From positions 1 through 64,000 of the forward strand of contig CDROCS010005899.1 of assembly GCA_977020255.1 (NCBI GenBank): a stretch of DNA of 64,000 bases, in the 5' to 3' direction. Position 1 is the first letter of the stretch, and every line of letters begins with the position of its first letter. A program made the translations under genes and the position numbers. Under the pieces are notes generated by a model that did no database searches, had not been told where the DNA came from, and worked only from the letters and a program-made list of their open reading frames with translations. Of this stretch, positions 1 to 64,000 are shown in pieces. Source of the stretch: Obrimoposthia wandeli. Taxonomy: Eukaryota.

Positions 1-17
1 CCAAATTTTAAACTTAA

Positions 18-368
<351 letters not shown>

Positions 369-451
369 TCTTTTTTTATAAAAAAGACGACAAACATCAT
401 TTTGAATCAGATTTTCTGATTCATTGTTAAGCCTAATGCGGAGGGCTTTCC

Positions 452-1720
452 ATGGAAAACCAAATTTTTGAGTTGCAGTATGCAATGGACACCTTTTATT
501 TCTTGGTGTGCGGTGCGTTAGTTATGTGGATGGCGGCAGGTTTCGCCATGTTAGAAGCGGGCCTTGTTCGTTCTAAAAATACCACTGAAATTCTTACCAA
601 GAACGTCGCCTTGTTTGCGATCTCTTGTACTATGTATCTTATCTGCGGTTATGCAATTATGTATGACGGCGGTCTTTTCCTTTCAGGTATTACCGAAGTA
701 GATTCAGCAGCAGTACTAGCTGAGTACGCGGCTCGTGAAGATGGCTTCAACGGTGGTTCAATCTACTCTGGCGCTTCTGATTTCTTCTTCCAAGTTGTAT
801 TCGTAGCAACGGCTATGTCGATTGTTTCTGGTGCGGTTGCTGAGCGTATGAAGCTTTGGGCTTTCCTTGCTTTCGCTGTTGTGATGACAGGTGTTATCTA
901 TCCTTTAGAAGGTTCTTGGACTTGGGGCGGCCAGTCTGTTTTCGGTCTGTACTCTTTAGGTGATGACTTCGGTTTCTCTGACTTTGCTGGTTCTGGTATT
1001 GTTCACTTGGCAGGTGCTACTGCTGCTCTTGCAGGTGTTATCTTATTAGGTGCTCGTAAAGGTAAGTACGGTAAGAACGGCGAAATCAACGCGATTCCTG
1101 GTGCTAACTTGCCTATGGCAACGTTGGGTACATTCATCCTTTGGATGGGTTGGTTCGGTTTCAACGGTGGTTCTGTTCTTAAGCTTGGCGATATTTCTAG
1201 CGCTCACTCTGTTGCTGTTGTATTCATGAATACTAACGCCGCCGCAGCGGGTGGTTTGATTGGTGCTTTATTGTTCGCTCGTATCTTGTTTAAGAAAGCG
1301 GATTTAACCATGGCTCTTAACGGTGCATTGGCTGGTCTAGTAGCGATTACGGCTGAGCCTTCTACTCCGACTCCTTTAGAAGCTACGATCATTGGTTTGA
1401 TCGGTGGTCTGATTGTTGTAGCCGCGATTCTTACTTTGGATAAGATGAAGCTTGATGATCCGGTTGGTGCTATCTCTGTACACGGTGTTGTTGGTTTGTT
1501 TGGTTTGTTGGTTGTTCCTTTCACTAACGACGGTGCAACTTTTCTTGGCCAAGCGGTCGGCGCATTAACAATCTTTGTTTGGGTATTTGGTGCTTCATTC
1601 GTAACTTGGTTAATCATTAAAGCTGTTATGGGTATCCGTGTTACTGAAGAAGAAGAATACGAAGGTGTGGATCTAGCGGAATGTGGTATGGAAGCATACC
1701 CAGAGTTTACTAATAAGTAA
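452..1720 (+). CDS. amtB: Ammonium transporter AmtB
   Basis: Multi-pass membrane protein with FAMLEAG, DFAGSGIVH, GWFGFNGGS and DDPVGAISVHG motifs. Confidence 0.96.
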   Translation: MENQIFELQYAMDTFYFLVCGALVMWMAAGFAMLEAGLVRSKNTTEILTKNVALFAISCTMYLICGYAIMYDGGLFLSGITEVDSAAVLAEYAAREDGFNGGSIYSGASDFFFQVVFVATAMSIVSGAVAERMKLWAFLAFAVVMTGVIYPLEGSWTWGGQSVFGLYSLGDDFGFSDFAGSGIVHLAGATAALAGVILLGARKGKYGKNGEINAIPGANLPMATLGTFILWMGWFGFNGGSVLKLGDISSAHSVAVVFMNTNAAAAGGLIGALLFARILFKKADLTMALNGALAGLVAITAEPSTPTPLEATIIGLIGGLIVVAAILTLDKMKLDDPVGAISVHGVVGLFGLLVVPFTNDGATFLGQAVGALTIFVWVFGASFVTWLIIKAVMGIRVTEEEEYEGVDLAECGMEAYPEFTNK

Positions 1721-1747
1721 GTTCGATGAGCTAGTCTCTCGCATGAT

Positions 1748-1782
1748 AAAAAACCGCGATCAGTAATGATTGCGGTTTTTTT
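1748..1782. terminator. Intrinsic terminator after amtB
   Basis: AAAAAACCGCGATCA-GTAA-TGATTGCGGTTTTTT hairpin with T tract. Confidence 0.85.
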
Positions 1783-1853
1783 ATGTCTGTAACAAATGTT
1801 ATTCTTAGCGAAATATTGAACTCTACAATACATTTCATGGATGAATCTTTCAC

Positions 1854-2303
1854 ATGCGAGCAAAAGCATTTTTATTTCTACTCATTTTCATTGGTCTTTT
1901 ACCTGTTACTCATGCAGAAATTTATCGCTGGGTTGATGAAAATGGCAAAACGCAATTTTCTGATCGGCCGTCAGCGAGAGACAGTAAGACAGAAAAAGTG
2001 AAGGTTGATACTCAGCGTAATTCGTATGGTGGTGGTAGCGTCTTGGAGCGACAGAAGGGCTTAATGGATAAGTATCAAGCTGATGATGCGCAACAATTAC
2101 GAAATAAACAGCAGGCCGAGAGGCAAGCTGCTAAAGATAAGCGCTTACAGACCCGTTGTATTAGTGCTAAAGACCGTTTGAAAAATTTTCAAAGAGGCGC
2201 TCTATATCGCTTGGACGAAAAGGGTGAGCGCATTTACTTTTCTGAGGAAGAACGTACAAAAGCCATCGATAAATATCAGCAATTAATACAAGAAAACTGC
2301 TAG
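1854..2303 (+). CDS. DUF4124 domain exported protein
   Basis: Signal peptide ending HA, then EIYRWVDENGKTQFSDRP, typical of DUF4124. Confidence 0.85.
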   Translation: MRAKAFLFLLIFIGLLPVTHAEIYRWVDENGKTQFSDRPSARDSKTEKVKVDTQRNSYGGGSVLERQKGLMDKYQADDAQQLRNKQQAERQAAKDKRLQTRCISAKDRLKNFQRGALYRLDEKGERIYFSEEERTKAIDKYQQLIQENC

Positions 2304-2432
2304 TAGGCAGGTCATTGAATTGTAAAAGATATCCATTTTAGCTGGCGAAATCTCCAAACTGAACTATAAATATTGACAACCTTATGTCAGGTGACAGTGG
2401 ACATTGATCAATAATTATAGGGAGCTGACATT

Positions 2433-2696
2433 ATGTCTGAGCAAAAAACAAAAAAAACTGAAACAGCCGCTGCTAAAGCAGAGAAGCCTAAAGTACATGC
2501 TGAAGGCTACCATAGCCATAATGATGACATGCCGAATAGCGCGACGATTGCAGAGCGTGAACGCCAGCGTAGTGAGGTTGCTTCTGAAGTTGAGGCGTTC
2601 TTAGCTCAGGGTGGTGGTATTACCTCGGTTGAGGCTAATCTTCGTGCCGACCCGCCTAAAAAGCCGGAGTCTAATTATGGCAGTCGCCCTATCTAA
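2433..2696 (+). CDS. sutA: RNA polymerase-binding transcription factor SutA
   Basis: C-terminus EAFLAQGGGITSVEANLRADPPKKPESNYGSRPI matches Pseudomonas SutA (EEFLSRGG...DPPKKPDSKYGSRPI); same amtB-neighbouring position. Confidence 0.88.
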   Translation: MSEQKTKKTETAAAKAEKPKVHAEGYHSHNDDMPNSATIAERERQRSEVASEVEAFLAQGGGITSVEANLRADPPKKPESNYGSRPI

Positions 2697-2760
2697 TTTA
2701 GATGTCTAGAAATCTAATACTTATTGGTTATGTGTTGGTATTAGGTGCAGCTTAGACAGA

Positions 2761-2788
2761 GTAAGACATTGAATATGCAATGTCTTAC
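2761..2788. terminator. Hairpin downstream of sutA (probable terminator)
   Basis: Perfect 11-bp stem GTAAGACATTG/CAATGTCTTAC with 6-nt loop; weak T tract. Confidence 0.55.
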
Positions 2789-2908
2789 CTTATGTATCCC
2801 GCTGTTATTTATCATTAAATCACGCTAACTGGGTCACAAAAATGATTTAGTTATTCCTCCATCTTTCGATAATTGCATATACTCATTTAACGACTTGTTA
2901 CTACCGAC

Positions 2909-2929
2909 TCGCAGGATGCGAAAGGATGA
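2909..2929 (+). promoter_or_regulatory. Putative CsrA/RsmA-binding leader (two GGA sites)
   Basis: TCGCA-GGA-TGCGA stem-loop with GGA in the loop, then AAGGATGA overlapping the SD of the ORF at 2934. Confidence 0.55.
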
Positions 2930-2933
2930 TTAT

Positions 2934-3050
2934 ATGGCTAAGATAGCTTCCCCCGTTAAAATTCGCCGACGTTTACATGCAATGCCTGTCGCTGTGGGTT
3001 TAATTATTTTATTAACCATGGTGATGTTTTCGAAAAACGGATTTATGTAA
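2934..3050 (+). CDS. Unannotated 38-aa single-TM small protein (MAKIASPVKIRRRLHAMPVAVGLIILLTMVMFSKNGFM)
   Basis: Hand-translated; AAGGA SD before the ATG, TATACT -10-like hexamer ~50 nt upstream, basic N-terminus followed by a hydrophobic helix. Confidence 0.6.
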   Translation: MAKIASPVKIRRRLHAMPVAVGLIILLTMVMFSKNGFM

Positions 3051-3060
3051 CGGCAGTATT

Positions 3061-3141
3061 AACGACATACGGTTTAACTTTAATCATAGGGTTAACTTTA
3101 ATCATAGGGTTAACTTTAATTATAGGGTTAACTATGTCGTT
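3061..3141. repeat. 18-bp tandem repeat (3.5 copies, GGGTTAACTTTAATCATA) bracketed by a 9-bp inverted repeat
   Basis: Copies at 3071, 3089, 3107, partial at 3125; AACGACATA (3061-3069) and TATGTCGTT (3133-3141). Confidence 0.9.
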
Positions 3142-3842
3142 TAACGATAATGTCTGAGGGTACGAATCAACTGATCTAAGTGCGTAATTTCGTGATCGGC
3201 TTTATTCATCGTATTGGGCCATTCTTGCTGAAGCATATTGGCCCACATCGTTTTAAAACCTAGTTTTTGCGCAGCTTCGACATCCTGTTCTGGGTGATCG
3301 CCAATATGAAAACTTTCATTCGCGTCTACACCCGCATATTCAAGTGCCGCTAAAAACATATCTGAAAAAGGTTTGGGTCGAGGAACATTTTCCGCATGGT
3401 AATGAGCTTGGAATAGATGATCCAAACCTATGCTGGTTAAATCTGAATTGCCATTGCTCAGTGCAATTACTTGATAGTCTTGCTGTAATTGTTCTAATAC
3501 TGTCAACGCCCCTGGAAATAACTCGACTTGATTTCTAGCGGCTAAAAAATCGGCAAAAACTTGCTGTGCGAACAGATGAGCTTGGGTTTTATTGATCCCA
3601 CACTGAATAAAAAGCTGGAACAAAAACTCAATTCTAAACAAGCTTAATTTATGACGTAATTCAGGATGTTGTTGAGCGACGTCACGCTTTAATCGTTGCA
3701 AGTTGGCGGGGGTGAATTGCGTGCTGGCTTCAGGGCAGCGAGCAATAATCGACTGCCATTGAATCTGTTCAGCGCGGATAATGACTGGGTCAGTATGCCA
3801 AAGCGTATTATCCAGATCGAAGGTGATCAGTTTAATGGTCAT
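3141..3842 (-). CDS. HAD-family hydrolase (YigB-like)
   Basis: Motif I DLDNTLW, motif II LSNGN, KP, motif IV GDH; usual position downstream of dapF-yigA. Confidence 0.88.
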   Translation of the reverse strand: MTIKLITFDLDNTLWHTDPVIIRAEQIQWQSIIARCPEASTQFTPANLQRLKRDVAQQHPELRHKLSLFRIEFLFQLFIQCGINKTQAHLFAQQVFADFLAARNQVELFPGALTVLEQLQQDYQVIALSNGNSDLTSIGLDHLFQAHYHAENVPRPKPFSDMFLAALEYAGVDANESFHIGDHPEQDVEAAQKLGFKTMWANMLQQEWPNTMNKADHEITHLDQLIRTLRHYR

Positions 3843-3854
3843 AACAGTAGGGAA

Positions 3855-4526
3855 TTAATTTTGCGGTAAGCTAGGCAGAATTAAACCTAATACATCAGAA
3901 ATATAATCTAAGAACAAGGTATCCATCGAGCTGCGATAAAACTTAGGATCATCACTGGCGACACATAGCACACCGGTTTGCTGGCCATTACGAATTTGCG
4001 CGGCGGCAATCGATTCAGCGCTACTGTGGTGTTCATCCAATAACAGATCCATCGTCTCGTCTGTTAGTTGTCCACAGAAGGCGCGATGGCCTTTAAACAA
4101 TCGATGAATCTCACGCTGCTTATCTTTATTGCTGATACTGCGCAGTGGATGTTCGAGTTTCTCTTCGGTGAAATATAATAAACTCCAATGATCAACACTG
4201 AAGTCTTGGCGTAAGCTATCGTCTAAAGCCACTTCGACATCAATCCAGTTCTTGGCATCGATGAGTGCTAATACTAGGCGTTTAGTTTTACCGAATAACT
4301 TATCATTACGACGGGCATTTTCCAGCAAATCGGTTAGGCGCTGGCGTAGCTCAACATTACGCTCACGATAAACGGCGAGCTGACGCTCGATCAAACTCGT
4401 CGCTTGTCCTGAATTGTGCGGAATGCGCAGTTCCGCTAATACATCATCTTTAGCGATGAAAAAATCAGGGTTATCTCGCAAATACTGCACAACGTCGGCA
4501 TCAGTGAGTCGTAATGAGTCGCTCAT
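3855..4526 (-). CDS. DUF484 family protein (YigA-like)
   Basis: YLRDNPDFF, LRIPH, SLIERQ motifs; follows dapF. Confidence 0.88.
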   Translation of the reverse strand: MSDSLRLTDADVVQYLRDNPDFFIAKDDVLAELRIPHNSGQATSLIERQLAVYRERNVELRQRLTDLLENARRNDKLFGKTKRLVLALIDAKNWIDVEVALDDSLRQDFSVDHWSLLYFTEEKLEHPLRSISNKDKQREIHRLFKGHRAFCGQLTDETMDLLLDEHHSSAESIAAAQIRNGQQTGVLCVASDDPKFYRSSMDTLFLDYISDVLGLILPSLPQN

Positions 4527-4569
4527 CGTTTATTCCTTTAAATTCGCTTCGTCTGTTTATTGCACGGCA

Positions 4570-5412
4570 TTAGATATTAACTCGGCCTTCAAACACATTG
4601 CTGGTTGGCCCTGTCATAATGACATCACCTTGGCCGTCCCATTCGATGGTTAAAGAACCTCCGGGTAGATCGACTTGAACAGTATGGTCTAATAAGCCAC
4701 GCAAAATCCCTGAGACAACAGCAGCGCAAGCGCCAGTGCCACACGCTTTTGTTTCGCCAGCACCGCGTTCAAAAACACGAAGTTTAATATGGTTACGGTT
4801 AATCACTTGCATGAAGCCAGCGTTCACTTTTTGAGGAAAGCTAGTATGAGCTTCAATCATTGGGCCAAGGGTTTCAACGGGTGCAGTATCAATATCATCA
4901 ACCACGATCACAGCATGAGGGTTGCCCATTGAAACAGCACCTAGCTCAATGCGGCCATGGCCTGCTACTTCAATTTTATAGCTAACGGCTTGTGACTTAT
5001 CATTACCTTCAGGAACGAACGGCACATCGGCTGGGGCTAAAATAGGTGGCCCCATATTCACGATAACGTCGTTCTCAGGGGTTAGCTCTAACGTCATATT
5101 ACCACTCGCTGTTTCAACACGAATGTTGCGGCGGCCAATCAACTTTTGCTCGTAAACAAAACGTGCAAAACAGCGCGCGCCGTTACCGCAGTTTTCAACT
5201 TCACTGCCATCGGAATTGAAGATGCGGTATTTAAAATCGACGTCGTGCTGCGTCGGCACTTCAACTAATAAAAGTTGATCAAAGCCGACGCCAAAGTTGC
5301 GATCAGCTAAGTGACGAATTTGCATGGGGGTGAGGTATGCATGCTGAGTAACGAGGTCAACGACCATAAAGTCGTTACCGAGCCCATGCATTTTATTAAA
5401 TTTAATCCACAT
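4570..5412 (-). CDS. dapF: Diaminopimelate epimerase
   Basis: KMHGLGNDF, NSDGSEVENCGNGARC, ERGAGETKACGTGAC. Confidence 0.97.
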   Translation of the reverse strand: MWIKFNKMHGLGNDFMVVDLVTQHAYLTPMQIRHLADRNFGVGFDQLLLVEVPTQHDVDFKYRIFNSDGSEVENCGNGARCFARFVYEQKLIGRRNIRVETASGNMTLELTPENDVIVNMGPPILAPADVPFVPEGNDKSQAVSYKIEVAGHGRIELGAVSMGNPHAVIVVDDIDTAPVETLGPMIEAHTSFPQKVNAGFMQVINRNHIKLRVFERGAGETKACGTGACAAVVSGILRGLLDHTVQVDLPGGSLTIEWDGQGDVIMTGPTSNVFEGRVNI

Positions 5413-5464
5413 TCTATTTAACCTTTTAATACGCCAGTTAGCACACTAGTGAGCACTCAGCGTC

Positions 5465-6727
5465 TTATTCAGACGGTAGTAGCTGCTCACCTGCGTATAA
5501 ATCAGTAATAGTTTCGCGGGCGCGAACAATATAGCTGTTATCACCATCAACCATTATTTCACATGGACGCGGACGGCTGTTGTAGTTAGACGCCATAACA
5601 AAACCGTAAGCACCAGAAGACTTAACCGCTAACAGATCGCCGGGCTGTAAATTCAACTGACGATCTTTACCTAAGAAATCACCAGTTTCACATACAGGGC
5701 CAACCAAGTCCCAAGCTTTGGTATCGGCTGGGTTACGATCAGTAGGCTGCACCACAGGAATAATGGCTTGCCATGCGCTGTATAAAGCAGGGCGAATCAA
5801 ATCGTTCATAGCACCATCAATAATGGCGAAATTCTTTTCTTCGTTCGACTTCAAAAACTCAACCTGAGTTAAGAAGATACCTGCGTTCGCAGCAATAGAA
5901 CGGCCAGGTTCGAAGATCAATTTAAGCTGACGATCACCTAAGCGCTCAGTCAGCTCGGCGATGTACTCGCCCGGAGTTGGTGGCACTTCGTCATCATAAG
6001 TTACACCTAAACCACCACCTAGATCGAGGTGGTGAATCGCAATGCCTTGCTCGGCAAGAATATCAACCAAGGCTAAAACACGATCCAAAGCATCCATGAA
6101 AGGGGCTGTTTCGATGAGCTGGCTACCAATGTGGCAATCGATACCTTGCACGTTCAAATTAGACATGGCATTGGCTTTGGCATAAATGCGCGGCGCATCA
6201 TCAATATCAACGCCGAACTTGTTCTCTTTCAAACCCGTAGAAATATACGGATGAGTCTGCGCATCGACGTCTGGATTCACGCGAATTGAGATAGGCGCTT
6301 GCATGTTCATTTCAATGGCGACGTCGTTAACACGGTCTAGCTCGGCTTCTGATTCAATGTTGAAGCAATAAACACCGACTTCCAATGCGCGACGAATCTC
6401 ATGAGATTGCTTACCCACACCCGAGAAAACAACACGCTTTGGATCGCCACCAGCGGCGATAACGCGTTCTAATTCGCCAATCGATACGATATCAAAACCT
6501 GCACCTAATTTTGCCAATACATTGAGTACGGCTAAGTTAGAATTCGCTTTCATTGCATAACATACAAGATGATCGCGGCCTTGTAGGGCATTTTCATAGG
6601 CTAGGTAATGTTGCTCAAACGCTTTGCGCGAGTAGACATAACATGGAGTGCCATATTGGGCTGCGATATCAACAGCCGAAACTGATTCAGCGTGCAAAAC
6701 GCCATTATTATAATCGAATATGTTCAT
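5465..6727 (-). CDS. lysA: Diaminopimelate decarboxylase
   Basis: YAMKAN PLP lysine, HIGSQ, DLGGG, EPGRSI, GPVCETGD, GAYG. Confidence 0.97.
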   Translation of the reverse strand: MNIFDYNNGVLHAESVSAVDIAAQYGTPCYVYSRKAFEQHYLAYENALQGRDHLVCYAMKANSNLAVLNVLAKLGAGFDIVSIGELERVIAAGGDPKRVVFSGVGKQSHEIRRALEVGVYCFNIESEAELDRVNDVAIEMNMQAPISIRVNPDVDAQTHPYISTGLKENKFGVDIDDAPRIYAKANAMSNLNVQGIDCHIGSQLIETAPFMDALDRVLALVDILAEQGIAIHHLDLGGGLGVTYDDEVPPTPGEYIAELTERLGDRQLKLIFEPGRSIAANAGIFLTQVEFLKSNEEKNFAIIDGAMNDLIRPALYSAWQAIIPVVQPTDRNPADTKAWDLVGPVCETGDFLGKDRQLNLQPGDLLAVKSSGAYGFVMASNYNSRPRPCEIMVDGDNSYIVRARETITDLYAGEQLLPSE

Positions 6728-6775
6728 CGTATTTCTAATCTAAAAGGTTGCAGGTTTGCTGAGGCGCACATGTTT

Positions 6776-6901
6776 TTATTTATTAGTTATCGAGCCAGAA
6801 ACAGGTTGGGCATCGTCTTTAGGAATATAAAGAGGGCCTTTTTGTCCACAGCCAGAAAGTAGTAATAATCCTGTTAAAACAGGTAATAAGAAAAAGCGCA
6901 T
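6776..6901 (-). CDS. lptM: Small lipoprotein LptM/LppL (41 aa, below ORF-track cutoff)
   Basis: Hand-translated MRFFLLPVLTGLLLLSGCGQKGPLYIPKDD...; LSGC lipobox plus CGQKGPLY signature; upstream of lysA. Confidence 0.9.
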   Translation of the reverse strand: MRFFLLPVLTGLLLLSGCGQKGPLYIPKDDAQPVSGSITNK

Positions 6902-6937
6902 GATCAGTCTCCCGAATTTGCCGTCATTATACGGCAG

Positions 6938-9748
6938 TTAGCGGGTAGTCGATAGGGCCATTAAGGCGTGGTTTAAATCCTTTTCTATCCCCTGTTTAAA
7001 TTTGATGTGCTGAATGATACTTTCGTCGCCGTAGAGGGCAATGTCGGTTAGGTAAACGGGGTAGGTTTCTTGGTCTTCACGCATATTTAAAATGGTCTCG
7101 GCGACCTTTTTATACAGCTGCGTTCCCCATTCCCAAATGCTGAACTCTTCTCCATTACAATAGATATTAACCTGATTTTGATCATCTAAAATTGCATTCA
7201 ATTGAATCTGGCTAGTTTGTTCTTGCAAGGGAGGTAGGCGTCTAGGCATAGGCTCAAATTCAGTGGTCACGTTATTACGCTTAAGCTCGAATAATAATAA
7301 CGTTCTTGCGCGCTTACGCACTAATCGCCCCTGCATGCGCTGATCAACTTGGCGTAGAAAGCGGATAATCGGAATCAGAACTTCGCTATCAGATTTTGCT
7401 TTTTGCTGCTGATGCAGCAGCACTCCACGTTCATCTAATAAATACCAATAATAGCTGTCTTCTTTGCGCCAGAAATACAACTGCCAAGCACCGGGTTTCG
7501 GATTGTTAAAAATAGCTTTAAGAGGGCTGCCGCTAAGGGCATTGATGTCTAATTTATAATGACCATAGTGTTGGCGTGGACGCGCGAGTATGGCCAAAAA
7601 TTTACCGACAGAATCCGCTTGTTGCAGTTTGATGCCATTTCTATCTTGTTGCCAGACGTAATAATTCTGACCTGCTTCTAAAATATAATCTACTTTGGGT
7701 TGCTCTAAAGTATGCTGGGTTATATCAGATAAAATTTGCTCTACTCGTAAGCTGATGGCACCCGATCGGCTAGCGCAAAAACAATGACATAGGTATTCGG
7801 GCCAACCCTGTTTGCGGGCTAAAGGGATATGCTGTAACAAATAATGCAGGCTATCAATCAGCGAGTTTTGCCCGTAAAAGCGCTGGATTCTCCATTCTCC
7901 CCAGCTATTAATGGTCAGTAGATCGATGCTTTGCACAAGATTTTCTTTAAGCGCGCTATAGCCTAACGCATCGTCCCGACTGCTGAGTTTTTGCATGCCT
8001 CGACGCGTAAAATGGTGCATTGGGTCAATGCCCGCATTAATAAACAACTGCCATTGTATGGGGCTACTGGGGCGCAAAAAATTAGCGGCGGCAATGTGTT
8101 GGGGTGGAGCAATATTGCGCACTACTTGTAATAGTTCATTTAGCTCATACTTGGTCAGCGGGTTATGTTCTGGGTAAATAGCGTAATTAGTATGATTACT
8201 GAGAAGACCATTGAAGTGCGCGTAACAAAGCAATTCAATCAAGCTAGGAGATTGCTTAACGATGTGGTGGTTGGCTTCTTTATTGTAGGTGCCAGAGACC
8301 AGTTGCCAGCGATTTTCGTCTGATAGCACTAAGGAAATTTTATCCTGTACTAAGTTCGGTGTAATGTTGGGATTGATGGTGAGAATTTTACCCGGTTTGG
8401 CATCGTAAATAGCGTAAAGCTGATTACCTAATAAGGTAAGATCTTGGCGATTAATACGGATCTTCTTTGCGTATTGATCGCTAAAAGACGCGAGATAGCG
8501 ATAGCTGGTTAGCATCTCATTCACTAGGGCATTACGCTCAGCTTGAACCTCATATACCTGCCATTCGTTGCGATGATCTAGATGAGAAATTTGCTCATGA
8601 GTCCATTGCCAAGAATCGACGATTTGCTGTAATTCTTGATAGCGCCATTGGCGCTGCTGTCCTTGGCTTGCTTTGGTCAGTGGTAAGTGTGCCTTAAAAT
8701 AAAATGCCCTACGCAACAGTTCTAGGCGTTTATCATCATGCTCTGCCGCGACATGCTCACTCACTCTATTCAACATAAGCAAGTAACCATCACAAGAGAG
8801 GGCTTCGGTATTACCGCTGTGAACGGTATCTTTTAGATCCCAGCATAAAGGCCGAATCTTAGGATATTGGCTGGCGTAATGTTGCGTTAACAGTAACTTA
8901 AGCAAGGATTTATAAGGGTTCTTTAAGCCTTTGTTCAACTGCCATAAACCCGCACCAACAAATTCAGCTGCGGGAATGGTGGCGATACTGCCAAAGTGAA
9001 TCCAATGAACGTCGTGAATGAGCTGCTGATCAGATAACTGATCTAAATAGCTTTTGCTGTGTTTTTCATATTCAGTCGGAATTAACCACCAACTAGGCAT
9101 ACGGCCTGCTAACCATAATGATGAACGATAGAATTCATCCAATAAAAGTAGGTGCTGAGTCGAGCCAGAATGCTCGGCATCAACATTAGCTTGTTGCTTA
9201 CCTTGGCGAAATTCTTCGGCGTTCATTAAAAAAAAGTGTAATTCGACTTTTTGACTTGCTGCCCACTTTTCAATTAACTCACACTTGGCTTTTAGCATGG
9301 CGAGTTGTTCATCGCTCATGTCTTGGATATGGCAAAGCCAAACATCAAGATCGCTGTCGGCTGTTTGTGCCAGTGTGCCTAAACTGCCCATTAAAAAAAT
9401 GGCTTGAATGGCACGTATACCACTGATTCTAGGTATTTGTAGGCCTTTGGCGACATAGCGTAAAGCATTTAATGAGTCTACCTGTGGGCTATAGTGTTCA
9501 ATCCCTGCGGGCACTCTTTGGTTGATGAAACCAGGCAGTTGAGGGTGGTTTAAATGCAATAAAATGGGCAATACATCAAGCACACGAGTTTGTCGCTCTA
9601 GCATTAAGCTGCGCGCTTGTTCGAGGCGAGTACTGTTAAGACTCAGAAATGACTGACGCCACTGATTAATTTTCTGCGACGGCGGTAGCTGAATGTGTAA
9701 TTTGTTAGCCCGCGACGTTGTCGAGGCCACTGTGGGAGAATTTGACAT
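6938..9748 (-). CDS. cyaA: Class I adenylate cyclase
   Basis: 936 aa; MGSLGTLAQTADSDLDVW nucleotidyltransferase motif, LLLDEFYRS, PYKSLLK. Confidence 0.92.
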   Translation of the reverse strand: MSNSPTVASTTSRANKLHIQLPPSQKINQWRQSFLSLNSTRLEQARSLMLERQTRVLDVLPILLHLNHPQLPGFINQRVPAGIEHYSPQVDSLNALRYVAKGLQIPRISGIRAIQAIFLMGSLGTLAQTADSDLDVWLCHIQDMSDEQLAMLKAKCELIEKWAASQKVELHFFLMNAEEFRQGKQQANVDAEHSGSTQHLLLLDEFYRSSLWLAGRMPSWWLIPTEYEKHSKSYLDQLSDQQLIHDVHWIHFGSIATIPAAEFVGAGLWQLNKGLKNPYKSLLKLLLTQHYASQYPKIRPLCWDLKDTVHSGNTEALSCDGYLLMLNRVSEHVAAEHDDKRLELLRRAFYFKAHLPLTKASQGQQRQWRYQELQQIVDSWQWTHEQISHLDHRNEWQVYEVQAERNALVNEMLTSYRYLASFSDQYAKKIRINRQDLTLLGNQLYAIYDAKPGKILTINPNITPNLVQDKISLVLSDENRWQLVSGTYNKEANHHIVKQSPSLIELLCYAHFNGLLSNHTNYAIYPEHNPLTKYELNELLQVVRNIAPPQHIAAANFLRPSSPIQWQLFINAGIDPMHHFTRRGMQKLSSRDDALGYSALKENLVQSIDLLTINSWGEWRIQRFYGQNSLIDSLHYLLQHIPLARKQGWPEYLCHCFCASRSGAISLRVEQILSDITQHTLEQPKVDYILEAGQNYYVWQQDRNGIKLQQADSVGKFLAILARPRQHYGHYKLDINALSGSPLKAIFNNPKPGAWQLYFWRKEDSYYWYLLDERGVLLHQQQKAKSDSEVLIPIIRFLRQVDQRMQGRLVRKRARTLLLFELKRNNVTTEFEPMPRRLPPLQEQTSQIQLNAILDDQNQVNIYCNGEEFSIWEWGTQLYKKVAETILNMREDQETYPVYLTDIALYGDESIIQHIKFKQGIEKDLNHALMALSTTR

Positions 9749-9786
9749 GGTTTGAGTATAGACAAAAAAATCATACTCATGAGACG

Positions 9787-9823
9787 AAAAGCGCCTCCTT
9801 TAAGTCTCAAGGAGTACGCTTTT
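9787..9823 (-). terminator. Probable terminator after argH
   Basis: AAAAGCG-CCTCCTT...AAGGAG-TA-CGCTTTT imperfect hairpin between argH and cyaA. Confidence 0.6.
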
Positions 9824-9873
9824 GAATGGCAGGCTTTGGTACTGATACTCGCGCTAGGGATTAGCGCTTAGTA

Positions 9874-11277
9874 TTAAAGCAGCGATTTACGCTGAGCTAG
9901 ATGCACACTGGCACGCTTAGCCGCGTCAACAACTTGCTTAGGCGCTGTGCCGCCAATATGGTCACGCGCAGCAACCGAACCTTCAAGGGTCAGTACGTCA
10001 AATACGTCAGCGGTGATTTGATCAGAGAACTGTTGCAGTTCTTCTAATGTCATCTCACTCAAATCTTTACCGGTCTCAAGACCATACGCTACGGCCTTAC
10101 CCACGATTTCATGGGCATCACGGAAAGGAATACCTTTTACGACTACGTAATCGGCAAGATCCGTTGCTGTAGAGAAACCACGACGGGCTGCTTCATACAT
10201 AGAAGGCTTGTTTGGCTCTAAGTGCGGCGCCATATCAGCAAAAGCACGGATGCTATCGCGCAAAGTATCCACTGTATCGAATAAAGGTTCTTTGTCTTCT
10301 TGGTTATCTTTGTTGTACGCCAATGGCTGTGATTTCATTAACGTTAGCAATGACATTAGGTGACCATAAACACGGCCAGACTTACCACGAACAAGCTCAG
10401 GTACATCAGGGTTTTTCTTCTGCGGCATAATTGAAGAGCCGGTGCAGAAGCGATCTGGCAGATGAATGAACTGGAATTGAGCAGAAGCCCAAAGTACTAA
10501 CTCTTCAGAGAAGCGCGACATGTGCATCATGATGATGGCACCCGCAGCGGTAAATTCAATCGCGAAATCACGGTCAGAAACAGAATCTAGGCTGTTCTCT
10601 GTAGGAGCAGTGAAGCCCAACAACTCAGCCGTATAGTGACGATCAATTGGGTAAGTCGTACCGGCTAACGCGGCAGCGCCTAATGGCAAGTGGTTCAAAC
10701 GCTTACGCACATCTAATAGACGTTCAAAATCACGCTCTAGCATTTCGTTCCACGCCAAAATGTGATGACCAAAAGTCACTGGCTGAGCCGTTTGCAGGTG
10801 AGTGAAACCCGGCATAATCGTATCAGAATGTATTGCTGCTAAGCCGATCAAGCCTTCTTGCAAGCGCGTTAATTCACCACCGATGCTATCGATTTCATCA
10901 CGCAGGTATAAACGAATATCCGTTGCCACCTGATCGTTACGAGAACGGCCAGTATGCAGTTTCTTACCGGTGGTACCGATTTTAGCGGTTAAGGCGGCTT
11001 CGATGTTCATGTGAACGTCTTCAAGTTCGATCGACCAGTTGAAGTCGCCACGCTCGATCTCGATGCGAATTTCTTCTAAGCCGCGTAAAATATCGTCACA
11101 CTCAGCTTGAGTTAAAACACCGATTTTTGTGAGCATTTTAGCGTGAGCAATAGAGCCTTGAATATCATGAGCATACAGTCGCTGATCAAAATCAACTGAG
11201 GCTGTAAAACGGGCAACAAAGGCATCGGTTGGCTCAGAAAAACGGCCGCCCCAAGAAGAGTTAGTTTGATCAGACAT
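9874..11277 (-). CDS. argH: Argininosuccinate lyase
   Basis: WGGRF N-terminus, [26 protein letters not shown]; start placed at MSDQT. Confidence 0.97.
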
Positions 11278-11490
11278 GAAAACCTCGAATGAATAGCGAG
11301 TGCAAAGAAAGTAGACCAAAGAAAGCAGGTCGTCATTGCACGAAAATGTGAATGCGCGAATTATAGCTCTCTCAGGGGCTAATTAGTAGTCACCTGTTTG
11401 CTGACTGTTATTAGGGATTTTAGCCCTGTAATGCGGTCTACAAGGTAATTATTGCTTGTATTATCCCCTCGACAACGGAACACTGAGTTT

Positions 11491-12540
11491 ATGAATAACG
11501 ATAATAAAAAACTCGAAACCTTTTTCTTACCCGATCTGTGTAATGTACGAGCGGTATTTGTGCTGATTTTATTGTCAGAGGCGCTTGTGACTGCGCTTAT
11601 CTTAATTGAAAGTGGTCTCGTAGGATTCCAGTGGGAACGCTTCGCGACAGTATCGTATTTTGTACAGTGGGTGGCTTTACTCTCTGTCGCCTTATTATGT
11701 CAATCGCGTACCTTTATGGCACGCTTAGCGCTGCCTTGGGCTGTGTGCTGGGCGATGTCGCTATTAATGTTGGTCTGTTTCGCTATCAGTTTAGCGGTTG
11801 AATCGGTCTTCCCATTTCTAGGACTTGGTTATGAAATCAATTGGTCGTGGATTCAGCGTAACATGCTGATTGGTGCCATTTTTGGCAGCATGGGATTGCG
11901 TTATTTCTATGTACAAAGTCAGTGGCGCTTAAAAAGTCAGGCCGAACTAAGTTCGCGCTTACAAGCGTTGCAAGCCAGAATTCGTCCGCACTTCTTCTTT
12001 AATAGCCTCAATACAGTTGCGTCATTAATCGCCATAGACGCTGAGAAAGCAGAAAACATGCTGGTGGACTTATCGTCATTATTTCGCGTGGTATTAAAAG
12101 ATCAAGATGCCCAGGTCGATTTGGCCGCCGAAATTGAGTTAGGCCGACGCTATTTGAATATAGAACAAGAACGCTTGGGCGATCGACTTAAATTAGAATG
12201 GCAGCTGCCTGCCGAAATACCCAAAATTCAAGTGCCTCAACTGCTATTACAGCCGTTGTTAGAAAATGCTATTTATCACGGTATTCAACCCTTAATTGAG
12301 GGTGGGAAAATTGTTATCAATCTGCGTATCAGAGAAGAGAAAAAGAATAAAGAAAAGCGCTGGTTATTAAGCATCGAAAACGATAAACCTGAACTCGCAA
12401 TTGAAAGTGATGGCCATCAAATATCAATGCCCAACATCGCGATGCGCTTAGAAGCGATTTTTTCGGGTGCTGCGACACTAAATTTTGAAGAAACTGCTAA
12501 CCAGTACCGAGTGATGATCGAGTTACCAGAATATAATTAA
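11491..12540 (+). CDS. algZ: LytS-family sensor kinase AlgZ/FimS
   Basis: FFLPDLC N-terminus, TM helices, LQARIRPHFFFNSLNT, LLQPLLENAIYHG; between argH and algR. Confidence 0.9.
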   Translation: MNNDNKKLETFFLPDLCNVRAVFVLILLSEALVTALILIESGLVGFQWERFATVSYFVQWVALLSVALLCQSRTFMARLALPWAVCWAMSLLMLVCFAISLAVESVFPFLGLGYEINWSWIQRNMLIGAIFGSMGLRYFYVQSQWRLKSQAELSSRLQALQARIRPHFFFNSLNTVASLIAIDAEKAENMLVDLSSLFRVVLKDQDAQVDLAAEIELGRRYLNIEQERLGDRLKLEWQLPAEIPKIQVPQLLLQPLLENAIYHGIQPLIEGGKIVINLRIREEKKNKEKRWLLSIENDKPELAIESDGHQISMPNIAMRLEAIFSGAATLNFEETANQYRVMIELPEYN

Positions 12541-12600
12541 AACCGTGAAAAAGTATAACAAAGGCTCGACTAACAAGCCGACACTAAAATTGGAAGACCC

Positions 12601-13371
12601 ATGAGTTTACGAGTATTGCTGGTAGATGATGAACCGTTAGCGCGTCAGCGTTTAGCGCGACTACTGGCGGAACATGAGAACTATCAGATTGTTGCCGAAG
12701 CCGGTAATGGTCAGGCTGCGCTGGATTGGTTGCGGCAGCATAAAGCGGACTTAGTGTTGTTAGACATTCAAATGCCTGGGTTAACTGGGCTGCAAGTTGC
12801 TGAGCAGCTAATGAAAATTCTGCCGAGCACGGGTCCTCGGCCCGCGATAATATTTTGTACCGCCTATGATGAATATGCTTTCAATGCCTTCAAAGTCGAA
12901 GCGGTCGATTATCTATTAAAGCCCATTCGTAAAGACGACTTGAGTAAAGCCCTGCAAAAAGCGCAGCGCTGGATTGAGCAGCAACCAGATGCTGCACCAG
13001 AAATTAAGAATACCCATTTGAGTGCCCGAACCCATATCAGTGCTCGAACTCACCAAGGTTTGCAGCTTATTCCGATTAACGACGTCTACAGTTTTCAGGC
13101 CGATCAAAAGTACATTACTGTCAAATATCAAGTTGAGGGTTCACGCACGGGCGAGGTCCTTATCGATGAGCCGTTAAAGGTACTAGAAGATGAATTTGAA
13201 CAGCACTTTGTGCGCATTCATCGCAATGCCCTCGTGGCTAAAGGCAAGATCGATCGTTTGGAAACCGTTGAAAGCAGTGTACATATTCTCTACTTAAAAG
13301 GCCTGAATGAAGGTATGAGTGTTAGTCGTCGACATCTTCCAGGTGTCAGGAAGTTGATGCGAGGCTTGTAA
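12601..13371 (+). CDS. algR: LytTR-family response regulator AlgR
   Basis: Receiver domain (VDDE, LDIQMPG, DYLLKP) plus LytTR domain (FVRIHRNALV); precedes hemC. Confidence 0.92.
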   Translation: MSLRVLLVDDEPLARQRLARLLAEHENYQIVAEAGNGQAALDWLRQHKADLVLLDIQMPGLTGLQVAEQLMKILPSTGPRPAIIFCTAYDEYAFNAFKVEAVDYLLKPIRKDDLSKALQKAQRWIEQQPDAAPEIKNTHLSARTHISARTHQGLQLIPINDVYSFQADQKYITVKYQVEGSRTGEVLIDEPLKVLEDEFEQHFVRIHRNALVAKGKIDRLETVESSVHILYLKGLNEGMSVSRRHLPGVRKLMRGL

Positions 13372-13483
13372 GGTTTCTTTCCCACTTTTAATAATATCTT
13401 TGAACTGACTTAGGGCATTCTAATAAGCGTATGATTGCTGTTATCATAACGCCATTATTTGTTCATTCCGCGAAGGAAACCTT

Positions 13484-14416
13484 ATGTCAGCCCGTACTCT
13501 TAGAATCGCTACCCGAAAAAGTCCACTTGCTATGTGGCAGGCTGAGCACGTTAAGTCGCGCCTATTAGCGTTGAATCCTGAATTAACTGTTGAGCTTATT
13601 ACCTTCGTAACCAAAGGCGATATCATTTTAGATACCCCTCTGGCTAAAATTGGCGGTAAAGGGTTATTCGTTAAAGAATTAGAAGTGGCCATGTTAGCCG
13701 GTGATGCCGATATCGCCGTGCACTCGATGAAAGATGTGCCAATGGAATTCCCAGAAGGCTTAGAGCTGGGTATTATTTTAGAGCGCGAGAATCCTCGTGA
13801 CGCGTTTGTTTCTAACAATTTCAAAACATTAGAAGATTTACCTCAAGGTGCTGTTGTTGGTACTTCTAGTTTACGTCGCCAGTGCCAGTTGCAGAATCTA
13901 CGCCCTGACCTAGTGATCCGTTCTTTACGCGGTAACGTGCAAACCCGTTTAGGGAAATTAGACAGTGGCGAATTTGATGCCATTATCCTTGCCTCTGCTG
14001 GTTTATTACGTTTAGAAATGGAATCTCGCATCGCTCAGTATCTTGAGCCAGAAGTTTCTTTGCCAGCAGGCGGCCAAGGCGCAGTCGGTATTGAACTGCG
14101 CAGCGGTGATGCTGAAACACTGGCGTTATTACAGCCACTGCAGCACGACATTACTACCTATAGAGTGGTTGCCGAGCGCGCGATGAATCGTCGTTTAGAA
14201 GGCGGCTGTCAGGTGCCGATTGCCTGTTATGCAATAGAAGAGAACGGTGAACTTTGGTTGCGTGGTTTGGTCGGTAGTGTTGATGGTAAGCAAATGCTGA
14301 CGGCAGAATATCGTGCTCCCGTTGCAGAAGCAGAAGCATTAGGCATAAAAGCCGCAGAAGATTTATTGAGCCAAGGCGCGGATAAAATTTTGGCGAAAGT
14401 TTATGCCGACGCCTAG
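13484..14416 (+). CDS. hemC: Hydroxymethylbilane synthase
   Basis: [43 protein letters not shown]. Confidence 0.97.
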
Positions 14417-15176
14417 TCTCCCTGCTGAATCTCTTCTGCCTGTACTGGTCACCCGACCCGCATCGCAAGCAGAAGAAATTTGCCCATCGTTAGAAGCATT
14501 AGGCTGTCATGTTATTCGTCAGCCCTTGCTAGAAATTGCAGCGGTGGCAGAAACCCCGACGATCAAATCGCAATTCATGAACATCGATCTATTTGATGTT
14601 GTGATTGCGATTAGTCGCAATGCCGCTGAAACCGGCTTGCTGTATCTTGATCAATACTGGCCGCAATGGCCTTTAGGTATTGATTGGGTGGCGATCGGCC
14701 CAGTAACGGCTGAAGTCATGGCAGCACAGGGCTTAGAAGTCAAAATGCCCGCTGGCCAGTTTGATAGTGAAGGCGCACTGCAGATGCCTGAGCTAACGGC
14801 GGTTGCGGGTAAAAAAATTCTTATTTGGCGTGGCGTTGGTGGTCGTGAAACTCTGGCCAGCACGCTGCGTGAACGCGGTGCAGAAGTTATCTATGCCGAA
14901 CTCTATCAGCGCTTAGTGCCTGAGTATGATGAGCAGCAATGGCAGCAAACCTTAGCCTTAAAACCGTTGTTATTAGTCAGTAGTGGTCAAGGATTAGAAG
15001 CCATTGCGGCGCAACAGCCAAGGATTGCAGAAAGTGTTCGTGGCATCATTGCCCCTAGCCTCCGAGTGGCAGAACTGGCAAAATCATTAGGCTTTAGCAA
15101 AATACAGATTGCTGCGAGTGCTCAAGATGTTGATATGTTGGTGGCAGTGCAACATTGGATCGAAAAAAGTGTTTAA
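14403..15176 (+). CDS. hemD: Uroporphyrinogen-III synthase
   Basis: [31 protein letters not shown]; overlaps hemC. Confidence 0.92.
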
Positions 15177-15213
15177 TAAAAAGTAAATCGGATCATTTAT
15201 TAAGGAAATAGTT

Positions 15214-16338
15214 GTGACAGATAATTTGCAACAAACACCCGCCGCAGAAGAGCGTCCAGCTGATAACACTTCAGTTGAAAAAGACGTTGCTCAAAAAAGC
15301 TCAGTTGAAAAAACACCCGCTAAGAAGAGTGCGGCCGTAATCGCACCGGCTAAATCTAACTCGATTCTCGCTATTTTCGCATTACTGCTGGTGATTGTTG
15401 CCTTATTGGCGATTGGTGGTCTTGGTTGGAAGGGGTTTGAATTTTCACAACAGTTATTAACGCTCTCGCATCAGTTAGAGCAAAGCACTGAGAAAAATAC
15501 GGCTTTAGCCGCTCAGCTGGCCAATACTGAAAATAAGATAAAACTCTACAATAAAGAATCACAGCAAAATGCTGAGCGTATCGCGCAATTACCGGGTGCC
15601 GACCGTAATGATTGGTTATTAGCCGAAGCTGAGTATTTACTACGCTTGGCAAATCAGCGTTTAGGTCTTGAGAAAGACTGGCAAGGTGCGGTGGCGATTT
15701 TAGTCGCAGCAGATAACGTATTAGCCGAAACTGAAAACCCTTTAGTTAATTCTGTACGTCAATTATTGGCGAAAGAATTGCAAACATTGCGTGCCGTGCC
15801 TGCGGTTGACCTCACCGGTGCTGTGGCACGTTTGCAAGCCGTGCAAGATCAAATTAATGAGTTGGAATGGATGCCTCGCACACTGCCTCAGGTGACAGCC
15901 GTGGTAAAAGATGTGATTGATCCTGAAGTAGCACCGACAGCCTGGGATAAGTTTTTAAGCAAAGCGTTGGCCGGTATAGGCACTATTGTGCGCATCCGTG
16001 AAAACGACAAGGCTTTGCCTGCACCACTTACCCCAGATCAACGTTATTATTTACAACAAAATATGAACCTGATGTTAGAGCAAGCACAGGTCGCGCTGGT
16101 ACGTCAGCAAGATGCATTATATAAGCAAAGTATTGCCAGAACCCTAGACTGGTTAGAAGAATTCTCGATGGTGAAAGATGCTAAAACGACCGCGGTAAAA
16201 GAAACACTGGTTGAGTTAAGCGCATGGAACGTAGCGCCTGAATTTCCTGAGATTAGTGGCTCACTTCTAAAGTTACGCCAGTTGTTGGATCAGCAGCGCC
16301 GTACGGCACAATCTTCTGCCCAAACAACGGCTCAATAA
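15214..16338 (+). CDS. hemX: HemX family membrane protein
   Basis: N-terminal TM, coiled coil, WLLAEAEYLLRLANQRL, YLQQNMNLMLEQAQ. Confidence 0.9.
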   Translation: MTDNLQQTPAAEERPADNTSVEKDVAQKSSVEKTPAKKSAAVIAPAKSNSILAIFALLLVIVALLAIGGLGWKGFEFSQQLLTLSHQLEQSTEKNTALAAQLANTENKIKLYNKESQQNAERIAQLPGADRNDWLLAEAEYLLRLANQRLGLEKDWQGAVAILVAADNVLAETENPLVNSVRQLLAKELQTLRAVPAVDLTGAVARLQAVQDQINELEWMPRTLPQVTAVVKDVIDPEVAPTAWDKFLSKALAGIGTIVRIRENDKALPAPLTPDQRYYLQQNMNLMLEQAQVALVRQQDALYKQSIARTLDWLEEFSMVKDAKTTAVKETLVELSAWNVAPEFPEISGSLLKLRQLLDQQRRTAQSSAQTTAQ

Positions 16339-16351
16339 CGAGGAATAAAAA

Positions 16352-17548
16352 ATGAAAAAACTCGTTATCTTAATTTCCGGATTCTTATTAGTCGGGTTAT
16401 TTTTTGGCTATCTAGTCAGCCTTGATTCTGGCTACGTATTATTTAGCTGGTCTAACTACACTCTAGAAACCAGCTTTTGGTTCTTTAATATTATGTTGGC
16501 GGCATTTTTTATCAGTGCCTATTTAGTATTACGCTTTGTTTTATTATTAATAGGCAGTGATTGGCGTATTAATGATTGGCGTAAACAGCGCCGTTCAATA
16601 CGCGGTCAGCGCCAAACAACCCGTGGTTTTTTGAGCTTGGCTCAAGGCCATTGGCAAACCGCAGAACGACAACTGACGCAAGCGGCTGCCTTAGGTGATA
16701 ATCCATTAATTAATTATCTGGGCGCTGCGCGCGCCGCCTATGAAAAAGGCGAGATGGATAAATCAGATCATTGGTTAAAAGAAGCGGCAAACAGTACTAA
16801 AGGTGCTGAGCTAGCGGTAGCGATTACACAAATCCAATTACTGATCTCTCGCGGTCAAACAGAACAAGCTTTAGCCATTGTATTGCGCTTGCGTAAGCAA
16901 AGCCCAAAACATAAACACTTATTAAAAATGCACATCAAAGTTCTACGTGAACTAGAAGACTGGGTAGGGTTAAAAGACTTGCTGCCAACTGTGCGTAAGT
17001 TGGCCAGACTGATTCCTCAAGACAAGCTAAAAGAATTAGAAGAAAAAGTCGTTATTCAATTAATGCAACGTGCGGTTAAAAGCAATGTCTCTCCAGCATC
17101 GGCAGGACAAGCCAATATCATCAAAGATATTTTTGATGATGCCCCTCGCGCTGTTCGCTTATCGGTTGAAGTATTACGGTGTTATGTTGGATTGCTATTG
17201 CAGCTAAAGCAGCCGAGCCAAGCAGAGCACGCCTTACGTGCGGCGTTATCATCGGTTTGGCACGATGACCTGATTTCTCTTTACGGGCGAGTGAATGCTC
17301 CTGATACTCAGCGCCAGCTATTATTTGCCGAGCAGCAACTGCAAGAACGTACCAACGATCCTATGTTGTTATTAGCACTTGGACGTATCGCTAATCGAAT
17401 AGGGGATAAAGACAAAGCTCAGGAATATTTAGAAGCGGCTGCGAAGATTAAAGCCTTGCCAGAAGTGCATACGGAATTGGGTAATTTATTAACCCAACAA
17501 GGCAAGTTTGAAAGTGCCTGTGAGCATTTTAATAAAGCGTTGGCTTAA
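16352..17548 (+). CDS. hemY: HemY N-terminal/TPR membrane protein
   Basis: GYVLFSWSNYTLETS, TPR-like helices; follows hemX. Confidence 0.9.
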   Translation: MKKLVILISGFLLVGLFFGYLVSLDSGYVLFSWSNYTLETSFWFFNIMLAAFFISAYLVLRFVLLLIGSDWRINDWRKQRRSIRGQRQTTRGFLSLAQGHWQTAERQLTQAAALGDNPLINYLGAARAAYEKGEMDKSDHWLKEAANSTKGAELAVAITQIQLLISRGQTEQALAIVLRLRKQSPKHKHLLKMHIKVLRELEDWVGLKDLLPTVRKLARLIPQDKLKELEEKVVIQLMQRAVKSNVSPASAGQANIIKDIFDDAPRAVRLSVEVLRCYVGLLLQLKQPSQAEHALRAALSSVWHDDLISLYGRVNAPDTQRQLLFAEQQLQERTNDPMLLLALGRIANRIGDKDKAQEYLEAAAKIKALPEVHTELGNLLTQQGKFESACEHFNKALA

Positions 17549-17562
17549 AAAGCACGGGACAT

Positions 17563-17592
17563 AAAAAAGGCTTCTTATAAGAAGCCTTTTTT
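17563..17592. terminator. Bidirectional terminator between hemY and fre
   Basis: Perfect palindrome AAAAAAGGCTTCTTATAAGAAGCCTTTTTT. Confidence 0.9.
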
Positions 17593-17612
17593 ATGTCATT
17601 TATTTTAATATT

Positions 17613-18683
17613 TTATTTCTTCTTATCACGCGGCGCATAACTAAACACATCGCTGTGCATATTCGCTTCGCTTAATCCCAGCTTTTCTAATTGATCTAAA
17701 GTCCCGTGCACCATCGTTGGTGAGCCACAGGCATACATTTGTACGGCACTCAAATCTTCAAAATCTTCATGAATAATTTGATAGATCCAACCTGCACGAC
17801 CTTGCCAGCTATCAATCCCTGCTTCTAATACTGGGTGAAAGTTGAAGTTCGTAAACTCATCGGCCCATTTTTTAGGTGTGTCGTAGAGATAGAATTCATC
17901 TAAAGAACGATTCGACCAATATAAGTGAACTTCGTGTTCTGGGTCTTGGGCTAAAATCGCTTCTGCTAGGCATTGAATTTGCGAGAATCCGGTGCCTGCA
18001 CACACTAATAAGATAGGCTGTTTTGGTAGGTCTTTTAAAAAGCACATACCTTTCGCGAGAGTGACTTTCATGGTACTGCGGTTCTCAGCGGATTGGCTTA
18101 GTTCAGCAATGATGCCCGCGGTCACTTCGTTATGATCAGAGATCTGTAGTTCTAAACGTCGAGGCTGCTCAGGATCAGGGGCATTGGCGATAGAGTAGGG
18201 CAGTTGCTGGTCAGCAGCATGCAGTTCTAAATACTGGCCTGGTAAATACTCGACCTTGCTGCCCGCAGGGGCCAATAGCTCGATGCGGTAAACAGATGCA
18301 TTTAAGCTTTCGACACTCATCACTTGGCAGGCAAGTGTTTTCGCTGGTGAGTGTCCTGGTGCATAAATCTCTGGCATAAAAATCTCTAGATCAGATAACG
18401 GATAAGTTAAACATAATAATACCTGATTAGGAGACTCAAGTATTTCACCTTTTTGCTGCTCGACCTGATAACCCTGGCGCTGGTCGATCGTACCAGACAG
18501 CAATTTAGCTTCGCAGATTTGGCAAACACCATTTTCACAGCTTAAAGGAATGATAATCCCCTGCTCAAAACACGCTTCTTGCAGAGCGACTCCGTCAGCC
18601 ACTTGAATTGAAATATTCGATGGCTGAAAGGTTACTTTGTGCGTTTTAAACTCTGAGCCCTGAGGCTGTAAAAAAGATGTCAT
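17613..18683 (-). CDS. 2Fe-2S ferredoxin-NAD(P)H flavin reductase (Fre-like; often annotated CDP-glucoseen reductase)
   Basis: CENGVCQIC...C 2Fe-2S motif, PGQYL, PYSIAN, AGTGFSQ, YACGSPTM; downstream of ubiD. Confidence 0.85.
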   Translation of the reverse strand: MTSFLQPQGSEFKTHKVTFQPSNISIQVADGVALQEACFEQGIIIPLSCENGVCQICEAKLLSGTIDQRQGYQVEQQKGEILESPNQVLLCLTYPLSDLEIFMPEIYAPGHSPAKTLACQVMSVESLNASVYRIELLAPAGSKVEYLPGQYLELHAADQQLPYSIANAPDPEQPRRLELQISDHNEVTAGIIAELSQSAENRSTMKVTLAKGMCFLKDLPKQPILLVCAGTGFSQIQCLAEAILAQDPEHEVHLYWSNRSLDEFYLYDTPKKWADEFTNFNFHPVLEAGIDSWQGRAGWIYQIIHEDFEDLSAVQMYACGSPTMVHGTLDQLEKLGLSEANMHSDVFSYAPRDKKK

Positions 18684-18713
18684 GTTATAAACCGCTTCTA
18701 ATGCATATAGCTA

Positions 18714-20177
18714 TCATAAGCCTAGCTCATCCCAGATAGCATCAACCTTATCTTTCACTTTTTCGTCCATGACTATCGGTTCACCCCATTCACGATTGGT
18801 TTCACCGGGCCATTTATTGGTTGCGTCCAAGCCCATTTTTGAGCCAAGGCCAGAAACAGGCGAAGCGAAATCGAGATAATCAATCGGCGTATTGTCGATC
18901 AAAGTCGTATCGCGGGTTGGGTCCATACGTGTGGTAATTGCCCAGATCACATCGTTCCAATCGCGTGCATTAATGTCGTCATCAGTGACAATGACGAATT
19001 TGGTATACATGAACTGGCGTAAGAAAGACCATACGCCCAGCATTATGCGCTTGGCATGCCCAGGGTATTGTTTCTTAATAGTCACGATCGCCATACGATA
19101 CGAGCAGCCTTCTGGCGGCAGGTAGAAGTCGGTAATCTCTGGGAATTGCTTACGCAAAATCGGTACAAACACTTCATTCAACGCAACGCCTAAAATAGCG
19201 GGTTCATCTGGTGGACGGCCAGTATAGGTGCTGTGATAGATAGGGTCTTTGCGGTGAGTTATTCGTTCTACGGTGAATACAGGGAAGCTATCCACTTCAT
19301 TGTAATAACCTGTATGGTCACCAAACGGGCCTTCGTCGGCCATTTCGTCTGGGTAGATAAAGCCTTCTAAAATAATCTCGGCCGTGGCAGGCACCATCAA
19401 GTCGTTACCTATGCTCTTCACAACTTCAGTTCGACTATTGCGTAACAGACCCGCAAAGGCGTATTCAGACAGCGTATCAGGCACGGGGGTTACTGCGCCT
19501 AAAATAGTGGCAGGGTCAGCGCCTAAGGCCACGGACACAGGATACGGTTGGCCAGGATTTTGTTGCTGGAATTCACGGAAATCCAACGCGCCACCGCGGT
19601 GGCTTAACCAGCGCATGATGAGTTTGTTTTTGCCAATCACCTGCATGCGGTAAATGCCTAGATTGTGGCGATCTTTATTCGGCCCTTTGGTGATAACTAA
19701 AGGCCAGGTAATTAAGGGCGCAGCATCTCCAGGCCAGCAATGCTGAATAGGGAATTGACTCAGATCGACCGCGTCGCCTTCGTGCACAATTTCTTGGCAA
19801 GGGGCTTTTTTAACGACTTTCTGGCTTAGGCTTAATACCTTCTTGAAAATCGGCAGCTTATCCCAAGCGTCTTTAAGCCCTTTAGGAGGCTCTGGCTCTT
19901 TTAAGAACGCGAGCAGCTCGCCCACTTCACGCAAGGCTTCAACAGAAGATTCACCCATGCCCATCGCCACGCGTTCGGGCGTGCCAAACAAGTTGGCCAG
20001 TACGGGCATGGAGTGGCCTTTGGGGTTTTCAAATAATAATGCCGGGCCGCCCGCACGTAATACACGATCGGCGATTTCGGTCATTTCTAAATGAGGATCG
20101 ACTGGATAGCTGATGCGTTTAAGCTCGCCTTTTTTTTCCAGTTGCTTGATGAAGTCACGCAGATCTTTATATTTCAC
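18714..20177 (-). CDS. ubiD: 4-hydroxy-3-polyprenylbenzoate decarboxylase
   Basis: [35 protein letters not shown]; GTG start at 20177. Confidence 0.96.
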
Positions 20178-20301
20178 GAATAGCCTGTTTCTGCTGATGA
20201 ATATTTGAATGCCCATATCATAAAGGGCTAAGCAGTTGATTTCTAATCTTATGTCCCTAAGATGGCGGCTAATTAGGTTTAATGTCGATATTCAGGGGCT
20301 T

Positions 20302-20727
20302 ATGGTTATGTTCAGTGCACGATTTTATCTGCTGGTTAGCGCGATTAGTGGCCTGCTGAGTGTGGCTTTGGGTGCCTTTGGTGCCCACGGATTAAAGAAG
20401 GTCGTCAGCTCTGACATGTTAGTTGTGTATCAAACTGGGGTGCAGTATCAGTTTATTCACAGCTTAGTTTTGCTAGCCTTAGCCATTTTAATACTAATAC
20501 CCGTGACTAAACTTGCGGTGGTTAATATGCTGAAGTGGAGTGCAAACCTGATGATGGTCGGGATTCTGCTTTTCAGCGGTAGCTTATATACCATGACATT
20601 TATGTCAGTATCAGGTGGATTCCCCGCTTGGTTAGGTCCGATTACCCCTATTGGTGGATTAGCCTTTATAATGGGCTGGATATTTTTGATGGTTGCCGCG
20701 TTTAAGCTGCCAATTGATGAGCAATAA
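20302..20727 (+). CDS. DUF423 (YgdD-like) membrane protein
   Basis: [34 protein letters not shown]. Confidence 0.9.
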
Positions 20728-20737
20728 TTCATTTATT

Positions 20738-21559
20738 ATGATTGATGAAGAGAAGAATAACGTGACTGAGCAAGACCAATTGTTGGTAGAGAAAGCGCTG
20801 ACAGAAGAAGCGCTGACGCAAGATGCCCTGGGTGAAGAGTCTTTGGTTGAGAAAGAGCTAACGGAAGACGAAGTCATTGAGAGCCAGAAGCGCCGCATCC
20901 GATCTTTTGTTCGTCGCACTGGTCGTTTAACCGCAGGCCAGCAACTTGGCTATGACCGCCAATGGGATACGCTGGGTTTTGCGTTAGAAGACGGCGCGTT
21001 CGATATTCCAAAAGCTTTTGGTCGTGAAGCCTATACCGTATTAGAAATCGGTTTTGGTATGGGACAGTCGTTTATTGAAATGGCGAAAGCTGATCCAGAA
21101 AAGAATTACATCGGCATCGAAGTTCATACTCCGGGTGTCGGTTCGGCTTTACGCATGGCTGATGAAGAAAACGTAAGCAATGTACGTATTAGTCAAGACG
21201 ATGCGATTGAAGTATTGAAGCACCAGATTGCGGATGAAAGCTTTGATTGTTTACAGCTGTTCTTCCCAGATCCTTGGCATAAAAAACGTCACAATAAGCG
21301 TCGCATCGTTAACGAAGAATTCATCCAGAAAATTCGCAGTAAAATGAAGCCTGGTGGCATTATCCACATGGCGACAGACTGGGAACCGTATGCCGTGCAT
21401 ATGATGGAAGTATTGAGCGCCGCTGAAGGTTATAAAAACCAAGCGGGTGAAGGGCAATATACTCCACGTCCAGATCATCGCCCACTGACCAAGTTCGAGA
21501 AACGCGGCGAGAAACTTGGGCACGGTGTTTGGGATTTGTTTTTTGAGAAAATTAGTTAA
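20738..21559 (+). CDS. trmB: tRNA (guanine-N7)-methyltransferase
   Basis: [49 protein letters not shown]. Confidence 0.96.
20789..20878 (+). repeat. Six degenerate 15-bp (5-aa) acidic repeats in the trmB N-terminus
   Basis: [30 protein letters not shown]; AAGCGCTGAC repeated at 15-bp spacing. Confidence 0.7.
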
Positions 21560-21622
21560 CCACATTCATTAATAACAATTTTTAAAAGACTGATTAAGTT
21601 TTAGAATTTAGGGATTTAGAGC

Positions 21623-21916
21623 ATGACTAAGAAAGATAAAGAAAAAGTATTTGGTGGTGAGTGGAACGAAGCTCAGCTAGAAGAGTTTTTGGTTGAGCAA
21701 GATTACCCGGGTGAAACGGCTAACTTCACCTCGATTATTCGTGCATACCGTCACATGATGCCCGCATCGTTTGCCGATTTTCTTGTTTTGTTAAAAGAAA
21801 AAGGCGGAGATATTAATGCTAAGAATGACGCTGGCGAAAGTGCATTAGCTATTATTTCTGGCCATCCTAAGGGTGCTGAGTTCGCTGCTCTATTGAAAGA
21901 AGCTGGCGCAAAGTAA
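21623..21916 (+). CDS. PA4642-family small protein
   Basis: KKDKEKVFGGEW, IIRAYRHM, FL...GGDINA pattern with ankyrin-like tail. Confidence 0.6.
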   Translation: MTKKDKEKVFGGEWNEAQLEEFLVEQDYPGETANFTSIIRAYRHMMPASFADFLVLLKEKGGDINAKNDAGESALAIISGHPKGAEFAALLKEAGAK

Positions 21917-21964
21917 GCGGAACTTCAAGTAATAAGATCGATCATTGCAGCGCTATGGCTCATG

Positions 21965-22717
21965 TTATTTTAGGCCGTAGCGACTGCGAATTACATCCAG
22001 TTCACTAGCATGACTAACTAAAAACGCATTAAACTTATCAATTAATTTAGGATATTTAATGCTAGAAAGGTGATAAGCGTATTTAAAGGGAGGGTAATCA
22101 GAAAGTCTTATTAAAGACTTATCTGGATACATTTTTTTCATTAAGTCCCGCGCCACGCTTTCATTAAAATATACTCCCTGTACCCTGTTTGAAATGAGCA
22201 TATGTATAAGCTGCTCTACCTCTCTTGTTTTTACCGTTTCAAACTCGTGGTTAGCAACAGATTTAGCAATGCCGGGTATGCTAAAACCTAAAATTGTGCC
22301 CACCTTTTTAATGTCTTTTTTAGTAATGACAGAATCATCTTGTTTCAAAACAAGTAATGACTCGGTAATGCCCAAAACAGCCTCGCTGTAGTTCACCTTT
22401 ACGGTGGCGGTGAGTGATGCGGACCATAGAGGGTTGTCAGGGAACTTTAATTCAACATTACCTTTCACAAACTCATTGAATAGCCGAGGAACTGGCATGG
22501 GGACATAGTTGATTTTTAGTTGGCTAACTTCAGAGAATAAATCAAAGATCTCACGAGCAGCCCCTTGGAATTTCTGCTCATCATTAAGGTAGAAGTAGGG
22601 TGCATAATTAGTGTCTTCTACACCCAGCGTTAAAGCTTGGGCGGGTATATTAATCGTGGTAGCAAATGAAATGCTGATTAATATTGTTCGGAGTAAGCAC
22701 ATAATTAGGTTTCTCAT
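21965..22717 (-). CDS. Orphan periplasmic solute-binding protein (family 3-like)
   Basis: Signal peptide, LTLGVED..YAPY, PVPRL; no permease or ATPase nearby. Confidence 0.75.
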   Translation of the reverse strand: MRNLIMCLLRTILISISFATTINIPAQALTLGVEDTNYAPYFYLNDEQKFQGAAREIFDLFSEVSQLKINYVPMPVPRLFNEFVKGNVELKFPDNPLWSASLTATVKVNYSEAVLGITESLLVLKQDDSVITKKDIKKVGTILGFSIPGIAKSVANHEFETVKTREVEQLIHMLISNRVQGVYFNESVARDLMKKMYPDKSLIRLSDYPPFKYAYHLSSIKYPKLIDKFNAFLVSHASELDVIRSRYGLK

Positions 22718-22810
22718 TAAGACCTTCTAATCCTAGCAGAAAAACCTAACGACATGCTTTGTGAAATGACGACATTTTGCCTTTAAACGTATTTTACTGA
22801 TGCGAAAGAA

Positions 22811-24110
22811 TTAGTTAATGATGAGTTTGCCAGTACGAATGCGTTGAGGATGATCACCGACAGGAAAGCTAGCGACTTCTTTCGCTTCATCAAACGATAT
22901 CACCGAGACGCGATCTTGCTCGCTAACAGAGACATAGCAGTATTTTCCATCAGCACTCTCGGTAGACCAATAGGGCTTTGCACCTAACGGCGTATCAGAC
23001 AGCTGAATGGTTTTGTATTCAAAAGTTTCACGATCAACAATCGCCGCATAGCCCGACATGGTCGCGGCAACACATAACTTAGTGCCTTCACTATTAATCG
23101 CTAAACCATGATGGGCTGAGTTAAGTTGGTAATCACGAGTACTCATTGCCGCAATTTCGGCAGGAATCGGTAGGTCTACTTTACGGGTGATTTTTTGCTG
23201 CTCAACATCGTATTCAAAGAAGCCGTGGAAGAAAGAAACCTGCATATAAACAAACTTACCATCGGGAGCTATAGCCATTGGACGAACTGCGCTATCCACC
23301 CAAGGGAAGCCAAACTCTTCTAGCTTTTCGCCGATATCAACACGTTGTAAAACTTCATACGTATTAGCATCAACGATTTGGAAAACTCGCTCGCCTTTAA
23401 GCCAATCTAACCATGAGCTGGTAAAGGGCACGTACACTTTACCGATACTGGCGTGGAAAATACGCTGGCCATCTTCTGAATAGGTATTTTCGTGGGGTTG
23501 ATCACCAGAATCAAACTCATTAATAATCTTGCCGGTCGCAGTATCAATCGCGTGCACTTTACCTGCGGTAGAGGCGGATACTAAAAACGTTTTACCGTCT
23601 GGAGAAATCGCCGAGTGGTCAGAACGAGACCCTTCAACCTGTGTGCGCCAAACAATCTCACCACTGTTCACATCCAGCGCGACGACATCGGCAAAACTTG
23701 GGCGTGAAATAAATAGATGGCGGCCATCGTTCGAAGGAAACATGTCATCAACCATCTGATGATTGCCTTCGCCGATTACTTCTTTAATAAACGTCGAAAC
23801 GATACGACGCTTAATGCTGCTGGTGAGTTCTTCTAAACGTTCTTCTTTATCCGGTACGGCATTGAGTTTTTTAATGCGCTGGTGAGTGTGTGGGTCATAG
23901 ATATCAATGGTGCCATCCCAGTTGTTTCCACTACGATCACGTCGCGCAGATCAGTCTGAGGGTATTTATCCTTTTGAGTGACCATCGGCGAGTCACTGCA
24001 TCCGTTATTGAGAATTAACGGCGGCAGTAGGTGACCTTTGCGAACGTACTAGTAGAAAGCAGAATGCCAAGCGCAATGGCCGTCTTTTTTATATTGCTGA
24101 ATAGCCATCT
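22811..24110 (-). pseudogene. YncE-like beta-propeller exported protein, frameshifted
   Basis: Intact 314-aa C-terminal part; upstream frames give DLRDVIVV | [12 protein letters not shown] joined by a 1-nt frameshift near 23930, and a signal-peptide-like IKKTAIALGILLSTSTFA in a third frame. Confidence 0.75.
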
Positions 24111-24264
24111 GTGTACCTTGTCTTTATCACTCCCATTTACATTGATAGGTGTCATTGTCATTTTTAGCGTTGTTTTTATTCGTAGATGGAGCTACTTTAA
24201 CAAGATGCCTGAGGCATTACAGTGGCTTATAAAGACAGATAAATTGACTATGGAAACCACTATG

Positions 24265-24835
24265 TTAATAAAGTTCATGCATCGGGCATAATATAAATTT
24301 GATGACATTATTTACTTGGTGTGATTCACTTATACCAGTTTTACACCAAATAGCAAAATGCTCACAATTATTGGAAGTAAAGTTATATTGCTTTTCATTA
24401 AGTTTAGATTTAGCTCTTTTTATTGTTTCAGATGGTGAATGTATCGTGTAGTTCTGGTTCTTAAAATGTTTCCGAAAAATCGTACAGCAATGCAGAACTA
24501 GTTGCTGAAAAGGGTACTGAAGTAGGCTCACCATATTTACTTGGGAAAACTAGTACGGAGTACTTTTCTGACCCTCTGAGGAATCTTTTTAATGATGTGG
24601 ATTGAATAAAATTATCACCAATGTCGGAATCGATTTCGATGTATCGTGAATAACTTCTTTTTTATTTATATATACACCAAAATGAGAATATATCCCGCGC
24701 GAATCACTGATTATATCTCCCCTTTCAACCCCTTCTTTCTTTTTCTTTTCTATATTTTCCGATTTTAACGTTTTTTCCTTGAGCTTCTTTTCAATGACAT
24801 GTCCCGGAATTCCATAAGTAATCTAAATTCCCCAT
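24265..24835 (-). pseudogene. LRAT/NC-domain (papain-like NlpC/P60) protein, frameshifted
   Basis: GDIISDSRGIYSHFGVYINKKEVIH (H-box), DSDIGDNFIQSTSLKRFL and YNFTSNNCEHFAIWCKTG (NC motif) lie in three different frames; AT-rich. Confidence 0.8.
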
Positions 24836-24870
24836 AATGTTTTCCTTTTTTATATCGTTAATGTTTAAAT

Positions 24871-26055
24871 TTACATGAATAACCCTAAGATTTCATTCAA
24901 AAATAAACTGCCTTTGGCGGACGTTTTGATTTGCTCGCTGCCGTCTTCTAGTACGTTTTTTTCGAGCAGGCCCTTTGCAATGGCGCTATCGATGCCACTA
25001 GCGATGGTCGATAACGGAAAACCTGTTCTTTGTTCAAACAGATTCAAATCAAAGCCTTGTTGTAAGCGTAAGGCGTTCATCAAAAACTCTAAGCCTATGT
25101 CTTCGTTCTGAATTGACTCTTTGCCTGCTAGGAAATTTTTAGAGGCATCTGTTGCTGCATTGAGAAAGTCTTTTGGCGCACGGGTTTTCCATGTTCTGAA
25201 AACAGGAGAAGCCGTGAGACTTTCTGGTGCATTAACCAGATCAGTCACTTTACCGTGAGCGCCAGCCCCAATACCCAGATAATCACCAAACTGCCAATAG
25301 TTTAAATTATGTGTCGCTTGCTTACCTGCTTGTGCGTAAGCCGACACTTCATATTGCACAAAACCATGTTCAGCTAGCAGCGCTTGCCCAGCTTCTTGAA
25401 TATCCCAAAGCGTTTCGTCTTCGGGTAAAACAGGCGGACGTTTAAAGAATTCAGTATTTGGTTCAATCGTTAGTTGGTACCAAGATAAATGAGTTGGGCC
25501 AAGATCGATCGCTTGCTGAATATCGGCCAAGGCTTGTGCTTGAGATTGATCGGGTAAACCGTGCATTAAATCGATATTGAAATTATCGAAGCCTGCTTCT
25601 TTTGCCATCTTAATCGCGGCAACCGCTTGCTGACCATCGTGAATACGCCCCAAGTGTTTTAGCTGGTGATCAGCAAAACTTTGTACACCAATAGAAAGGC
25701 GGTTAATGCCTAGTTTACGATAGCCGGCAAATTTAACTGCTTCAAAAGTACCCGGATTCGCTTCCATTGTAATTTCGATGTCTTTAACAAACGTTACTTT
25801 TTCTTGTAAGCCTGCCAATAAATTCTTATAGGCTTCGACGCTTAATAACGAAGGTGTGCCACCACCGATAAAAATGGTTTTAATCTCACGGCCTTGTACC
25901 CAAGGAAGGTCTGCTTCTAAATCGTCTAATAGCGCCTGCACGTATTCTGTCTCTGGAACGTGCTCTTCAGCCTTATGAGAGTTGAAGTCACAATAAGGGC
26001 ACTTACGCACGCACCAAGGCACGTGAATATAGAGAGATAACGGAGGCAGCTTCAT
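24871..26055 (-). CDS. hemW: Radical SAM heme chaperone HemW
   Basis: LSLYIHVPWCVRKCPYCDFNSH CxxxCxxC, GGGTPS, EANP, NYWQFGDYLGIGAGAHGK. Confidence 0.95.
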   Translation of the reverse strand: MKLPPLSLYIHVPWCVRKCPYCDFNSHKAEEHVPETEYVQALLDDLEADLPWVQGREIKTIFIGGGTPSLLSVEAYKNLLAGLQEKVTFVKDIEITMEANPGTFEAVKFAGYRKLGINRLSIGVQSFADHQLKHLGRIHDGQQAVAAIKMAKEAGFDNFNIDLMHGLPDQSQAQALADIQQAIDLGPTHLSWYQLTIEPNTEFFKRPPVLPEDETLWDIQEAGQALLAEHGFVQYEVSAYAQAGKQATHNLNYWQFGDYLGIGAGAHGKVTDLVNAPESLTASPVFRTWKTRAPKDFLNAATDASKNFLAGKESIQNEDIGLEFLMNALRLQQGFDLNLFEQRTGFPLSTIASGIDSAIAKGLLEKNVLEDGSEQIKTSAKGSLFLNEILGLFM

Positions 26056-28016
26056 TATTCAGCCGCTTCCATTTCTTCGCTCAGTTCCATCCATTCCATT
26101 TCGACTTCTTCTAATTCGCTTTTTGCGTCACCTTGCTGCTGCAGTACTTTTTGCAAATCCGCTTTACGCGCCGCTTCATAAAGTGTGGTATCGGCCAGTT
26201 GGTTTTCATTCTCTTCCAACAAGCTTTGTAATTTTTCCATACGCGTTTCGAGCTTGGTTAACTCTTTACGCATGGGTGCTAAACGGGCTCGACGCTCAGC
26301 GTCTAAACGCTTTTGTTCTTTGCGATCTTGCGCGCCCATACCGGCGCTTTTATTCGCGGAAGCGACCGTATTAACGTTGTCGGCAGAGTTAGGATTACTG
26401 GCTAATTGGCCGGTTCCCGAAACAGAATTACTACCTGCTTGTTTCGCTTGTACGTGCTTATGATAATCGTGCAGATCGCCATCGAACATGGCGACCTTGC
26501 CATCTTCAACCAACCAATATTCATCCACCGTCGCTTTTAATAAGTGACGGTCGTGACTCACAAGAACGATAGCGCCACCAAATGTTTGCAGCGCCATGGT
26601 TAATGCTTCACGCATTTCAATATCAAGGTGGTTGGTCGGCTCATCCATAATCAATAGATTCGGTTTTTGCCACGCGACTAACGCCAAGGCTAAGCGAGCT
26701 TTTTCACCACCAGAAAATGGTTCACAAACTTCCAGTGCTTTTTCGCCACGGAAATCAAAACCGCCTAAAAAGCTACGCGCTTCTTGTTCGGTTACTTGTG
26801 GTGATAAACGCTGAATCATTAACATCGGGCTGGCTTTAACATCTAACGACTCAAGCTGATGCTGGGCGTAATAACCAATTTTTAAATGCTCACCTTCATG
26901 ACGCTTGCCCGAAAGTTGCGGCAGCTCTTCACATAAGGTTTTAATTAACGTCGACTTACCCGCGCCGTTTGCGCCCAATAAACCAATGCGATGGCCAGGC
27001 ACTAAAGATACGTGCTGATTTTTTAAAATGGCTACCGCTTCGCCACCGGGCTTTGCAGGGTAGCCAATGTCGGCATCTTCAAGACTCAATAACGGCGTAG
27101 AAACTTTATCGTGACAGGCAAAGTTAAACTTAAACGGTGAATCAACATGCGCCGGCGCAATTAACTCCATACGTTCTAATTCTTTTACGCGGCTTTGCGC
27201 TTGCTTGGCTTTACTCGCTTTGGCTTTAAAGCGGGTAACAAATTTTTCAATCTCAGCGATACGGACTTGCTGCTTCTCGTGCATCACTTGCTGTTGCGAT
27301 AAACGTTCAGCGCGGATGCGTTCGTAAGCGCTGTAGTTGCCCGGATAGCTGGTTAACGTGCATTGATTTAAATGCACAATATGGTCAGCCACACCGTCGA
27401 TAAAATCGCGATCGTGAGAGATGAATACCAGCGTGCCTTGATATTTATTCAGCCATTGCTCTAACCAAACCGTGGCATCTAAATCTAAGTGGTTGGTTGG
27501 CTCATCGAGTAATAATAAATCGGAGGGTGTCATCAAGGCTTGGGCAAGGTTCAAACGAATACGCCAGCCGCCCGAGAAGCCTGATACCGGCTTAGCCATG
27601 TCGCTTTGCTTAAAGCCTAAACCGTGTAAAAGCTGCTCGGCCTGAACTTTAATATTGTAACCCGCATGCAGATCCATCTTGCCGTGCCATTCGGCCAGCT
27701 CATTATCACAGGTAGTGGTATTAATGCCGTGCTCGATTTCGCGATAGGTTTTATCACCATCAATCACATAATCGACGGCGCTGCGCTCACTGGCTTCAAC
27801 TTCTTGCGCCATGTGGGCAATACGCCAGCCTGATGGGTAATATAAATCGCCGTTATCAACCACAAGCTCACCTAAAAGCAGAGCAAATAAGCTAGACTTA
27901 CCTGCGCCGTTCGGACCAATAAGGGCGAGTTTTTGACCATCATGAATACGCAAATCTGCCTTTTCTAGCAGAGGCTTGATACCACGTTGCAATGAAACCT
28001 GATTAAATTCGATCAT
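26055..28016 (-). CDS. yheS: ABC-F family ATPase (YheS-like)
   Basis: Two ABC cassettes (GPNGAGKSS, FSGGWRIR, LLLDEPTNHLD; GANGAGKST, FSGGEKAR), no TM segments, C-terminal coiled coil. Confidence 0.9.
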   Translation of the reverse strand: MIEFNQVSLQRGIKPLLEKADLRIHDGQKLALIGPNGAGKSSLFALLLGELVVDNGDLYYPSGWRIAHMAQEVEASERSAVDYVIDGDKTYREIEHGINTTTCDNELAEWHGKMDLHAGYNIKVQAEQLLHGLGFKQSDMAKPVSGFSGGWRIRLNLAQALMTPSDLLLLDEPTNHLDLDATVWLEQWLNKYQGTLVFISHDRDFIDGVADHIVHLNQCTLTSYPGNYSAYERIRAERLSQQQVMHEKQQVRIAEIEKFVTRFKAKASKAKQAQSRVKELERMELIAPAHVDSPFKFNFACHDKVSTPLLSLEDADIGYPAKPGGEAVAILKNQHVSLVPGHRIGLLGANGAGKSTLIKTLCEELPQLSGKRHEGEHLKIGYYAQHQLESLDVKASPMLMIQRLSPQVTEQEARSFLGGFDFRGEKALEVCEPFSGGEKARLALALVAWQKPNLLIMDEPTNHLDIEMREALTMALQTFGGAIVLVSHDRHLLKATVDEYWLVEDGKVAMFDGDLHDYHKHVQAKQAGSNSVSGTGQLASNPNSADNVNTVASANKSAGMGAQDRKEQKRLDAERRARLAPMRKELTKLETRMEKLQSLLEENENQLADTTLYEAARKADLQKVLQQQGDAKSELEEVEMEWMELSEEMEAAE

Positions 28017-28054
28017 AGTCTTTTAGAATACTTTTTTAACAGAGGTGTAGCACT

Positions 28055-28612
28055 TTGGCTGATTCACAAAATGGCTTAGACACGGGCTTAAATATAGACG
28101 CGCAGTTTGCCACAAATTCGGCTGAAAACCCACTCAGTGAGCATCTAGAAAACAGCCTCGACAACGGCCTGTGGCAGTACGCGTGTCAGGTTTACTCGCA
28201 GGCAGGTGTGGAAGCGGCGTTGTTGGCTTTGCAGGATGAGCATGGGGCGGATATTAATCTAATTCTGCAAGCGCTGTGGTTAGCAAGTGAAGGCCGAGCG
28301 TGGACTGAAGCCTGTATTCCCGCAGATTATGATCAGTGGATTGCAGAACAAGTACTGCCGCTGCGCAAGATGCGTCGCAGTTTGAAAGTAGATTGGCCAG
28401 AGCAGGAAGGCTTTCGTCAGCAGGTTAAGAAGCTGGAGCTTAAGGCTGAGCAGTATGCGTTGGGGATGTTGTTCACAACTTCAAAGAGCGTTATACATGA
28501 CCAGATCGTATGCAAAAATGAGACGGCATTGAAGCATAACCTAGCGCTGCTTAGTCAATTTTTAAAACTGAAGGAATGCCTGCTTGTTAATAAATTTGAA
28601 TGTCTTGCTTGA
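28055..28612 (+). CDS. TIGR02444 / DUF2390 family protein
   Basis: LWQYACQVYSQAGVEAALLALQDEHGADINLIL, VLPLRKMRR, ELKAE. Confidence 0.85.
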   Translation: MADSQNGLDTGLNIDAQFATNSAENPLSEHLENSLDNGLWQYACQVYSQAGVEAALLALQDEHGADINLILQALWLASEGRAWTEACIPADYDQWIAEQVLPLRKMRRSLKVDWPEQEGFRQQVKKLELKAEQYALGMLFTTSKSVIHDQIVCKNETALKHNLALLSQFLKLKECLLVNKFECLA

Positions 28613-28616
28613 GTCT

Positions 28617-28931
28617 TTATAATTCGGCAATTTGCTGCAACGTCTCAGGATGACTTTGGACTAATTTCAATAAGGTAGTCGCTTGGCCATTAGGCGTGCT
28701 ACGTCCTTGCTCCCAGCTTTCAAGAGTTCTTGAAGAAGTATGCAGGTATTTTGCAAAGACACCACGAGACATTTTGAAAGTTTCGCGAATGCTTATAATT
28801 TCAGTGGGTGAAAGTTGAAAGTCTTTAATAGCATCAGCCTTGATGGTACGAAGGGTTAACTTGCCTTCTGAGTGCTGCTTGGCTTCTACTAATGAAGAAG
28901 ATAGCTCTTCAAATAAATTACGTTTGTTCAT
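28617..28931 (-). CDS. HigA/NadS-like XRE HTH antitoxin
   Basis: LFEELSSSL N-terminus, IRETFKMSRGVFAKYL, TLESWEQGRSTP. Confidence 0.88.
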   Translation of the reverse strand: MNKRNLFEELSSSLVEAKQHSEGKLTLRTIKADAIKDFQLSPTEIISIRETFKMSRGVFAKYLHTSSRTLESWEQGRSTPNGQATTLLKLVQSHPETLQQIAEL

Positions 28932-29250
28932 CTACCCAAATCTCCATAAAAAGTTTCAAGTGTTTTTTATCTTGCATGGTTAAATCAGTCATTTCATTTT
29001 TGGCATAAACGGTAAGCAAGTAAAAGCGGTTAAAGGCATCAAGGTAATAATAAATAATTCGCACTCCACTTCGCTTGCCAGAACCTTTTGAAGCAGAACG
29101 AATCTTACGTAATCCGCCCGTGCCTTGAATTACATCCCCCTTAGTTGGGGTGACTAGCAGCTCCGTTTGTAACTGGCGATATTCATCATCCGATAAATAA
29201 TCAGCTCGGTATTTACTAAAAATCGATGATTCAACGAATATTGCCTTCAT
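28918..29250 (-). CDS. RelE/ParE-family toxin (HigB2-like), toxin-first TA
   Basis: FVES..F, GDVIQGTGGLRKIR, GKRSGVRIIYY, LLTVYAKNE; overlaps the antitoxin. Confidence 0.88.
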   Translation of the reverse strand: MKAIFVESSIFSKYRADYLSDDEYRQLQTELLVTPTKGDVIQGTGGLRKIRSASKGSGKRSGVRIIYYYLDAFNRFYLLTVYAKNEMTDLTMQDKKHLKLFMEIWVDEQT

Positions 29251-29285
29251 TTTAAAAGTGTACGTAGATTACGTATAGAAATCAA
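29251..29285 (-). promoter_or_regulatory. Sigma70 promoter with palindromic operator in the spacer; apparently leaderless transcript
   Basis: Minus strand TTGATT (29285-29280), 17-nt spacer, TACACT (29262-29257), 6 nt, ATG (29250); TACGTA-GAT-TACGTA at 29261-29275. Confidence 0.7.
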
Positions 29286-29339
29286 CCTCGATGAAGCTGA
29301 CTATATTGACACTTTTTAGCGTTGTTATTACACAGTTAA

Positions 29340-30200
29340 TTAACCGGCCGTATGACTACGTACCTGATCGGCCTTAGCAGAAATAGGTTTGGATAGAACG
29401 CGCAAATCAACAAGATTTCTGGAAGACAATAATTCAGAAGGTTTTACACTGCCCAATTCTTTAAAGATTCTAGAGAAGTGCGAGTAGTCTGAAAATCCAG
29501 CTTCAACTACCGCATCGGTTAACGACATGCCGTTATCCAAATTTAATAAAGTAACGAATATCCGATGACACAGTCTGAAACGTCGAATGGGTATGCCTGT
29601 TACTTGTTTGAACAGTTGGATTAATCTTGGTGCTGATAATTCTACTGCGCTGGCAATTTCATCGATAGAAACATTTCTAGCATAATCTTTTGTGATCAAC
29701 GCGATCGCCATTGAAATTCTGGCATCGGGAATGAATAAGTTTCCAGCGCTTGAATTTTCGATCCAATCATCTAAGCGCTCAAATACATCTTCTGCAGAAG
29801 GTCGGTGCTTGAATATTTCACTGGCTTGTTCAATCACGGCGAGTTCGTTGGGTATACCGCTGTAGCAAGTGCTGCTATCGTCGATATGAACGCACTGCTG
29901 CATGCTCGGAATTAATTTCGCTAAGTCGGTGCCCAGAGTATCTAAAAAACATAAGGCAATAATTGAGTCGTTGGTATCAACTGTTACATGCGAGCCAGCA
30001 GGAATTAAAAAACTTTTACTGACATAGTTCTGGCCACTATTGTTGTCTATCAGGCCAAGCTCTTTATCAATGGAGATAATGAGTGTTGTTAAGCTATTTG
30101 ACTGCTCTAATAATCTTTTTAACGGTCCGACGTACATCGTACGTTTACCCGATAAATAGACTAAAGATTTGAAGATAGGAATTGCACTATTTTGATTCAA
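29340..30200 (-). CDS. AraC-family transcriptional regulator
   Basis: C-terminal double HTH: IASAVELSAPRLIQLFKQVTGIPIRRFR, AGFSDYSHFSRIFK. Confidence 0.88.
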   Translation of the reverse strand: MNQNSAIPIFKSLVYLSGKRTMYVGPLKRLLEQSNSLTTLIISIDKELGLIDNNSGQNYVSKSFLIPAGSHVTVDTNDSIIALCFLDTLGTDLAKLIPSMQQCVHIDDSSTCYSGIPNELAVIEQASEIFKHRPSAEDVFERLDDWIENSSAGNLFIPDARISMAIALITKDYARNVSIDEIASAVELSAPRLIQLFKQVTGIPIRRFRLCHRIFVTLLNLDNGMSLTDAVVEAGFSDYSHFSRIFKELGSVKPSELLSSRNLVDLRVLSKPISAKADQVRSHTAG

Positions 30201-30235
30201 AATAACTCCTTCTCAACATAATAAAATTCACTTAG

Positions 30236-31306
30236 CTATACCTTGGTATTACGTTCAAGACTGCGAACGCGTATTTGTTCTAATGAATCAAAAAGTGATG
30301 CGCGCAGAGCATCGACCTGCATGTTAAGTTCGTCTTTTGCCAGACCTTGGCTATTTAGTATATTGGTGCGCTGAGTTAGATAAGCATCAATTCTAGCTTT
30401 CCATTGGGCGCGTTGAAGGTCTAGTTCGTCGAACCGCTGAACAGCTTCGTCACCCAACATTTCTCGGCGTAATTCGCGCACCTGTTGTTGATCGCCACCC
30501 TCTGCGAGCACTTTTTCTGTTCTTATTTTGAGTTCATCAGTAATTTGAGTTTCTCTCATGCTTTGCCTAACGTCTTCGGGCAACATATTTTGAAACTCAA
30601 TGACTTTATCTAAACGTTCGCTGGCCGAAAGTGACTTATCGGAGTTCACTAATAATTTTGAATAAGTGTATTCGTCGTAGCGTTGTTCTTCTTCATAAAA
30701 AGCTTCGTAAACCGCAAGGTCCAAGTGCTGCACCCTTAGTGCATTGCGTTGATCCATTTGCTTGCGAAGGAAATTAAGATAGCCGCCGTTTACTTTATCT
30801 TGCTGACTCATATTGGCTAAATCTGTAGACATTTCTTGTTCAAGCGCTAACAGTGAATATTTAAATTCTACGTACTGTGCCAGTATCGCTTTAGATTCAC
30901 TCAATGCAGGTTCCTGTAAATAGTGAGTTAAATATTCGTCGATACGCGAAAGAATGGTAGCCAAATCTTCTTCAGATATTGTCGAAAGAAAATAATCAAA
31001 CAAGTCTTTAATGTCGGTGGATATTATGAGATGACCGTCTTTATCAACTTGCAGTGCGTTATCGAGGGTAGTGCCTCTCAGAGAATCAGGTAATCCTCCA
31101 TATTTAGAGTCATAACCTAGTATTCGCTGTGTCGAATTCAATTCTGAATTATTTGATGTGGATTCTAACGATGGTAAATGCTTATTGTTCTCTGCTGCAT
31201 TGATGGTTGTGGATTCTTCAATATTAAAAATAATAAAAGAAACTGTCATGACCGCAACAATTGATAAAGTAAGTAGCTGGGCTGTTGTTATTGTTTTTAC
31301 GTTCAT
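30236..31306 (-). CDS. Lipase-specific foldase (Lif)
   Basis: N-terminal TM anchor, LPDSLRGT, DLFDYFLS, AFYEEE; directly downstream of the lipase. Confidence 0.88.
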   Translation of the reverse strand: MNVKTITTAQLLTLSIVAVMTVSFIIFNIEESTTINAAENNKHLPSLESTSNNSELNSTQRILGYDSKYGGLPDSLRGTTLDNALQVDKDGHLIISTDIKDLFDYFLSTISEEDLATILSRIDEYLTHYLQEPALSESKAILAQYVEFKYSLLALEQEMSTDLANMSQQDKVNGGYLNFLRKQMDQRNALRVQHLDLAVYEAFYEEEQRYDEYTYSKLLVNSDKSLSASERLDKVIEFQNMLPEDVRQSMRETQITDELKIRTEKVLAEGGDQQQVRELRREMLGDEAVQRFDELDLQRAQWKARIDAYLTQRTNILNSQGLAKDELNMQVDALRASLFDSLEQIRVRSLERNTKV

Positions 31307-31362
31307 TCGATAGCCTCAAAATACCATGAAGATGGGTAACTTTTTTTTATTAAATGCAGAAA

Positions 31363-31387
31363 GCGGCATTAGCTTTCGCTATGCCGC
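31363..31387 (-). terminator. Intercistronic hairpin between lipase and foldase
   Basis: GCGGCAT-TAGC-TTTC-GCT-ATGCCGC, followed by TTTCT on the minus strand. Confidence 0.5.
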
Positions 31388-31418
31388 CAGTGCTTCCAAA
31401 CAGTACTTAGTAAAATAG

Positions 31419-32369
31419 TTATAGACCTGCAGATTTAAGTCTTTTCGCTTGGTTTTTATACAGCGTTAGCGGATCCGTTTCGAACAAATGATGGATACCA
31501 AAAATATGGTTGATGGCATCGACATGGTTCATGTTGTAAGTCGTTCCAATTACGTCACCCCAATGTTGATCGCAACGCTCAACCAAACCATCGTTGTTAC
31601 CATTAATCACTTGACCGGTGAAGAATAAAAAAGCATCCGCAATATCTAAAGCATTGGTCCATGAAGCATCGCCACCCCAAGAGTAATAACGAACACCATT
31701 TACTTCTGCAGCACCTTCGCCACATCGTGAAGTTGGCTGACCGTCTGGGAAGGCCGCATTGAATGTATTAGAACGAGCTGTCGTCATAAATAAAGCGGCA
31801 TCGAGAGCATTGTTGGCATACTCTGGATTACCCGATAAAGCGTCAGTGATGTTACCCATCAGGCTTAAAGCGGTATCGATAAACTGAGCAGCGCCGCCAT
31901 CGACAGGTACAATACCAAAGGCTACATCAGCAACATCTGAACCAAAGTTCACAGCATTTACTGTCGAAACAGATGCAACCAGATCGGGGCGAACACCCGC
32001 GGCATAACGAATCGTAGGTCCGCCTAAGCTATGGCCGATTAGGTTGAATTTTTGTGCGCCGGTAGAAGCTCGTAAATCTTCTAGTGTTTCTACTAATTGC
32101 TCTCCACGAACATAAGCATCTTCCCATGCGGTAATATTCGGTGCGTATACTTTAGCGCCTTTTGCTTCTAAAGCATTACGTACGCCATAGAAATAATCGA
32201 TACCAAAAATGCTATTAAAACCGGCAACACCATGAACTAGAACGATCGGATACTTGGTATTGTAAGCGTCACAATTACTCCAGCATATTGCTTGTGCTTG
32301 TACGCTAATAAGAGAGGTGACACACAGTAATGCCCAGGCTAGATAATTTTTAAATTTAGATTTAATCAT
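31419..32369 (-). CDS. Secreted family I.1/I.2 triacylglycerol lipase
   Basis: Signal peptide, TKYPIVLVHG, nucleophile GHSLGG, NDGLV (Asp), MNHVDAINH (His). Confidence 0.92.
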   Translation of the reverse strand: MIKSKFKNYLAWALLCVTSLISVQAQAICWSNCDAYNTKYPIVLVHGVAGFNSIFGIDYFYGVRNALEAKGAKVYAPNITAWEDAYVRGEQLVETLEDLRASTGAQKFNLIGHSLGGPTIRYAAGVRPDLVASVSTVNAVNFGSDVADVAFGIVPVDGGAAQFIDTALSLMGNITDALSGNPEYANNALDAALFMTTARSNTFNAAFPDGQPTSRCGEGAAEVNGVRYYSWGGDASWTNALDIADAFLFFTGQVINGNNDGLVERCDQHWGDVIGTTYNMNHVDAINHIFGIHHLFETDPLTLYKNQAKRLKSAGL

Positions 32370-32501
32370 ATTTGCTACTCGTCATTATTTTTATTGTTAG
32401 TCGTTTTAGCAAAGCAACGTGGGTGCAATTGTGGCAGGGAGGCGATAAAATTTATCTTGTATTACCCAGCCATCATGAACCTAATAACTCATTCACTAAA
32501 C

Positions 32502-32519
32502 ATCAAACAGATGTTTAAT
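32502..32519. promoter_or_regulatory. PsrA-like (TetR, fatty-acid responsive) operator upstream of the lipase
   Basis: ATCAAACAGATGTTTAAT near-palindrome matching CAAAC-N4-GTTT, ~130 bp upstream of the lipase start. Confidence 0.55.
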
Positions 32520-32986
32520 CCATGTGAGCTCGATACAAACTGAATGGTTTCTGTTGATCTAGCCAACACCATTACAAAGAGTTTTTCCAAAAATATTGAG
32601 ATTATTATTTTAGTTTCTCAGCATATTCTTTATTTCTGTTAGTACGTTTGTGCCCAGTATGTTTCTTTTATACTGTCTTTTCTTAAAGATATTTGTTGTT
32701 GTTTTTTTGGTTCAAATGTCTCTTTAAGAAACATATTCAGACTAACTTTGAGTAAAAATAAAAGCTTGAAGGAAATGATGACCCCAGTCGATAAAATCGT
32801 ACTGGCTCTATTACGATCAACAAATATTATAAATTAGACTGTGTGGATAAGCGTAAGTAGTAGGGTGCGCGCCTGAGGATTATTTATTGTTATTAAATGT
32901 TATTAGTTGTTATTAAATGTTTGCCATCTCTTTTAGCGGCATTCATCTTGGCATGATTAGGACTTATCCATTTAGTAAGCAAGTGT

Positions 32987-33694
32987 TCATTGCATTGTGG
33001 TTGTTTTTTTATTCCTAGCCAACAACCACAGCATCATAGCGGCGCCAATTCCGGCCGTACCCAAGATCATAGCCATAATCATTATTTGATAACGCACGGC
33101 GATCAGTGGCGAAACCCCAGATAAAATTTGTCCTGTCATCATGCCGGGCAGAGCCACAAGCCCTACCGCTAATAAACCATTAATTTGAGGAATCATCGAT
33201 GCATGAAAAGCGATTAGGCGTGCTTTCTCTGAGGGAACACCATTGTGCAGCTCGCTATGGTAGCGCTCAGCGGCAAGGCTAATGGCATTCATCGCATTGG
33301 CGAAATACATGCCTGCTAAAGGAATTAATAATTGTGGTTGAAACCAGCTATCCGCTTTGAGTACAAGCATTAATGAAATAGATAAGTGCAATCCCACGGA
33401 GCAGCCGAGGGCAATAATAGCGGCGGGTAAATAGCCTTTATGATGTCGCACAGGGCGAATCGCAATCCAAGCGGCGACCAGCAGCATTATGCTAACAATG
33501 CCGCTACTGATCCAAGGGGAAGGGTTTTCAAAGACGCTAATTAACACATAGCCAACTGCAACTAATTGCACAGCCATACGAATAACGGCGATGATTATTT
33601 CACTGGGCTTACCTTGCCAAGCGATATAAACCCCGCAGACTAATACGATGGGAATTAAACACCAAGCGAGGTCGAGCCAGCTGATTGTTGTCAC
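32987..33694 (-). CDS. UPF0014 (FetB/YbbM-like) ABC permease
   Basis: RMAVQLVAVGYVL, LIPLAGM, LVALPGMMTGQILSGVSPLIAVRYQI. Confidence 0.88.
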   Translation of the reverse strand: MTTISWLDLAWCLIPIVLVCGVYIAWQGKPSEIIIAVIRMAVQLVAVGYVLISVFENPSPWISSGIVSIMLLVAAWIAIRPVRHHKGYLPAAIIALGCSVGLHLSISLMLVLKADSWFQPQLLIPLAGMYFANAMNAISLAAERYHSELHNGVPSEKARLIAFHASMIPQINGLLAVGLVALPGMMTGQILSGVSPLIAVRYQIMIMAMILGTAGIGAAMMLWLLARNKKTTTMQ

Positions 33695-33723
33695 TCTTTT
33701 ATTTCCAATTTATGACTCGGCGG

Positions 33724-35433
33724 TTATAAAAAGCCTTCGTGCTCATAAACAGTGCGTAAACTTTCTACAGGCATACAGCCAGATTCTAAATACACTTTAT
33801 GAAAAGCTTGATCGAGAGCTAAAGAGCCAAGGTCTTTTTTATTAGCCGCTTGAATATCCTGCTTCAATTGCCACACCAAACGGTTGCCTGTGAGATAACT
33901 CAGCGGGTAGCTTTGCTCGCTGCTGTACCAGTTGAGTTCAGCTTGTACACGGCCATCAGTGAAGCCTGTGGCTTGTTTCAAAAGCTTGGCGGCGTTGACG
34001 AAAACATCGTCGCTATAACCATTCTCTTTGAAGCCAAGATCAAGACCAACGTCCAAGCAATCTCTCTCTCCTGTCATGAAATATAAATCGATGCCGACGC
34101 GGGCAACTAAGCGAGACATCTCACGCTTGGCAATAAAGCGAACTTCATCGACAAGATCCTCACTGATGTAGCCTACATCCAGCATGTAGTCTTCTAGCAT
34201 GGTGGTCCAGCCTTCAGCGTGTTCGTTGGCTGAAAAGATACGACGAATAAAAGACGGATGCTGAGCGGCCGTAGCAAACTGTAAATGATGCCCAGGAATA
34301 CCTTCGTGAATCATCATCATCGGAATACCCAGTTCGGTATGTTCTGCGAGTTGGTCTTCTTTCAGGGTGAGATAAACGAGGCTTGTTTTTTTACCAGGGC
34401 GAAGTGCCAAGGGTGGCCACATAGCGCCCGCAGGAATAACAGGTTCTAAGAAGCTAGGAGTTTGTAATAAACGAATTTCTTGTTGAACCGGTATCGCAAA
34501 TAGGTGACGTTGCTCAATGAATTCGTTAATGGATTTTATTTGATCTGAGTAATAATCCAGTACCGAACTTAATTCACCTTCTTTTATTTTGGCGGCAAAT
34601 TGCTCGTTTAAATACTCGTGCAGTGCCTCGTCGCTAGTACTTGCATCTAGGGCGTATTTTTTGCAAAGACGTTTATTTAATACCGTTAATAGCGCCTGCG
34701 AATTGGCCATAAAATCGCGTGCCATTTGAATCAGCTCTGCAGGAGATTGCTTAATATTACGCAGCGCGAGTAACTCGATAACTTTTTCTTCGCCAATTTT
34801 GAAATCGATTAAACACTCTCGTGCTTTTAGATCATCTAAATAAAGACTTAATGCTGCATTGCAGGCGGTAATGGCTTGCTGAAGTTCTGACTGTTTAGGG
34901 TAGTCGGTTTCTTTTGCCCAATTATAAAGAGTGGCAAACAAGTCAGGTAGGCCTTCACCTTGTTCTAGTTCAATATCGCGCCAGCGCTGAATTGGCTGAG
35001 TAATGACTTCTGCTTCGACTCTTAAATAGTCTGGAGCTTGTTGTAAGCGAGATAGAATGTTATCTAAGCGTGCTTCTGCGCTTCTTTCGTCATTAACGAA
35101 CAGCTGAAAAATACCCTCACTAATACCATCAACTCCGCCGGGTTTACGGCATCGCTGTGGCTGACCATCTTGCTCTAGTTCGGCAAAGAATATCTGTTGC
35201 TTTAAATAGCGAGCCATAAGGTCGATATCAAGTTGCTGATCAAAATCATCACCTGAGCAGTTTTCAATGGTCGCTAATAAGGCTTTTGCTTGTGCAGTAT
35301 CATTTTTTAACTGCTCTAGGCTCGGATCACCGAGTTGGTCGAGATGGCTATTATCGCCTAAGCCCATACTGGTATCGGCATCGGATAAAACGAATTTTTT
35401 AAAGTCTTGGTTTATGGAAGAAAAGTCGGACAT
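33724..35433 (-). CDS. DUF885 family protein, no signal peptide
   Basis: HEGIPGHHLQ and EGWTTMLE motifs, YLTGNR. Confidence 0.8.
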   Translation of the reverse strand: MSDFSSINQDFKKFVLSDADTSMGLGDNSHLDQLGDPSLEQLKNDTAQAKALLATIENCSGDDFDQQLDIDLMARYLKQQIFFAELEQDGQPQRCRKPGGVDGISEGIFQLFVNDERSAEARLDNILSRLQQAPDYLRVEAEVITQPIQRWRDIELEQGEGLPDLFATLYNWAKETDYPKQSELQQAITACNAALSLYLDDLKARECLIDFKIGEEKVIELLALRNIKQSPAELIQMARDFMANSQALLTVLNKRLCKKYALDASTSDEALHEYLNEQFAAKIKEGELSSVLDYYSDQIKSINEFIEQRHLFAIPVQQEIRLLQTPSFLEPVIPAGAMWPPLALRPGKKTSLVYLTLKEDQLAEHTELGIPMMMIHEGIPGHHLQFATAAQHPSFIRRIFSANEHAEGWTTMLEDYMLDVGYISEDLVDEVRFIAKREMSRLVARVGIDLYFMTGERDCLDVGLDLGFKENGYSDDVFVNAAKLLKQATGFTDGRVQAELNWYSSEQSYPLSYLTGNRLVWQLKQDIQAANKKDLGSLALDQAFHKVYLESGCMPVESLRTVYEHEGFL

Positions 35434-35445
35434 GTACGCTCATTC

Positions 35446-37794
35446 TTATTTGTAATTATTTACGGCTAGATCCAGTTTACAGGCTTGGTCTAGTGGCATC
35501 GGTTTATAGAAATAAAAGCCTTGAATCATATCAACCTTTAAATTACCGAGGTAATTCAGTTGATCAACTTCTTCGACGCCTTCAGCAACGATGACTAATC
35601 CTAACTTATGTGCCAGTGAAATAATATGCTCAACAACAAAGCCTGAGCGAATATCAGAAGGAATTTTTTTAACGAACGAATAATCTAGCTTAATCACGTT
35701 GACGGGCAGATTCTGGATGTAAGAAAGGGAAGAGTAGCCCGTGCCAAAATCATCGAGAGCAACATGGAAACCAGCCGCTTGTAATTCACTACTAATTTCT
35801 ATCGCCTGATCAAGATCTTCTAACATAGAGCTTTCTGTTAGCTCAAACTCTAAATATTTTGGATCGACTGAAAATCGATGACAAGTTGCTAATAAATCTT
35901 TCACTAAGGACGATTGGCTAAAGAAAATCGAAGAAAGATTAATCGATAACCTGAATCCAGGGTTTACCTTGTAATAATTGATCAACTCATTCGCTTCAGA
36001 CAAAATGGTCTCAAAAATGGCTTTTTCTAACTCCATCATTATGACGGGATTATTTTCAACAACGGGTAAAAATTTACCGGGTAATAATATGCCTTTTACG
36101 GGGTGATCCCAGCGAATAAGGGCTTCTAAACCTTGAATCTTACCACTTAGGTAGTTTATTTTTGGTTGATAGTAAGCGATGAATTCCTGCTTATGAATGC
36201 TCTCAACCACCTCTGCAATTAAGGCTTCGTTGCGGCTCGCTTTTTCTAGAATCAATAAATTAAAGGAGGATAGTATGTCTGAATTAGTGTCTTTTGAATA
36301 TTGTAAGGTTAGCTCTGCTCGTGTTGCTAGCATTGAGTTTTCTAAGCTAAAATCAAGCTTCACCGCCCCAGAACGCAGCACAATACAATCGTTGTCGTGA
36401 GTTATTTTCTCTAGCAAAATATTGATTTTTCGCTCTAGCTCAGTGAAGCTCTCTGCGCTGGCAATAATGGCAAACTTACCCCCATACAGGCTGTAAGTAT
36501 GACTGCCTCTTAATGCACACTCGGTTAATAATTTAGCGACTTCTCTAATTAACTGATCGGCTCTCGGGAAACCTTGTTCTTTATTGATTTTTTGCAGTCC
36601 CGCTATATCTACCAATACAAGATATTGGTTGTTCCTTTTTTTGATGCGGCATTTTTCGATATAAAGCATCATTGATGAGCGATTTTTTAGACCGGTTAAT
36701 ACATCTTCAAAAGCGGCTTTTTCTAAACGATTAATAGCGGTATCTAATTTACTCTTTAGTGTTCTGTTCCATACATACATAGCAGAAATGATCACTATGG
36801 CGAATATCACTGTGATCAGGACATAGGTAATCCAGCGACGATCTTGGTAGAATTCATTATAAATTGAGCTGGGTTTGAATATGGCTTGGCCGCCTGTCGT
36901 TTCATTGAAAGAGTCAAACATTGCTGCCCAGCGTACAGGGCTGGAAGTACCTAGCGGAACATTGTTGGTATCAATTAAATCAGCGGTAATTTTTGCTTCG
37001 TATTGCTGATGACTGAGGTTAAAAGGCTGAGGGTTTTTTGTCGGCAAGCTCATCGTATATTCAATGATTGCTTCAGGGTGCTCCAAGGCATAATTCCAGC
37101 CTCGAATAACCGCACGGCGCATTGCGGCTACACGCTCTGGATGGTTATTCAGTTCGTTTTTACTGGTTGCGAAATTATCTCCGTAGAAATTAATACCATA
37201 ATCTTGGGGTCTAAACAGGTCAACTTCAAATCCAAGTTGTTGCAATAGATAGGGCTCATTGCTGATATAACCGTACATAGCAAAAACGGAACCGTCGGCC
37301 AGCCTATTCACATCACCGTCATAGCTCGCTATTTGATAATCTTCAGATGTGAGTGAATTCTTTAATAACATGGCCGCAATCTGGCCAGAAATATAGTTGT
37401 TGGCCAGCATGAGGGGCTTATTTTTAAATGCCTTTATGGACTCTACGTGGTTTGATTTGAGTGTCATTAGCACTTCTGGAGCATGCTGAAAAATGGAGGC
37501 AACAATAATGACAGGAGAGTCTAAGGCCAAAGAGCCTAAGGCTTCGCTCCCTAAAACTGCATATTGACTAGAGCCATTGATTAATTGGTGTAAATGGTTG
37601 ATATCAGGGCCACCCTCAACAAGGGTTACATTGTAGCCTTCATCGGTAAAATAGCCTTGCTGTTGAGCGGCGTAATAACCCGCAAATTGGAACTTGTGAT
37701 ACCACTTCAAGTGAATTGAAATGTCTTCAGCTATTGCCCACGAGGAGCAAAGAAATAATAGCAATAGCCGACAGAGAATTTTTATCTGGGTCAC
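35446..37794 (-). CDS. NMT1/THI5-like binding domain + TM + degenerate GGDEF + EAL phosphodiesterase
   Basis: LKWYHKFQFAGYYAA N-terminus; DVLTGLKNR; GGDEF position reads YGGKF; EAL, ELTES, DDFGTGYSSL, AEGVE, QGF intact. Confidence 0.88.
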   Translation of the reverse strand: MTQIKILCRLLLLFLCSSWAIAEDISIHLKWYHKFQFAGYYAAQQQGYFTDEGYNVTLVEGGPDINHLHQLINGSSQYAVLGSEALGSLALDSPVIIVASIFQHAPEVLMTLKSNHVESIKAFKNKPLMLANNYISGQIAAMLLKNSLTSEDYQIASYDGDVNRLADGSVFAMYGYISNEPYLLQQLGFEVDLFRPQDYGINFYGDNFATSKNELNNHPERVAAMRRAVIRGWNYALEHPEAIIEYTMSLPTKNPQPFNLSHQQYEAKITADLIDTNNVPLGTSSPVRWAAMFDSFNETTGGQAIFKPSSIYNEFYQDRRWITYVLITVIFAIVIISAMYVWNRTLKSKLDTAINRLEKAAFEDVLTGLKNRSSMMLYIEKCRIKKRNNQYLVLVDIAGLQKINKEQGFPRADQLIREVAKLLTECALRGSHTYSLYGGKFAIIASAESFTELERKINILLEKITHDNDCIVLRSGAVKLDFSLENSMLATRAELTLQYSKDTNSDILSSFNLLILEKASRNEALIAEVVESIHKQEFIAYYQPKINYLSGKIQGLEALIRWDHPVKGILLPGKFLPVVENNPVIMMELEKAIFETILSEANELINYYKVNPGFRLSINLSSIFFSQSSLVKDLLATCHRFSVDPKYLEFELTESSMLEDLDQAIEISSELQAAGFHVALDDFGTGYSSLSYIQNLPVNVIKLDYSFVKKIPSDIRSGFVVEHIISLAHKLGLVIVAEGVEEVDQLNYLGNLKVDMIQGFYFYKPMPLDQACKLDLAVNNYK

Positions 37795-38223
37795 TTAATA
37801 GCCAATAAAATAGGTAGATAGTTATACAATATAGCACAAAGCCTAGGACCTGCTGGATTTGCTCAGTCCTGTACACTCGTTTATATCTGAATGCTCAAAT
37901 TCAGATTTTTAGTTAAAATACTAATAAATAAGTATGGTTTTGTGACCTATTATTTGATCAGTAAGCGCTGAGTTGAGTCATCAGGGAGTCGTCGAATTTC
38001 TCTAGAATTCATTTAGAGTGGCGTATTATGTTGCATAGAATGGTAGGTAAGAGTAAAACCCCTCATTTATCTTATGCCATTACGTGGTTAAGCAAATCAT
38101 TAAGATAAGTATCAAATCAAGTATACGTAGACTTGTCGCTATACTGGTTACATTAACAATGACACTATGCGCCAAAATAAGTGCTTTCTACATGAGTGCT
38201 TAATGAGCAATTTCAGGATTTAT

Positions 38224-40368
38224 ATGCTGTTCAAGAAAATACCCTCCTTTATTCGTATCCTACTTGCGATGGTCGCTGGGCTTGCGATTGGTGCCTATAC
38301 GTCAACTGTTTTTATGGGTGTTGATGCAATCGCGAATGCTTTTGTCATGCTGTTACAAATGACAGCTCTGCCTTATATATCGTTATCACTCATTGTGGGT
38401 ATCGGTGGATTATCTTCTACGGGACTCAGTAGTACTTTTAAACAAAGTTTACTGGTTTTATTTGTATTAATAGCGACTGTTTTATTCTTCATATTTTTGG
38501 CACCCATTGCTTTTCCAAATTGGACGACGGCTGAGTTTTATAGCGCCGAAACTATTAAGGTAAATACTGAATTTGATCTGGTAAATTTATTCATTCCTGC
38601 CAATCCATTTAATGCCTTTGCTAATGCACTAATTCCTTCTATCGTCACATTCAGCATATTCATGGGGATTGGACTCATGAATGTGCATCGGAAAAAACAT
38701 GCATTATTACTATTAGGGCATCTACAAACGGCCGTCGCGAATGTCAGTATTATGGTGATGCGTTTTGCACCCGTAGGTATTTTTTGTATTGGTTTACGTG
38801 CTGCGGCTACGGTTGACCCTTCTGACTTAGATGGTCTGCTGGTTTACATTGTGACTTCCGCTGTATTGGTGGCTTTACTTGCGTTTATTGTACTGCCGAC
38901 GATGGTGGCAATTGTGACGCCTTTTGGTTATCGAAAAATAATGAAAGCATCGCGTGAAGCTATGGTGACTGCCTTTGCAACCGGTAGCTTTTTTATTGTT
39001 CTTCCCGTTATTGTTGAAAAAACCAAAATACTGATTGCGGAAATGCATTCGACTAATAAAGATATTGAAAAAGTGCCGAGCATTATGGTGCCGATCACTT
39101 TTAGCTTGCCGGTGGGAGGCAAGTTATTAGCATTGTTATTCACCTTGTTTGCGGCTTGGTTTTCGGGTGCGCATATTTCATTCAGCGATTATGTAACCCT
39201 TGTGGTGGTTGGAGTACCTCAGTTATTTGGTACTAGCGTAATTGCTGTGCCAAAGTTATTGGAATTGTTCAATGTATCTGGATCTATGTTTGATTTTTTT
39301 CTGGTGGCTGAAAATTTAATTGTTGGACGTATTGCGGCCTTGTTATCGGTTATTTTTGCTGTTTGCTTACCTTTGCTTATTGCCACAAGCATGGTTAGTG
39401 AATTTACCTTTAAATGGCGCCAATTCGGGCGCAATATTTTAATCATTCCGTTAGTCTGTATCGCTTCATTTGTTTCAGTAAAGTACACATTTCAGGCGAT
39501 AAGTTATCAATATGAAGGTTATAGAAAATTCATTAATCGTGACTTTTTATACGGTGATATTCCCACTACTTATCTTGAAAAACCAAGCGCTATCCGTGCT
39601 GATGCCCAACCGCTTAGTGGAGTACTTGATCGAGTAAAGCAGAGAGGGTTTTTACGTGTTGGCTATTTTAGAGATGACTTACCGTATTCATTCCATAATA
39701 GTGATGGAAAATTAGTAGGGTTTGATATTGAGATAATGAATTTATTAGCGGGGGATCTGGGTGTTGGAATTGAATTTGTTAAGATTTTCCGTAAAGAAGC
39801 TGCCCCCTTGTTGGCATCGGGTTATTTAGATATCACCTCAGGTGTTCCTGTTATTCCTGACAACATGAAAGAATTCTCTCTTTCCTTGCCTTATAGCAGT
39901 CAGCATATTGCTTTTGTTGTTAAAGATGAGCGCAGAGCCGAATTTGTTGATTGGAAGAACATAGTCGATCGCAAAGATTTGATTATTGGTATCCCGGAGA
40001 AAATCTATTATGAAAAAGCCATCAAGGCTTATTTTACCAATGGCAAGGCGTGGCAGATATCCACGCCAAGGTTGTTCTTCAAAGAGAAATTTGAGCATAT
40101 AGATGCCATGTTATTGGGTGCACCTGCAGCCTCGGCTTGGACCTTGCTCAACCCAGATTATACGGTAGTCTCTCCCAAACCTTTGCAGCCCGTATTAGCC
40201 ATGGCCTTTCCAATTAATAAAGAAGATCACTCATTTGAGTTATTCTTGAGAACTTGGATTAGCATGAAGAAGAGAAGTAAGTCTCTGGATCGATTATTTA
40301 GGTATTGGATTGAAGGTAAAAAACCGAGTGGATTTACCCCTAAACCTCTGCTGCGAAAAACTCCATAA
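38224..40368 (+). CDS. Dicarboxylate/amino acid:cation symporter fused to a C-terminal family-3 binding domain
   Basis: N-terminal SDF-like helices (NLFIPANPF, MRFAPVGIF); C-terminal RVKQRGFLRVGY, LVGFDIE; start chosen at the SD-preceded ATG. Confidence 0.8.
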   Translation: MLFKKIPSFIRILLAMVAGLAIGAYTSTVFMGVDAIANAFVMLLQMTALPYISLSLIVGIGGLSSTGLSSTFKQSLLVLFVLIATVLFFIFLAPIAFPNWTTAEFYSAETIKVNTEFDLVNLFIPANPFNAFANALIPSIVTFSIFMGIGLMNVHRKKHALLLLGHLQTAVANVSIMVMRFAPVGIFCIGLRAAATVDPSDLDGLLVYIVTSAVLVALLAFIVLPTMVAIVTPFGYRKIMKASREAMVTAFATGSFFIVLPVIVEKTKILIAEMHSTNKDIEKVPSIMVPITFSLPVGGKLLALLFTLFAAWFSGAHISFSDYVTLVVVGVPQLFGTSVIAVPKLLELFNVSGSMFDFFLVAENLIVGRIAALLSVIFAVCLPLLIATSMVSEFTFKWRQFGRNILIIPLVCIASFVSVKYTFQAISYQYEGYRKFINRDFLYGDIPTTYLEKPSAIRADAQPLSGVLDRVKQRGFLRVGYFRDDLPYSFHNSDGKLVGFDIEIMNLLAGDLGVGIEFVKIFRKEAAPLLASGYLDITSGVPVIPDNMKEFSLSLPYSSQHIAFVVKDERRAEFVDWKNIVDRKDLIIGIPEKIYYEKAIKAYFTNGKAWQISTPRLFFKEKFEHIDAMLLGAPAASAWTLLNPDYTVVSPKPLQPVLAMAFPINKEDHSFELFLRTWISMKKRSKSLDRLFRYWIEGKKPSGFTPKPLLRKTP

Positions 40369-40765
40369 TCTCGGCGCGAGTCATTTCTTTGGTCTTATTG
40401 GCTAGGCAATAATAGTTAGGCCGCTGGTCGCTGAAATACTGCATGTCCATTGTGAGGTTGGTTAGCTGTTGGAATAAACCTACGGGCATATTGTACGCAC
40501 CTGTTTTATCAAACTTATAAAACAGGTGCGTGCCACATTCAGAGCAAAAACCACGACACGCCCAAGCTGAAGATTTGTAGGTCTTAATCTTGTCGGCATT
40601 TTCAAACGTAACATCGCTGCCACACTGCAAAGCAAAGTAGGGCGCACCACTCCACGCTCGGCATGAATCGCAGTGGCAGACCGTAAATTTTGGATTCACT
40701 TCTGCTACGGTAATTTTAACTGTGCCACAAAGGCATTGGGTATTGACTGCTTTGAATTCTGACAT
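40340..40765 (-). CDS. GFA (glutathione-dependent formaldehyde-activating) family protein
   Basis: CLCGTV, CHCDSCR, RGFCSECGTHL. Confidence 0.9.
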   Translation of the reverse strand: MSEFKAVNTQCLCGTVKITVAEVNPKFTVCHCDSCRAWSGAPYFALQCGSDVTFENADKIKTYKSSAWACRGFCSECGTHLFYKFDKTGAYNMPVGLFQQLTNLTMDMQYFSDQRPNYYCLANKTKEMTRAEIMEFFAAEV

Positions 40766-40824
40766 GATGAAATTCCTTTTAAATATTGATGCTGTGTAAT
40801 ACGTAATCAGGGAATGATTAAAAA

Positions 40825-41409
40825 TTAACTATATCGTGACCTACTGACAAGGCGTGTCAGTAGGCTTCTGAAAAAACTTTCTCTTAAACCTAATGCCAAT
40901 AATTGATCCCAGCTCGGCTCGCTGATTGCACTCGGTGTCACCAGTAATAGCTCTTCCTCAGCCACCGCTTTAAGGCTCACTTCGTTCAAGGTCGATAGAC
41001 AGGTCATGATACCGATATCGATTTTATGTTCGGCGATTAATTTTTCTATTTCATGGTTAGGGGCAAATCGATATTCCACAACCAGCTTGGGATAGCGCTT
41101 TTGTAAATTTAACAAATGCGGATACAGTTTAAGGCCAACACTGCCAGGTGATGCGACCCTTACTATGCCCTCATTTGTCGGGTCTAGCCCAACCTGCTGC
41201 TCAAGGTCAGACAAAGAGAGAATCAGTTTATGGCCTTCTTGATAAAGACGGTCGCCCGCGGTGGTGAGGGTGAAGCGTTTACCTTCGCGAATCAGTAGCG
41301 CCTGACCGAGGTACTCTTCTAGCTTGCGTATGTGCTGACTCACCCCCGATTGGGTCATATACAGGTTCTCGGCGGTGCAGAAGCTGCGTAGTCATGCTGG
41401 ATTGATCAT
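40825..41409 (-). pseudogene. LysR-family regulator, decayed
   Basis: ATG at 41409: MINPA*LRSFCT|AENLYMTQSGVSQHIRKLE (premature TGA and missing HTH segment); C-terminal half replaced after SWDQLLALG. Confidence 0.85.
40840..40864. repeat. Perfect 10-bp inverted repeat at the LysR truncation point
   Basis: CCTACTGACA-AGGCG-TGTCAGTAGG. Confidence 0.75.
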
Positions 41410-41435
41410 TACAAAACGTACTCATATGTATTTCA

Positions 41436-41629
41436 GATGATAATTTTGAATACTGGAAAACAGGTATCTTTCACTTTTGTGTGCAAGATCCAAACGTTGA
41501 AGAACTGGCTGAAAAAATTGTCGCAGCGGGCGGTAAAAAGCGTATGGAAGACCCATTTGGTAATATCTTAGAGATTTATAGCCACAGCTATGAGCTGGTT
41601 TATAGCGAAGTGCTTATTCGGCTTATTAG
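41436..41629 (+). pseudogene. Remnant of a VOC/glyoxalase-family gene, divergent from the LysR
   Basis: Hand translation DDNFEYWKTGIFHFCVQDPNVEELAEKIVAAGGKKRM|EDPFGNILEIYSHSYELVYSE; N-terminal half and an internal segment missing. Confidence 0.8.
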
Positions 41630-41732
41630 AAAGGCACTTAGTTAGGCGGGGTTTGCTAGAGATTTTAGTTAGCTAATAAAACTCGGAAGCACTGACTATT
41701 TGTCAGTATGCTATCCGAGTTCTAAGTATCGA

Positions 41733-41756
41733 TATTTAGGTATTTAGGTATTTAGG
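41733..41756. repeat. 8-bp tandem repeat TATTTAGG x3
   Basis: Read directly from the sequence. Confidence 0.85.
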
Positions 41757-41792
41757 TATCAAGATTTAAGTATCAATACGGTACTCAGTATT

Positions 41793-42098
41793 TTATTCGT
41801 CTGATGACGCATCTGTCTTAGGCTTATGGGCTTCAGCTCTAACTAGAATCTCAACATAGAATTCAGTTAATTCTTGCTCAACGGCTTCATCAATCTTTTT
41901 ATTAATTTCTGGTGTGAAAACTGCAACGGCGGCATCTTGCGTAGCGCCGAATTTGCAATCAAATGTCCAATAGTCAGTCCCTTCTGGTAATGTCTTTCTG
42001 CGCTCTCTACCAAGATATTTCTTGATATCATGCTTAATAGACTCGACCAAACGGGCTGTCTTAATTTTAGGGTGGGTTAACGCGATAGTCTTTTTCAT
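41793..42098 (-). CDS. DUF6172-like conserved small protein
   Basis: MKKT..LTHPKIK, IKHDIKKYL.RERRK.LPEG.DYW.FDCKFG. Confidence 0.7.
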   Translation of the reverse strand: MKKTIALTHPKIKTARLVESIKHDIKKYLGRERRKTLPEGTDYWTFDCKFGATQDAAVAVFTPEINKKIDEAVEQELTEFYVEILVRAEAHKPKTDASSDE

Positions 42099-42247
42099 GG
42101 TGTTCCAAGCTTGTATCTGAGATGGGCATGCATCCTAGATGCAAACAGCTCAATGGCGATTAAACGAGCATTCTACATGGATAGGCCGAATATAACTGCT
42201 ACTTTTCGTAATTCCTGTCATACAACCCAATTAGGCAATGTGGGTCT

Positions 42248-42679
42248 TTAAGGCTTGGGGAAATCTCGAATGCCTTCTCCTGGATAGCGCATGATACAGT
42301 CCTCTTTGGATTGTTTGACGACGCGCCCATAAAAGGACTCATCTACCTTTAGCCATTTCTCAACCATGACTTCATCGGTATTGCATTCACTGAATGCAGC
42401 TTTCAGATGGGCTTCGCGCGCATCATAAACCTCTTGAGTGATATTAATATGCTGATGTGCACTCGGAGGCGTTTTTCCTGAGTATCGATTAGGACCTCCT
42501 AAGGCTGTCTGCATAAAATCATTTTGCTGGGATTCTATATGTTCCCTAGGGATGCCCTCAAAAAACTGCTTTAGCCATGGATCGTTATAAATTCGTTCGT
42601 AAAATGCAACAGTCACTCGCTCGATGGATGATCGGCCGCCCATTTGCTCAAATACGGCACTTTTATCTGCTTCGGTCAT
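42248..42679 (-). CDS. Group I truncated (2/2) hemoglobin
   Basis: FEQMGG, FYERI, QFF, ALGGPNRYSG, proximal His in AHQH; C-terminal extension KQSKEDC. Confidence 0.85.
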   Translation of the reverse strand: MTEADKSAVFEQMGGRSSIERVTVAFYERIYNDPWLKQFFEGIPREHIESQQNDFMQTALGGPNRYSGKTPPSAHQHINITQEVYDAREAHLKAAFSECNTDEVMVEKWLKVDESFYGRVVKQSKEDCIMRYPGEGIRDFPKP

Positions 42680-42792
42680 ACCGCTATCCTAGCCCTCGGG
42701 TCTATTTTCGCATTCATTTTGTTTGTGTTCAGAGTAGTTAATTACTCGCGAATGGCAAGAATATGATGGCTAAGTTTGCTCCATGAGCGTTG

Positions 42793-42996
42793 TTACATTT
42801 TCAAAAATTTTGGTACTAGCAATAACATAAATCCAACGATAACCAAGGCTGTCGTATTCTGGATAAGATAGGGATAAATCATCAGTGCAACCCCGGTATA
42901 ACGCGCAACAGCGTGGGATTGCTTTTTACCGTAGATGAAATAGCCAAAACCTATTGATCCAAAAAAAAGACTCCAGAGGATGGTTGTCATATCCAT
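42793..42996 (-). CDS. Small conserved membrane protein
   Basis: LFFGSIGFGYFIYGKKQ, ALMIYPY pattern; three hydrophobic segments. Confidence 0.65.
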   Translation of the reverse strand: MDMTTILWSLFFGSIGFGYFIYGKKQSHAVARYTGVALMIYPYLIQNTTALVIVGFMLLLVPKFLKM

Positions 42997-43214
42997 TTAT
43001 ATACACCTATCTTGGTATTATTAACTTAACTTGCCAATCTATCTTTTAACAAAGTAGCATTTCCTTATGCCTAAGTCGTTGATTTTCATCACGTTCTAAA
43101 AATCTTATTTTGATCCGAATATTAAAAGATAAAAATAGACCTATCGATACAAGCATTCATCGCGGGAGTAACCTAATCTTAAGTAAATCAATCGTTTATC
43201 GGGAAGGGGGATTT

Positions 43215-44498
43215 TTGATATTTGCAAGTTTTAGTCGTTCGAACAACCTATCTCAAAAGATGATGCGTGTTATTTTCTCTATCTACTTGGGTGTAACTTG
43301 CCTAATCACAAGTCTGCAGTTTTTGACCGAATACCTGAAGACGCAAAACTCAATCTTAAATGAATTGAAGCAGTTAGAGCAAACGGTTCACGGCCCTATT
43401 TCAGCTAGTTTGTGGCAATACAACCAACGTCAGCTGGATGTGCTTATTGCTGGTTTGGTCAAAATGCCCATTATTGAGGGTGTTGATATTTTAGATAAAC
43501 ATGCTGAAAATAAAATTTCTAAAAGATCTTATACTCCGGCTACCGCTCCTTTGTCAGTTTTCAAAACACAGTCAGACTTATATTGGACACTGAATGAGGA
43601 GAAAATATTTCTTGGTTCATTGACACTTTATTCATCGTCAGAAATTATTTTAGATCGAGTTTTATTTGGTTTTTCTTTGATCGCTATCACTGCAATAATA
43701 AAATTATCAGTTCTATTTTGGTTGTTTGTTTGGGCCTTTGATCGTTACCTGGCCGTTCCATTAAAAGAATTGATGGTGCAGGTGAATGACGTTCAGCTAA
43801 ACCAGGATTTGAATAAACGGATTAATCTTCCGAATATTGAAAATAACGAACTTAGTCAGCTTCAAGGCCATATGAATGAAATGCTTGCGGCTATCGAGAG
43901 AGATCGAGAAGAATTATTGGAAGATGAGCAAGGTAAGCGAAATCGATTAGAGGATGCTGTTGCGAAGCGCACGGAAGCATTAGAAATTTCGAATGAAAAG
44001 CTTAAAGATCTAGCAACAAAAGATTCGTTGACGGGCACATTAAATAGGGGAAGTTTCTTTCAAACAGCACAACATTTGTTGAATCTTTCTCAACGTCAAA
44101 ATTTACCCGCCTCTTTTATTTTGATGGATCTGGATTATTTTAAAATGATTAATGATACCTATGGCCACTTTATCGGTGACAAGGTACTCATTCATTTCAC
44201 TGATACTATCCGATCCTTCCTCAGAAAATCGGATCTGATTGGACGGGTGGGCGGTGAGGAGTTTGCAATATTTCTGTCTGGTACTGGAACGGACGATGCC
44301 TTCAAACTGGCCGACAAAATAAGAAAGACCATTAGTAATTCAACGTTGGACATTGATGGTAAAACAGTCACTTATACGGTGAGTCTAGGGGTGGATTCAT
44401 CCGAGCCAAATGATCAAACAGTTGACCAGCTATTTAAACGCGCCGACTTGAAACTTTATGGTGCCAAAGATAAAGGCCGTGATCGTGTTGAAAAATAA
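43215..44498 (+). CDS. Membrane diguanylate cyclase (2 TM + HAMP-like + GGEEF)
   Basis: DSLTGTLNR, DLDYFKMINDTYGH, RKSD I-site, GRVGGEEF; TTG start after a G-rich SD. Confidence 0.9.
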   Translation: MIFASFSRSNNLSQKMMRVIFSIYLGVTCLITSLQFLTEYLKTQNSILNELKQLEQTVHGPISASLWQYNQRQLDVLIAGLVKMPIIEGVDILDKHAENKISKRSYTPATAPLSVFKTQSDLYWTLNEEKIFLGSLTLYSSSEIILDRVLFGFSLIAITAIIKLSVLFWLFVWAFDRYLAVPLKELMVQVNDVQLNQDLNKRINLPNIENNELSQLQGHMNEMLAAIERDREELLEDEQGKRNRLEDAVAKRTEALEISNEKLKDLATKDSLTGTLNRGSFFQTAQHLLNLSQRQNLPASFILMDLDYFKMINDTYGHFIGDKVLIHFTDTIRSFLRKSDLIGRVGGEEFAIFLSGTGTDDAFKLADKIRKTISNSTLDIDGKTVTYTVSLGVDSSEPNDQTVDQLFKRADLKLYGAKDKGRDRVEK

Positions 44499-44517
44499 AA
44501 AAGTAGAAAGTAAAAAA

Positions 44518-45324
44518 ATGTTTTCCCCATCTTGGTTAATGCCGCTTATGCTCTTTGGGTTTGGTATCAGTCTATTCAGCACCAGCCATGCTGCAACATT
44601 AAAAGTGTGCTACGACCAGTGGGCGCCGATGACGATATTTCCATCAGAAGGCTCTCCAGCACGTGGCGTTGTCATTGACATGCTGGATCATATCTACACA
44701 TCAAAAGGCTATAAACTGGTATATTACGAAGTGCCTCTGGCAAGAGGTTTGGATATGGTCATAGAGGGTGCATGCGATATATTACCAGAATATTTATTTT
44801 CCAAGCACTCAGAAAAAGGCTTTGTATATGGCAATGAGGCAACATTTTCTTACACCACTGCGTTTGTCGTTAGGCGAGATGATTCATGGCGTTATGAGGG
44901 CATTGAATCCATAGCAGGCAAGCGTATTGCAACGGGGCCTGGCTGGGATTACAGCTCAATGAGCGTTGACTATCAGCATTATATCGACAACCCCAAAAAT
45001 TCGAAATCGGTTGAAGTGATTGCCGGTGATGATGATGTGGTTGATCGGGTTTTCAGTATGATTAGAGATCATAGAGTTGACTTATATGCCGATAACGAAC
45101 TTGTTCTTCAGCATGCTTTAAATCGATTAGGCATGAATGATGATCTTGAAATCGTGCGCCCAGGACTGGAAAATAAATTGGTAGAAATGCCTATATTTTC
45201 CAAGAAAATTCCTGCGGCCAAAAGGCAAAAACTGATAAAAATTTGGGACCAGGGGCGCTTGTCGATGAAGGGCAATAAAGAAAAAATGCTTCTCAAAAAA
45301 TATAATGTTTCATTTGATGAGTAG
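44518..45324 (+). CDS. Periplasmic family-3 binding protein
   Basis: Signal peptide ending SHA, LKVCYDQWAP, VPLARG; immediately after the DGC. Confidence 0.78.
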   Translation: MFSPSWLMPLMLFGFGISLFSTSHAATLKVCYDQWAPMTIFPSEGSPARGVVIDMLDHIYTSKGYKLVYYEVPLARGLDMVIEGACDILPEYLFSKHSEKGFVYGNEATFSYTTAFVVRRDDSWRYEGIESIAGKRIATGPGWDYSSMSVDYQHYIDNPKNSKSVEVIAGDDDVVDRVFSMIRDHRVDLYADNELVLQHALNRLGMNDDLEIVRPGLENKLVEMPIFSKKIPAAKRQKLIKIWDQGRLSMKGNKEKMLLKKYNVSFDE

Positions 45325-45396
45325 CACGTAGAAATAGGACGCTTAAAACTAAGCACTAAAAAGTGATGGTGATTTGAACAACCTAGTAGAAATCCA

Positions 45397-45690
45397 CTAG
45401 GTACGTTCAGCGAGACACTCATAACCGCCCATTTCGAATTCACGACAAATCCACGGGCGTAGTTCATAAATGCTACACATCATGGTAGAACGATCTAGCG
45501 CGGCGCACCAGCCGTCATCTAAACGAGCCATCGTCAGGCTGCCCCACTTATCTTCCGCAATAAACTTTTCCGGCACACCGGTATCGGTAATCAGCATAAC
45601 TTCTAGCTGGCAGCAATTCGCCTTGCAGGTAGAGCAGGTGATTTCTTCGGTGGGCAAGGTGGTGGGTAAGTTCACCAGTTCAATCGTCAT
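45397..45690 (-). CDS. YkgJ-family cysteine-cluster protein
   Basis: CSTCKANCC, CAALD, CSIYELRPWICREF. Confidence 0.85.
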   Translation of the reverse strand: MTIELVNLPTTLPTEEITCSTCKANCCQLEVMLITDTGVPEKFIAEDKWGSLTMARLDDGWCAALDRSTMMCSIYELRPWICREFEMGGYECLAERT

Positions 45691-45702
45691 TTGAACGTGC
45701 TC

Positions 45703-47901
45703 CTATTTAATACCTGCTTTCACGGCGCGCAGTTGATGAAGTTTTTTATAGCTTTCAATCAAGCGTAAGTGCTTATCTAAACCTTCCAGCTTCATACTGG
45801 TTTTGGTTAAACCTAAGAACTTCACCTCACCGGTAATTGAGCCAACCACATTCGCCATAACCTCTGCACCAAACATTCTGGTGAAGTTAACACGGTAATG
45901 CTCAAGTTCTAAATCTTCATCGAGGGTGACTTCAAGTACTGCGTGTAACGCTTGATAGAACAAGCCGCGCGCGACCGTATTGTTGTTGTACTGCAAGTAC
46001 ATCTCGACTAGCTCAATTGCTTCCTCTAATGCCCCTAGCGCGAGATAAATTAGAATCTTTAATTCAACAACGGTCAGTTGACCCCAAGCGGTATTTTCAT
46101 CAAACACAATGCCAATAAGGGTTGGGATGTCGGTATAGTTATCTATCTGACTTTCTTCTAAGCGTTCCACTAAACTCGCCAAAGCATCATCATCGAGAGA
46201 ATGCAGATTCAAGATGTCTTCGCGGTAGGCGAGTGCTTTGTTGGTATTATCCCAAACAAGATCTTCCACCGGATAGACTTCAGAATAATCTGGTACAAGA
46301 ATTCGACACGCAGACCCTAAATCAGAGAACTCAGCGATATACGATTCTTTGCCTAGAGTTTCTAAAATTCCGAATAAGCAATCAGACTCTTCTTCATTGG
46401 TGCCCGAACTATTGTTAGAAAAGCTCCACTCGCAGAATTCAAAATCATGCTTAGCACTAAAAAAGTGCCAAGAAATAACACCGGTTGAATCAATAAAGTG
46501 TTCCACGAAATTTTCTGGTTCAGAAACTTCCATGCTATTGAAGGTCGGCTTGGGCACATCGTTTAGGCCTTCAAAACTACGACCTTGTAATAGCTCGGTT
46601 AAGCTACGTTCTAGCGCCGCTTCAAAACTTGGGTGCGCACCAAAAGACGCAAACACACCGCCGGTTTTTGGATTCATCAAGGTCACACACATCACAGGGA
46701 ATTGACCGCCTAATGACGCGTCTTTCACCACAATAGGAAAGCCTTGAGCTTCCAGCGCGTTAATGCCTTCAACAATACTTGGGTACTTATTAATGACTTC
46801 CTGAGGAACATCAGGCAATACAATTTCTTGCTCAATGATTTGGCGCTTTACTGCACGTTCGAATATTTCCGACAGGCACTGAACCTTCGCTTCGTTAACA
46901 TTATTGCCCGCGCTCATACCGTTACTGAGGAACAAGTTTTCAATTAAATTCGAAGGGAAATAAACCGTCTCACCATCAGACTGACGAATATAAGGAATTG
47001 AACAAATGCCGCGCTCACTATTACCTGAGTTGGTATCAATTAAATGCGAGCCACGAAGTTCGTCTTCAGGGTCATAAATTTCACGGGTATAGTCATCCAA
47101 AATACCTTCTGGCAGCGCATCATCTTCGGTTAACTTAAACCATTTTTCGTTGGGGTAATGGACAAATTCGCTAGTGGCAATTTCCTGACCGAAGAACTGA
47201 TCGTTATAAAAGAAATTACAGTTTAAGCGCTCAATAAACTCACCTAAAGCAGAGCAAAGCGCGCTTTCTTTGGTCGCCCCTTTACCGTTGGTAAAACACA
47301 TTGGCGACGCCGCATCACGAATATGCAAAGACCATACATTTGGCACAATATTGCGCCAAGAAGAAATTTCAATCTTCATTCCCAAGTCGGCCAATAGGTT
47401 GGTCATGTTGGCAATGGTTTGCTCAAGCGGCAGGTCTTTACCCAAGATAAAAGTTTGCTTTTCGTCATCAGCTGCGCCCATCAACATGGCCTGGGCATCA
47501 GCATCGAGACTTGCAACCGTTTCGATCTTGAACTCAGGGCCTGTTTGAATCACTTTTTTCACGGTACAGCGTTCAATGGAGCGTAAAATACCCGCACGAT
47601 CTTTATCAGAAATGGTATCTGGTAGCTCAACCTGAATTTGGAAAATTTGGTTGTAGCGATCTTCAGGATCAACGATGTTGTTTTGTGAAAGTCTAATATC
47701 ATCCGTAGAGATACCTTTACCCACACAATATACTTTCACAAAATAGGCCGCACACAGCGCCGATGACGCGAGGAAGTAATCAAATGGACCCGGTGCGGAA
47801 GCATCACCCTTGTAGCGAATAGGCTGATCTGCGATCACTGTATAATCATCAAACTTGGCTTCAAGTCTGAGGTTGTCGAGAAAATTTACTTTGATTTCCA
47901 T
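45703..47901 (-). CDS. OsmC domain-YcaO family fusion protein
   Basis: N-terminal OsmC (ADQP, PGPFDYFLASSALC, CTVKK) followed by YcaO (FTNGKGAT, ALGEFIER, SNGMSAGN, CLSEIFER, RSLTELLQGR). Confidence 0.9.
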   Translation of the reverse strand: MEIKVNFLDNLRLEAKFDDYTVIADQPIRYKGDASAPGPFDYFLASSALCAAYFVKVYCVGKGISTDDIRLSQNNIVDPEDRYNQIFQIQVELPDTISDKDRAGILRSIERCTVKKVIQTGPEFKIETVASLDADAQAMLMGAADDEKQTFILGKDLPLEQTIANMTNLLADLGMKIEISSWRNIVPNVWSLHIRDAASPMCFTNGKGATKESALCSALGEFIERLNCNFFYNDQFFGQEIATSEFVHYPNEKWFKLTEDDALPEGILDDYTREIYDPEDELRGSHLIDTNSGNSERGICSIPYIRQSDGETVYFPSNLIENLFLSNGMSAGNNVNEAKVQCLSEIFERAVKRQIIEQEIVLPDVPQEVINKYPSIVEGINALEAQGFPIVVKDASLGGQFPVMCVTLMNPKTGGVFASFGAHPSFEAALERSLTELLQGRSFEGLNDVPKPTFNSMEVSEPENFVEHFIDSTGVISWHFFSAKHDFEFCEWSFSNNSSGTNEEESDCLFGILETLGKESYIAEFSDLGSACRILVPDYSEVYPVEDLVWDNTNKALAYREDILNLHSLDDDALASLVERLEESQIDNYTDIPTLIGIVFDENTAWGQLTVVELKILIYLALGALEEAIELVEMYLQYNNNTVARGLFYQALHAVLEVTLDEDLELEHYRVNFTRMFGAEVMANVVGSITGEVKFLGLTKTSMKLEGLDKHLRLIESYKKLHQLRAVKAGIK

Positions 47902-48072
47902 TGAATAGCTTCCACCGTAGAGCTCTGCACATGGAAGCGTTAAACCTTATTAAAACTAAGGTTTAAGTGGCGACCAGACAGCGAATTGATCTTAATTGCG
48001 GGGATTATCGGTTTTTTCGAGGCAATAGTCTTGGGAAGTTATGTAAATTGGGGAAATACGTGTTTTAAGCGT

Positions 48073-48100
48073 GAATATCAGAAAAGTGTTTCTGATATTC
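48073..48100. terminator. Hairpin downstream of the CheY-like remnant
   Basis: Perfect 12-bp stem GAATATCAGAAA/TTTCTGATATTC. Confidence 0.65.
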
Positions 48101-48106
48101 CAAGAA

Positions 48107-48515
48107 TTATTGGGGTTTGACCTTGCGCAGTAATTTAATCACTCGGTACTCAAGATCTTTAGGGGCAAAAGGTTTTGATAGAAAATCACTCACACCAGAT
48201 TCGAGGGCATCAACGACTTTTTCTTTTTCAGTGGTAGCCGTAAGCATAAGAAATGGAATGTCGCGATATTTTTTGGACTCTCTAACAAGTTTGAGCAGTT
48301 CTAGCCCCGACACTTGTGGCATGTCCCAATCACAAATAATTATATCTATAGGTGTATTTTGAAGCTGATTCCAAGCGACACTACAAATTTAGATTACCGA
48401 AAGATCTTACGTACCCGGATGTACGAACCGCCCTTCACTTCAAATTGCGAATCACATCCATGTCATCTACGACCAAGACGCTTAGCGCTTGAAATTGTTC
48501 ATCAATGTTATCCAC
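48107..48515 (-). pseudogene. Single-domain CheY-like response regulator, decayed
   Basis: GTG 48515 gives DNIDEQFQALSVLVVDDMDVIRNLK*; another frame gives AWNQLQNTPIDIIICDWDMPQVSGLELL...DFLSKPF. Confidence 0.8.
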
Positions 48516-48610
48516 CAAATTTTCGCACAGTCGGTTATGCTGAAAAGCAGTACACCAATATCAAGGTACGCGGTTCTGGAATTAATAAGTGTATAGGAAT
48601 GTTGTACTTA

Positions 48611-48665
48611 CTATTAAATGTTAACTCCCAGTGAATGGCAAGTGTTCAGCTGCGAAGTTGGGTCT
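48611..48665. repeat. Partial copy of the 50958-51012 attC-like element
   Basis: 47 of 55 positions identical to 50958-51012 in an ungapped hand alignment. Confidence 0.8.
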
Positions 48666-48679
48666 GGCAGGCATGAGTG

Positions 48680-49060
48680 TCATTTATCTGATGAGCAATC
48701 ACTTTCACAGGCTCTGCACGCTAAACGTTTATCTCGATGTTTTTTTGAGAAATTATCACCATCACCGTATTCAATAAACGAGTCATAGTGATCATGGGCA
48801 CGTAACGCATTATCCGGGTGCTTAATCGGACACCAATACCACTCGGTACGCCCAGCAATCTCGCTGGCATAAGCTAATACGCCATTCGCGTAATCGCAGT
48901 ACAAGCAGTTTAACTTCTGTACAAAAGTAAGGTAGGACAACTTTTTACGATCCAGCGACAAATACTTTTTGCGTTCTACTTTCGGTATCTGATAAACAGG
49001 AAAACAGACCGCCTGGTAGAGTGTGCAAAACAGATCTAAAAATACCACGGGTATCATCAA
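48680..49060 (-). CDS. Cys-rich conserved hypothetical membrane protein (start uncertain)
   Basis: KLNCLYCDYANG, TEWYWCPIKH; frame stays open upstream to about 49141 behind an AAGGAG SD. Confidence 0.7.
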   Translation of the reverse strand: MMIPVVFLDLFCTLYQAVCFPVYQIPKVERKKYLSLDRKKLSYLTFVQKLNCLYCDYANGVLAYASEIAGRTEWYWCPIKHPDNALRAHDHYDSFIEYGDGDNFSKKHRDKRLACRACESDCSSDK

Positions 49061-49202
49061 GCCATAGATTGCTGGTGCTGTTAAAACAACTAATAAGAAA
49101 TGCTTTGGATTTTTTATAACCCTTTGGAACAGTGCGATGACTAATCTCCTTAAACTTTATTTATGTTCTTAATACGTCCAGTTTTTCCAGTAGAGTAAGC
49201 GG

Positions 49203-49259
49203 TGGTAACGCCTTCGGCATAGACGCGAAAGCGCCTAGCCAGAAAGGCGATTGTTAGCC
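49203..49259 (-). other. Degenerate attC-like site
   Basis: Minus strand GGCTAAC ... GTTACCA ends enclosing a GC-rich imperfect hairpin with an unpaired base; 21 bp after the SPFH stop; no T tract. Confidence 0.5.
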
Positions 49260-49280
49260 AATAAATCTAACCGTCGAACG

Positions 49281-50528
49281 CTACTTTTTAACGCGCATGT
49301 CTAGGGATAAATCTTTAGCTGCCTTAACGCTCATCATTTCAATCAAGGTCATAGCATTTGATCCACCGTCGGTTCCAGTGCCGCCGCCCATTTGTACTTC
49401 AGGCACCCATTTTTGTTTCTCGATAGCCGCTGCAAAGCGACCCATAACAGCCTCGTAGGTTGCAAGCTTCTGGGCAAGTGCACCATCCGCCTCGATTACC
49501 AAACGCTTGTATGCACCATCACCTTCACCACGTAAAATTTGCTCTTGCTTATATTCTACTGCGGCTAGTTTCTTTTGCTCAGCTTCAAGTTTTTTCTGAC
49601 GTGCTACTTCTACATTCTTTTTAGCTGAAATAACCGCTACTTCTTTTTCGCGCTCTGCGTCTACTACGGCCTGCTCTTTGACAACTTCTTTCTGGTATTT
49701 AGCCGTCATTACATTCGCCTTACCTTGCTCTTCCGACGTTATGGCGTCTTGCTTAGCACGTTCGGCATTAGCAATAGCAGTAATGATCGCCATGGTTGCT
49801 TCACGTTTGGTAGCAATTTGCTGCAATGTTTTAGGTTCAAAGTCCCAATCGGTGATTTGAAAACCATTAACGTCAATTCCATAATCCGCAAGATCACTAT
49901 CTAAATGCACCGGTAAACCATCGTCGCCATAGCTGATAACCGGAACATTTTTAGTGACTTCCTTACCCGTGCTATCGTCTACCGTAGATATTTTCTCTAG
50001 TCGAGTTTGGAATTTACCTTTTGATATTTGCTGGCTTGACCATTGAGTATAAATGCTACGTTTCTCTGCGTAGGCTTCTTCAGAACTCATTAAACCTGCC
50101 GTTAGGTTCATACCTTCTTCGGTAACAGATTTGATTAATTTTTGTGATACACCGCGATTAGATCGAAACGCTTTATGGAGATGCAGCATGGTAGTTTCAT
50201 CACCAGGAAGTGTAAAACGTGCTTTGCCATAAACCGAACCAGTACCGCCATCTTGGTAACGTACCGAGATGCCGTTTTGATTGATTGAGGTGTCTATGTC
50301 TGCTGAGCTTTTGTCGTAGTCAAACGTAATGACGTCGTTATAAACCTCGGTGCTGCCAAACCATTGAGGATAAATACCTGGAGTGAATTTCACATACAGT
50401 TTACCAGTAGGGTACTGCACAACTGTCCGGTGCCCAGCGTCATTGATGCCGAATGCCATGAAAAGTAAGACTAGAGCTCCGATGAACATGACCCCTGTTA
50501 AGATCAGTTTAGCTGGAATTTTATTCAT
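49281..50528 (-). CDS. SPFH/band-7 domain membrane protein with coiled coil
   Basis: N-terminal TM, VRYQDGG, ITDWDFEP, AE-rich coiled coil; start MNKIP at 50528. Confidence 0.8.
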   Translation of the reverse strand: MNKIPAKLILTGVMFIGALVLLFMAFGINDAGHRTVVQYPTGKLYVKFTPGIYPQWFGSTEVYNDVITFDYDKSSADIDTSINQNGISVRYQDGGTGSVYGKARFTLPGDETTMLHLHKAFRSNRGVSQKLIKSVTEEGMNLTAGLMSSEEAYAEKRSIYTQWSSQQISKGKFQTRLEKISTVDDSTGKEVTKNVPVISYGDDGLPVHLDSDLADYGIDVNGFQITDWDFEPKTLQQIATKREATMAIITAIANAERAKQDAITSEEQGKANVMTAKYQKEVVKEQAVVDAEREKEVAVISAKKNVEVARQKKLEAEQKKLAAVEYKQEQILRGEGDGAYKRLVIEADGALAQKLATYEAVMGRFAAAIEKQKWVPEVQMGGGTGTDGGSNAMTLIEMMSVKAAKDLSLDMRVKK

Positions 50529-50766
50529 TATCTGTTTCCTTATTGGTGCTGTTGTCTTTTGATTTAAGTAGGTGCGTTGCCTTGCGAACACCTTCTTGGC
50601 GTGCTTTTTCTTCAGCAATTTCCAGCTCTATATCGGCTAAATCACCTTCAATGAAGGTGTCACGTAATTCTTCTTCTTTTTTGTCGCGAGTAAAATATTT
50701 TTTGAGCTGATGAACAAGCATCGCCAACAAAAATACAAGCGTAAGTATGATTAATAACCTGATCAT
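50521..50766 (-). CDS. Small single-TM/coiled-coil protein coupled to SPFH
   Basis: MIRLLIILTLVFLLAMLV TM followed by a charged helix; 8-bp overlap with SPFH; AAGGA SD. Confidence 0.7.
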   Translation of the reverse strand: MIRLLIILTLVFLLAMLVHQLKKYFTRDKKEEELRDTFIEGDLADIELEIAEEKARQEGVRKATHLLKSKDNSTNKETDNE

Positions 50767-50965
50767 TTATATCCTTTATTAATAGAAATTATGTCTTTGA
50801 GCGACAATCAAAAAAGATTGTAATCTCGTATTTTTTCACAAAAGGGAACCGCGAAAATTTGTCCGATGAAGGTGTTTGTGTACGCCCAGCATGGGTATGA
50901 ACTAATGAGGTGGAAGTCCTTAATAGAAAGGTCACCATCCTTAGCGATTTAATGCCCCTATTAGA

Positions 50966-51061
50966 TGTTAACTGTTGGCGAATGGCAAGGGCTCAGCTGC
51001 GAAGTTGGGTCTAGAGTGAACCGCTAGCAAAGCTGCGAGCTGATGAATAAACATGTTATGT
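50966..51061 (-). other. Long attC-like element
   Basis: Minus strand ACATAAC ... GTTAACA ends, pairing terminal arms and an internal GCTC/AGCT/CTAG imperfect stem; L-box pairing poor. Confidence 0.45.
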
Positions 51062-51207
51062 GGCCGTAGGCTGGAAGTACTATTTAACAACACTAGGGTA
51101 CAAAACGTATGACGTCATGTGCTGCTTTTTATTAGGAAGCAGGACTACAGTAAATGATGCCGTTACCTACATGGATTTAGGTAAGGGGCGTAAAAGAACG
51201 TGCTGGC

Positions 51208-51292
51208 GAACGTATTCTTAACAGCATTTCTAACTACCGGAGTTTTTAAGGTTCTTGTGGTTTACAGCATGGGCTTGCGATTAGGTGAAGCA
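51208..51292 (+). pseudogene. Tyrosine recombinase remnant (box I)
   Basis: ERILNS in one frame and VVYSMGLRLGEA (51257-51292) in another; resembles integrases associated with IS91-type elements. Confidence 0.55.
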
Positions 51293-51327
51293 TTCAACTC
51301 AGCCAGCCATCTCAATACAGCTTCTGA

Positions 51328-51371
51328 ATCACATTTCTTGCACATTTCACTCACAATTCCTGCACGTTTCA
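51328..51371 (+). promoter_or_regulatory. Four tandem 11-bp direct repeats, OmpR/PhoB-family operator-like
   Basis: ATCACATTTCT-TGCACATTTCA-CTCACAATTCC-TGCACGTTTCA, 47 bp upstream of the cotH start. Confidence 0.65.
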
Positions 51372-51418
51372 ACATTACTATGACTATTCAGTATAAAAAA
51401 CCGAATTAGAGGTGTGCC

Positions 51419-53629
51419 GTGGATATTGGAAGTAATAAAAATAAAATTTCCCATAAAACTGTTTTGGAGGCTGTCGCTAGGTGGGCTCCACTTCCGCTAG
51501 CGATAGCGGTATCCCTGCTTTCAGGTTGTGGTGGCAGTTCATCCAATACCAGCACAAATACCAGTACGCCTAGCAGTAGCGGTACATTGGTGATTAATGA
51601 AGTGATGGCTAAAGACAGTGCTGGTGGTAATGATTGGATTGAACTTTACGTTACGGCGGGTTCGGTAAATCTAGGTGATTACAGCCTAGTCGATGACGAT
51701 GAAGAACACGCATTGCAAAGCCTGCCGGAGTTAACCTTAACTGCCGGTGAGTTTGTAATTATTCACGCAGTAGATGAAGACGATGCTGCCAGTCAGGAAG
51801 GTTATTACGTTACGTTTAAGCTGGGTTCAAGCGATAGTGTGAATCTTTATCATGCAGATGACTTGGTAGATTCTATATCTTGGGATAAGGGTGAAGCCTT
51901 GGTCGGTTTTACTTACGGTCGTTATACCGATGGTACGGGTGGCAAACAAACTCTTACACCCACTCCAGCCGCGAATAATATTCAAGCGAAGCGCGGTCCT
52001 TTAATCATCAACGAAATTGTGAATCAAGATGCCAATGGCGGTGATGATTGGTTTGAACTCTACAACAATGGCACAGCTACTATTGAGCTAGGTAATTATA
52101 CCGTGGTCGATGATGGTGATGACTCGGTGGAGACTTCTTTACCTAATATAAGTCTAGCGGCAGGTGAATACATTGTTATTTACGCCACGGATCTAGATCC
52201 CAGCGAACATTATGTGCCTTTTAAATTGGGCTCAAGCGACAGTCTTACGTTGAAGCTCAATGACGAAACTGTTGATTACCTTGAATGGGATGAAGCAGAT
52301 GCCCCACAAGGTTATGGTTATGGCGCATATCCCGATGGCGCTTGGACTTCACGCACCCTGGAAGTAAGTAAGGGGGGTAGTAACGTCGATGCGGTGGTAT
52401 TTGAAAGCGACACCATAGAAAGTATTTATATCAATATTGCCAGTGCTGATTGGCAAGACATCATAGACAATGCCATAGACAAAGAATATCACACAGCCTC
52501 TGTTACTTACAAAAATGTCACCCTAGAAGACGTGGCTTTTCGCACCAAGGGGAATTCTACTCTCTCTCAGGTAGTCAATTACTCACCAGGTCAAGCAGGT
52601 TATACGCGCTTTAGCTTTAAGGTGGACACCAATGAATATGTGTCCGGGCAAAAGTTGCTTAACATGAAAAAACTCAATTTTAATAACAACCTAAATGATC
52701 CCTCTTACATGCGCGAAACAATTTCATATGAAGTTATGCGCAATTTAGGTGTGCCTGCACCGCGTACATCTTTTGTGAAGCTGTATATCAATAATGAGCT
52801 ACATGGTTTGTACACAATGGTTGAAGCGGTTGACGGAGAGTTTCTTGAGCAGCATTTTGATAATTCGGATGGTGATCTTTATAAGCCCGATGGTTCAGGT
52901 GCTGGTTTAGTGGGTAATGACTTAGTGTGGATCGATGACGCTTATACAAGTTATACCGCCATTGAGAAAAAGAGCAACGAAGACATCACAGACAATAAGG
53001 CATTAATGACATTTTTAGATGGTATCAATAATGGAAGTGATGCAAACAGCATTATGAACAGTGATGCCATGTTGCGTTATTTAGCGGCATCCACAGCCAT
53101 GAGTAACCTAGACAGTTACCAAGGTAGTTTGGCGCACAACTATTATTTGTACGAAGAAGGTGGACAGTTCTCCATTATCCCTTGGGATTTTAATCAATCA
53201 TTTGGCTCGTTCTCACGGGGTTGTGATGTGACAACACTTTACATCGATGAGCCTACCGAAAGTGCTTTGTCTGAGCGCCCTCTAATTGAAACCCTTTTAG
53301 CCAGCGATACCAATTTGAGTATTTACCATGATTACTTATCTGAGTTAATTAATGGCGGAGGCTTAGATCCACAAGCAATAGAAGCCAAAATCGATAGCAT
53401 CGAAAGTTTGATTTCTACCGCAGTATCAGAGGATCCAAGTGCCTTTTACACTCACAGTGGATTTGAATCGGGCTTAACGGATTTGCTTAATTTTGCTACT
53501 CAGCGAGCCGAAAATGTGCAGGATCAATTAAACGGAAACCTAGGCAGTAGTGGCGATGGTAATGGATGTGCCGTTACCAATACTGGCCCTGGAGGAAACC
53601 TACCTCCTGGTCCCCCTCCGGCACCTTAA
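51419..53629 (+). CDS. CotH-family kinase lipoprotein with two lamin-tail domains
   Basis: LSGC lipobox (Cys37); two INE...DWxELY LTD repeats; CotH motifs RTKGNS, KKLNFNN, DPSYMRE, APRTSF, GLYTMVE, NLDSY..HNYYLY, PWDFN; C-terminal PPGPPPAP. Confidence 0.88.
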   Translation: MDIGSNKNKISHKTVLEAVARWAPLPLAIAVSLLSGCGGSSSNTSTNTSTPSSSGTLVINEVMAKDSAGGNDWIELYVTAGSVNLGDYSLVDDDEEHALQSLPELTLTAGEFVIIHAVDEDDAASQEGYYVTFKLGSSDSVNLYHADDLVDSISWDKGEALVGFTYGRYTDGTGGKQTLTPTPAANNIQAKRGPLIINEIVNQDANGGDDWFELYNNGTATIELGNYTVVDDGDDSVETSLPNISLAAGEYIVIYATDLDPSEHYVPFKLGSSDSLTLKLNDETVDYLEWDEADAPQGYGYGAYPDGAWTSRTLEVSKGGSNVDAVVFESDTIESIYINIASADWQDIIDNAIDKEYHTASVTYKNVTLEDVAFRTKGNSTLSQVVNYSPGQAGYTRFSFKVDTNEYVSGQKLLNMKKLNFNNNLNDPSYMRETISYEVMRNLGVPAPRTSFVKLYINNELHGLYTMVEAVDGEFLEQHFDNSDGDLYKPDGSGAGLVGNDLVWIDDAYTSYTAIEKKSNEDITDNKALMTFLDGINNGSDANSIMNSDAMLRYLAASTAMSNLDSYQGSLAHNYYLYEEGGQFSIIPWDFNQSFGSFSRGCDVTTLYIDEPTESALSERPLIETLLASDTNLSIYHDYLSELINGGGLDPQAIEAKIDSIESLISTAVSEDPSAFYTHSGFESGLTDLLNFATQRAENVQDQLNGNLGSSGDGNGCAVTNTGPGGNLPPGPPPAP

Positions 53630-53640
53630 CCACCCAAAAG

Positions 53641-53669
53641 CATGCCTCCTGATGTATCTAGGAGGCATG
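53641..53669 (+). promoter_or_regulatory. Hairpin sequestering the AGGAGG SD of the VTC gene
   Basis: CATGCCTCCT-GATGTATCT-AGGAGGCATG; SD at 53660-53665 lies 8 nt before TTG 53674. Confidence 0.65.
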
Positions 53670-53673
53670 ATAA

Positions 53674-54528
53674 TTGAACGATTTGATCGAGGTGGTTATG
53701 AATAACCAGCAAGGTTTAGCGGAACGCCCGCTGAATTATAATTTTAAACAAGAGCCTGTCGACGGTGAAAACTCTCAGCCGCTTGAATACCTAAACTCGC
53801 TTATGAAATTTAAGGGTCATGGCCTAATAGATTTAAAAAATGCGGCGTTAATGAACAGGGTAGATACTAAGTATCTCATTGCTAGAAACAAGCTAAATGA
53901 TTTACTGGAAAGCTTATTACCTTTTTATACCGCGCTTGAAATTAATGGCAAAAGAATCTTCACCTACGAAAACACCTATTTTGATACACCAAAGATGGAC
54001 TTTTATCACCAGCATCACCAAGGAAAGCTAAACCGCTTTAAAGTGCGTCATCGTGATTATGTCGACAGTGAGAAAGGGTTTCTCGAGGTTAAGTTTAAAA
54101 ATAATAAGGGGCGCACTATTAAATCTCGAATGGGATCAGCTCTCGCGTGTATTGATGGTGATAATGAAGAGCAATTTTTAGCTAAGCAACTTAACGATCA
54201 ATACTCAAACCTACAAGCGACACAGTGGGGGAGCTATCAACGTATTGCCTTAGCCAATGAATCAGCAGGCGAGCGCCTAACGCTAGACTTTAACCTTACC
54301 TTTAGCTCTATTGATAGTGTTCATCGGGTTGAATTGCCTAATTTCTTTATCGCCGAGCTGAAGCAGAGCAAACTTGATTTTCAATCACCCTTTGCTCTGG
54401 AAATGGCTCGCCTTGGGATTAGGCCCAAAAAGTTTAGTAAATATTGCATTGGTACGAGCCTGCTTAACCCAGCATTAAAATCCAATCGATTTAAAGCCGT
54501 ATTAATGGCCGCTCAAAAGTTTCATTAG
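53674..54528 (+). CDS. VTC (polyphosphate polymerase) domain protein
   Basis: LMNRVDTKY, YFDT, RFKVRHRDY, FLEVKFK, YQRIAL, RLTLD, IAELK, FSKYCIG. Confidence 0.88.
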   Translation: MNDLIEVVMNNQQGLAERPLNYNFKQEPVDGENSQPLEYLNSLMKFKGHGLIDLKNAALMNRVDTKYLIARNKLNDLLESLLPFYTALEINGKRIFTYENTYFDTPKMDFYHQHHQGKLNRFKVRHRDYVDSEKGFLEVKFKNNKGRTIKSRMGSALACIDGDNEEQFLAKQLNDQYSNLQATQWGSYQRIALANESAGERLTLDFNLTFSSIDSVHRVELPNFFIAELKQSKLDFQSPFALEMARLGIRPKKFSKYCIGTSLLNPALKSNRFKAVLMAAQKFH

Positions 54529-54565
54529 TTATTTTTATTTATCTAGTTACAACAGGAATATTTTT

Positions 54566-55228
54566 ATGTTTAGCACCTTGGATTTGGATTTTGTTTTTAA
54601 ATTAATCCTCAATACATTATCGGTATCATTCATCGTATTTGGTTGTTACTTAAGAGGGTTCCTTTTGAGTAAATCGGGCAATCGCGAACATGCTACTTCA
54701 TTTTTATTGTTTGCGGTGGGTGTGTTTAGCGTTACCTATCTTCTGCATTCTGTGGATATATCAATGGGATTTGCATTTGGACTGTTTGCGGTATTTTCCA
54801 TGTTGCGCTATCGCACCGAGTCGATATCAGTAAGAGAAATGACTTATCTGTTTCTAGTGATCGCCATGTCGTTGTTATCTTCGGTAGGATCCACCAATTA
54901 TGTTGAGTTAATACTGCTGCACAGTGTATTTTTTAGTTGCGCCTTTTTTTGCGAAGCTGTGTTGTCAAAGAAAACCTTACTTCAGCAAACCATTGAGTAT
55001 GAAAAAATTGAAAATATCACTCCGCAAAAACGCCAAGTTTTGATCGCAGATATCAAAGCGCGTACGGGTTTAGATGTAAAAAGGCTTGAAATCACTCATA
55101 TCGATTTTTTAAAAGACTGTGCCAGTGTACTGGTATTTTATCGTCCAGTTGTGGATCAACGTTTAGAGCTAGAAGCTGGGCATGAATCTTTGCCAAATAA
55201 TGCCAGCAATTATGCGCAAACCAAATAA
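54566..55228 (+). CDS. DUF4956 membrane protein
   Basis: SMGFAFGLFAVFSMLRYRTE, REMTYLF, YEKIENITPQKR, RTGL. Confidence 0.9.
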   Translation: MFSTLDLDFVFKLILNTLSVSFIVFGCYLRGFLLSKSGNREHATSFLLFAVGVFSVTYLLHSVDISMGFAFGLFAVFSMLRYRTESISVREMTYLFLVIAMSLLSSVGSTNYVELILLHSVFFSCAFFCEAVLSKKTLLQQTIEYEKIENITPQKRQVLIADIKARTGLDVKRLEITHIDFLKDCASVLVFYRPVVDQRLELEAGHESLPNNASNYAQTK

Positions 55229-55244
55229 GACCATGGATTAATGA

Positions 55245-56339
55245 ATGAATAAATTATTGAATACCAGTTTTATTATCATGAGCTTATTAGTTGCCAATGA
55301 AGTGTTATCCGATGATGGCTCGGCTCAAAAAATATCTGGCACGCTGATGTTTGATTATGGCTTGTTACCTGAGAGCGGTGAGGGATTTACTTCTGAAATA
55401 AGGCGCGCTCGTATTGATTTAAAGCATAGCTTGAATCAAGACTGGGCCGTAAAACTGCAACTGACATTTGACGAAGAAGATCAAAGTAGTGAAATTGGTG
55501 ATGCTTATATGCGTTTCAGCGGCATTGAAAATATGAGTATTACGATGGGTAAAATGAAAGAACCGTTTGGTTTGGAAAATATGACCAGCTCAAAGAATAT
55601 CACATTTCTTGAGCGCTCAATGGCCAGTAATGCTTTTGCCCCCGATAGAAATAAAGGACTAATGCTATCGGGTACGCCGGGCGATGTAACATGGGCGGTG
55701 GCCTTAATGGATATAGACAGTGATAACAAAGAAGACGCTCCCTATGCTGTGACCGGAAGAGCCACATGGGCGCCCTTGCAAACTGAAGATCAAACGTTGC
55801 ATGTCGGTTTTTCAGCTTCATTGCGTCAATTGAATGGTGATAAGTTCGAAATCGATGAGCGAGTAGAGCTGCATAACTCAGAAAAAATCATCACCAGCGG
55901 CAAGGTCGATACCGACTCGTTGCAGTTATCTGGTATTGAGGCCGCTTGGGTTCATGGAGCATTTTCTGTGCAATCAGAATACATGAGTGCCGACTTGAAG
56001 GCGGTAGATGCCAGTGAAAATTCAGAATTTGATGGCTATTATCTGCAAGCCAGCTACTTTTTAAGTGCTGACATGCGCCCTTATAAAAAGGGTGTCTTTA
56101 GCAGCATTAAACCGCAGTCAAAAGAGGGGGCTTGGGAGCTATCTTCAAGATACAGTATGCTAAATACTAATAAGGTAAGTGATGGCAGTACGGTACGAAC
56201 GAGTACCTTAGGAGTTAATTATTATTATGATAAAAACCTGCGTCTAATGACGAATATATTACATGCGCAATCATCTACTGACGTGGCCGATAGCGACACA
56301 TGGAATGGCGCTTCTTTTCGGCTTCAATATCTTTTTTAA
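55245..56339 (+). CDS. OprO/OprP-family phosphate-selective porin
   Basis: Signal peptide, EIRRARI, GKMKEPFGLE, SSKNITFLERS, YLQASYFL, WELSSRYS, GVNYY; C-terminal Phe. Confidence 0.88.
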   Translation: MNKLLNTSFIIMSLLVANEVLSDDGSAQKISGTLMFDYGLLPESGEGFTSEIRRARIDLKHSLNQDWAVKLQLTFDEEDQSSEIGDAYMRFSGIENMSITMGKMKEPFGLENMTSSKNITFLERSMASNAFAPDRNKGLMLSGTPGDVTWAVALMDIDSDNKEDAPYAVTGRATWAPLQTEDQTLHVGFSASLRQLNGDKFEIDERVELHNSEKIITSGKVDTDSLQLSGIEAAWVHGAFSVQSEYMSADLKAVDASENSEFDGYYLQASYFLSADMRPYKKGVFSSIKPQSKEGAWELSSRYSMLNTNKVSDGSTVRTSTLGVNYYYDKNLRLMTNILHAQSSTDVADSDTWNGASFRLQYLF

Positions 56340-56414
56340 GGCATTGTATGCCATTAGGCGTTATGTTTATTACGGTTTTATCGCTTAGTCAGAGAAGGTT
56401 GGCCCTATTTTTAT

Positions 56415-57917
56415 ATGTTTAAATTATCACAGATGACGTTCAGTATTCGCTTTAAACTATTTTCAACCTTACTGCTGGCCACTGGCAGTGTGGTGTTGTG
56501 CATGTACCTGCTGATGTTATGGAGCTTTGATCGAGGTTTCTTGGATTATGTAAACAAGCAGGAGCAACAAAAATATCAGGCGTTTAGTCAGGTATTAGCA
56601 AAACATTGGCAGGAAAATAACAGTTGGAAACAATTGCGCAGCCATCGCCGTACTTGGGATCTTTTATTAAGTCAGTATATTGATTCCCCCGATTCTGATT
56701 TTAAAGAAGAGGGCCCTTCTGAATCTAATAACCGAGGTAGAGGGCCACGTTCGTTTGGTCCTGCTGACGATTTTCAGCATCCACCACCTCCGCGTAAAGG
56801 TGGAAAAAAACCATTACTGTTAGATGAAAATAAGAAGATATTAATAGGCCGTGCTAAAAATCTTATAAATATTGAGTTTTATGAGATTGTGGTGGAGGAT
56901 AAAATCGTAGGATTTTTAGGTCAATTTCCACAGAAAAAACTCGCCGACGAGCTGGATGTATTGTTTGTAGAGCAACAGTCTAGGGCATTCATGCTATCGG
57001 CCTTAATGATGGTTGTTATTTGTATATTGGCGGCTTTACCCATAACCGCGCACTTGGTGAAACCCATTCGTCATTTAAGCCGAGGTACTCGGCGATTAAT
57101 CTCTGGTCGTTATAAGACTGTAATCCCTGTTACTAGCAATGATGAGTTAGGCCAGTTGTCTAAAAACTTTAATACCTTAGCCAATACTCTAAAAGAAAAT
57201 GAAAAAGCGCGCCAACAATGGATCGCTGATATCTCTCATGAATTACGCACTCCACTGGCGATATTAAAGGGAGAGATTGAAGCCATACAAGATGGTATTC
57301 AGGCAAGTACTCCGCGGGCGATAGATTCTTTACATGCTGAGGTGGAGCATTTAAATCACTTGATAAACGACTTGTATGAGATTTCAATGTCGGATATTGG
57401 TGCACTGAATTACCAGAAATCAAATATCGATGTAGCCGAGATTTTACAAGCCACATTGAATTCTTTTCAAGCAGAATTCAAGAATGCAGGTATTACCTTG
57501 ATCTTTAACTCTAAGCTAAAGAAAAGCCCTCACGTATTGGCCGATGCTACTCGACTCAGGCAGCTATTTAGCAACTTATTAAAAAATACCCTGCGCTATA
57601 CCGACCGCGAAGGTACGCTAGAAGTAGAAATTAGTGCGAAGTCTGATGCCATTAAAATTCAATTTAAAGACTCAGCACCCGGTGTGAGTGAAATAGAAAT
57701 GGGAAAATTATTTGAGCGCTTATATCGAGTAGAGTCTTCTCGTAATAGGGCCACAGGAGGAGCTGGCTTAGGCTTGTCGGTGTGCCAGAATATAGTAGTC
57801 GCTCATGAGGGCACTATCACCGCAAAAGCATCCCCTTATGGTGGCGTCTGGATATCCATTAGTTTACCTGCTTTAGGTTTTAGCAAGGATGCACACAAAA
57901 AGAGGGAAGTATTATGA
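56415..57917 (+). CDS. BaeS-like sensor histidine kinase
   Basis: 2 TM, HAMP, ADISHELRTPL, QLFSNLLKN, DSAPG, LFERLYR, GAGLGL. Confidence 0.92.
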   Translation: MFKLSQMTFSIRFKLFSTLLLATGSVVLCMYLLMLWSFDRGFLDYVNKQEQQKYQAFSQVLAKHWQENNSWKQLRSHRRTWDLLLSQYIDSPDSDFKEEGPSESNNRGRGPRSFGPADDFQHPPPPRKGGKKPLLLDENKKILIGRAKNLINIEFYEIVVEDKIVGFLGQFPQKKLADELDVLFVEQQSRAFMLSALMMVVICILAALPITAHLVKPIRHLSRGTRRLISGRYKTVIPVTSNDELGQLSKNFNTLANTLKENEKARQQWIADISHELRTPLAILKGEIEAIQDGIQASTPRAIDSLHAEVEHLNHLINDLYEISMSDIGALNYQKSNIDVAEILQATLNSFQAEFKNAGITLIFNSKLKKSPHVLADATRLRQLFSNLLKNTLRYTDREGTLEVEISAKSDAIKIQFKDSAPGVSEIEMGKLFERLYRVESSRNRATGGAGLGLSVCQNIVVAHEGTITAKASPYGGVWISISLPALGFSKDAHKKREVL

Positions 57918-58615
57918 ATCAGCCTAGCGTGAAGCAGCAGGTATTAATTGTTGAAGACGAACCCAAACTTGCACAAGTTTTATCTGTCTACTTGCTTCAG
58001 TCTGGTTTTGAAACCCATATTATTAATAATGGCCTAGAAGTCATTGATTGGGTGAGACAGCATCAGCCTGACTTAATACTCCTCGATCTAATGTTGCCAG
58101 GCCTTAATGGCATAGAGATATGCAAAGAGCTTAGAATATTTTCAAATGTTCCCATCATCATGGTGACTGCCCGGGTGGAGGAAGTGGACCGTTTATTAGG
58201 GTTGGAGTTAGGGTGCGACGATTATATTTGCAAGCCCTTTAGCCCGAGAGAAGTGGTTGCCAGAGTGAAGGCTATTTTAAGACGCTTTCAACCAGCCCAG
58301 CCTGATTCGATTGTGCAGGGCATTGTGCTAGATGAAGCACGTAATAAAACCACGATTAACGGCCATGAACTGGTATTAACAGTCGTTGAATTTCAGTTGT
58401 TGAGCATCTTGCTTCACGGCAAAGGTAGGATTTATTCCAGAGAACAACTTATGGATCATATTTATACCGACAATCGTGTCGTGAGCGACCGTACGATAGA
58501 CAGTCACATTAAAAAATTGCGTAAACGACTTGCCGAAGTACTGCCAGAACAAGAAATTATTCACTCCGTTTATGGGATGGGTTATAAATTGGAAGAGCCA
58601 CCCTCGTCGCAGTAA
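57914..58615 (+). CDS. BaeR-like OmpR-family response regulator
   Basis: VEDE, LDLMLPG, DDYICKPFSPREV, winged-helix RTIDSHIKKLR, VYGMGY. Confidence 0.92.
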   Translation: MNQPSVKQQVLIVEDEPKLAQVLSVYLLQSGFETHIINNGLEVIDWVRQHQPDLILLDLMLPGLNGIEICKELRIFSNVPIIMVTARVEEVDRLLGLELGCDDYICKPFSPREVVARVKAILRRFQPAQPDSIVQGIVLDEARNKTTINGHELVLTVVEFQLLSILLHGKGRIYSREQLMDHIYTDNRVVSDRTIDSHIKKLRKRLAEVLPEQEIIHSVYGMGYKLEEPPSSQ

Positions 58616-58748
58616 CGGTAGTTTCTTCATTCTAGTGTCTTACTCCTAGAGTTTCAGTTTAAGTATTTAATTATAGCCTTTTCATATTTTTTGCTCTTTT
58701 GCTGTGTAATCTAAAATGACATCAACAGACTCTTAATGAGGTGAGCAA

Positions 58749-59129
58749 ATGAACTTCCAACTTTCTTCAAACACATTTTTTCGCAGCCTAATGGCTGTAT
58801 GTCTATTTACCGCCATCAGTATGATGGCCAGCGCTCAAAGCCAAGGCGATGAAAGACCTAAGCATAAAGCTGGCCCTCAACACCTGATAGAGGCCTTGCA
58901 AGTCACAGAGGATCAACAGGATTCATTTTTGACGGTTATGAAAGCTCAACACGAAAAAAGAATGAGCATTCATGAGCAATACAGAGATAATCATGAAGAA
59001 GAACGTACACTGATGACGGCTTTGCATGAAGAAACCCTAACTCTTTTACAAGACGTGCTAACGGCTGAACAGCTGGAAACATTCACAAGCATGGAAAAAC
59101 AAAAACCATCAAGAAAGCCTCGTCATTAA
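58749..59129 (+). CDS. Spy/CpxP-like small periplasmic helical protein
   Basis: Signal peptide ending ASA, L.VTEDQQ, L..VLTAEQ (LTxxQ) motifs, His/Glu-rich. Confidence 0.65.
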   Translation: MNFQLSSNTFFRSLMAVCLFTAISMMASAQSQGDERPKHKAGPQHLIEALQVTEDQQDSFLTVMKAQHEKRMSIHEQYRDNHEEERTLMTALHEETLTLLQDVLTAEQLETFTSMEKQKPSRKPRH

Positions 59130-59194
59130 ACAGGACTAGCGGTTTTGGGATATTAAAGGCGATATTTCTATCAGCCTTTATCCCCTTTATTACT

Positions 59195-59227
59195 TCCATA
59201 TTGTTTACACATTTTTTGCACATTGTT
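59195..59227 (+). promoter_or_regulatory. Three tandem 11-bp repeats similar to those upstream of cotH
   Basis: TCCATATTGTT-TACACATTTTT-TGCACATTGTT. Confidence 0.55.
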
Positions 59228-59301
59228 GTTCTAATTTTACTTTGAACAATCCAAGAATAGTTATTCTTGGATTTAAGCGTTTAATTTATAAGGAATTCAA
59301 C

Positions 59302-59775
59302 ATGGTTGCTATTTCAGGGTCGGCACCACCTCCACCACCTCGTCAATCGAGTCAGCAAGCCTCGCTTAGTGAAGAGCAGCAAACGCTTATTACCGAGACC
59401 TTATCTCAATATGATGCGGACAACTTATCCGAAGCCGATGCTCAATCAATTGTCGAAGCCTTCTCAGAGGCAAGCCTTGCACCTGGGAAGGCGTTTGCCG
59501 ATGCCTTATCTGAGGCAGGGTTTGATGCAAAAGAAATAGGGGATCTCGCAGGTATTGGTCCAAGCCAAGAAAGTATGGGGACCAGTAAACCACCGCCTCC
59601 CCCTAAATCTGAGGGACAAGGCTTCACTGATGAAATGCTGACAACGTTAGAGACGCTGCTGACAGAGTATGAGGGGAGGGACCTAGATAGCGATACCATT
59701 GATTCAATAACCGCGACTATGGAGGAGTTATTTGGTTTGGATAAATCAGGTCGCTTATTGGATGTTCGTGCGTAA
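59302..59775 (+). CDS. Acidic hypothetical protein with two poly-Pro tracts, no Sec signal
   Basis: AAGGA SD before ATG 59302; MVAISGSAPPPPPR ... KPPPPPK ... GRLLDVRA. Confidence 0.7.
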   Translation: MVAISGSAPPPPPRQSSQQASLSEEQQTLITETLSQYDADNLSEADAQSIVEAFSEASLAPGKAFADALSEAGFDAKEIGDLAGIGPSQESMGTSKPPPPPKSEGQGFTDEMLTTLETLLTEYEGRDLDSDTIDSITATMEELFGLDKSGRLLDVRA

Positions 59776-59881
59776 TTCATGTGTAGTTTGTTTGCCCTAG
59801 ATACCTGAAAAGGTTCTGTGCAGGAGACTTAGCGACTGGCGAGAAGCCTTAAGCTTGTGTTCGTCAGTTTTAGGCGCAGGC

Positions 59882-59935
59882 AAAAAAAAGGCCGAGTGAC
59901 CCGTTCTTAATAGAACGTATCATTCGGCCTTTTTT
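59882..59935. terminator. Bidirectional terminator
   Basis: AAAAAAAGGCCGA...TCGGCCTTTTTT with inner CGTTCT/AGAACG stem, between convergent genes. Confidence 0.85.
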
Positions 59936-59964
59936 AGCAAATGCTTGTTAAAAAGCGGTTGCGA

Positions 59965-61158
59965 TTACTTGTTTTCGTTTTGAGAGAACAAGCTACCAGC
60001 GGCTGGAGCCATTGGCTTAACTTCAGCGGCTACTGGAGCAGCTGATGCTGGCTTAGCTTCTGCAGCAGAGTGGATTGCACCTGCAAGAGACTGAGTTGGC
60101 TTAGTTGTTGTAGTAACTGGCTTAGGCGCCGCTACTGGAGCTGGCTTAGCAACAGGTGCTTTTTTAGCTACTACTTTCTTAGCGGCTACTTTTTTAGCAG
60201 GCTTAGCAGCAACTTTCTTAGCAGCTACTTTTTTAGCAGGCTTAGCAGCAACTTTCTTAGCGGCTACTTTTTTAGCAGGCTTAGCAGCAACTTTCTTAGC
60301 AGCTACTTTTTTAGCAGGCTTAGCAGCCGCTTTCTTAGCAGCTACTTTTTTAGCAGGCTTAGCAGCCACTTTCTTAGCAGCTACTTTTTTAGCAGGCTTC
60401 TTAGCGGCTTTCTTAGCTTTAGCAGCTTCTTTCTTAGCAGCAGCGATTTCTTTTTTCTTAGCGGCAGCAGCAGCTTTTTTAGCTTTAGCAGCGGCTTTCT
60501 TTGCAGCAAGAGCAGCTTTTTGCTTAGCAGCAGTGGCGGCTTTCTTAGCTTTAGCAGCAGACTTCTTAGCAGCAGCGGCAGCTTTCTTCTTAGCGGCAGC
60601 AGCAGACTTCTTATCAGCAACAGCTTGCTTCTTAGCAGCAGTAGCAGCAGTTTTCTGTTGTTCTTTTTCTACAGCAGCCGTTGCTTTAGCAATTGTTGCA
60701 GCAGCGTCAGCTTCAGTTTTAGCCGTAGTAGCTTCTAACTTAGCAGCAGCGAAAACTTCTTTAGCAGCAGTAGCAGCTTGCTTAGTTGTTTCAACTTTAG
60801 CTTTAGCAGCTTCAAGGGCTTTAACAGTAGCAGCAGATTTCTTAGCTTTAACTTTATCAGCGGCTTTCTTTTTAGCAGCATTTGCTTTGGCTAAAGCAGC
60901 AACGGCTTTAGTTTGTGCAGACTTTGCTTTAGCCAATGCTTTATCAGCATCAGTACTCATTTTCTGGCGCGCTTTTTCCAGGTTTACTTCTAATGCAGCA
61001 ATTTCTTTCTGCAATAATTGAACTGGGCTTAATACCACTTTAAGAGCTGGAGCTTTTTTAGCAGCAACCTTTTTAGCTGGAGCTTTTTTAGCTACGGTTT
61101 TCTTTGCAGCGATTTTTTTTACTGCAGGCTTTTTAATTGTGCTTTTGCGAGCGGCCAT
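59965..61158 (-). CDS. algP: Histone H1-like Lys/Ala/Pro-rich protein (AlgP-like)
   Basis: MAARK start, coiled-coil segment, KPAKKVAAKKVAA repeats; near rsd/algQ as in Pseudomonas. Confidence 0.75.
   Translation of the reverse strand: MAARKSTIKKPAVKKIAAKKTVAKKAPAKKVAAKKAPALKVVLSPVQLLQKEIAALEVNLEKARQKMSTDADKALAKAKSAQTKAVAALAKANAAKKKAADKVKAKKSAATVKALEAAKAKVETTKQAATAAKEVFAAAKLEATTAKTEADAAATIAKATAAVEKEQQKTAATAAKKQAVADKKSAAAAKKKAAAAAKKSAAKAKKAATAAKQKAALAAKKAAAKAKKAAAAAKKKEIAAAKKEAAKAKKAAKKPAKKVAAKKVAAKPAKKVAAKKAAAKPAKKVAAKKVAAKPAKKVAAKKVAAKPAKKVAAKKVAAKPAKKVAAKKVVAKKAPVAKPAPVAAPKPVTTTTKPTQSLAGAIHSAAEAKPASAAPVAAEVKPMAPAAGSLFSQNENK
60166..60399 (-). repeat. 39-bp tandem repeat x6 encoding KPAKKVAAKKVAA
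   Basis: GCAGGCTT recurs every 39 bp, six times. Confidence 0.92.
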
Positions 61159-61274
61159 GGAATTTCCTCGAGGACTGACATAATAGACGTCGTAATTATA
61201 CTTAGAAGCGCATTACTATCCATTTATTTTAGGTGAGAAACAGAATATAAATAACTTTTTTGGCAAATAAATTT

Positions 61275-62018
61275 TTATTTGATCTGTTTTGAGCTAATTT
61301 GCGCTTCAATCCATTCCAACATGGGTTGCCATTCGAGTTTGTCTTTGTTGTCACGCTGTTCGAAATCGGCAAGTCCCAAGCCATGTTCTGACGCTCGAAC
61401 GTAATGTTGAGTATCTCGAAAGGATGTAATGAAGGGAATATTTAAGCTATTTAGGAAACGTTCTAGCTTCTGATAGATGAGTGTATTTTTCTTTACACGG
61501 TTTGCCACGACCGCTATTTCTTTTTTATTGGTGCGATACGCTCGGCTTAATAATACATCTCGAATAAAACCCGTTGCTGCTCGAATATCAATTGCAGATG
61601 GTATTACGGGGATAACAATGAAGTCAGAAGCCTGAATCATGTCGGATAATGTGTGCCCTGATAATCCGGCAGGAGTATCGAAAACGATACGGGAAGTTGT
61701 AGAGGGAACTCGTAAACTGTAGCTGCGTGTCGAGTTGGGTGTTTGATGTTTAAATGCTGCAACACCATTAATTTTTGCAAGATGAGGATCGCGAGCCGAT
61801 AACCAATCCATACTGGATCCTTGGGGATCATAATCAACGATGGCGGTTTCTTCACCCTGAGTAGCAAAATAGCTTGCGAGATTGGTCGCCATGGTTGTTT
61901 TTCCACAACCACCTTTGGCATTGGCGACTAGAACACGAATCGGTTGTATTTGGCTGACAATACGGACACTCGATTGTGCGGGTTTAGCTTCTCTCTCGCT
62001 CACTGTATTCTCATCCAT
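61275..62018 (-). CDS. ParA/MinD-family ATPase (orphan)
   Basis: Deviant Walker A KGGCGKTT, DYDPQGS, DTPAG, VIPSAID; start uncertain (62018 or 62060). Confidence 0.85.
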   Translation of the reverse strand: MDENTVSEREAKPAQSSVRIVSQIQPIRVLVANAKGGCGKTTMATNLASYFATQGEETAIVDYDPQGSSMDWLSARDPHLAKINGVAAFKHQTPNSTRSYSLRVPSTTSRIVFDTPAGLSGHTLSDMIQASDFIVIPVIPSAIDIRAATGFIRDVLLSRAYRTNKKEIAVVANRVKKNTLIYQKLERFLNSLNIPFITSFRDTQHYVRASEHGLGLADFEQRDNKDKLEWQPMLEWIEAQISSKQIK

Positions 62019-62104
62019 AACAATATTAGTTATTTCCTGTGTCTTATTTTTATTAAGCATAGGCTATAATGACCTGAGTTTGTATATCCAAAAAGGAATC
62101 ATGG

Positions 62105-62581
62105 ATGAAGCGTCCTATTTTTATTATGTGTGTATTGGTCGTAATTGCGTTTGCAGGGCCGATGTTGATGAAGAAACCCGATGGTACACCGTTTATAGAA
62201 TCCCCTCTTGATTGGTTTTCAACAAGCTCGACGGGTTCGCAAAATAACGAATCGAGCAGCAGTACAACGCAATCGTTTTATAAATGGCAGGATGATGATG
62301 GCACTTGGCATTATTCTGATCAGCCGCAGGCGGGAAAAAATATTGAGACGGTGACGGTGAATACCAATGCTAATTTGATTCAGGGCTTACGACTGGAGAA
62401 AAAGAAAGAGCAGCCTGTTATAGAGAAAAAACCAGAGCCTAAGGCGGAAAGTCCAGCAATAGGATTGCCGATGACCGTTCCGTTGGAGAAGGTATCGAAA
62501 ATGTTGGACGACGCTAACAATATTCAACAGCTAATGGATAACCGCAGTAAGCAAATTGAACAAGCGACCCGAGGTCGCTAA
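62105..62581 (+). CDS. DUF4124 domain protein with N-terminal membrane anchor
   Basis: FYKWQDDDGTWHYSDQP. Confidence 0.82.
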   Translation: MKRPIFIMCVLVVIAFAGPMLMKKPDGTPFIESPLDWFSTSSTGSQNNESSSSTTQSFYKWQDDDGTWHYSDQPQAGKNIETVTVNTNANLIQGLRLEKKKEQPVIEKKPEPKAESPAIGLPMTVPLEKVSKMLDDANNIQQLMDNRSKQIEQATRGR

Positions 62582-62614
62582 TTCAATTGATATCCGTAAT
62601 GTGGATCGCGTTAT

Positions 62615-63604
62615 TTAATTAAGATAAAAAACGCGTCCATTTGAACCGCTCGCAACATAGCCTTGTTTCGCAAAGGCAACATCTTCGATCAGCACGTTAT
62701 TACTTACCCATTTGTTTCTAGGGACAGCTTGCCAAGTATTTTCTAGTGTGGCTGTTTGTGTTTCCCATAGTTGGATCTTACCAGCACTCGAACCGGTCAA
62801 TAGTTTTGAACCATCGTTACTAAAACGCGCGCTGCTGTAGAAGCCGCTATTGATGGGGAACTCGCTAATAACGGCACCTGTTTTGCTATCCCATAGTCGG
62901 CCTGGCTCACCTAAGGCTGAAGTAAATACAAAACGACCGTCGGCTGATATCTCGGCACTGCGAACTTGGTTGTTATGCTCTAGGCGCTGAATTTGTTTGC
63001 CACTATTAAGATCCCAAATACGCGCACTGGAATCGTCACTGGCACTTGCGGCGAAGGTTCCTTGTTGGTCTATGCTGACATCCAAAACACTGCCATCGTG
63101 GCGAAATGTACGCTTGATTCCACCATTCTTAATATCAAATAAGGTGGCGGTATAATCGGCCATGGCTAATAAAGCATATTGTCCATTGCTGCTGAGGCTG
63201 ATGTCGTGAATATCTCCTGGGGCATTCCACAACCAAATTGCTTCGCCTGTTTTACTATTCCATAACGCGATGGTTCGGTTGTCGGTGGTTGCGACAAAAT
63301 TTCCTTCTGGAGAGAAATCACAACTCACAATGCTGCTGTTTTCCCCAGCTTGATGATTCCAATTATAAAGACGGTCAAATGGCTGTATGCGCCATAGGCT
63401 GCCGCCATGATGAATCGAGCCTGCAAAAGCAAAGCTGCCATCTTGATTGAGGCAAAGAGAGTGAGTACCTTGGCTCGCGAGTTCATCAAAACGCTCGGGT
63501 TGTTTACCGATACCGCAGGCGCTTAGAAACAAACTGGAAAGTAGTACTGGGAACAGTATTAATGAGGAGGGTAATTTGGGTATTGCAGCTGACTTCATAG
63601 TCAT
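62615..63604 (-). CDS. WD40-repeat lipoprotein
   Basis: LSAC lipobox, repeated ...W(D/N) units (IALWN, ARIWD, GRLWD, IQLWE). Confidence 0.85.
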   Translation of the reverse strand: MTMKSAAIPKLPSSLILFPVLLSSLFLSACGIGKQPERFDELASQGTHSLCLNQDGSFAFAGSIHHGGSLWRIQPFDRLYNWNHQAGENSSIVSCDFSPEGNFVATTDNRTIALWNSKTGEAIWLWNAPGDIHDISLSSNGQYALLAMADYTATLFDIKNGGIKRTFRHDGSVLDVSIDQQGTFAASASDDSSARIWDLNSGKQIQRLEHNNQVRSAEISADGRFVFTSALGEPGRLWDSKTGAVISEFPINSGFYSSARFSNDGSKLLTGSSAGKIQLWETQTATLENTWQAVPRNKWVSNNVLIEDVAFAKQGYVASGSNGRVFYLN

Positions 63605-63687
63605 CCCTGAGGATAGGTCGAATATAAAGTCAGTTTAGTTCATATTTAGCCAGTGGCTAATATGAGTGTGTTTGAAGTCGAAGAGTA

Positions 63688-64000
63688 TTAGCTAGCAACC
63701 AGTTCACGGTGTACGTTGTGCAGTTTCTCGATCAGTTGATCTTCTACTTCGAAGCGTTCGCTGAGCATCTCGCCTAAGTCAGAAAGATCTTTTGTTAAGT
63801 CGGCTATTTGTTCAATACAGTGTTCGGCGTTATCGTACTTATCATTGAAATCTACACATTGCTGCGTCATTTCTTCTAGAACTGGATACGCGCGTTTGGC
63901 AAGTTCGGTGCCACCGTCTTCGTATTGTTTCGCTTCATCTAACAACTGTTGATAAATTTCGAAATGACCAGCCGAGCAGTAATCCATGAGTATCTGGCAG
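63688..64000 (-). CDS. rsd: Anti-sigma70 Rsd/AlgQ (5' end beyond window)
   Basis: CQILMDYCSAGHFEIYQQL, LSERFEVEDQLI. Confidence 0.9.
   Translation of the reverse strand, partial: CQILMDYCSAGHFEIYQQLLDEAKQYEDGGTELAKRAYPVLEEMTQQCVDFNDKYDNAEHCIEQIADLTKDLSDLGEMLSERFEVEDQLIEKLHNVHRELVAS

Follow-up and report, generated by a model that had tools for sequence, protein, structure and literature searches.

The question raised by positions 51419 to 59775 of the 64-kb window (the whole stretch of DNA analyzed) is what unites a CotH lipoprotein, a VTC enzyme, a DUF4956 membrane protein, a porin and a two-component pair, and whether together they might make a phosphate polymer and export it. The initial annotation had described eight co-oriented genes there, and that description was confirmed: eight ORFs, all on the + strand and at the same coordinates, encode an LTD-LTD-CotH lipoprotein, VTC, DUF4956, Porin_O_P, BaeS-like, BaeR-like and Spy/CpxP-like proteins and a poly-proline acidic protein, in that order. 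With the starts as originally called, the successive intergenic gaps are 44, 37, 16, 75, -4, 133 and 112 bp. Two start codons were then revised after an independent gene call on L081, a metagenome scaffold 94-95% identical and with the same eight-gene order, placing the VTC start at 53698 (276 aa) and that of the poly-Pro protein at 59302 (157 aa). The module's carrier is a marine, Gram-negative (diderm) bacterium.

Comparison with 80 related loci (81 with the window) revealed that VTC-DUF4956 is the invariant core, the two genes being adjacent in 78 of the 80 with a median gap of 1 bp. The eight-gene order also occurs in Bermanella (L001, L003), and Colwellia, Paraglaciecola and Desulfobacterales have the components in other arrangements; the gene set is therefore not due to chance, and the neighborhood search proposed for CotH, VTC, DUF4956 and porin genes returned one conserved module. 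The CotH-VTC-DUF4956 linkage itself turned out not to be new, as it has been published for Gram-positive pel loci (Streptococcus intermedius SIR_1594-1592 and C. perfringens NELoc-2), in which cotH, polyphosphate-polymerase and DUF4956 (and DUF4832) genes are accessory. Those loci likewise hold secreted CotH, cytoplasmic VTC and membrane DUF4956 families in one operon, but attached to Pel polysaccharide genes and without an outer-membrane component, whereas pel-like genes are absent within 8 kb either side of the window module, which has in addition a porin, its own pair of regulators and a cis-box common to its promoters. We found no description of the Gram-negative form in the literature. 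In S. intermedius, deletion of CotH or DUF4956 produces an aggregation phenotype and deletion of VTC does not, and the CotH and DUF4956 deletions have opposite effects on Pel level. That VTC deletion leaves aggregation unaffected counts against export, and the differing outcomes argue against a pathway that runs strictly from VTC through DUF4956 to CotH, as first envisaged.

The VTC gene (+ strand, 53698..54528; longest ORF from 53674) encodes a soluble triphosphate-tunnel enzyme with neither an SPX nor a membrane domain, and its match to the Pfam VTC profile (6.5e-25 for the ORF 53674-54528) covers positions 1-234 of 235. Its AlphaFold2 model (pLDDT 89) has as its best PDB fold matches yeast Vtc4 structures with AppNHp or polyP (8i6v, 7ytj, 3g3r; E about 1e-13), ahead of E. 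coli ygiF (1e-9) and other CYTH enzymes (1e-7), i.e., the predicted fold is nearer to Vtc4 than to any other tunnel enzyme, in line with the original assignment. The family alignment has 30 invariant columns, mostly K/R/E; the invariant K/R/E columns line the tunnel and align with Vtc2 motifs. Against PDB sequences the VTC profile found only a weak match (Vtc2, E 0.01), a point against export. The tunnel superfamily consists mostly of hydrolases or cyclases, and we know of no bacterial VTC protein with a known biochemical activity, which also counts against export. A close precedent is found in yeast, where the VTC complex (Vtc4/Vtc3/Vtc1) acts as the eukaryotic polymerase and translocase of polyphosphate; its catalytic protein is of the Pfam VTC family too and supplies the top fold match. 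Both systems join a tunnel enzyme in the cytoplasm to a small membrane protein of several helices, a pairing that suggests synthesis coupled to membrane passage; in the window, however, the enzyme is a separate soluble protein lacking SPX, and its partners also include a CotH kinase, a barrel in the outer membrane and a two-component switch.

That membrane protein, DUF4956 (54566..55228, + strand, 220 aa; Pfam 2.9e-45), is predicted by AlphaFold2 (pLDDT 85.7) to have five helices followed by a C-terminal alpha/beta domain that is small, ACT-like and reminiscent of ligand-binding domains, and its alignment carries an invariant GLFA...RYRT...M motif. In one lineage DUF4956 is fused to a barrel, and the DUF4956-DUF2490 fusion with an internal signal peptide was seen in 36 sequences from many contigs; as the signal peptide or lipobox in the fusions directly follows the C-terminal domain of DUF4956, that domain must be cytoplasmic. 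A likeness to the yeast VTC channel found no support: the model had no fold match in the PDB, the yeast VTC membrane channel included, and no relationship to the Vtc1-type membrane domain was detectable. No pore is evident in DUF4956 either, and together these results also weigh against export.

The porin (55245..56339, + strand, 364 aa; Pfam Porin_O_P 1e-54) is a true homolog of the Pseudomonas aeruginosa phosphate and pyro/polyphosphate porins, as had been proposed, with E values of 2e-29 to OprP (2o4v) and 1.7e-27 to OprO (4rjx). The more specific label of a polyphosphate-type porin is not borne out. Equivalents of OprP R59, D94, S124 and R133 are kept across the window subfamily, and R60, S125 and K126 are present in the window porin, but the K121 position is not basic in the subfamily, and both positions that set OprP specificity apart from that of OprO, 62 and 114, carry a basic residue (in 86% and 98% of 50 members). 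Uptake is the role of OprP and OprO, and this family history, with the missing K121, is a further observation against export. The window gene also differs from those of OprP and OprO in being translationally coupled to DUF4956 and in having no Pho box before the operon. Porin_O_P directly follows DUF4956 in 50 of the 81 loci (median gap 0.5 bp), and the barrel family beside VTC-DUF4956 varies, with DUF2490 in the porin's place in Bacteroidales and a TPR-YaiO barrel in one locus. Chloroflexi are monoderm, and the Anaerolineae loci, presumed monoderm, have none of these three barrels; varied barrels in diderms and none in Anaerolineae fit something crossing the envelope. An adjacent barrel is also absent from about a dozen proteobacterial loci and from Runella, Planctomycete and Calditrichota loci, which counts against export.

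The first gene of the operon (51419..53629, + strand) encodes a 736-aa protein with two LTD domains (6e-25) and a CotH domain (2.6e-64), and its translation has a lipobox, LLSGC, with the Cys at residue 37, a Ser/Thr-rich tether and a G/P-rich C-terminal tail. Aligned to Bacillus cereus CotH (5jd9; E 2.9e-15) it has both catalytic Asp positions; across 54 CotH homologs the catalytic D565 never varies and at least 90% keep the Cys of the lipobox, supporting the extracytoplasmic lipoprotein that was first suggested. In architecture it resembles an extracellular cellulosome protein of C. thermocellum, LTD-LTD-Fn3-CotH. CotH is frequent in the related loci, nearly always as a lipoprotein with its catalytic Asp intact, but it is optional: at least 17 loci have VTC-DUF4956-porin alone, and therefore making a phosphodonor for CotH, the purpose initially envisaged, cannot be the cassette's sole one. 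Sigma-K is mother-cell specific. Bacillus cotH has a sigma-K promoter and its kinase was assayed with ATP; the spore-coat enzyme was thus wrongly cited as acting outside a cytoplasm, and it offers no precedent for a kinase working without ATP. Unlike this ATP-using mother-cell product, the window CotH carries a lipid anchor and a pair of lamin-tail domains and belongs to a diderm host, with no sporulation context. We know of no kinase of the protein-kinase fold that uses polyphosphate as donor, another point against the export reading.

The regulators are a sensor histidine kinase (56415..57917, + strand, 500 aa; Pfam HAMP/HisKA/HATPase) and an OmpR-family response regulator (57914..58615, + strand, 233 aa; Response_reg and Trans_reg_C), whose first 4 bp overlap the end of the kinase gene. 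Their best NCBIfam matches are BaeS (427 bits against a cut-off of 500) and BaeR (311 against 380), so by sequence they are BaeSR-like, not equivalogs. Nine other loci have BaeR-like orthologs (51-77% identical) linked to the module, and in an alignment of nine linked BaeS-like orthologs the window kinase shows an insert rich in Pro and Arg (PPPP) within its periplasmic domain. That the pair is dedicated to the module, as had been inferred, is supported by a shared cis-element. Across all 64 kb of the window, the 11-bp-phased box CACWTTNNTTGCACWTT is matched just four times (shuffles give 0.99), and every match falls in the cotH, spy-like or poly-Pro promoter. Over the -35 region of cotH lie four phased 11-bp repeats (51330..51373, + strand), CACATTTCTTG CACATTTCACT CACAATTCCTG CACGTTTCAAC, a candidate site for the BaeR-like regulator; the first two (51330-51346) match CACWTTNNTTGCACWTT exactly and the others were read from the sequence. 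Within the 650-bp spacer upstream of cotH, only the box-bearing 125 bp (51295..51418, + strand), the conserved operon promoter region, is shared with L081, the sequence further upstream being unrelated. A copy with two mismatches (58683..58699, + strand) lies 50 bp upstream of the spy-like gene, at a site with an equivalent in L003, and two overlapping copies with two and zero mismatches (59197..59224, + strand) precede the poly-Pro gene by ~80 bp. In other genera the box is found 34-110 bp upstream of cotH, VTC, sensor kinase and EF-hand genes; the related loci, 1.48 Mb in total, contain 54 matches, of which about 38 are so placed upstream of system genes, the sensor kinase itself and CotH-less cassettes among them. 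The shared box is an observation; its binding by the BaeR-like regulator is inferred. E. coli BaeSR controls spy. The resemblance to BaeSR-Spy extends to full-length best matches, sensor domain included, and to a box-bearing Spy/CpxP-like gene directly downstream of the pair, but the scores fall below the equivalog cut-offs, the window sensor has its insert, and the regulated operon is cotH-VTC-DUF4956-porin in place of efflux pumps. The box also differs from what we take to be the E. coli BaeR site.

The reading we favor, tentatively and at somewhat less than an even chance, is that polyphosphate leaves the cell by a synthase-dependent route which a two-component system of the envelope induces. 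The module would span the envelope, with a phosphate polymer made in the cytoplasm and delivered to the cell exterior. The soluble Vtc4-like tunnel enzyme would polymerize polyphosphate from nucleoside triphosphate while docked on DUF4956, whose invariant RYRT loop and C-terminal domain would face the cytoplasm; DUF4956 would pass the chain across the inner membrane, and the anion-selective OprO/P-family barrel would let it through the outer membrane. Lipid-anchored LTD-CotH would be an optional add-on: it would modify targets on the surface or in the matrix by acting on the exported polymer or jointly with it, the polymer serving as phosphodonor or scaffold; a phosphodonor role is possible and is the weakest step. 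The BaeSR-like pair would switch on the whole set via the CACATT..TTGCAC boxes, which would also drive the Spy-like periplasmic protein and the poly-Pro protein. Synthase-dependent secretion of Pel, PNAG, cellulose and alginate is analogous in its inner-membrane-associated synthase and dedicated outer-membrane barrel, and the TPR-barrel protein of one module locus adds to the likeness, but this is analogy only, as no families are in common and the module's polymer would be inorganic. To our knowledge, no bacterial machinery is yet known to push a phosphate polymer out of the cell.

The same proteins could be run in reverse as a phosphorus-acquisition cassette, with the porin admitting environmental pyro-, tri- or polyphosphate, DUF4956 importing it and the tunnel enzyme hydrolyzing it. 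The uptake role of OprP and OprO, the tripolyphosphatases of the tunnel superfamily (e.g., ygiF) and the upstream genes of L005, putatively phoB, phoR and pstS by N-terminal sequences and order, favor such scavenging, but the operon lacks a Pho box and is driven, along with a Spy-like envelope protein, by a BaeSR-like system, the top fold matches are to a polymerase and not to hydrolases, the TPR-YaiO partner recalls polymer exporters, and the CotH and Gram-positive pel linkages go unexplained, and so we judge scavenging unlikely. We give similarly little credence to a VTC storage polymer that stays cytoplasmic, with DUF4956 as anchor or regulator via its ACT-like domain, the porin supplying phosphate and CotH working independently with another donor. 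The authors of the streptococcal work suggested that the polymer may remain in the cytoplasm, and a ligand-binding-like domain and no evident pore in DUF4956 agree with this, yet it would not explain why three barrel families adjoin or are fused to DUF4956 in many diderm loci, nor why the most frequent partner is a lipoprotein kinase outside the cytoplasm.

More doubtful still is that CotH is an ordinary ATP kinase, with VTC-DUF4956 providing or gating periplasmic nucleotide release, or acting as a CYTH cyclase-like signaling unit that controls CotH from inside. Characterized CotH kinases do use ATP, the catalytic residues are conserved in the window protein, and class IV adenylyl cyclases are among the CYTH fold matches of the VTC model, but six orders of magnitude in fold E-value separate the VTC family from the cyclases, and cassettes without CotH exist. 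The last alternative is that the CotH triad, the phosphate porin and a BaeSR-Spy unit for envelope stress are independent of one another and no more than neighbors. It draws on the fact that each block's family is also found by itself and on the E. coli control of spy; it is very improbable, having been largely refuted by linkage that survives rearrangement in three groups and by one cis-box before cotH, spy-like, poly-Pro and kinase genes and CotH-less cassettes across genera.

The last two genes of the set encode small proteins. The secreted CpxP/Spy/ZraP-like protein (58749..59129, + strand, 126 aa), with an ortholog in L003, has a signal peptide and an LTAEQ (LTxxQ-type) motif in its translation and a weak Pfam Metal_resist match (27.4 bits against a cut-off of 29.2). 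The acidic poly-Pro protein (59302..59775, + strand; longer ORF from 59242) belongs to no known Pfam or NCBIfam family and no Sec signal was seen in the 157-aa translation; a PPPPP run occurs in it twice, as does an LSxxQ.../YD..LS..DA motif. In Colwellia loci its homologs separate the regulator pair from cotH, and one homolog, in a Bacteroidales locus, has a signal peptide.

All eight co-oriented ORFs that the initial annotation had described between 51419 and 59775 were present, on the + strand, in our ORF calls and translations. In order, they encode an LTD-LTD-CotH protein of 736 aa, a VTC-domain protein, a DUF4956 protein and a Porin_O_P porin (each assigned by Pfam), a BaeS-like kinase and a BaeR-like regulator whose NCBIfam scores lie below the equivalog cut-offs (427 versus 500 bits and 311 versus 380 bits, respectively) and mark the pair as a related paralogue of BaeSR, a CpxP/Spy/ZraP-type protein, and an acidic protein with two PPPPP runs and no family match in Pfam or NCBIfam. 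The seventh assignment is weak by score (Pfam Metal_resist, 27.4 bits against a cut-off of 29.2); members of that family are recognized by the family model, LTxxQ motifs and a signal peptide, and the translated sequence here contains an LTAEQ motif as well as a signal peptide. A metagenome scaffold, L081, carries the same eight genes in identical order at 94-95% identity, and its gene calls place the VTC start at 53698 and that of the poly-Pro gene at 59302. The module was not only real, as first seen, but more coherent than was visible from the sequence alone. A shared promoter repeat, here called the box, and a conserved linkage effectively exclude chance adjacency. We hold with high confidence that the module is conserved and co-regulated; the cotH-VTC-DUF4956 triad is known but uncharacterized, and the form described here, with its own regulation and a porin, is new.

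The VTC protein (276 aa) matched its Pfam family at 88.5 bits against a cut-off of 23, over profile positions 1-234 of 235, and gave a confident AlphaFold2 model (pLDDT 89, pTM 0.85). The top PDB fold matches of the model, 8i6v_E, 7ytj_D and 3g3r (~1e-13, TM ~0.6), are all to yeast Vtc4, either as part of the VTC complex or with AppNHp or polymer bound; Vtc2 ranked lower, as did ygiF of E. coli (1e-9) and other members of the CYTH group (1e-7), so that the closed beta-tunnel of Vtc4 is the fold to which the predicted structure appears closest. Thirty columns, mainly Lys, Arg and Glu, are invariant in an alignment of 57 sequences, including K58, R117, R119, K132, R182, R193, E220, S247 and K248 (numbered on the 276-aa protein), and the conserved motifs align with Vtc2. 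A PDB sequence search with a profile of 22 sequences gave no match at E 0.01, and one with 57 sequences reached Vtc2 alone (E 0.01); because the profiles extend only that far, no residue-level alignment to Vtc4 was obtained, and the invariant residues are putative equivalents of Vtc4 K200, R264, R266, K281, R361, R373, E426 and K458. Yeast VTC adds SPX and a fused Vtc1-type membrane domain that forms a channel, whereas the protein here is soluble and consists of the VTC domain alone. Among prokaryotic proteins, to our knowledge, only those with a VTC domain are related to the polyphosphate polymerase of eukaryotes, and we know of none that has been assayed.

The question of how far this arrangement extends was approached by a genome scan with the VTC alignment, which confirmed at least 546 loci; the 80 that scored best were compared by tblastn with the eight proteins and by clustering of all ORFs. 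These 80 were chiefly from marine Gammaproteobacteria, with Bermanella the closest among them (64-67% identity), and also included Desulfobacterota, Bacteroidota, Planctomycetota, Anaerolineae and Calditrichota. VTC was followed by DUF4956 in 78 of these best 80, a count which, like all those that follow, is a lower bound skewed to marine Gammaproteobacteria because ORF calling was crude (longest ORFs) and the best-scoring loci were taken; the two exceptions, L019 and L054, have little sequence after VTC. Median gaps were 1 bp between VTC and DUF4956 and 0.5 bp between DUF4956 and the porin gene, the latter lying directly after DUF4956 in 50 of 81 loci (the window included), all of them Proteobacteria or Desulfobacterota. 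A CotH gene adjoins in 52 loci, to which one giant Planctomycete LTD-CotH, detected by Pfam alone, can be added. Near VTC there were both CotH and porin (29 loci), porin only (17), CotH only (16) or neither (12), and the neighbours of the porin-only cassettes are unrelated. The gene-neighbourhood check therefore bore out the linkage, with one refinement that follows from these partner counts: VTC-DUF4956 is the core and CotH its most frequent yet optional partner.

Elsewhere, an outer-membrane partner is retained but drawn from another family. Loci of Bacteroidales and relatives run VTC, DUF4956, DUF2490 (a predicted outer-membrane barrel; match 4e-28), CotH, a gene for a small secreted product, a kinase of LytS type and a response regulator, which is of LytTR type in the related loci L083 and L084. 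A DUF4956 profile search of 1.84 billion representatives returned 2270 relatives, and the best 150 of these included DUF4956-DUF2490 fusions, one cluster of which comprises 36 sequences from numerous contigs and sources, and no natural VTC-DUF4956 fusion. The DUF4956-DUF2490 fusion (L083:7001-8383) has an internal signal peptide between its halves, and lies in a locus without CotH that reads Cthe_2159-family protein, VTC, fusion, LytS kinase and LytTR regulator; the Cthe_2159-family protein occupies the usual place of CotH. A DUF4956-CotH fusion, found once (L085:7001-9016), has an internal hydrophobic stretch that is the retained lipobox of CotH, and follows a TPR-YaiO barrel gene and VTC and precedes three further tandem CotH genes. 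Both kinds of fusion place the C-terminal domain of DUF4956 in the cytoplasm. In the AlphaFold2 model of the window DUF4956 protein (pLDDT 85.7), five helices are followed by an alpha/beta domain at the C terminus; helices 3 and 4 flank the invariant GLFA...RYRT...M motif, for which the positive-inside rule and the fusions predict a cytoplasmic location. A fold search of the PDB with this model, VTC membrane chains included, gave no significant match (best E 0.07). A study of the S. intermedius pel operon proposed the streptococcal DUF4956 to be an MgtC-type membrane protein; hhalign of our profile against E. coli YhiD (MgtC family) showed no similarity (probability 0.3%), a weak test since the target was a single sequence.

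The CotH domain (Pfam 218 bits; aligned to 5jd9) belongs to a protein with a lipobox, LLSGC, ending at Cys37 and followed in the translation by a Ser/Thr-rich tether, and conservation in the column of this Cys is 90% or higher. The Bacteroidales copies have acidic residues directly after the lipidated Cys, resembling the surface-export signal of that phylum. The catalytic Asp residues of B. subtilis CotH are D228 and D251; D565, the equivalent of the former, is invariant in 54 sequences, and the second Asp is found at 590 in 39 and/or at 592 in 17 of them. The Bacillus protein is a spore-coat protein expressed in the mother cell, unlike the lipoprotein here with its diderm marine gammaproteobacterial context, and the C. 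thermocellum cellulosome offers a comparable extracellular protein, LTD-LTD-Fn3-CotH. The LTD-CotH orthologues (53540-53629 in the window; L003-L065) also share a C-terminal SGDGSG[F/Y]C motif, with a conserved Cys, that precedes a variable Gly/Pro-rich tail.

The box, an 11-bp-phased direct repeat, CACWTTNNTTGCACWTT, was traced from a 9-mer common to the upstream regions. At no more than 2 mismatches it has four matches in the 64-kb window, where shuffles predict 0.99. Each is on the + strand: one precedes cotH (51330), one the spy-like gene (58683) and two the poly-Pro gene (59197 and 59208). The related loci, 1.48 Mb in total, contain 54 matches, of which about 38 are positioned 34-110 bp before a system gene and on its strand, the genes being cotH, the VTC gene of CotH-less cassettes (L008, L010), the BaeS-like kinase gene, the spy-like gene and a gene for a secreted EF-hand protein. 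The aligned sites consist of three phased units and then a TAnAnT element, which puts the box over the -35 region, as in the sites of PhoB/OmpR-type activators. The window and L081 have in common only the final ~125 bp of the spacer before cotH, exactly the box-bearing promoter. We infer that the BaeR-like protein binds the box, and the presence of the box before the kinase gene in Colwellia suggests autoregulation. Linked BaeSR-like pairs (regulator 51-77% identical) lie downstream of the cassette in L001, L003 and L004, upstream in Colwellia and Paraglaciecola, and divergently in Desulfobacterales; boxes are also seen in loci where no such pair adjoins, which means that the regulator gene can reside at another site. 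Other lineages have LytS/LytTR, HisKA with a LuxR-type regulator, or MalT-like regulators beside the module. Scans for sigma-70 promoters and terminators gave numbers below or not above those in shuffles, and hence were uninformative. The EF-hand protein (~100 aa, with calcium-binding motifs; L016:6177-6482, L024:5879-6223, L034:6191-6502, L014:6745-7050 and L053:10830-11123) hints at a calcium link; in Colwellia its gene separates the regulator pair from the poly-Pro gene and has the box in its promoter.

These features can be assembled into a mechanism in which a Vtc4-like polymerase would make a phosphate polymer in the cytoplasm (polyphosphate from ATP), the chain would pass through a DUF4956 conduit and then a dedicated outer-membrane barrel, and the surface lipoprotein CotH would take the exported polymer, not ATP, as its phosphoryl donor. 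Cytoplasmic synthesis with delivery across the envelope would fit the tight, translationally coupled VTC-DUF4956 pair, the dedicated and interchangeable barrel in many diderm loci, the extracytoplasmic lipoprotein kinase as the usual partner, and the envelope-type regulation with its Spy-like protein. Export of a polymer by the module is a possibility that we rate as somewhat short of probable; that polyphosphate is the donor for CotH seems unlikely, and equally doubtful is the complete picture of a bacterial synthase-dependent polyphosphate secretion machine whose product replaces ATP for a surface CotH. Much the same mechanism had been put forward in the initial annotation, and it is only partly supported: the conserved, co-regulated module stood, while the appeal to Bacillus CotH as a precedent for a compartment without ATP did not, that protein being a sigma-K-driven kinase that uses ATP.

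Possible but less likely rivals to export are uptake and hydrolysis, intracellular synthesis by a membrane-anchored enzyme, and an ATP-dependent CotH with VTC as a signalling unit. The porin matches Porin_O_P at 186.7 bits, OprP (2o4v) at 2e-29 and OprO (4rjx) at 1.7e-27; of the central binding site of OprP (R59, R60, D94, K121, S124, S125, K126 and R133), the equivalents of R59, D94, S124 and R133 are at least 90% conserved in 50 cassette porins, basic residues occupy positions 62 and 114 in 86% and 98% of these, and the position of K121, N112 in the window protein, is not basic. Anion selectivity is plausible. The Pho-regulon control typical of OprP and OprO has no counterpart here, as a search that allowed 3 mismatches found no Pho box before either the operon or the porin gene. 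The Anaerolineae loci have VTC, a downstream CotH and, by tblastn, DUF4956 in all three, and in which ORF clustering and tblastn found no barrel of the Porin_O_P, DUF2490 or TPR-YaiO families. Chloroflexi are monoderm, and some diderm loci are likewise without an adjacent barrel. Gram-positive pel operons are described with contiguous accessory genes, namely cotH, a "polyphosphate polymerase", DUF4956 and often DUF4832. In S. intermedius, deletion of DUF4956 or CotH lowered aggregation and shifted Pel levels in opposite directions, and the VTC deletion aggregated like the wild type; CotH and VTC genes are also present in NELoc-2 of C. perfringens. That set is contiguous with pelDEA(DA)FG and the DUF4832 hydrolase, whereas the window module is flanked by YcaO-OsmC, SPFH, ParA-like and WD40 genes, which are unrelated to it, and has no DUF4832 in itself or its flanks. 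The literature searched on DUF4956 held no paper on the Gram-negative porin-linked form, and that on polyphosphate, in which secretion from bacteria is reported, named no exporter.

The module would make testable what bacterial VTC-domain proteins do, by what route polyphosphate reaches the exterior of bacterial cells, and where secreted CotH-type kinases, found widely in the settings of biofilms, cellulosomes and surfaces, get their phosphoryl donor. Culturable marine bacteria are available for these questions (Pseudoalteromonas, Shewanella, Colwellia and Marinobacter), and the shared box gives a handle on the inducing signal and the remaining regulon. A polymer donor for CotH, if true, would solve the problem of kinase action in an ATP-free compartment.

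Both borders of the module are sites of gene gain or loss, as an SPFH/Band-7 gene (49281-50618, -) and a 397-aa ORF (59965-61158, -; no Pfam or PADLOC match) are missing from the same places in L081. Farther out, an OsmC-YcaO fusion of 732 aa (45703-47901, -; YcaO 1e-60, YcaO_C 2e-70, OsmC 3e-08), unrelated to the module, also occurs in L081, there adjoining a CxxCxxCC protein, and a bacterial WD40 beta-propeller protein of 329 aa (62615-63604, -) is kept there as well. A defence-system reading was dropped, because the PADLOC defence models gave no match for seven proteins. An Rfam scan of the window gave no match at gathering thresholds; just below threshold, RF02001 (group II intron D1-D4) matched 50993-51189 (+) over the full model length (31.9 bits where gathering requires 32; E 1.3e-4). 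The match falls in the variable portion of the spacer that precedes cotH and is absent from L081, and with no D5-D6 or intron ORF seen nearby it is probably an intron remnant. Runs of at least three prolines occur in 3 of the 58 window ORFs, all three in the module, at 53612-53620 (CotH tail), 56781-56792 (the periplasmic insert of the BaeS-like kinase) and 59326-59340 and 59590-59604 (the poly-Pro protein), and the related loci have them in 10 of the 12 linked kinases and in all 4 homologues of the poly-Pro protein, versus 36 of 975 other ORFs.
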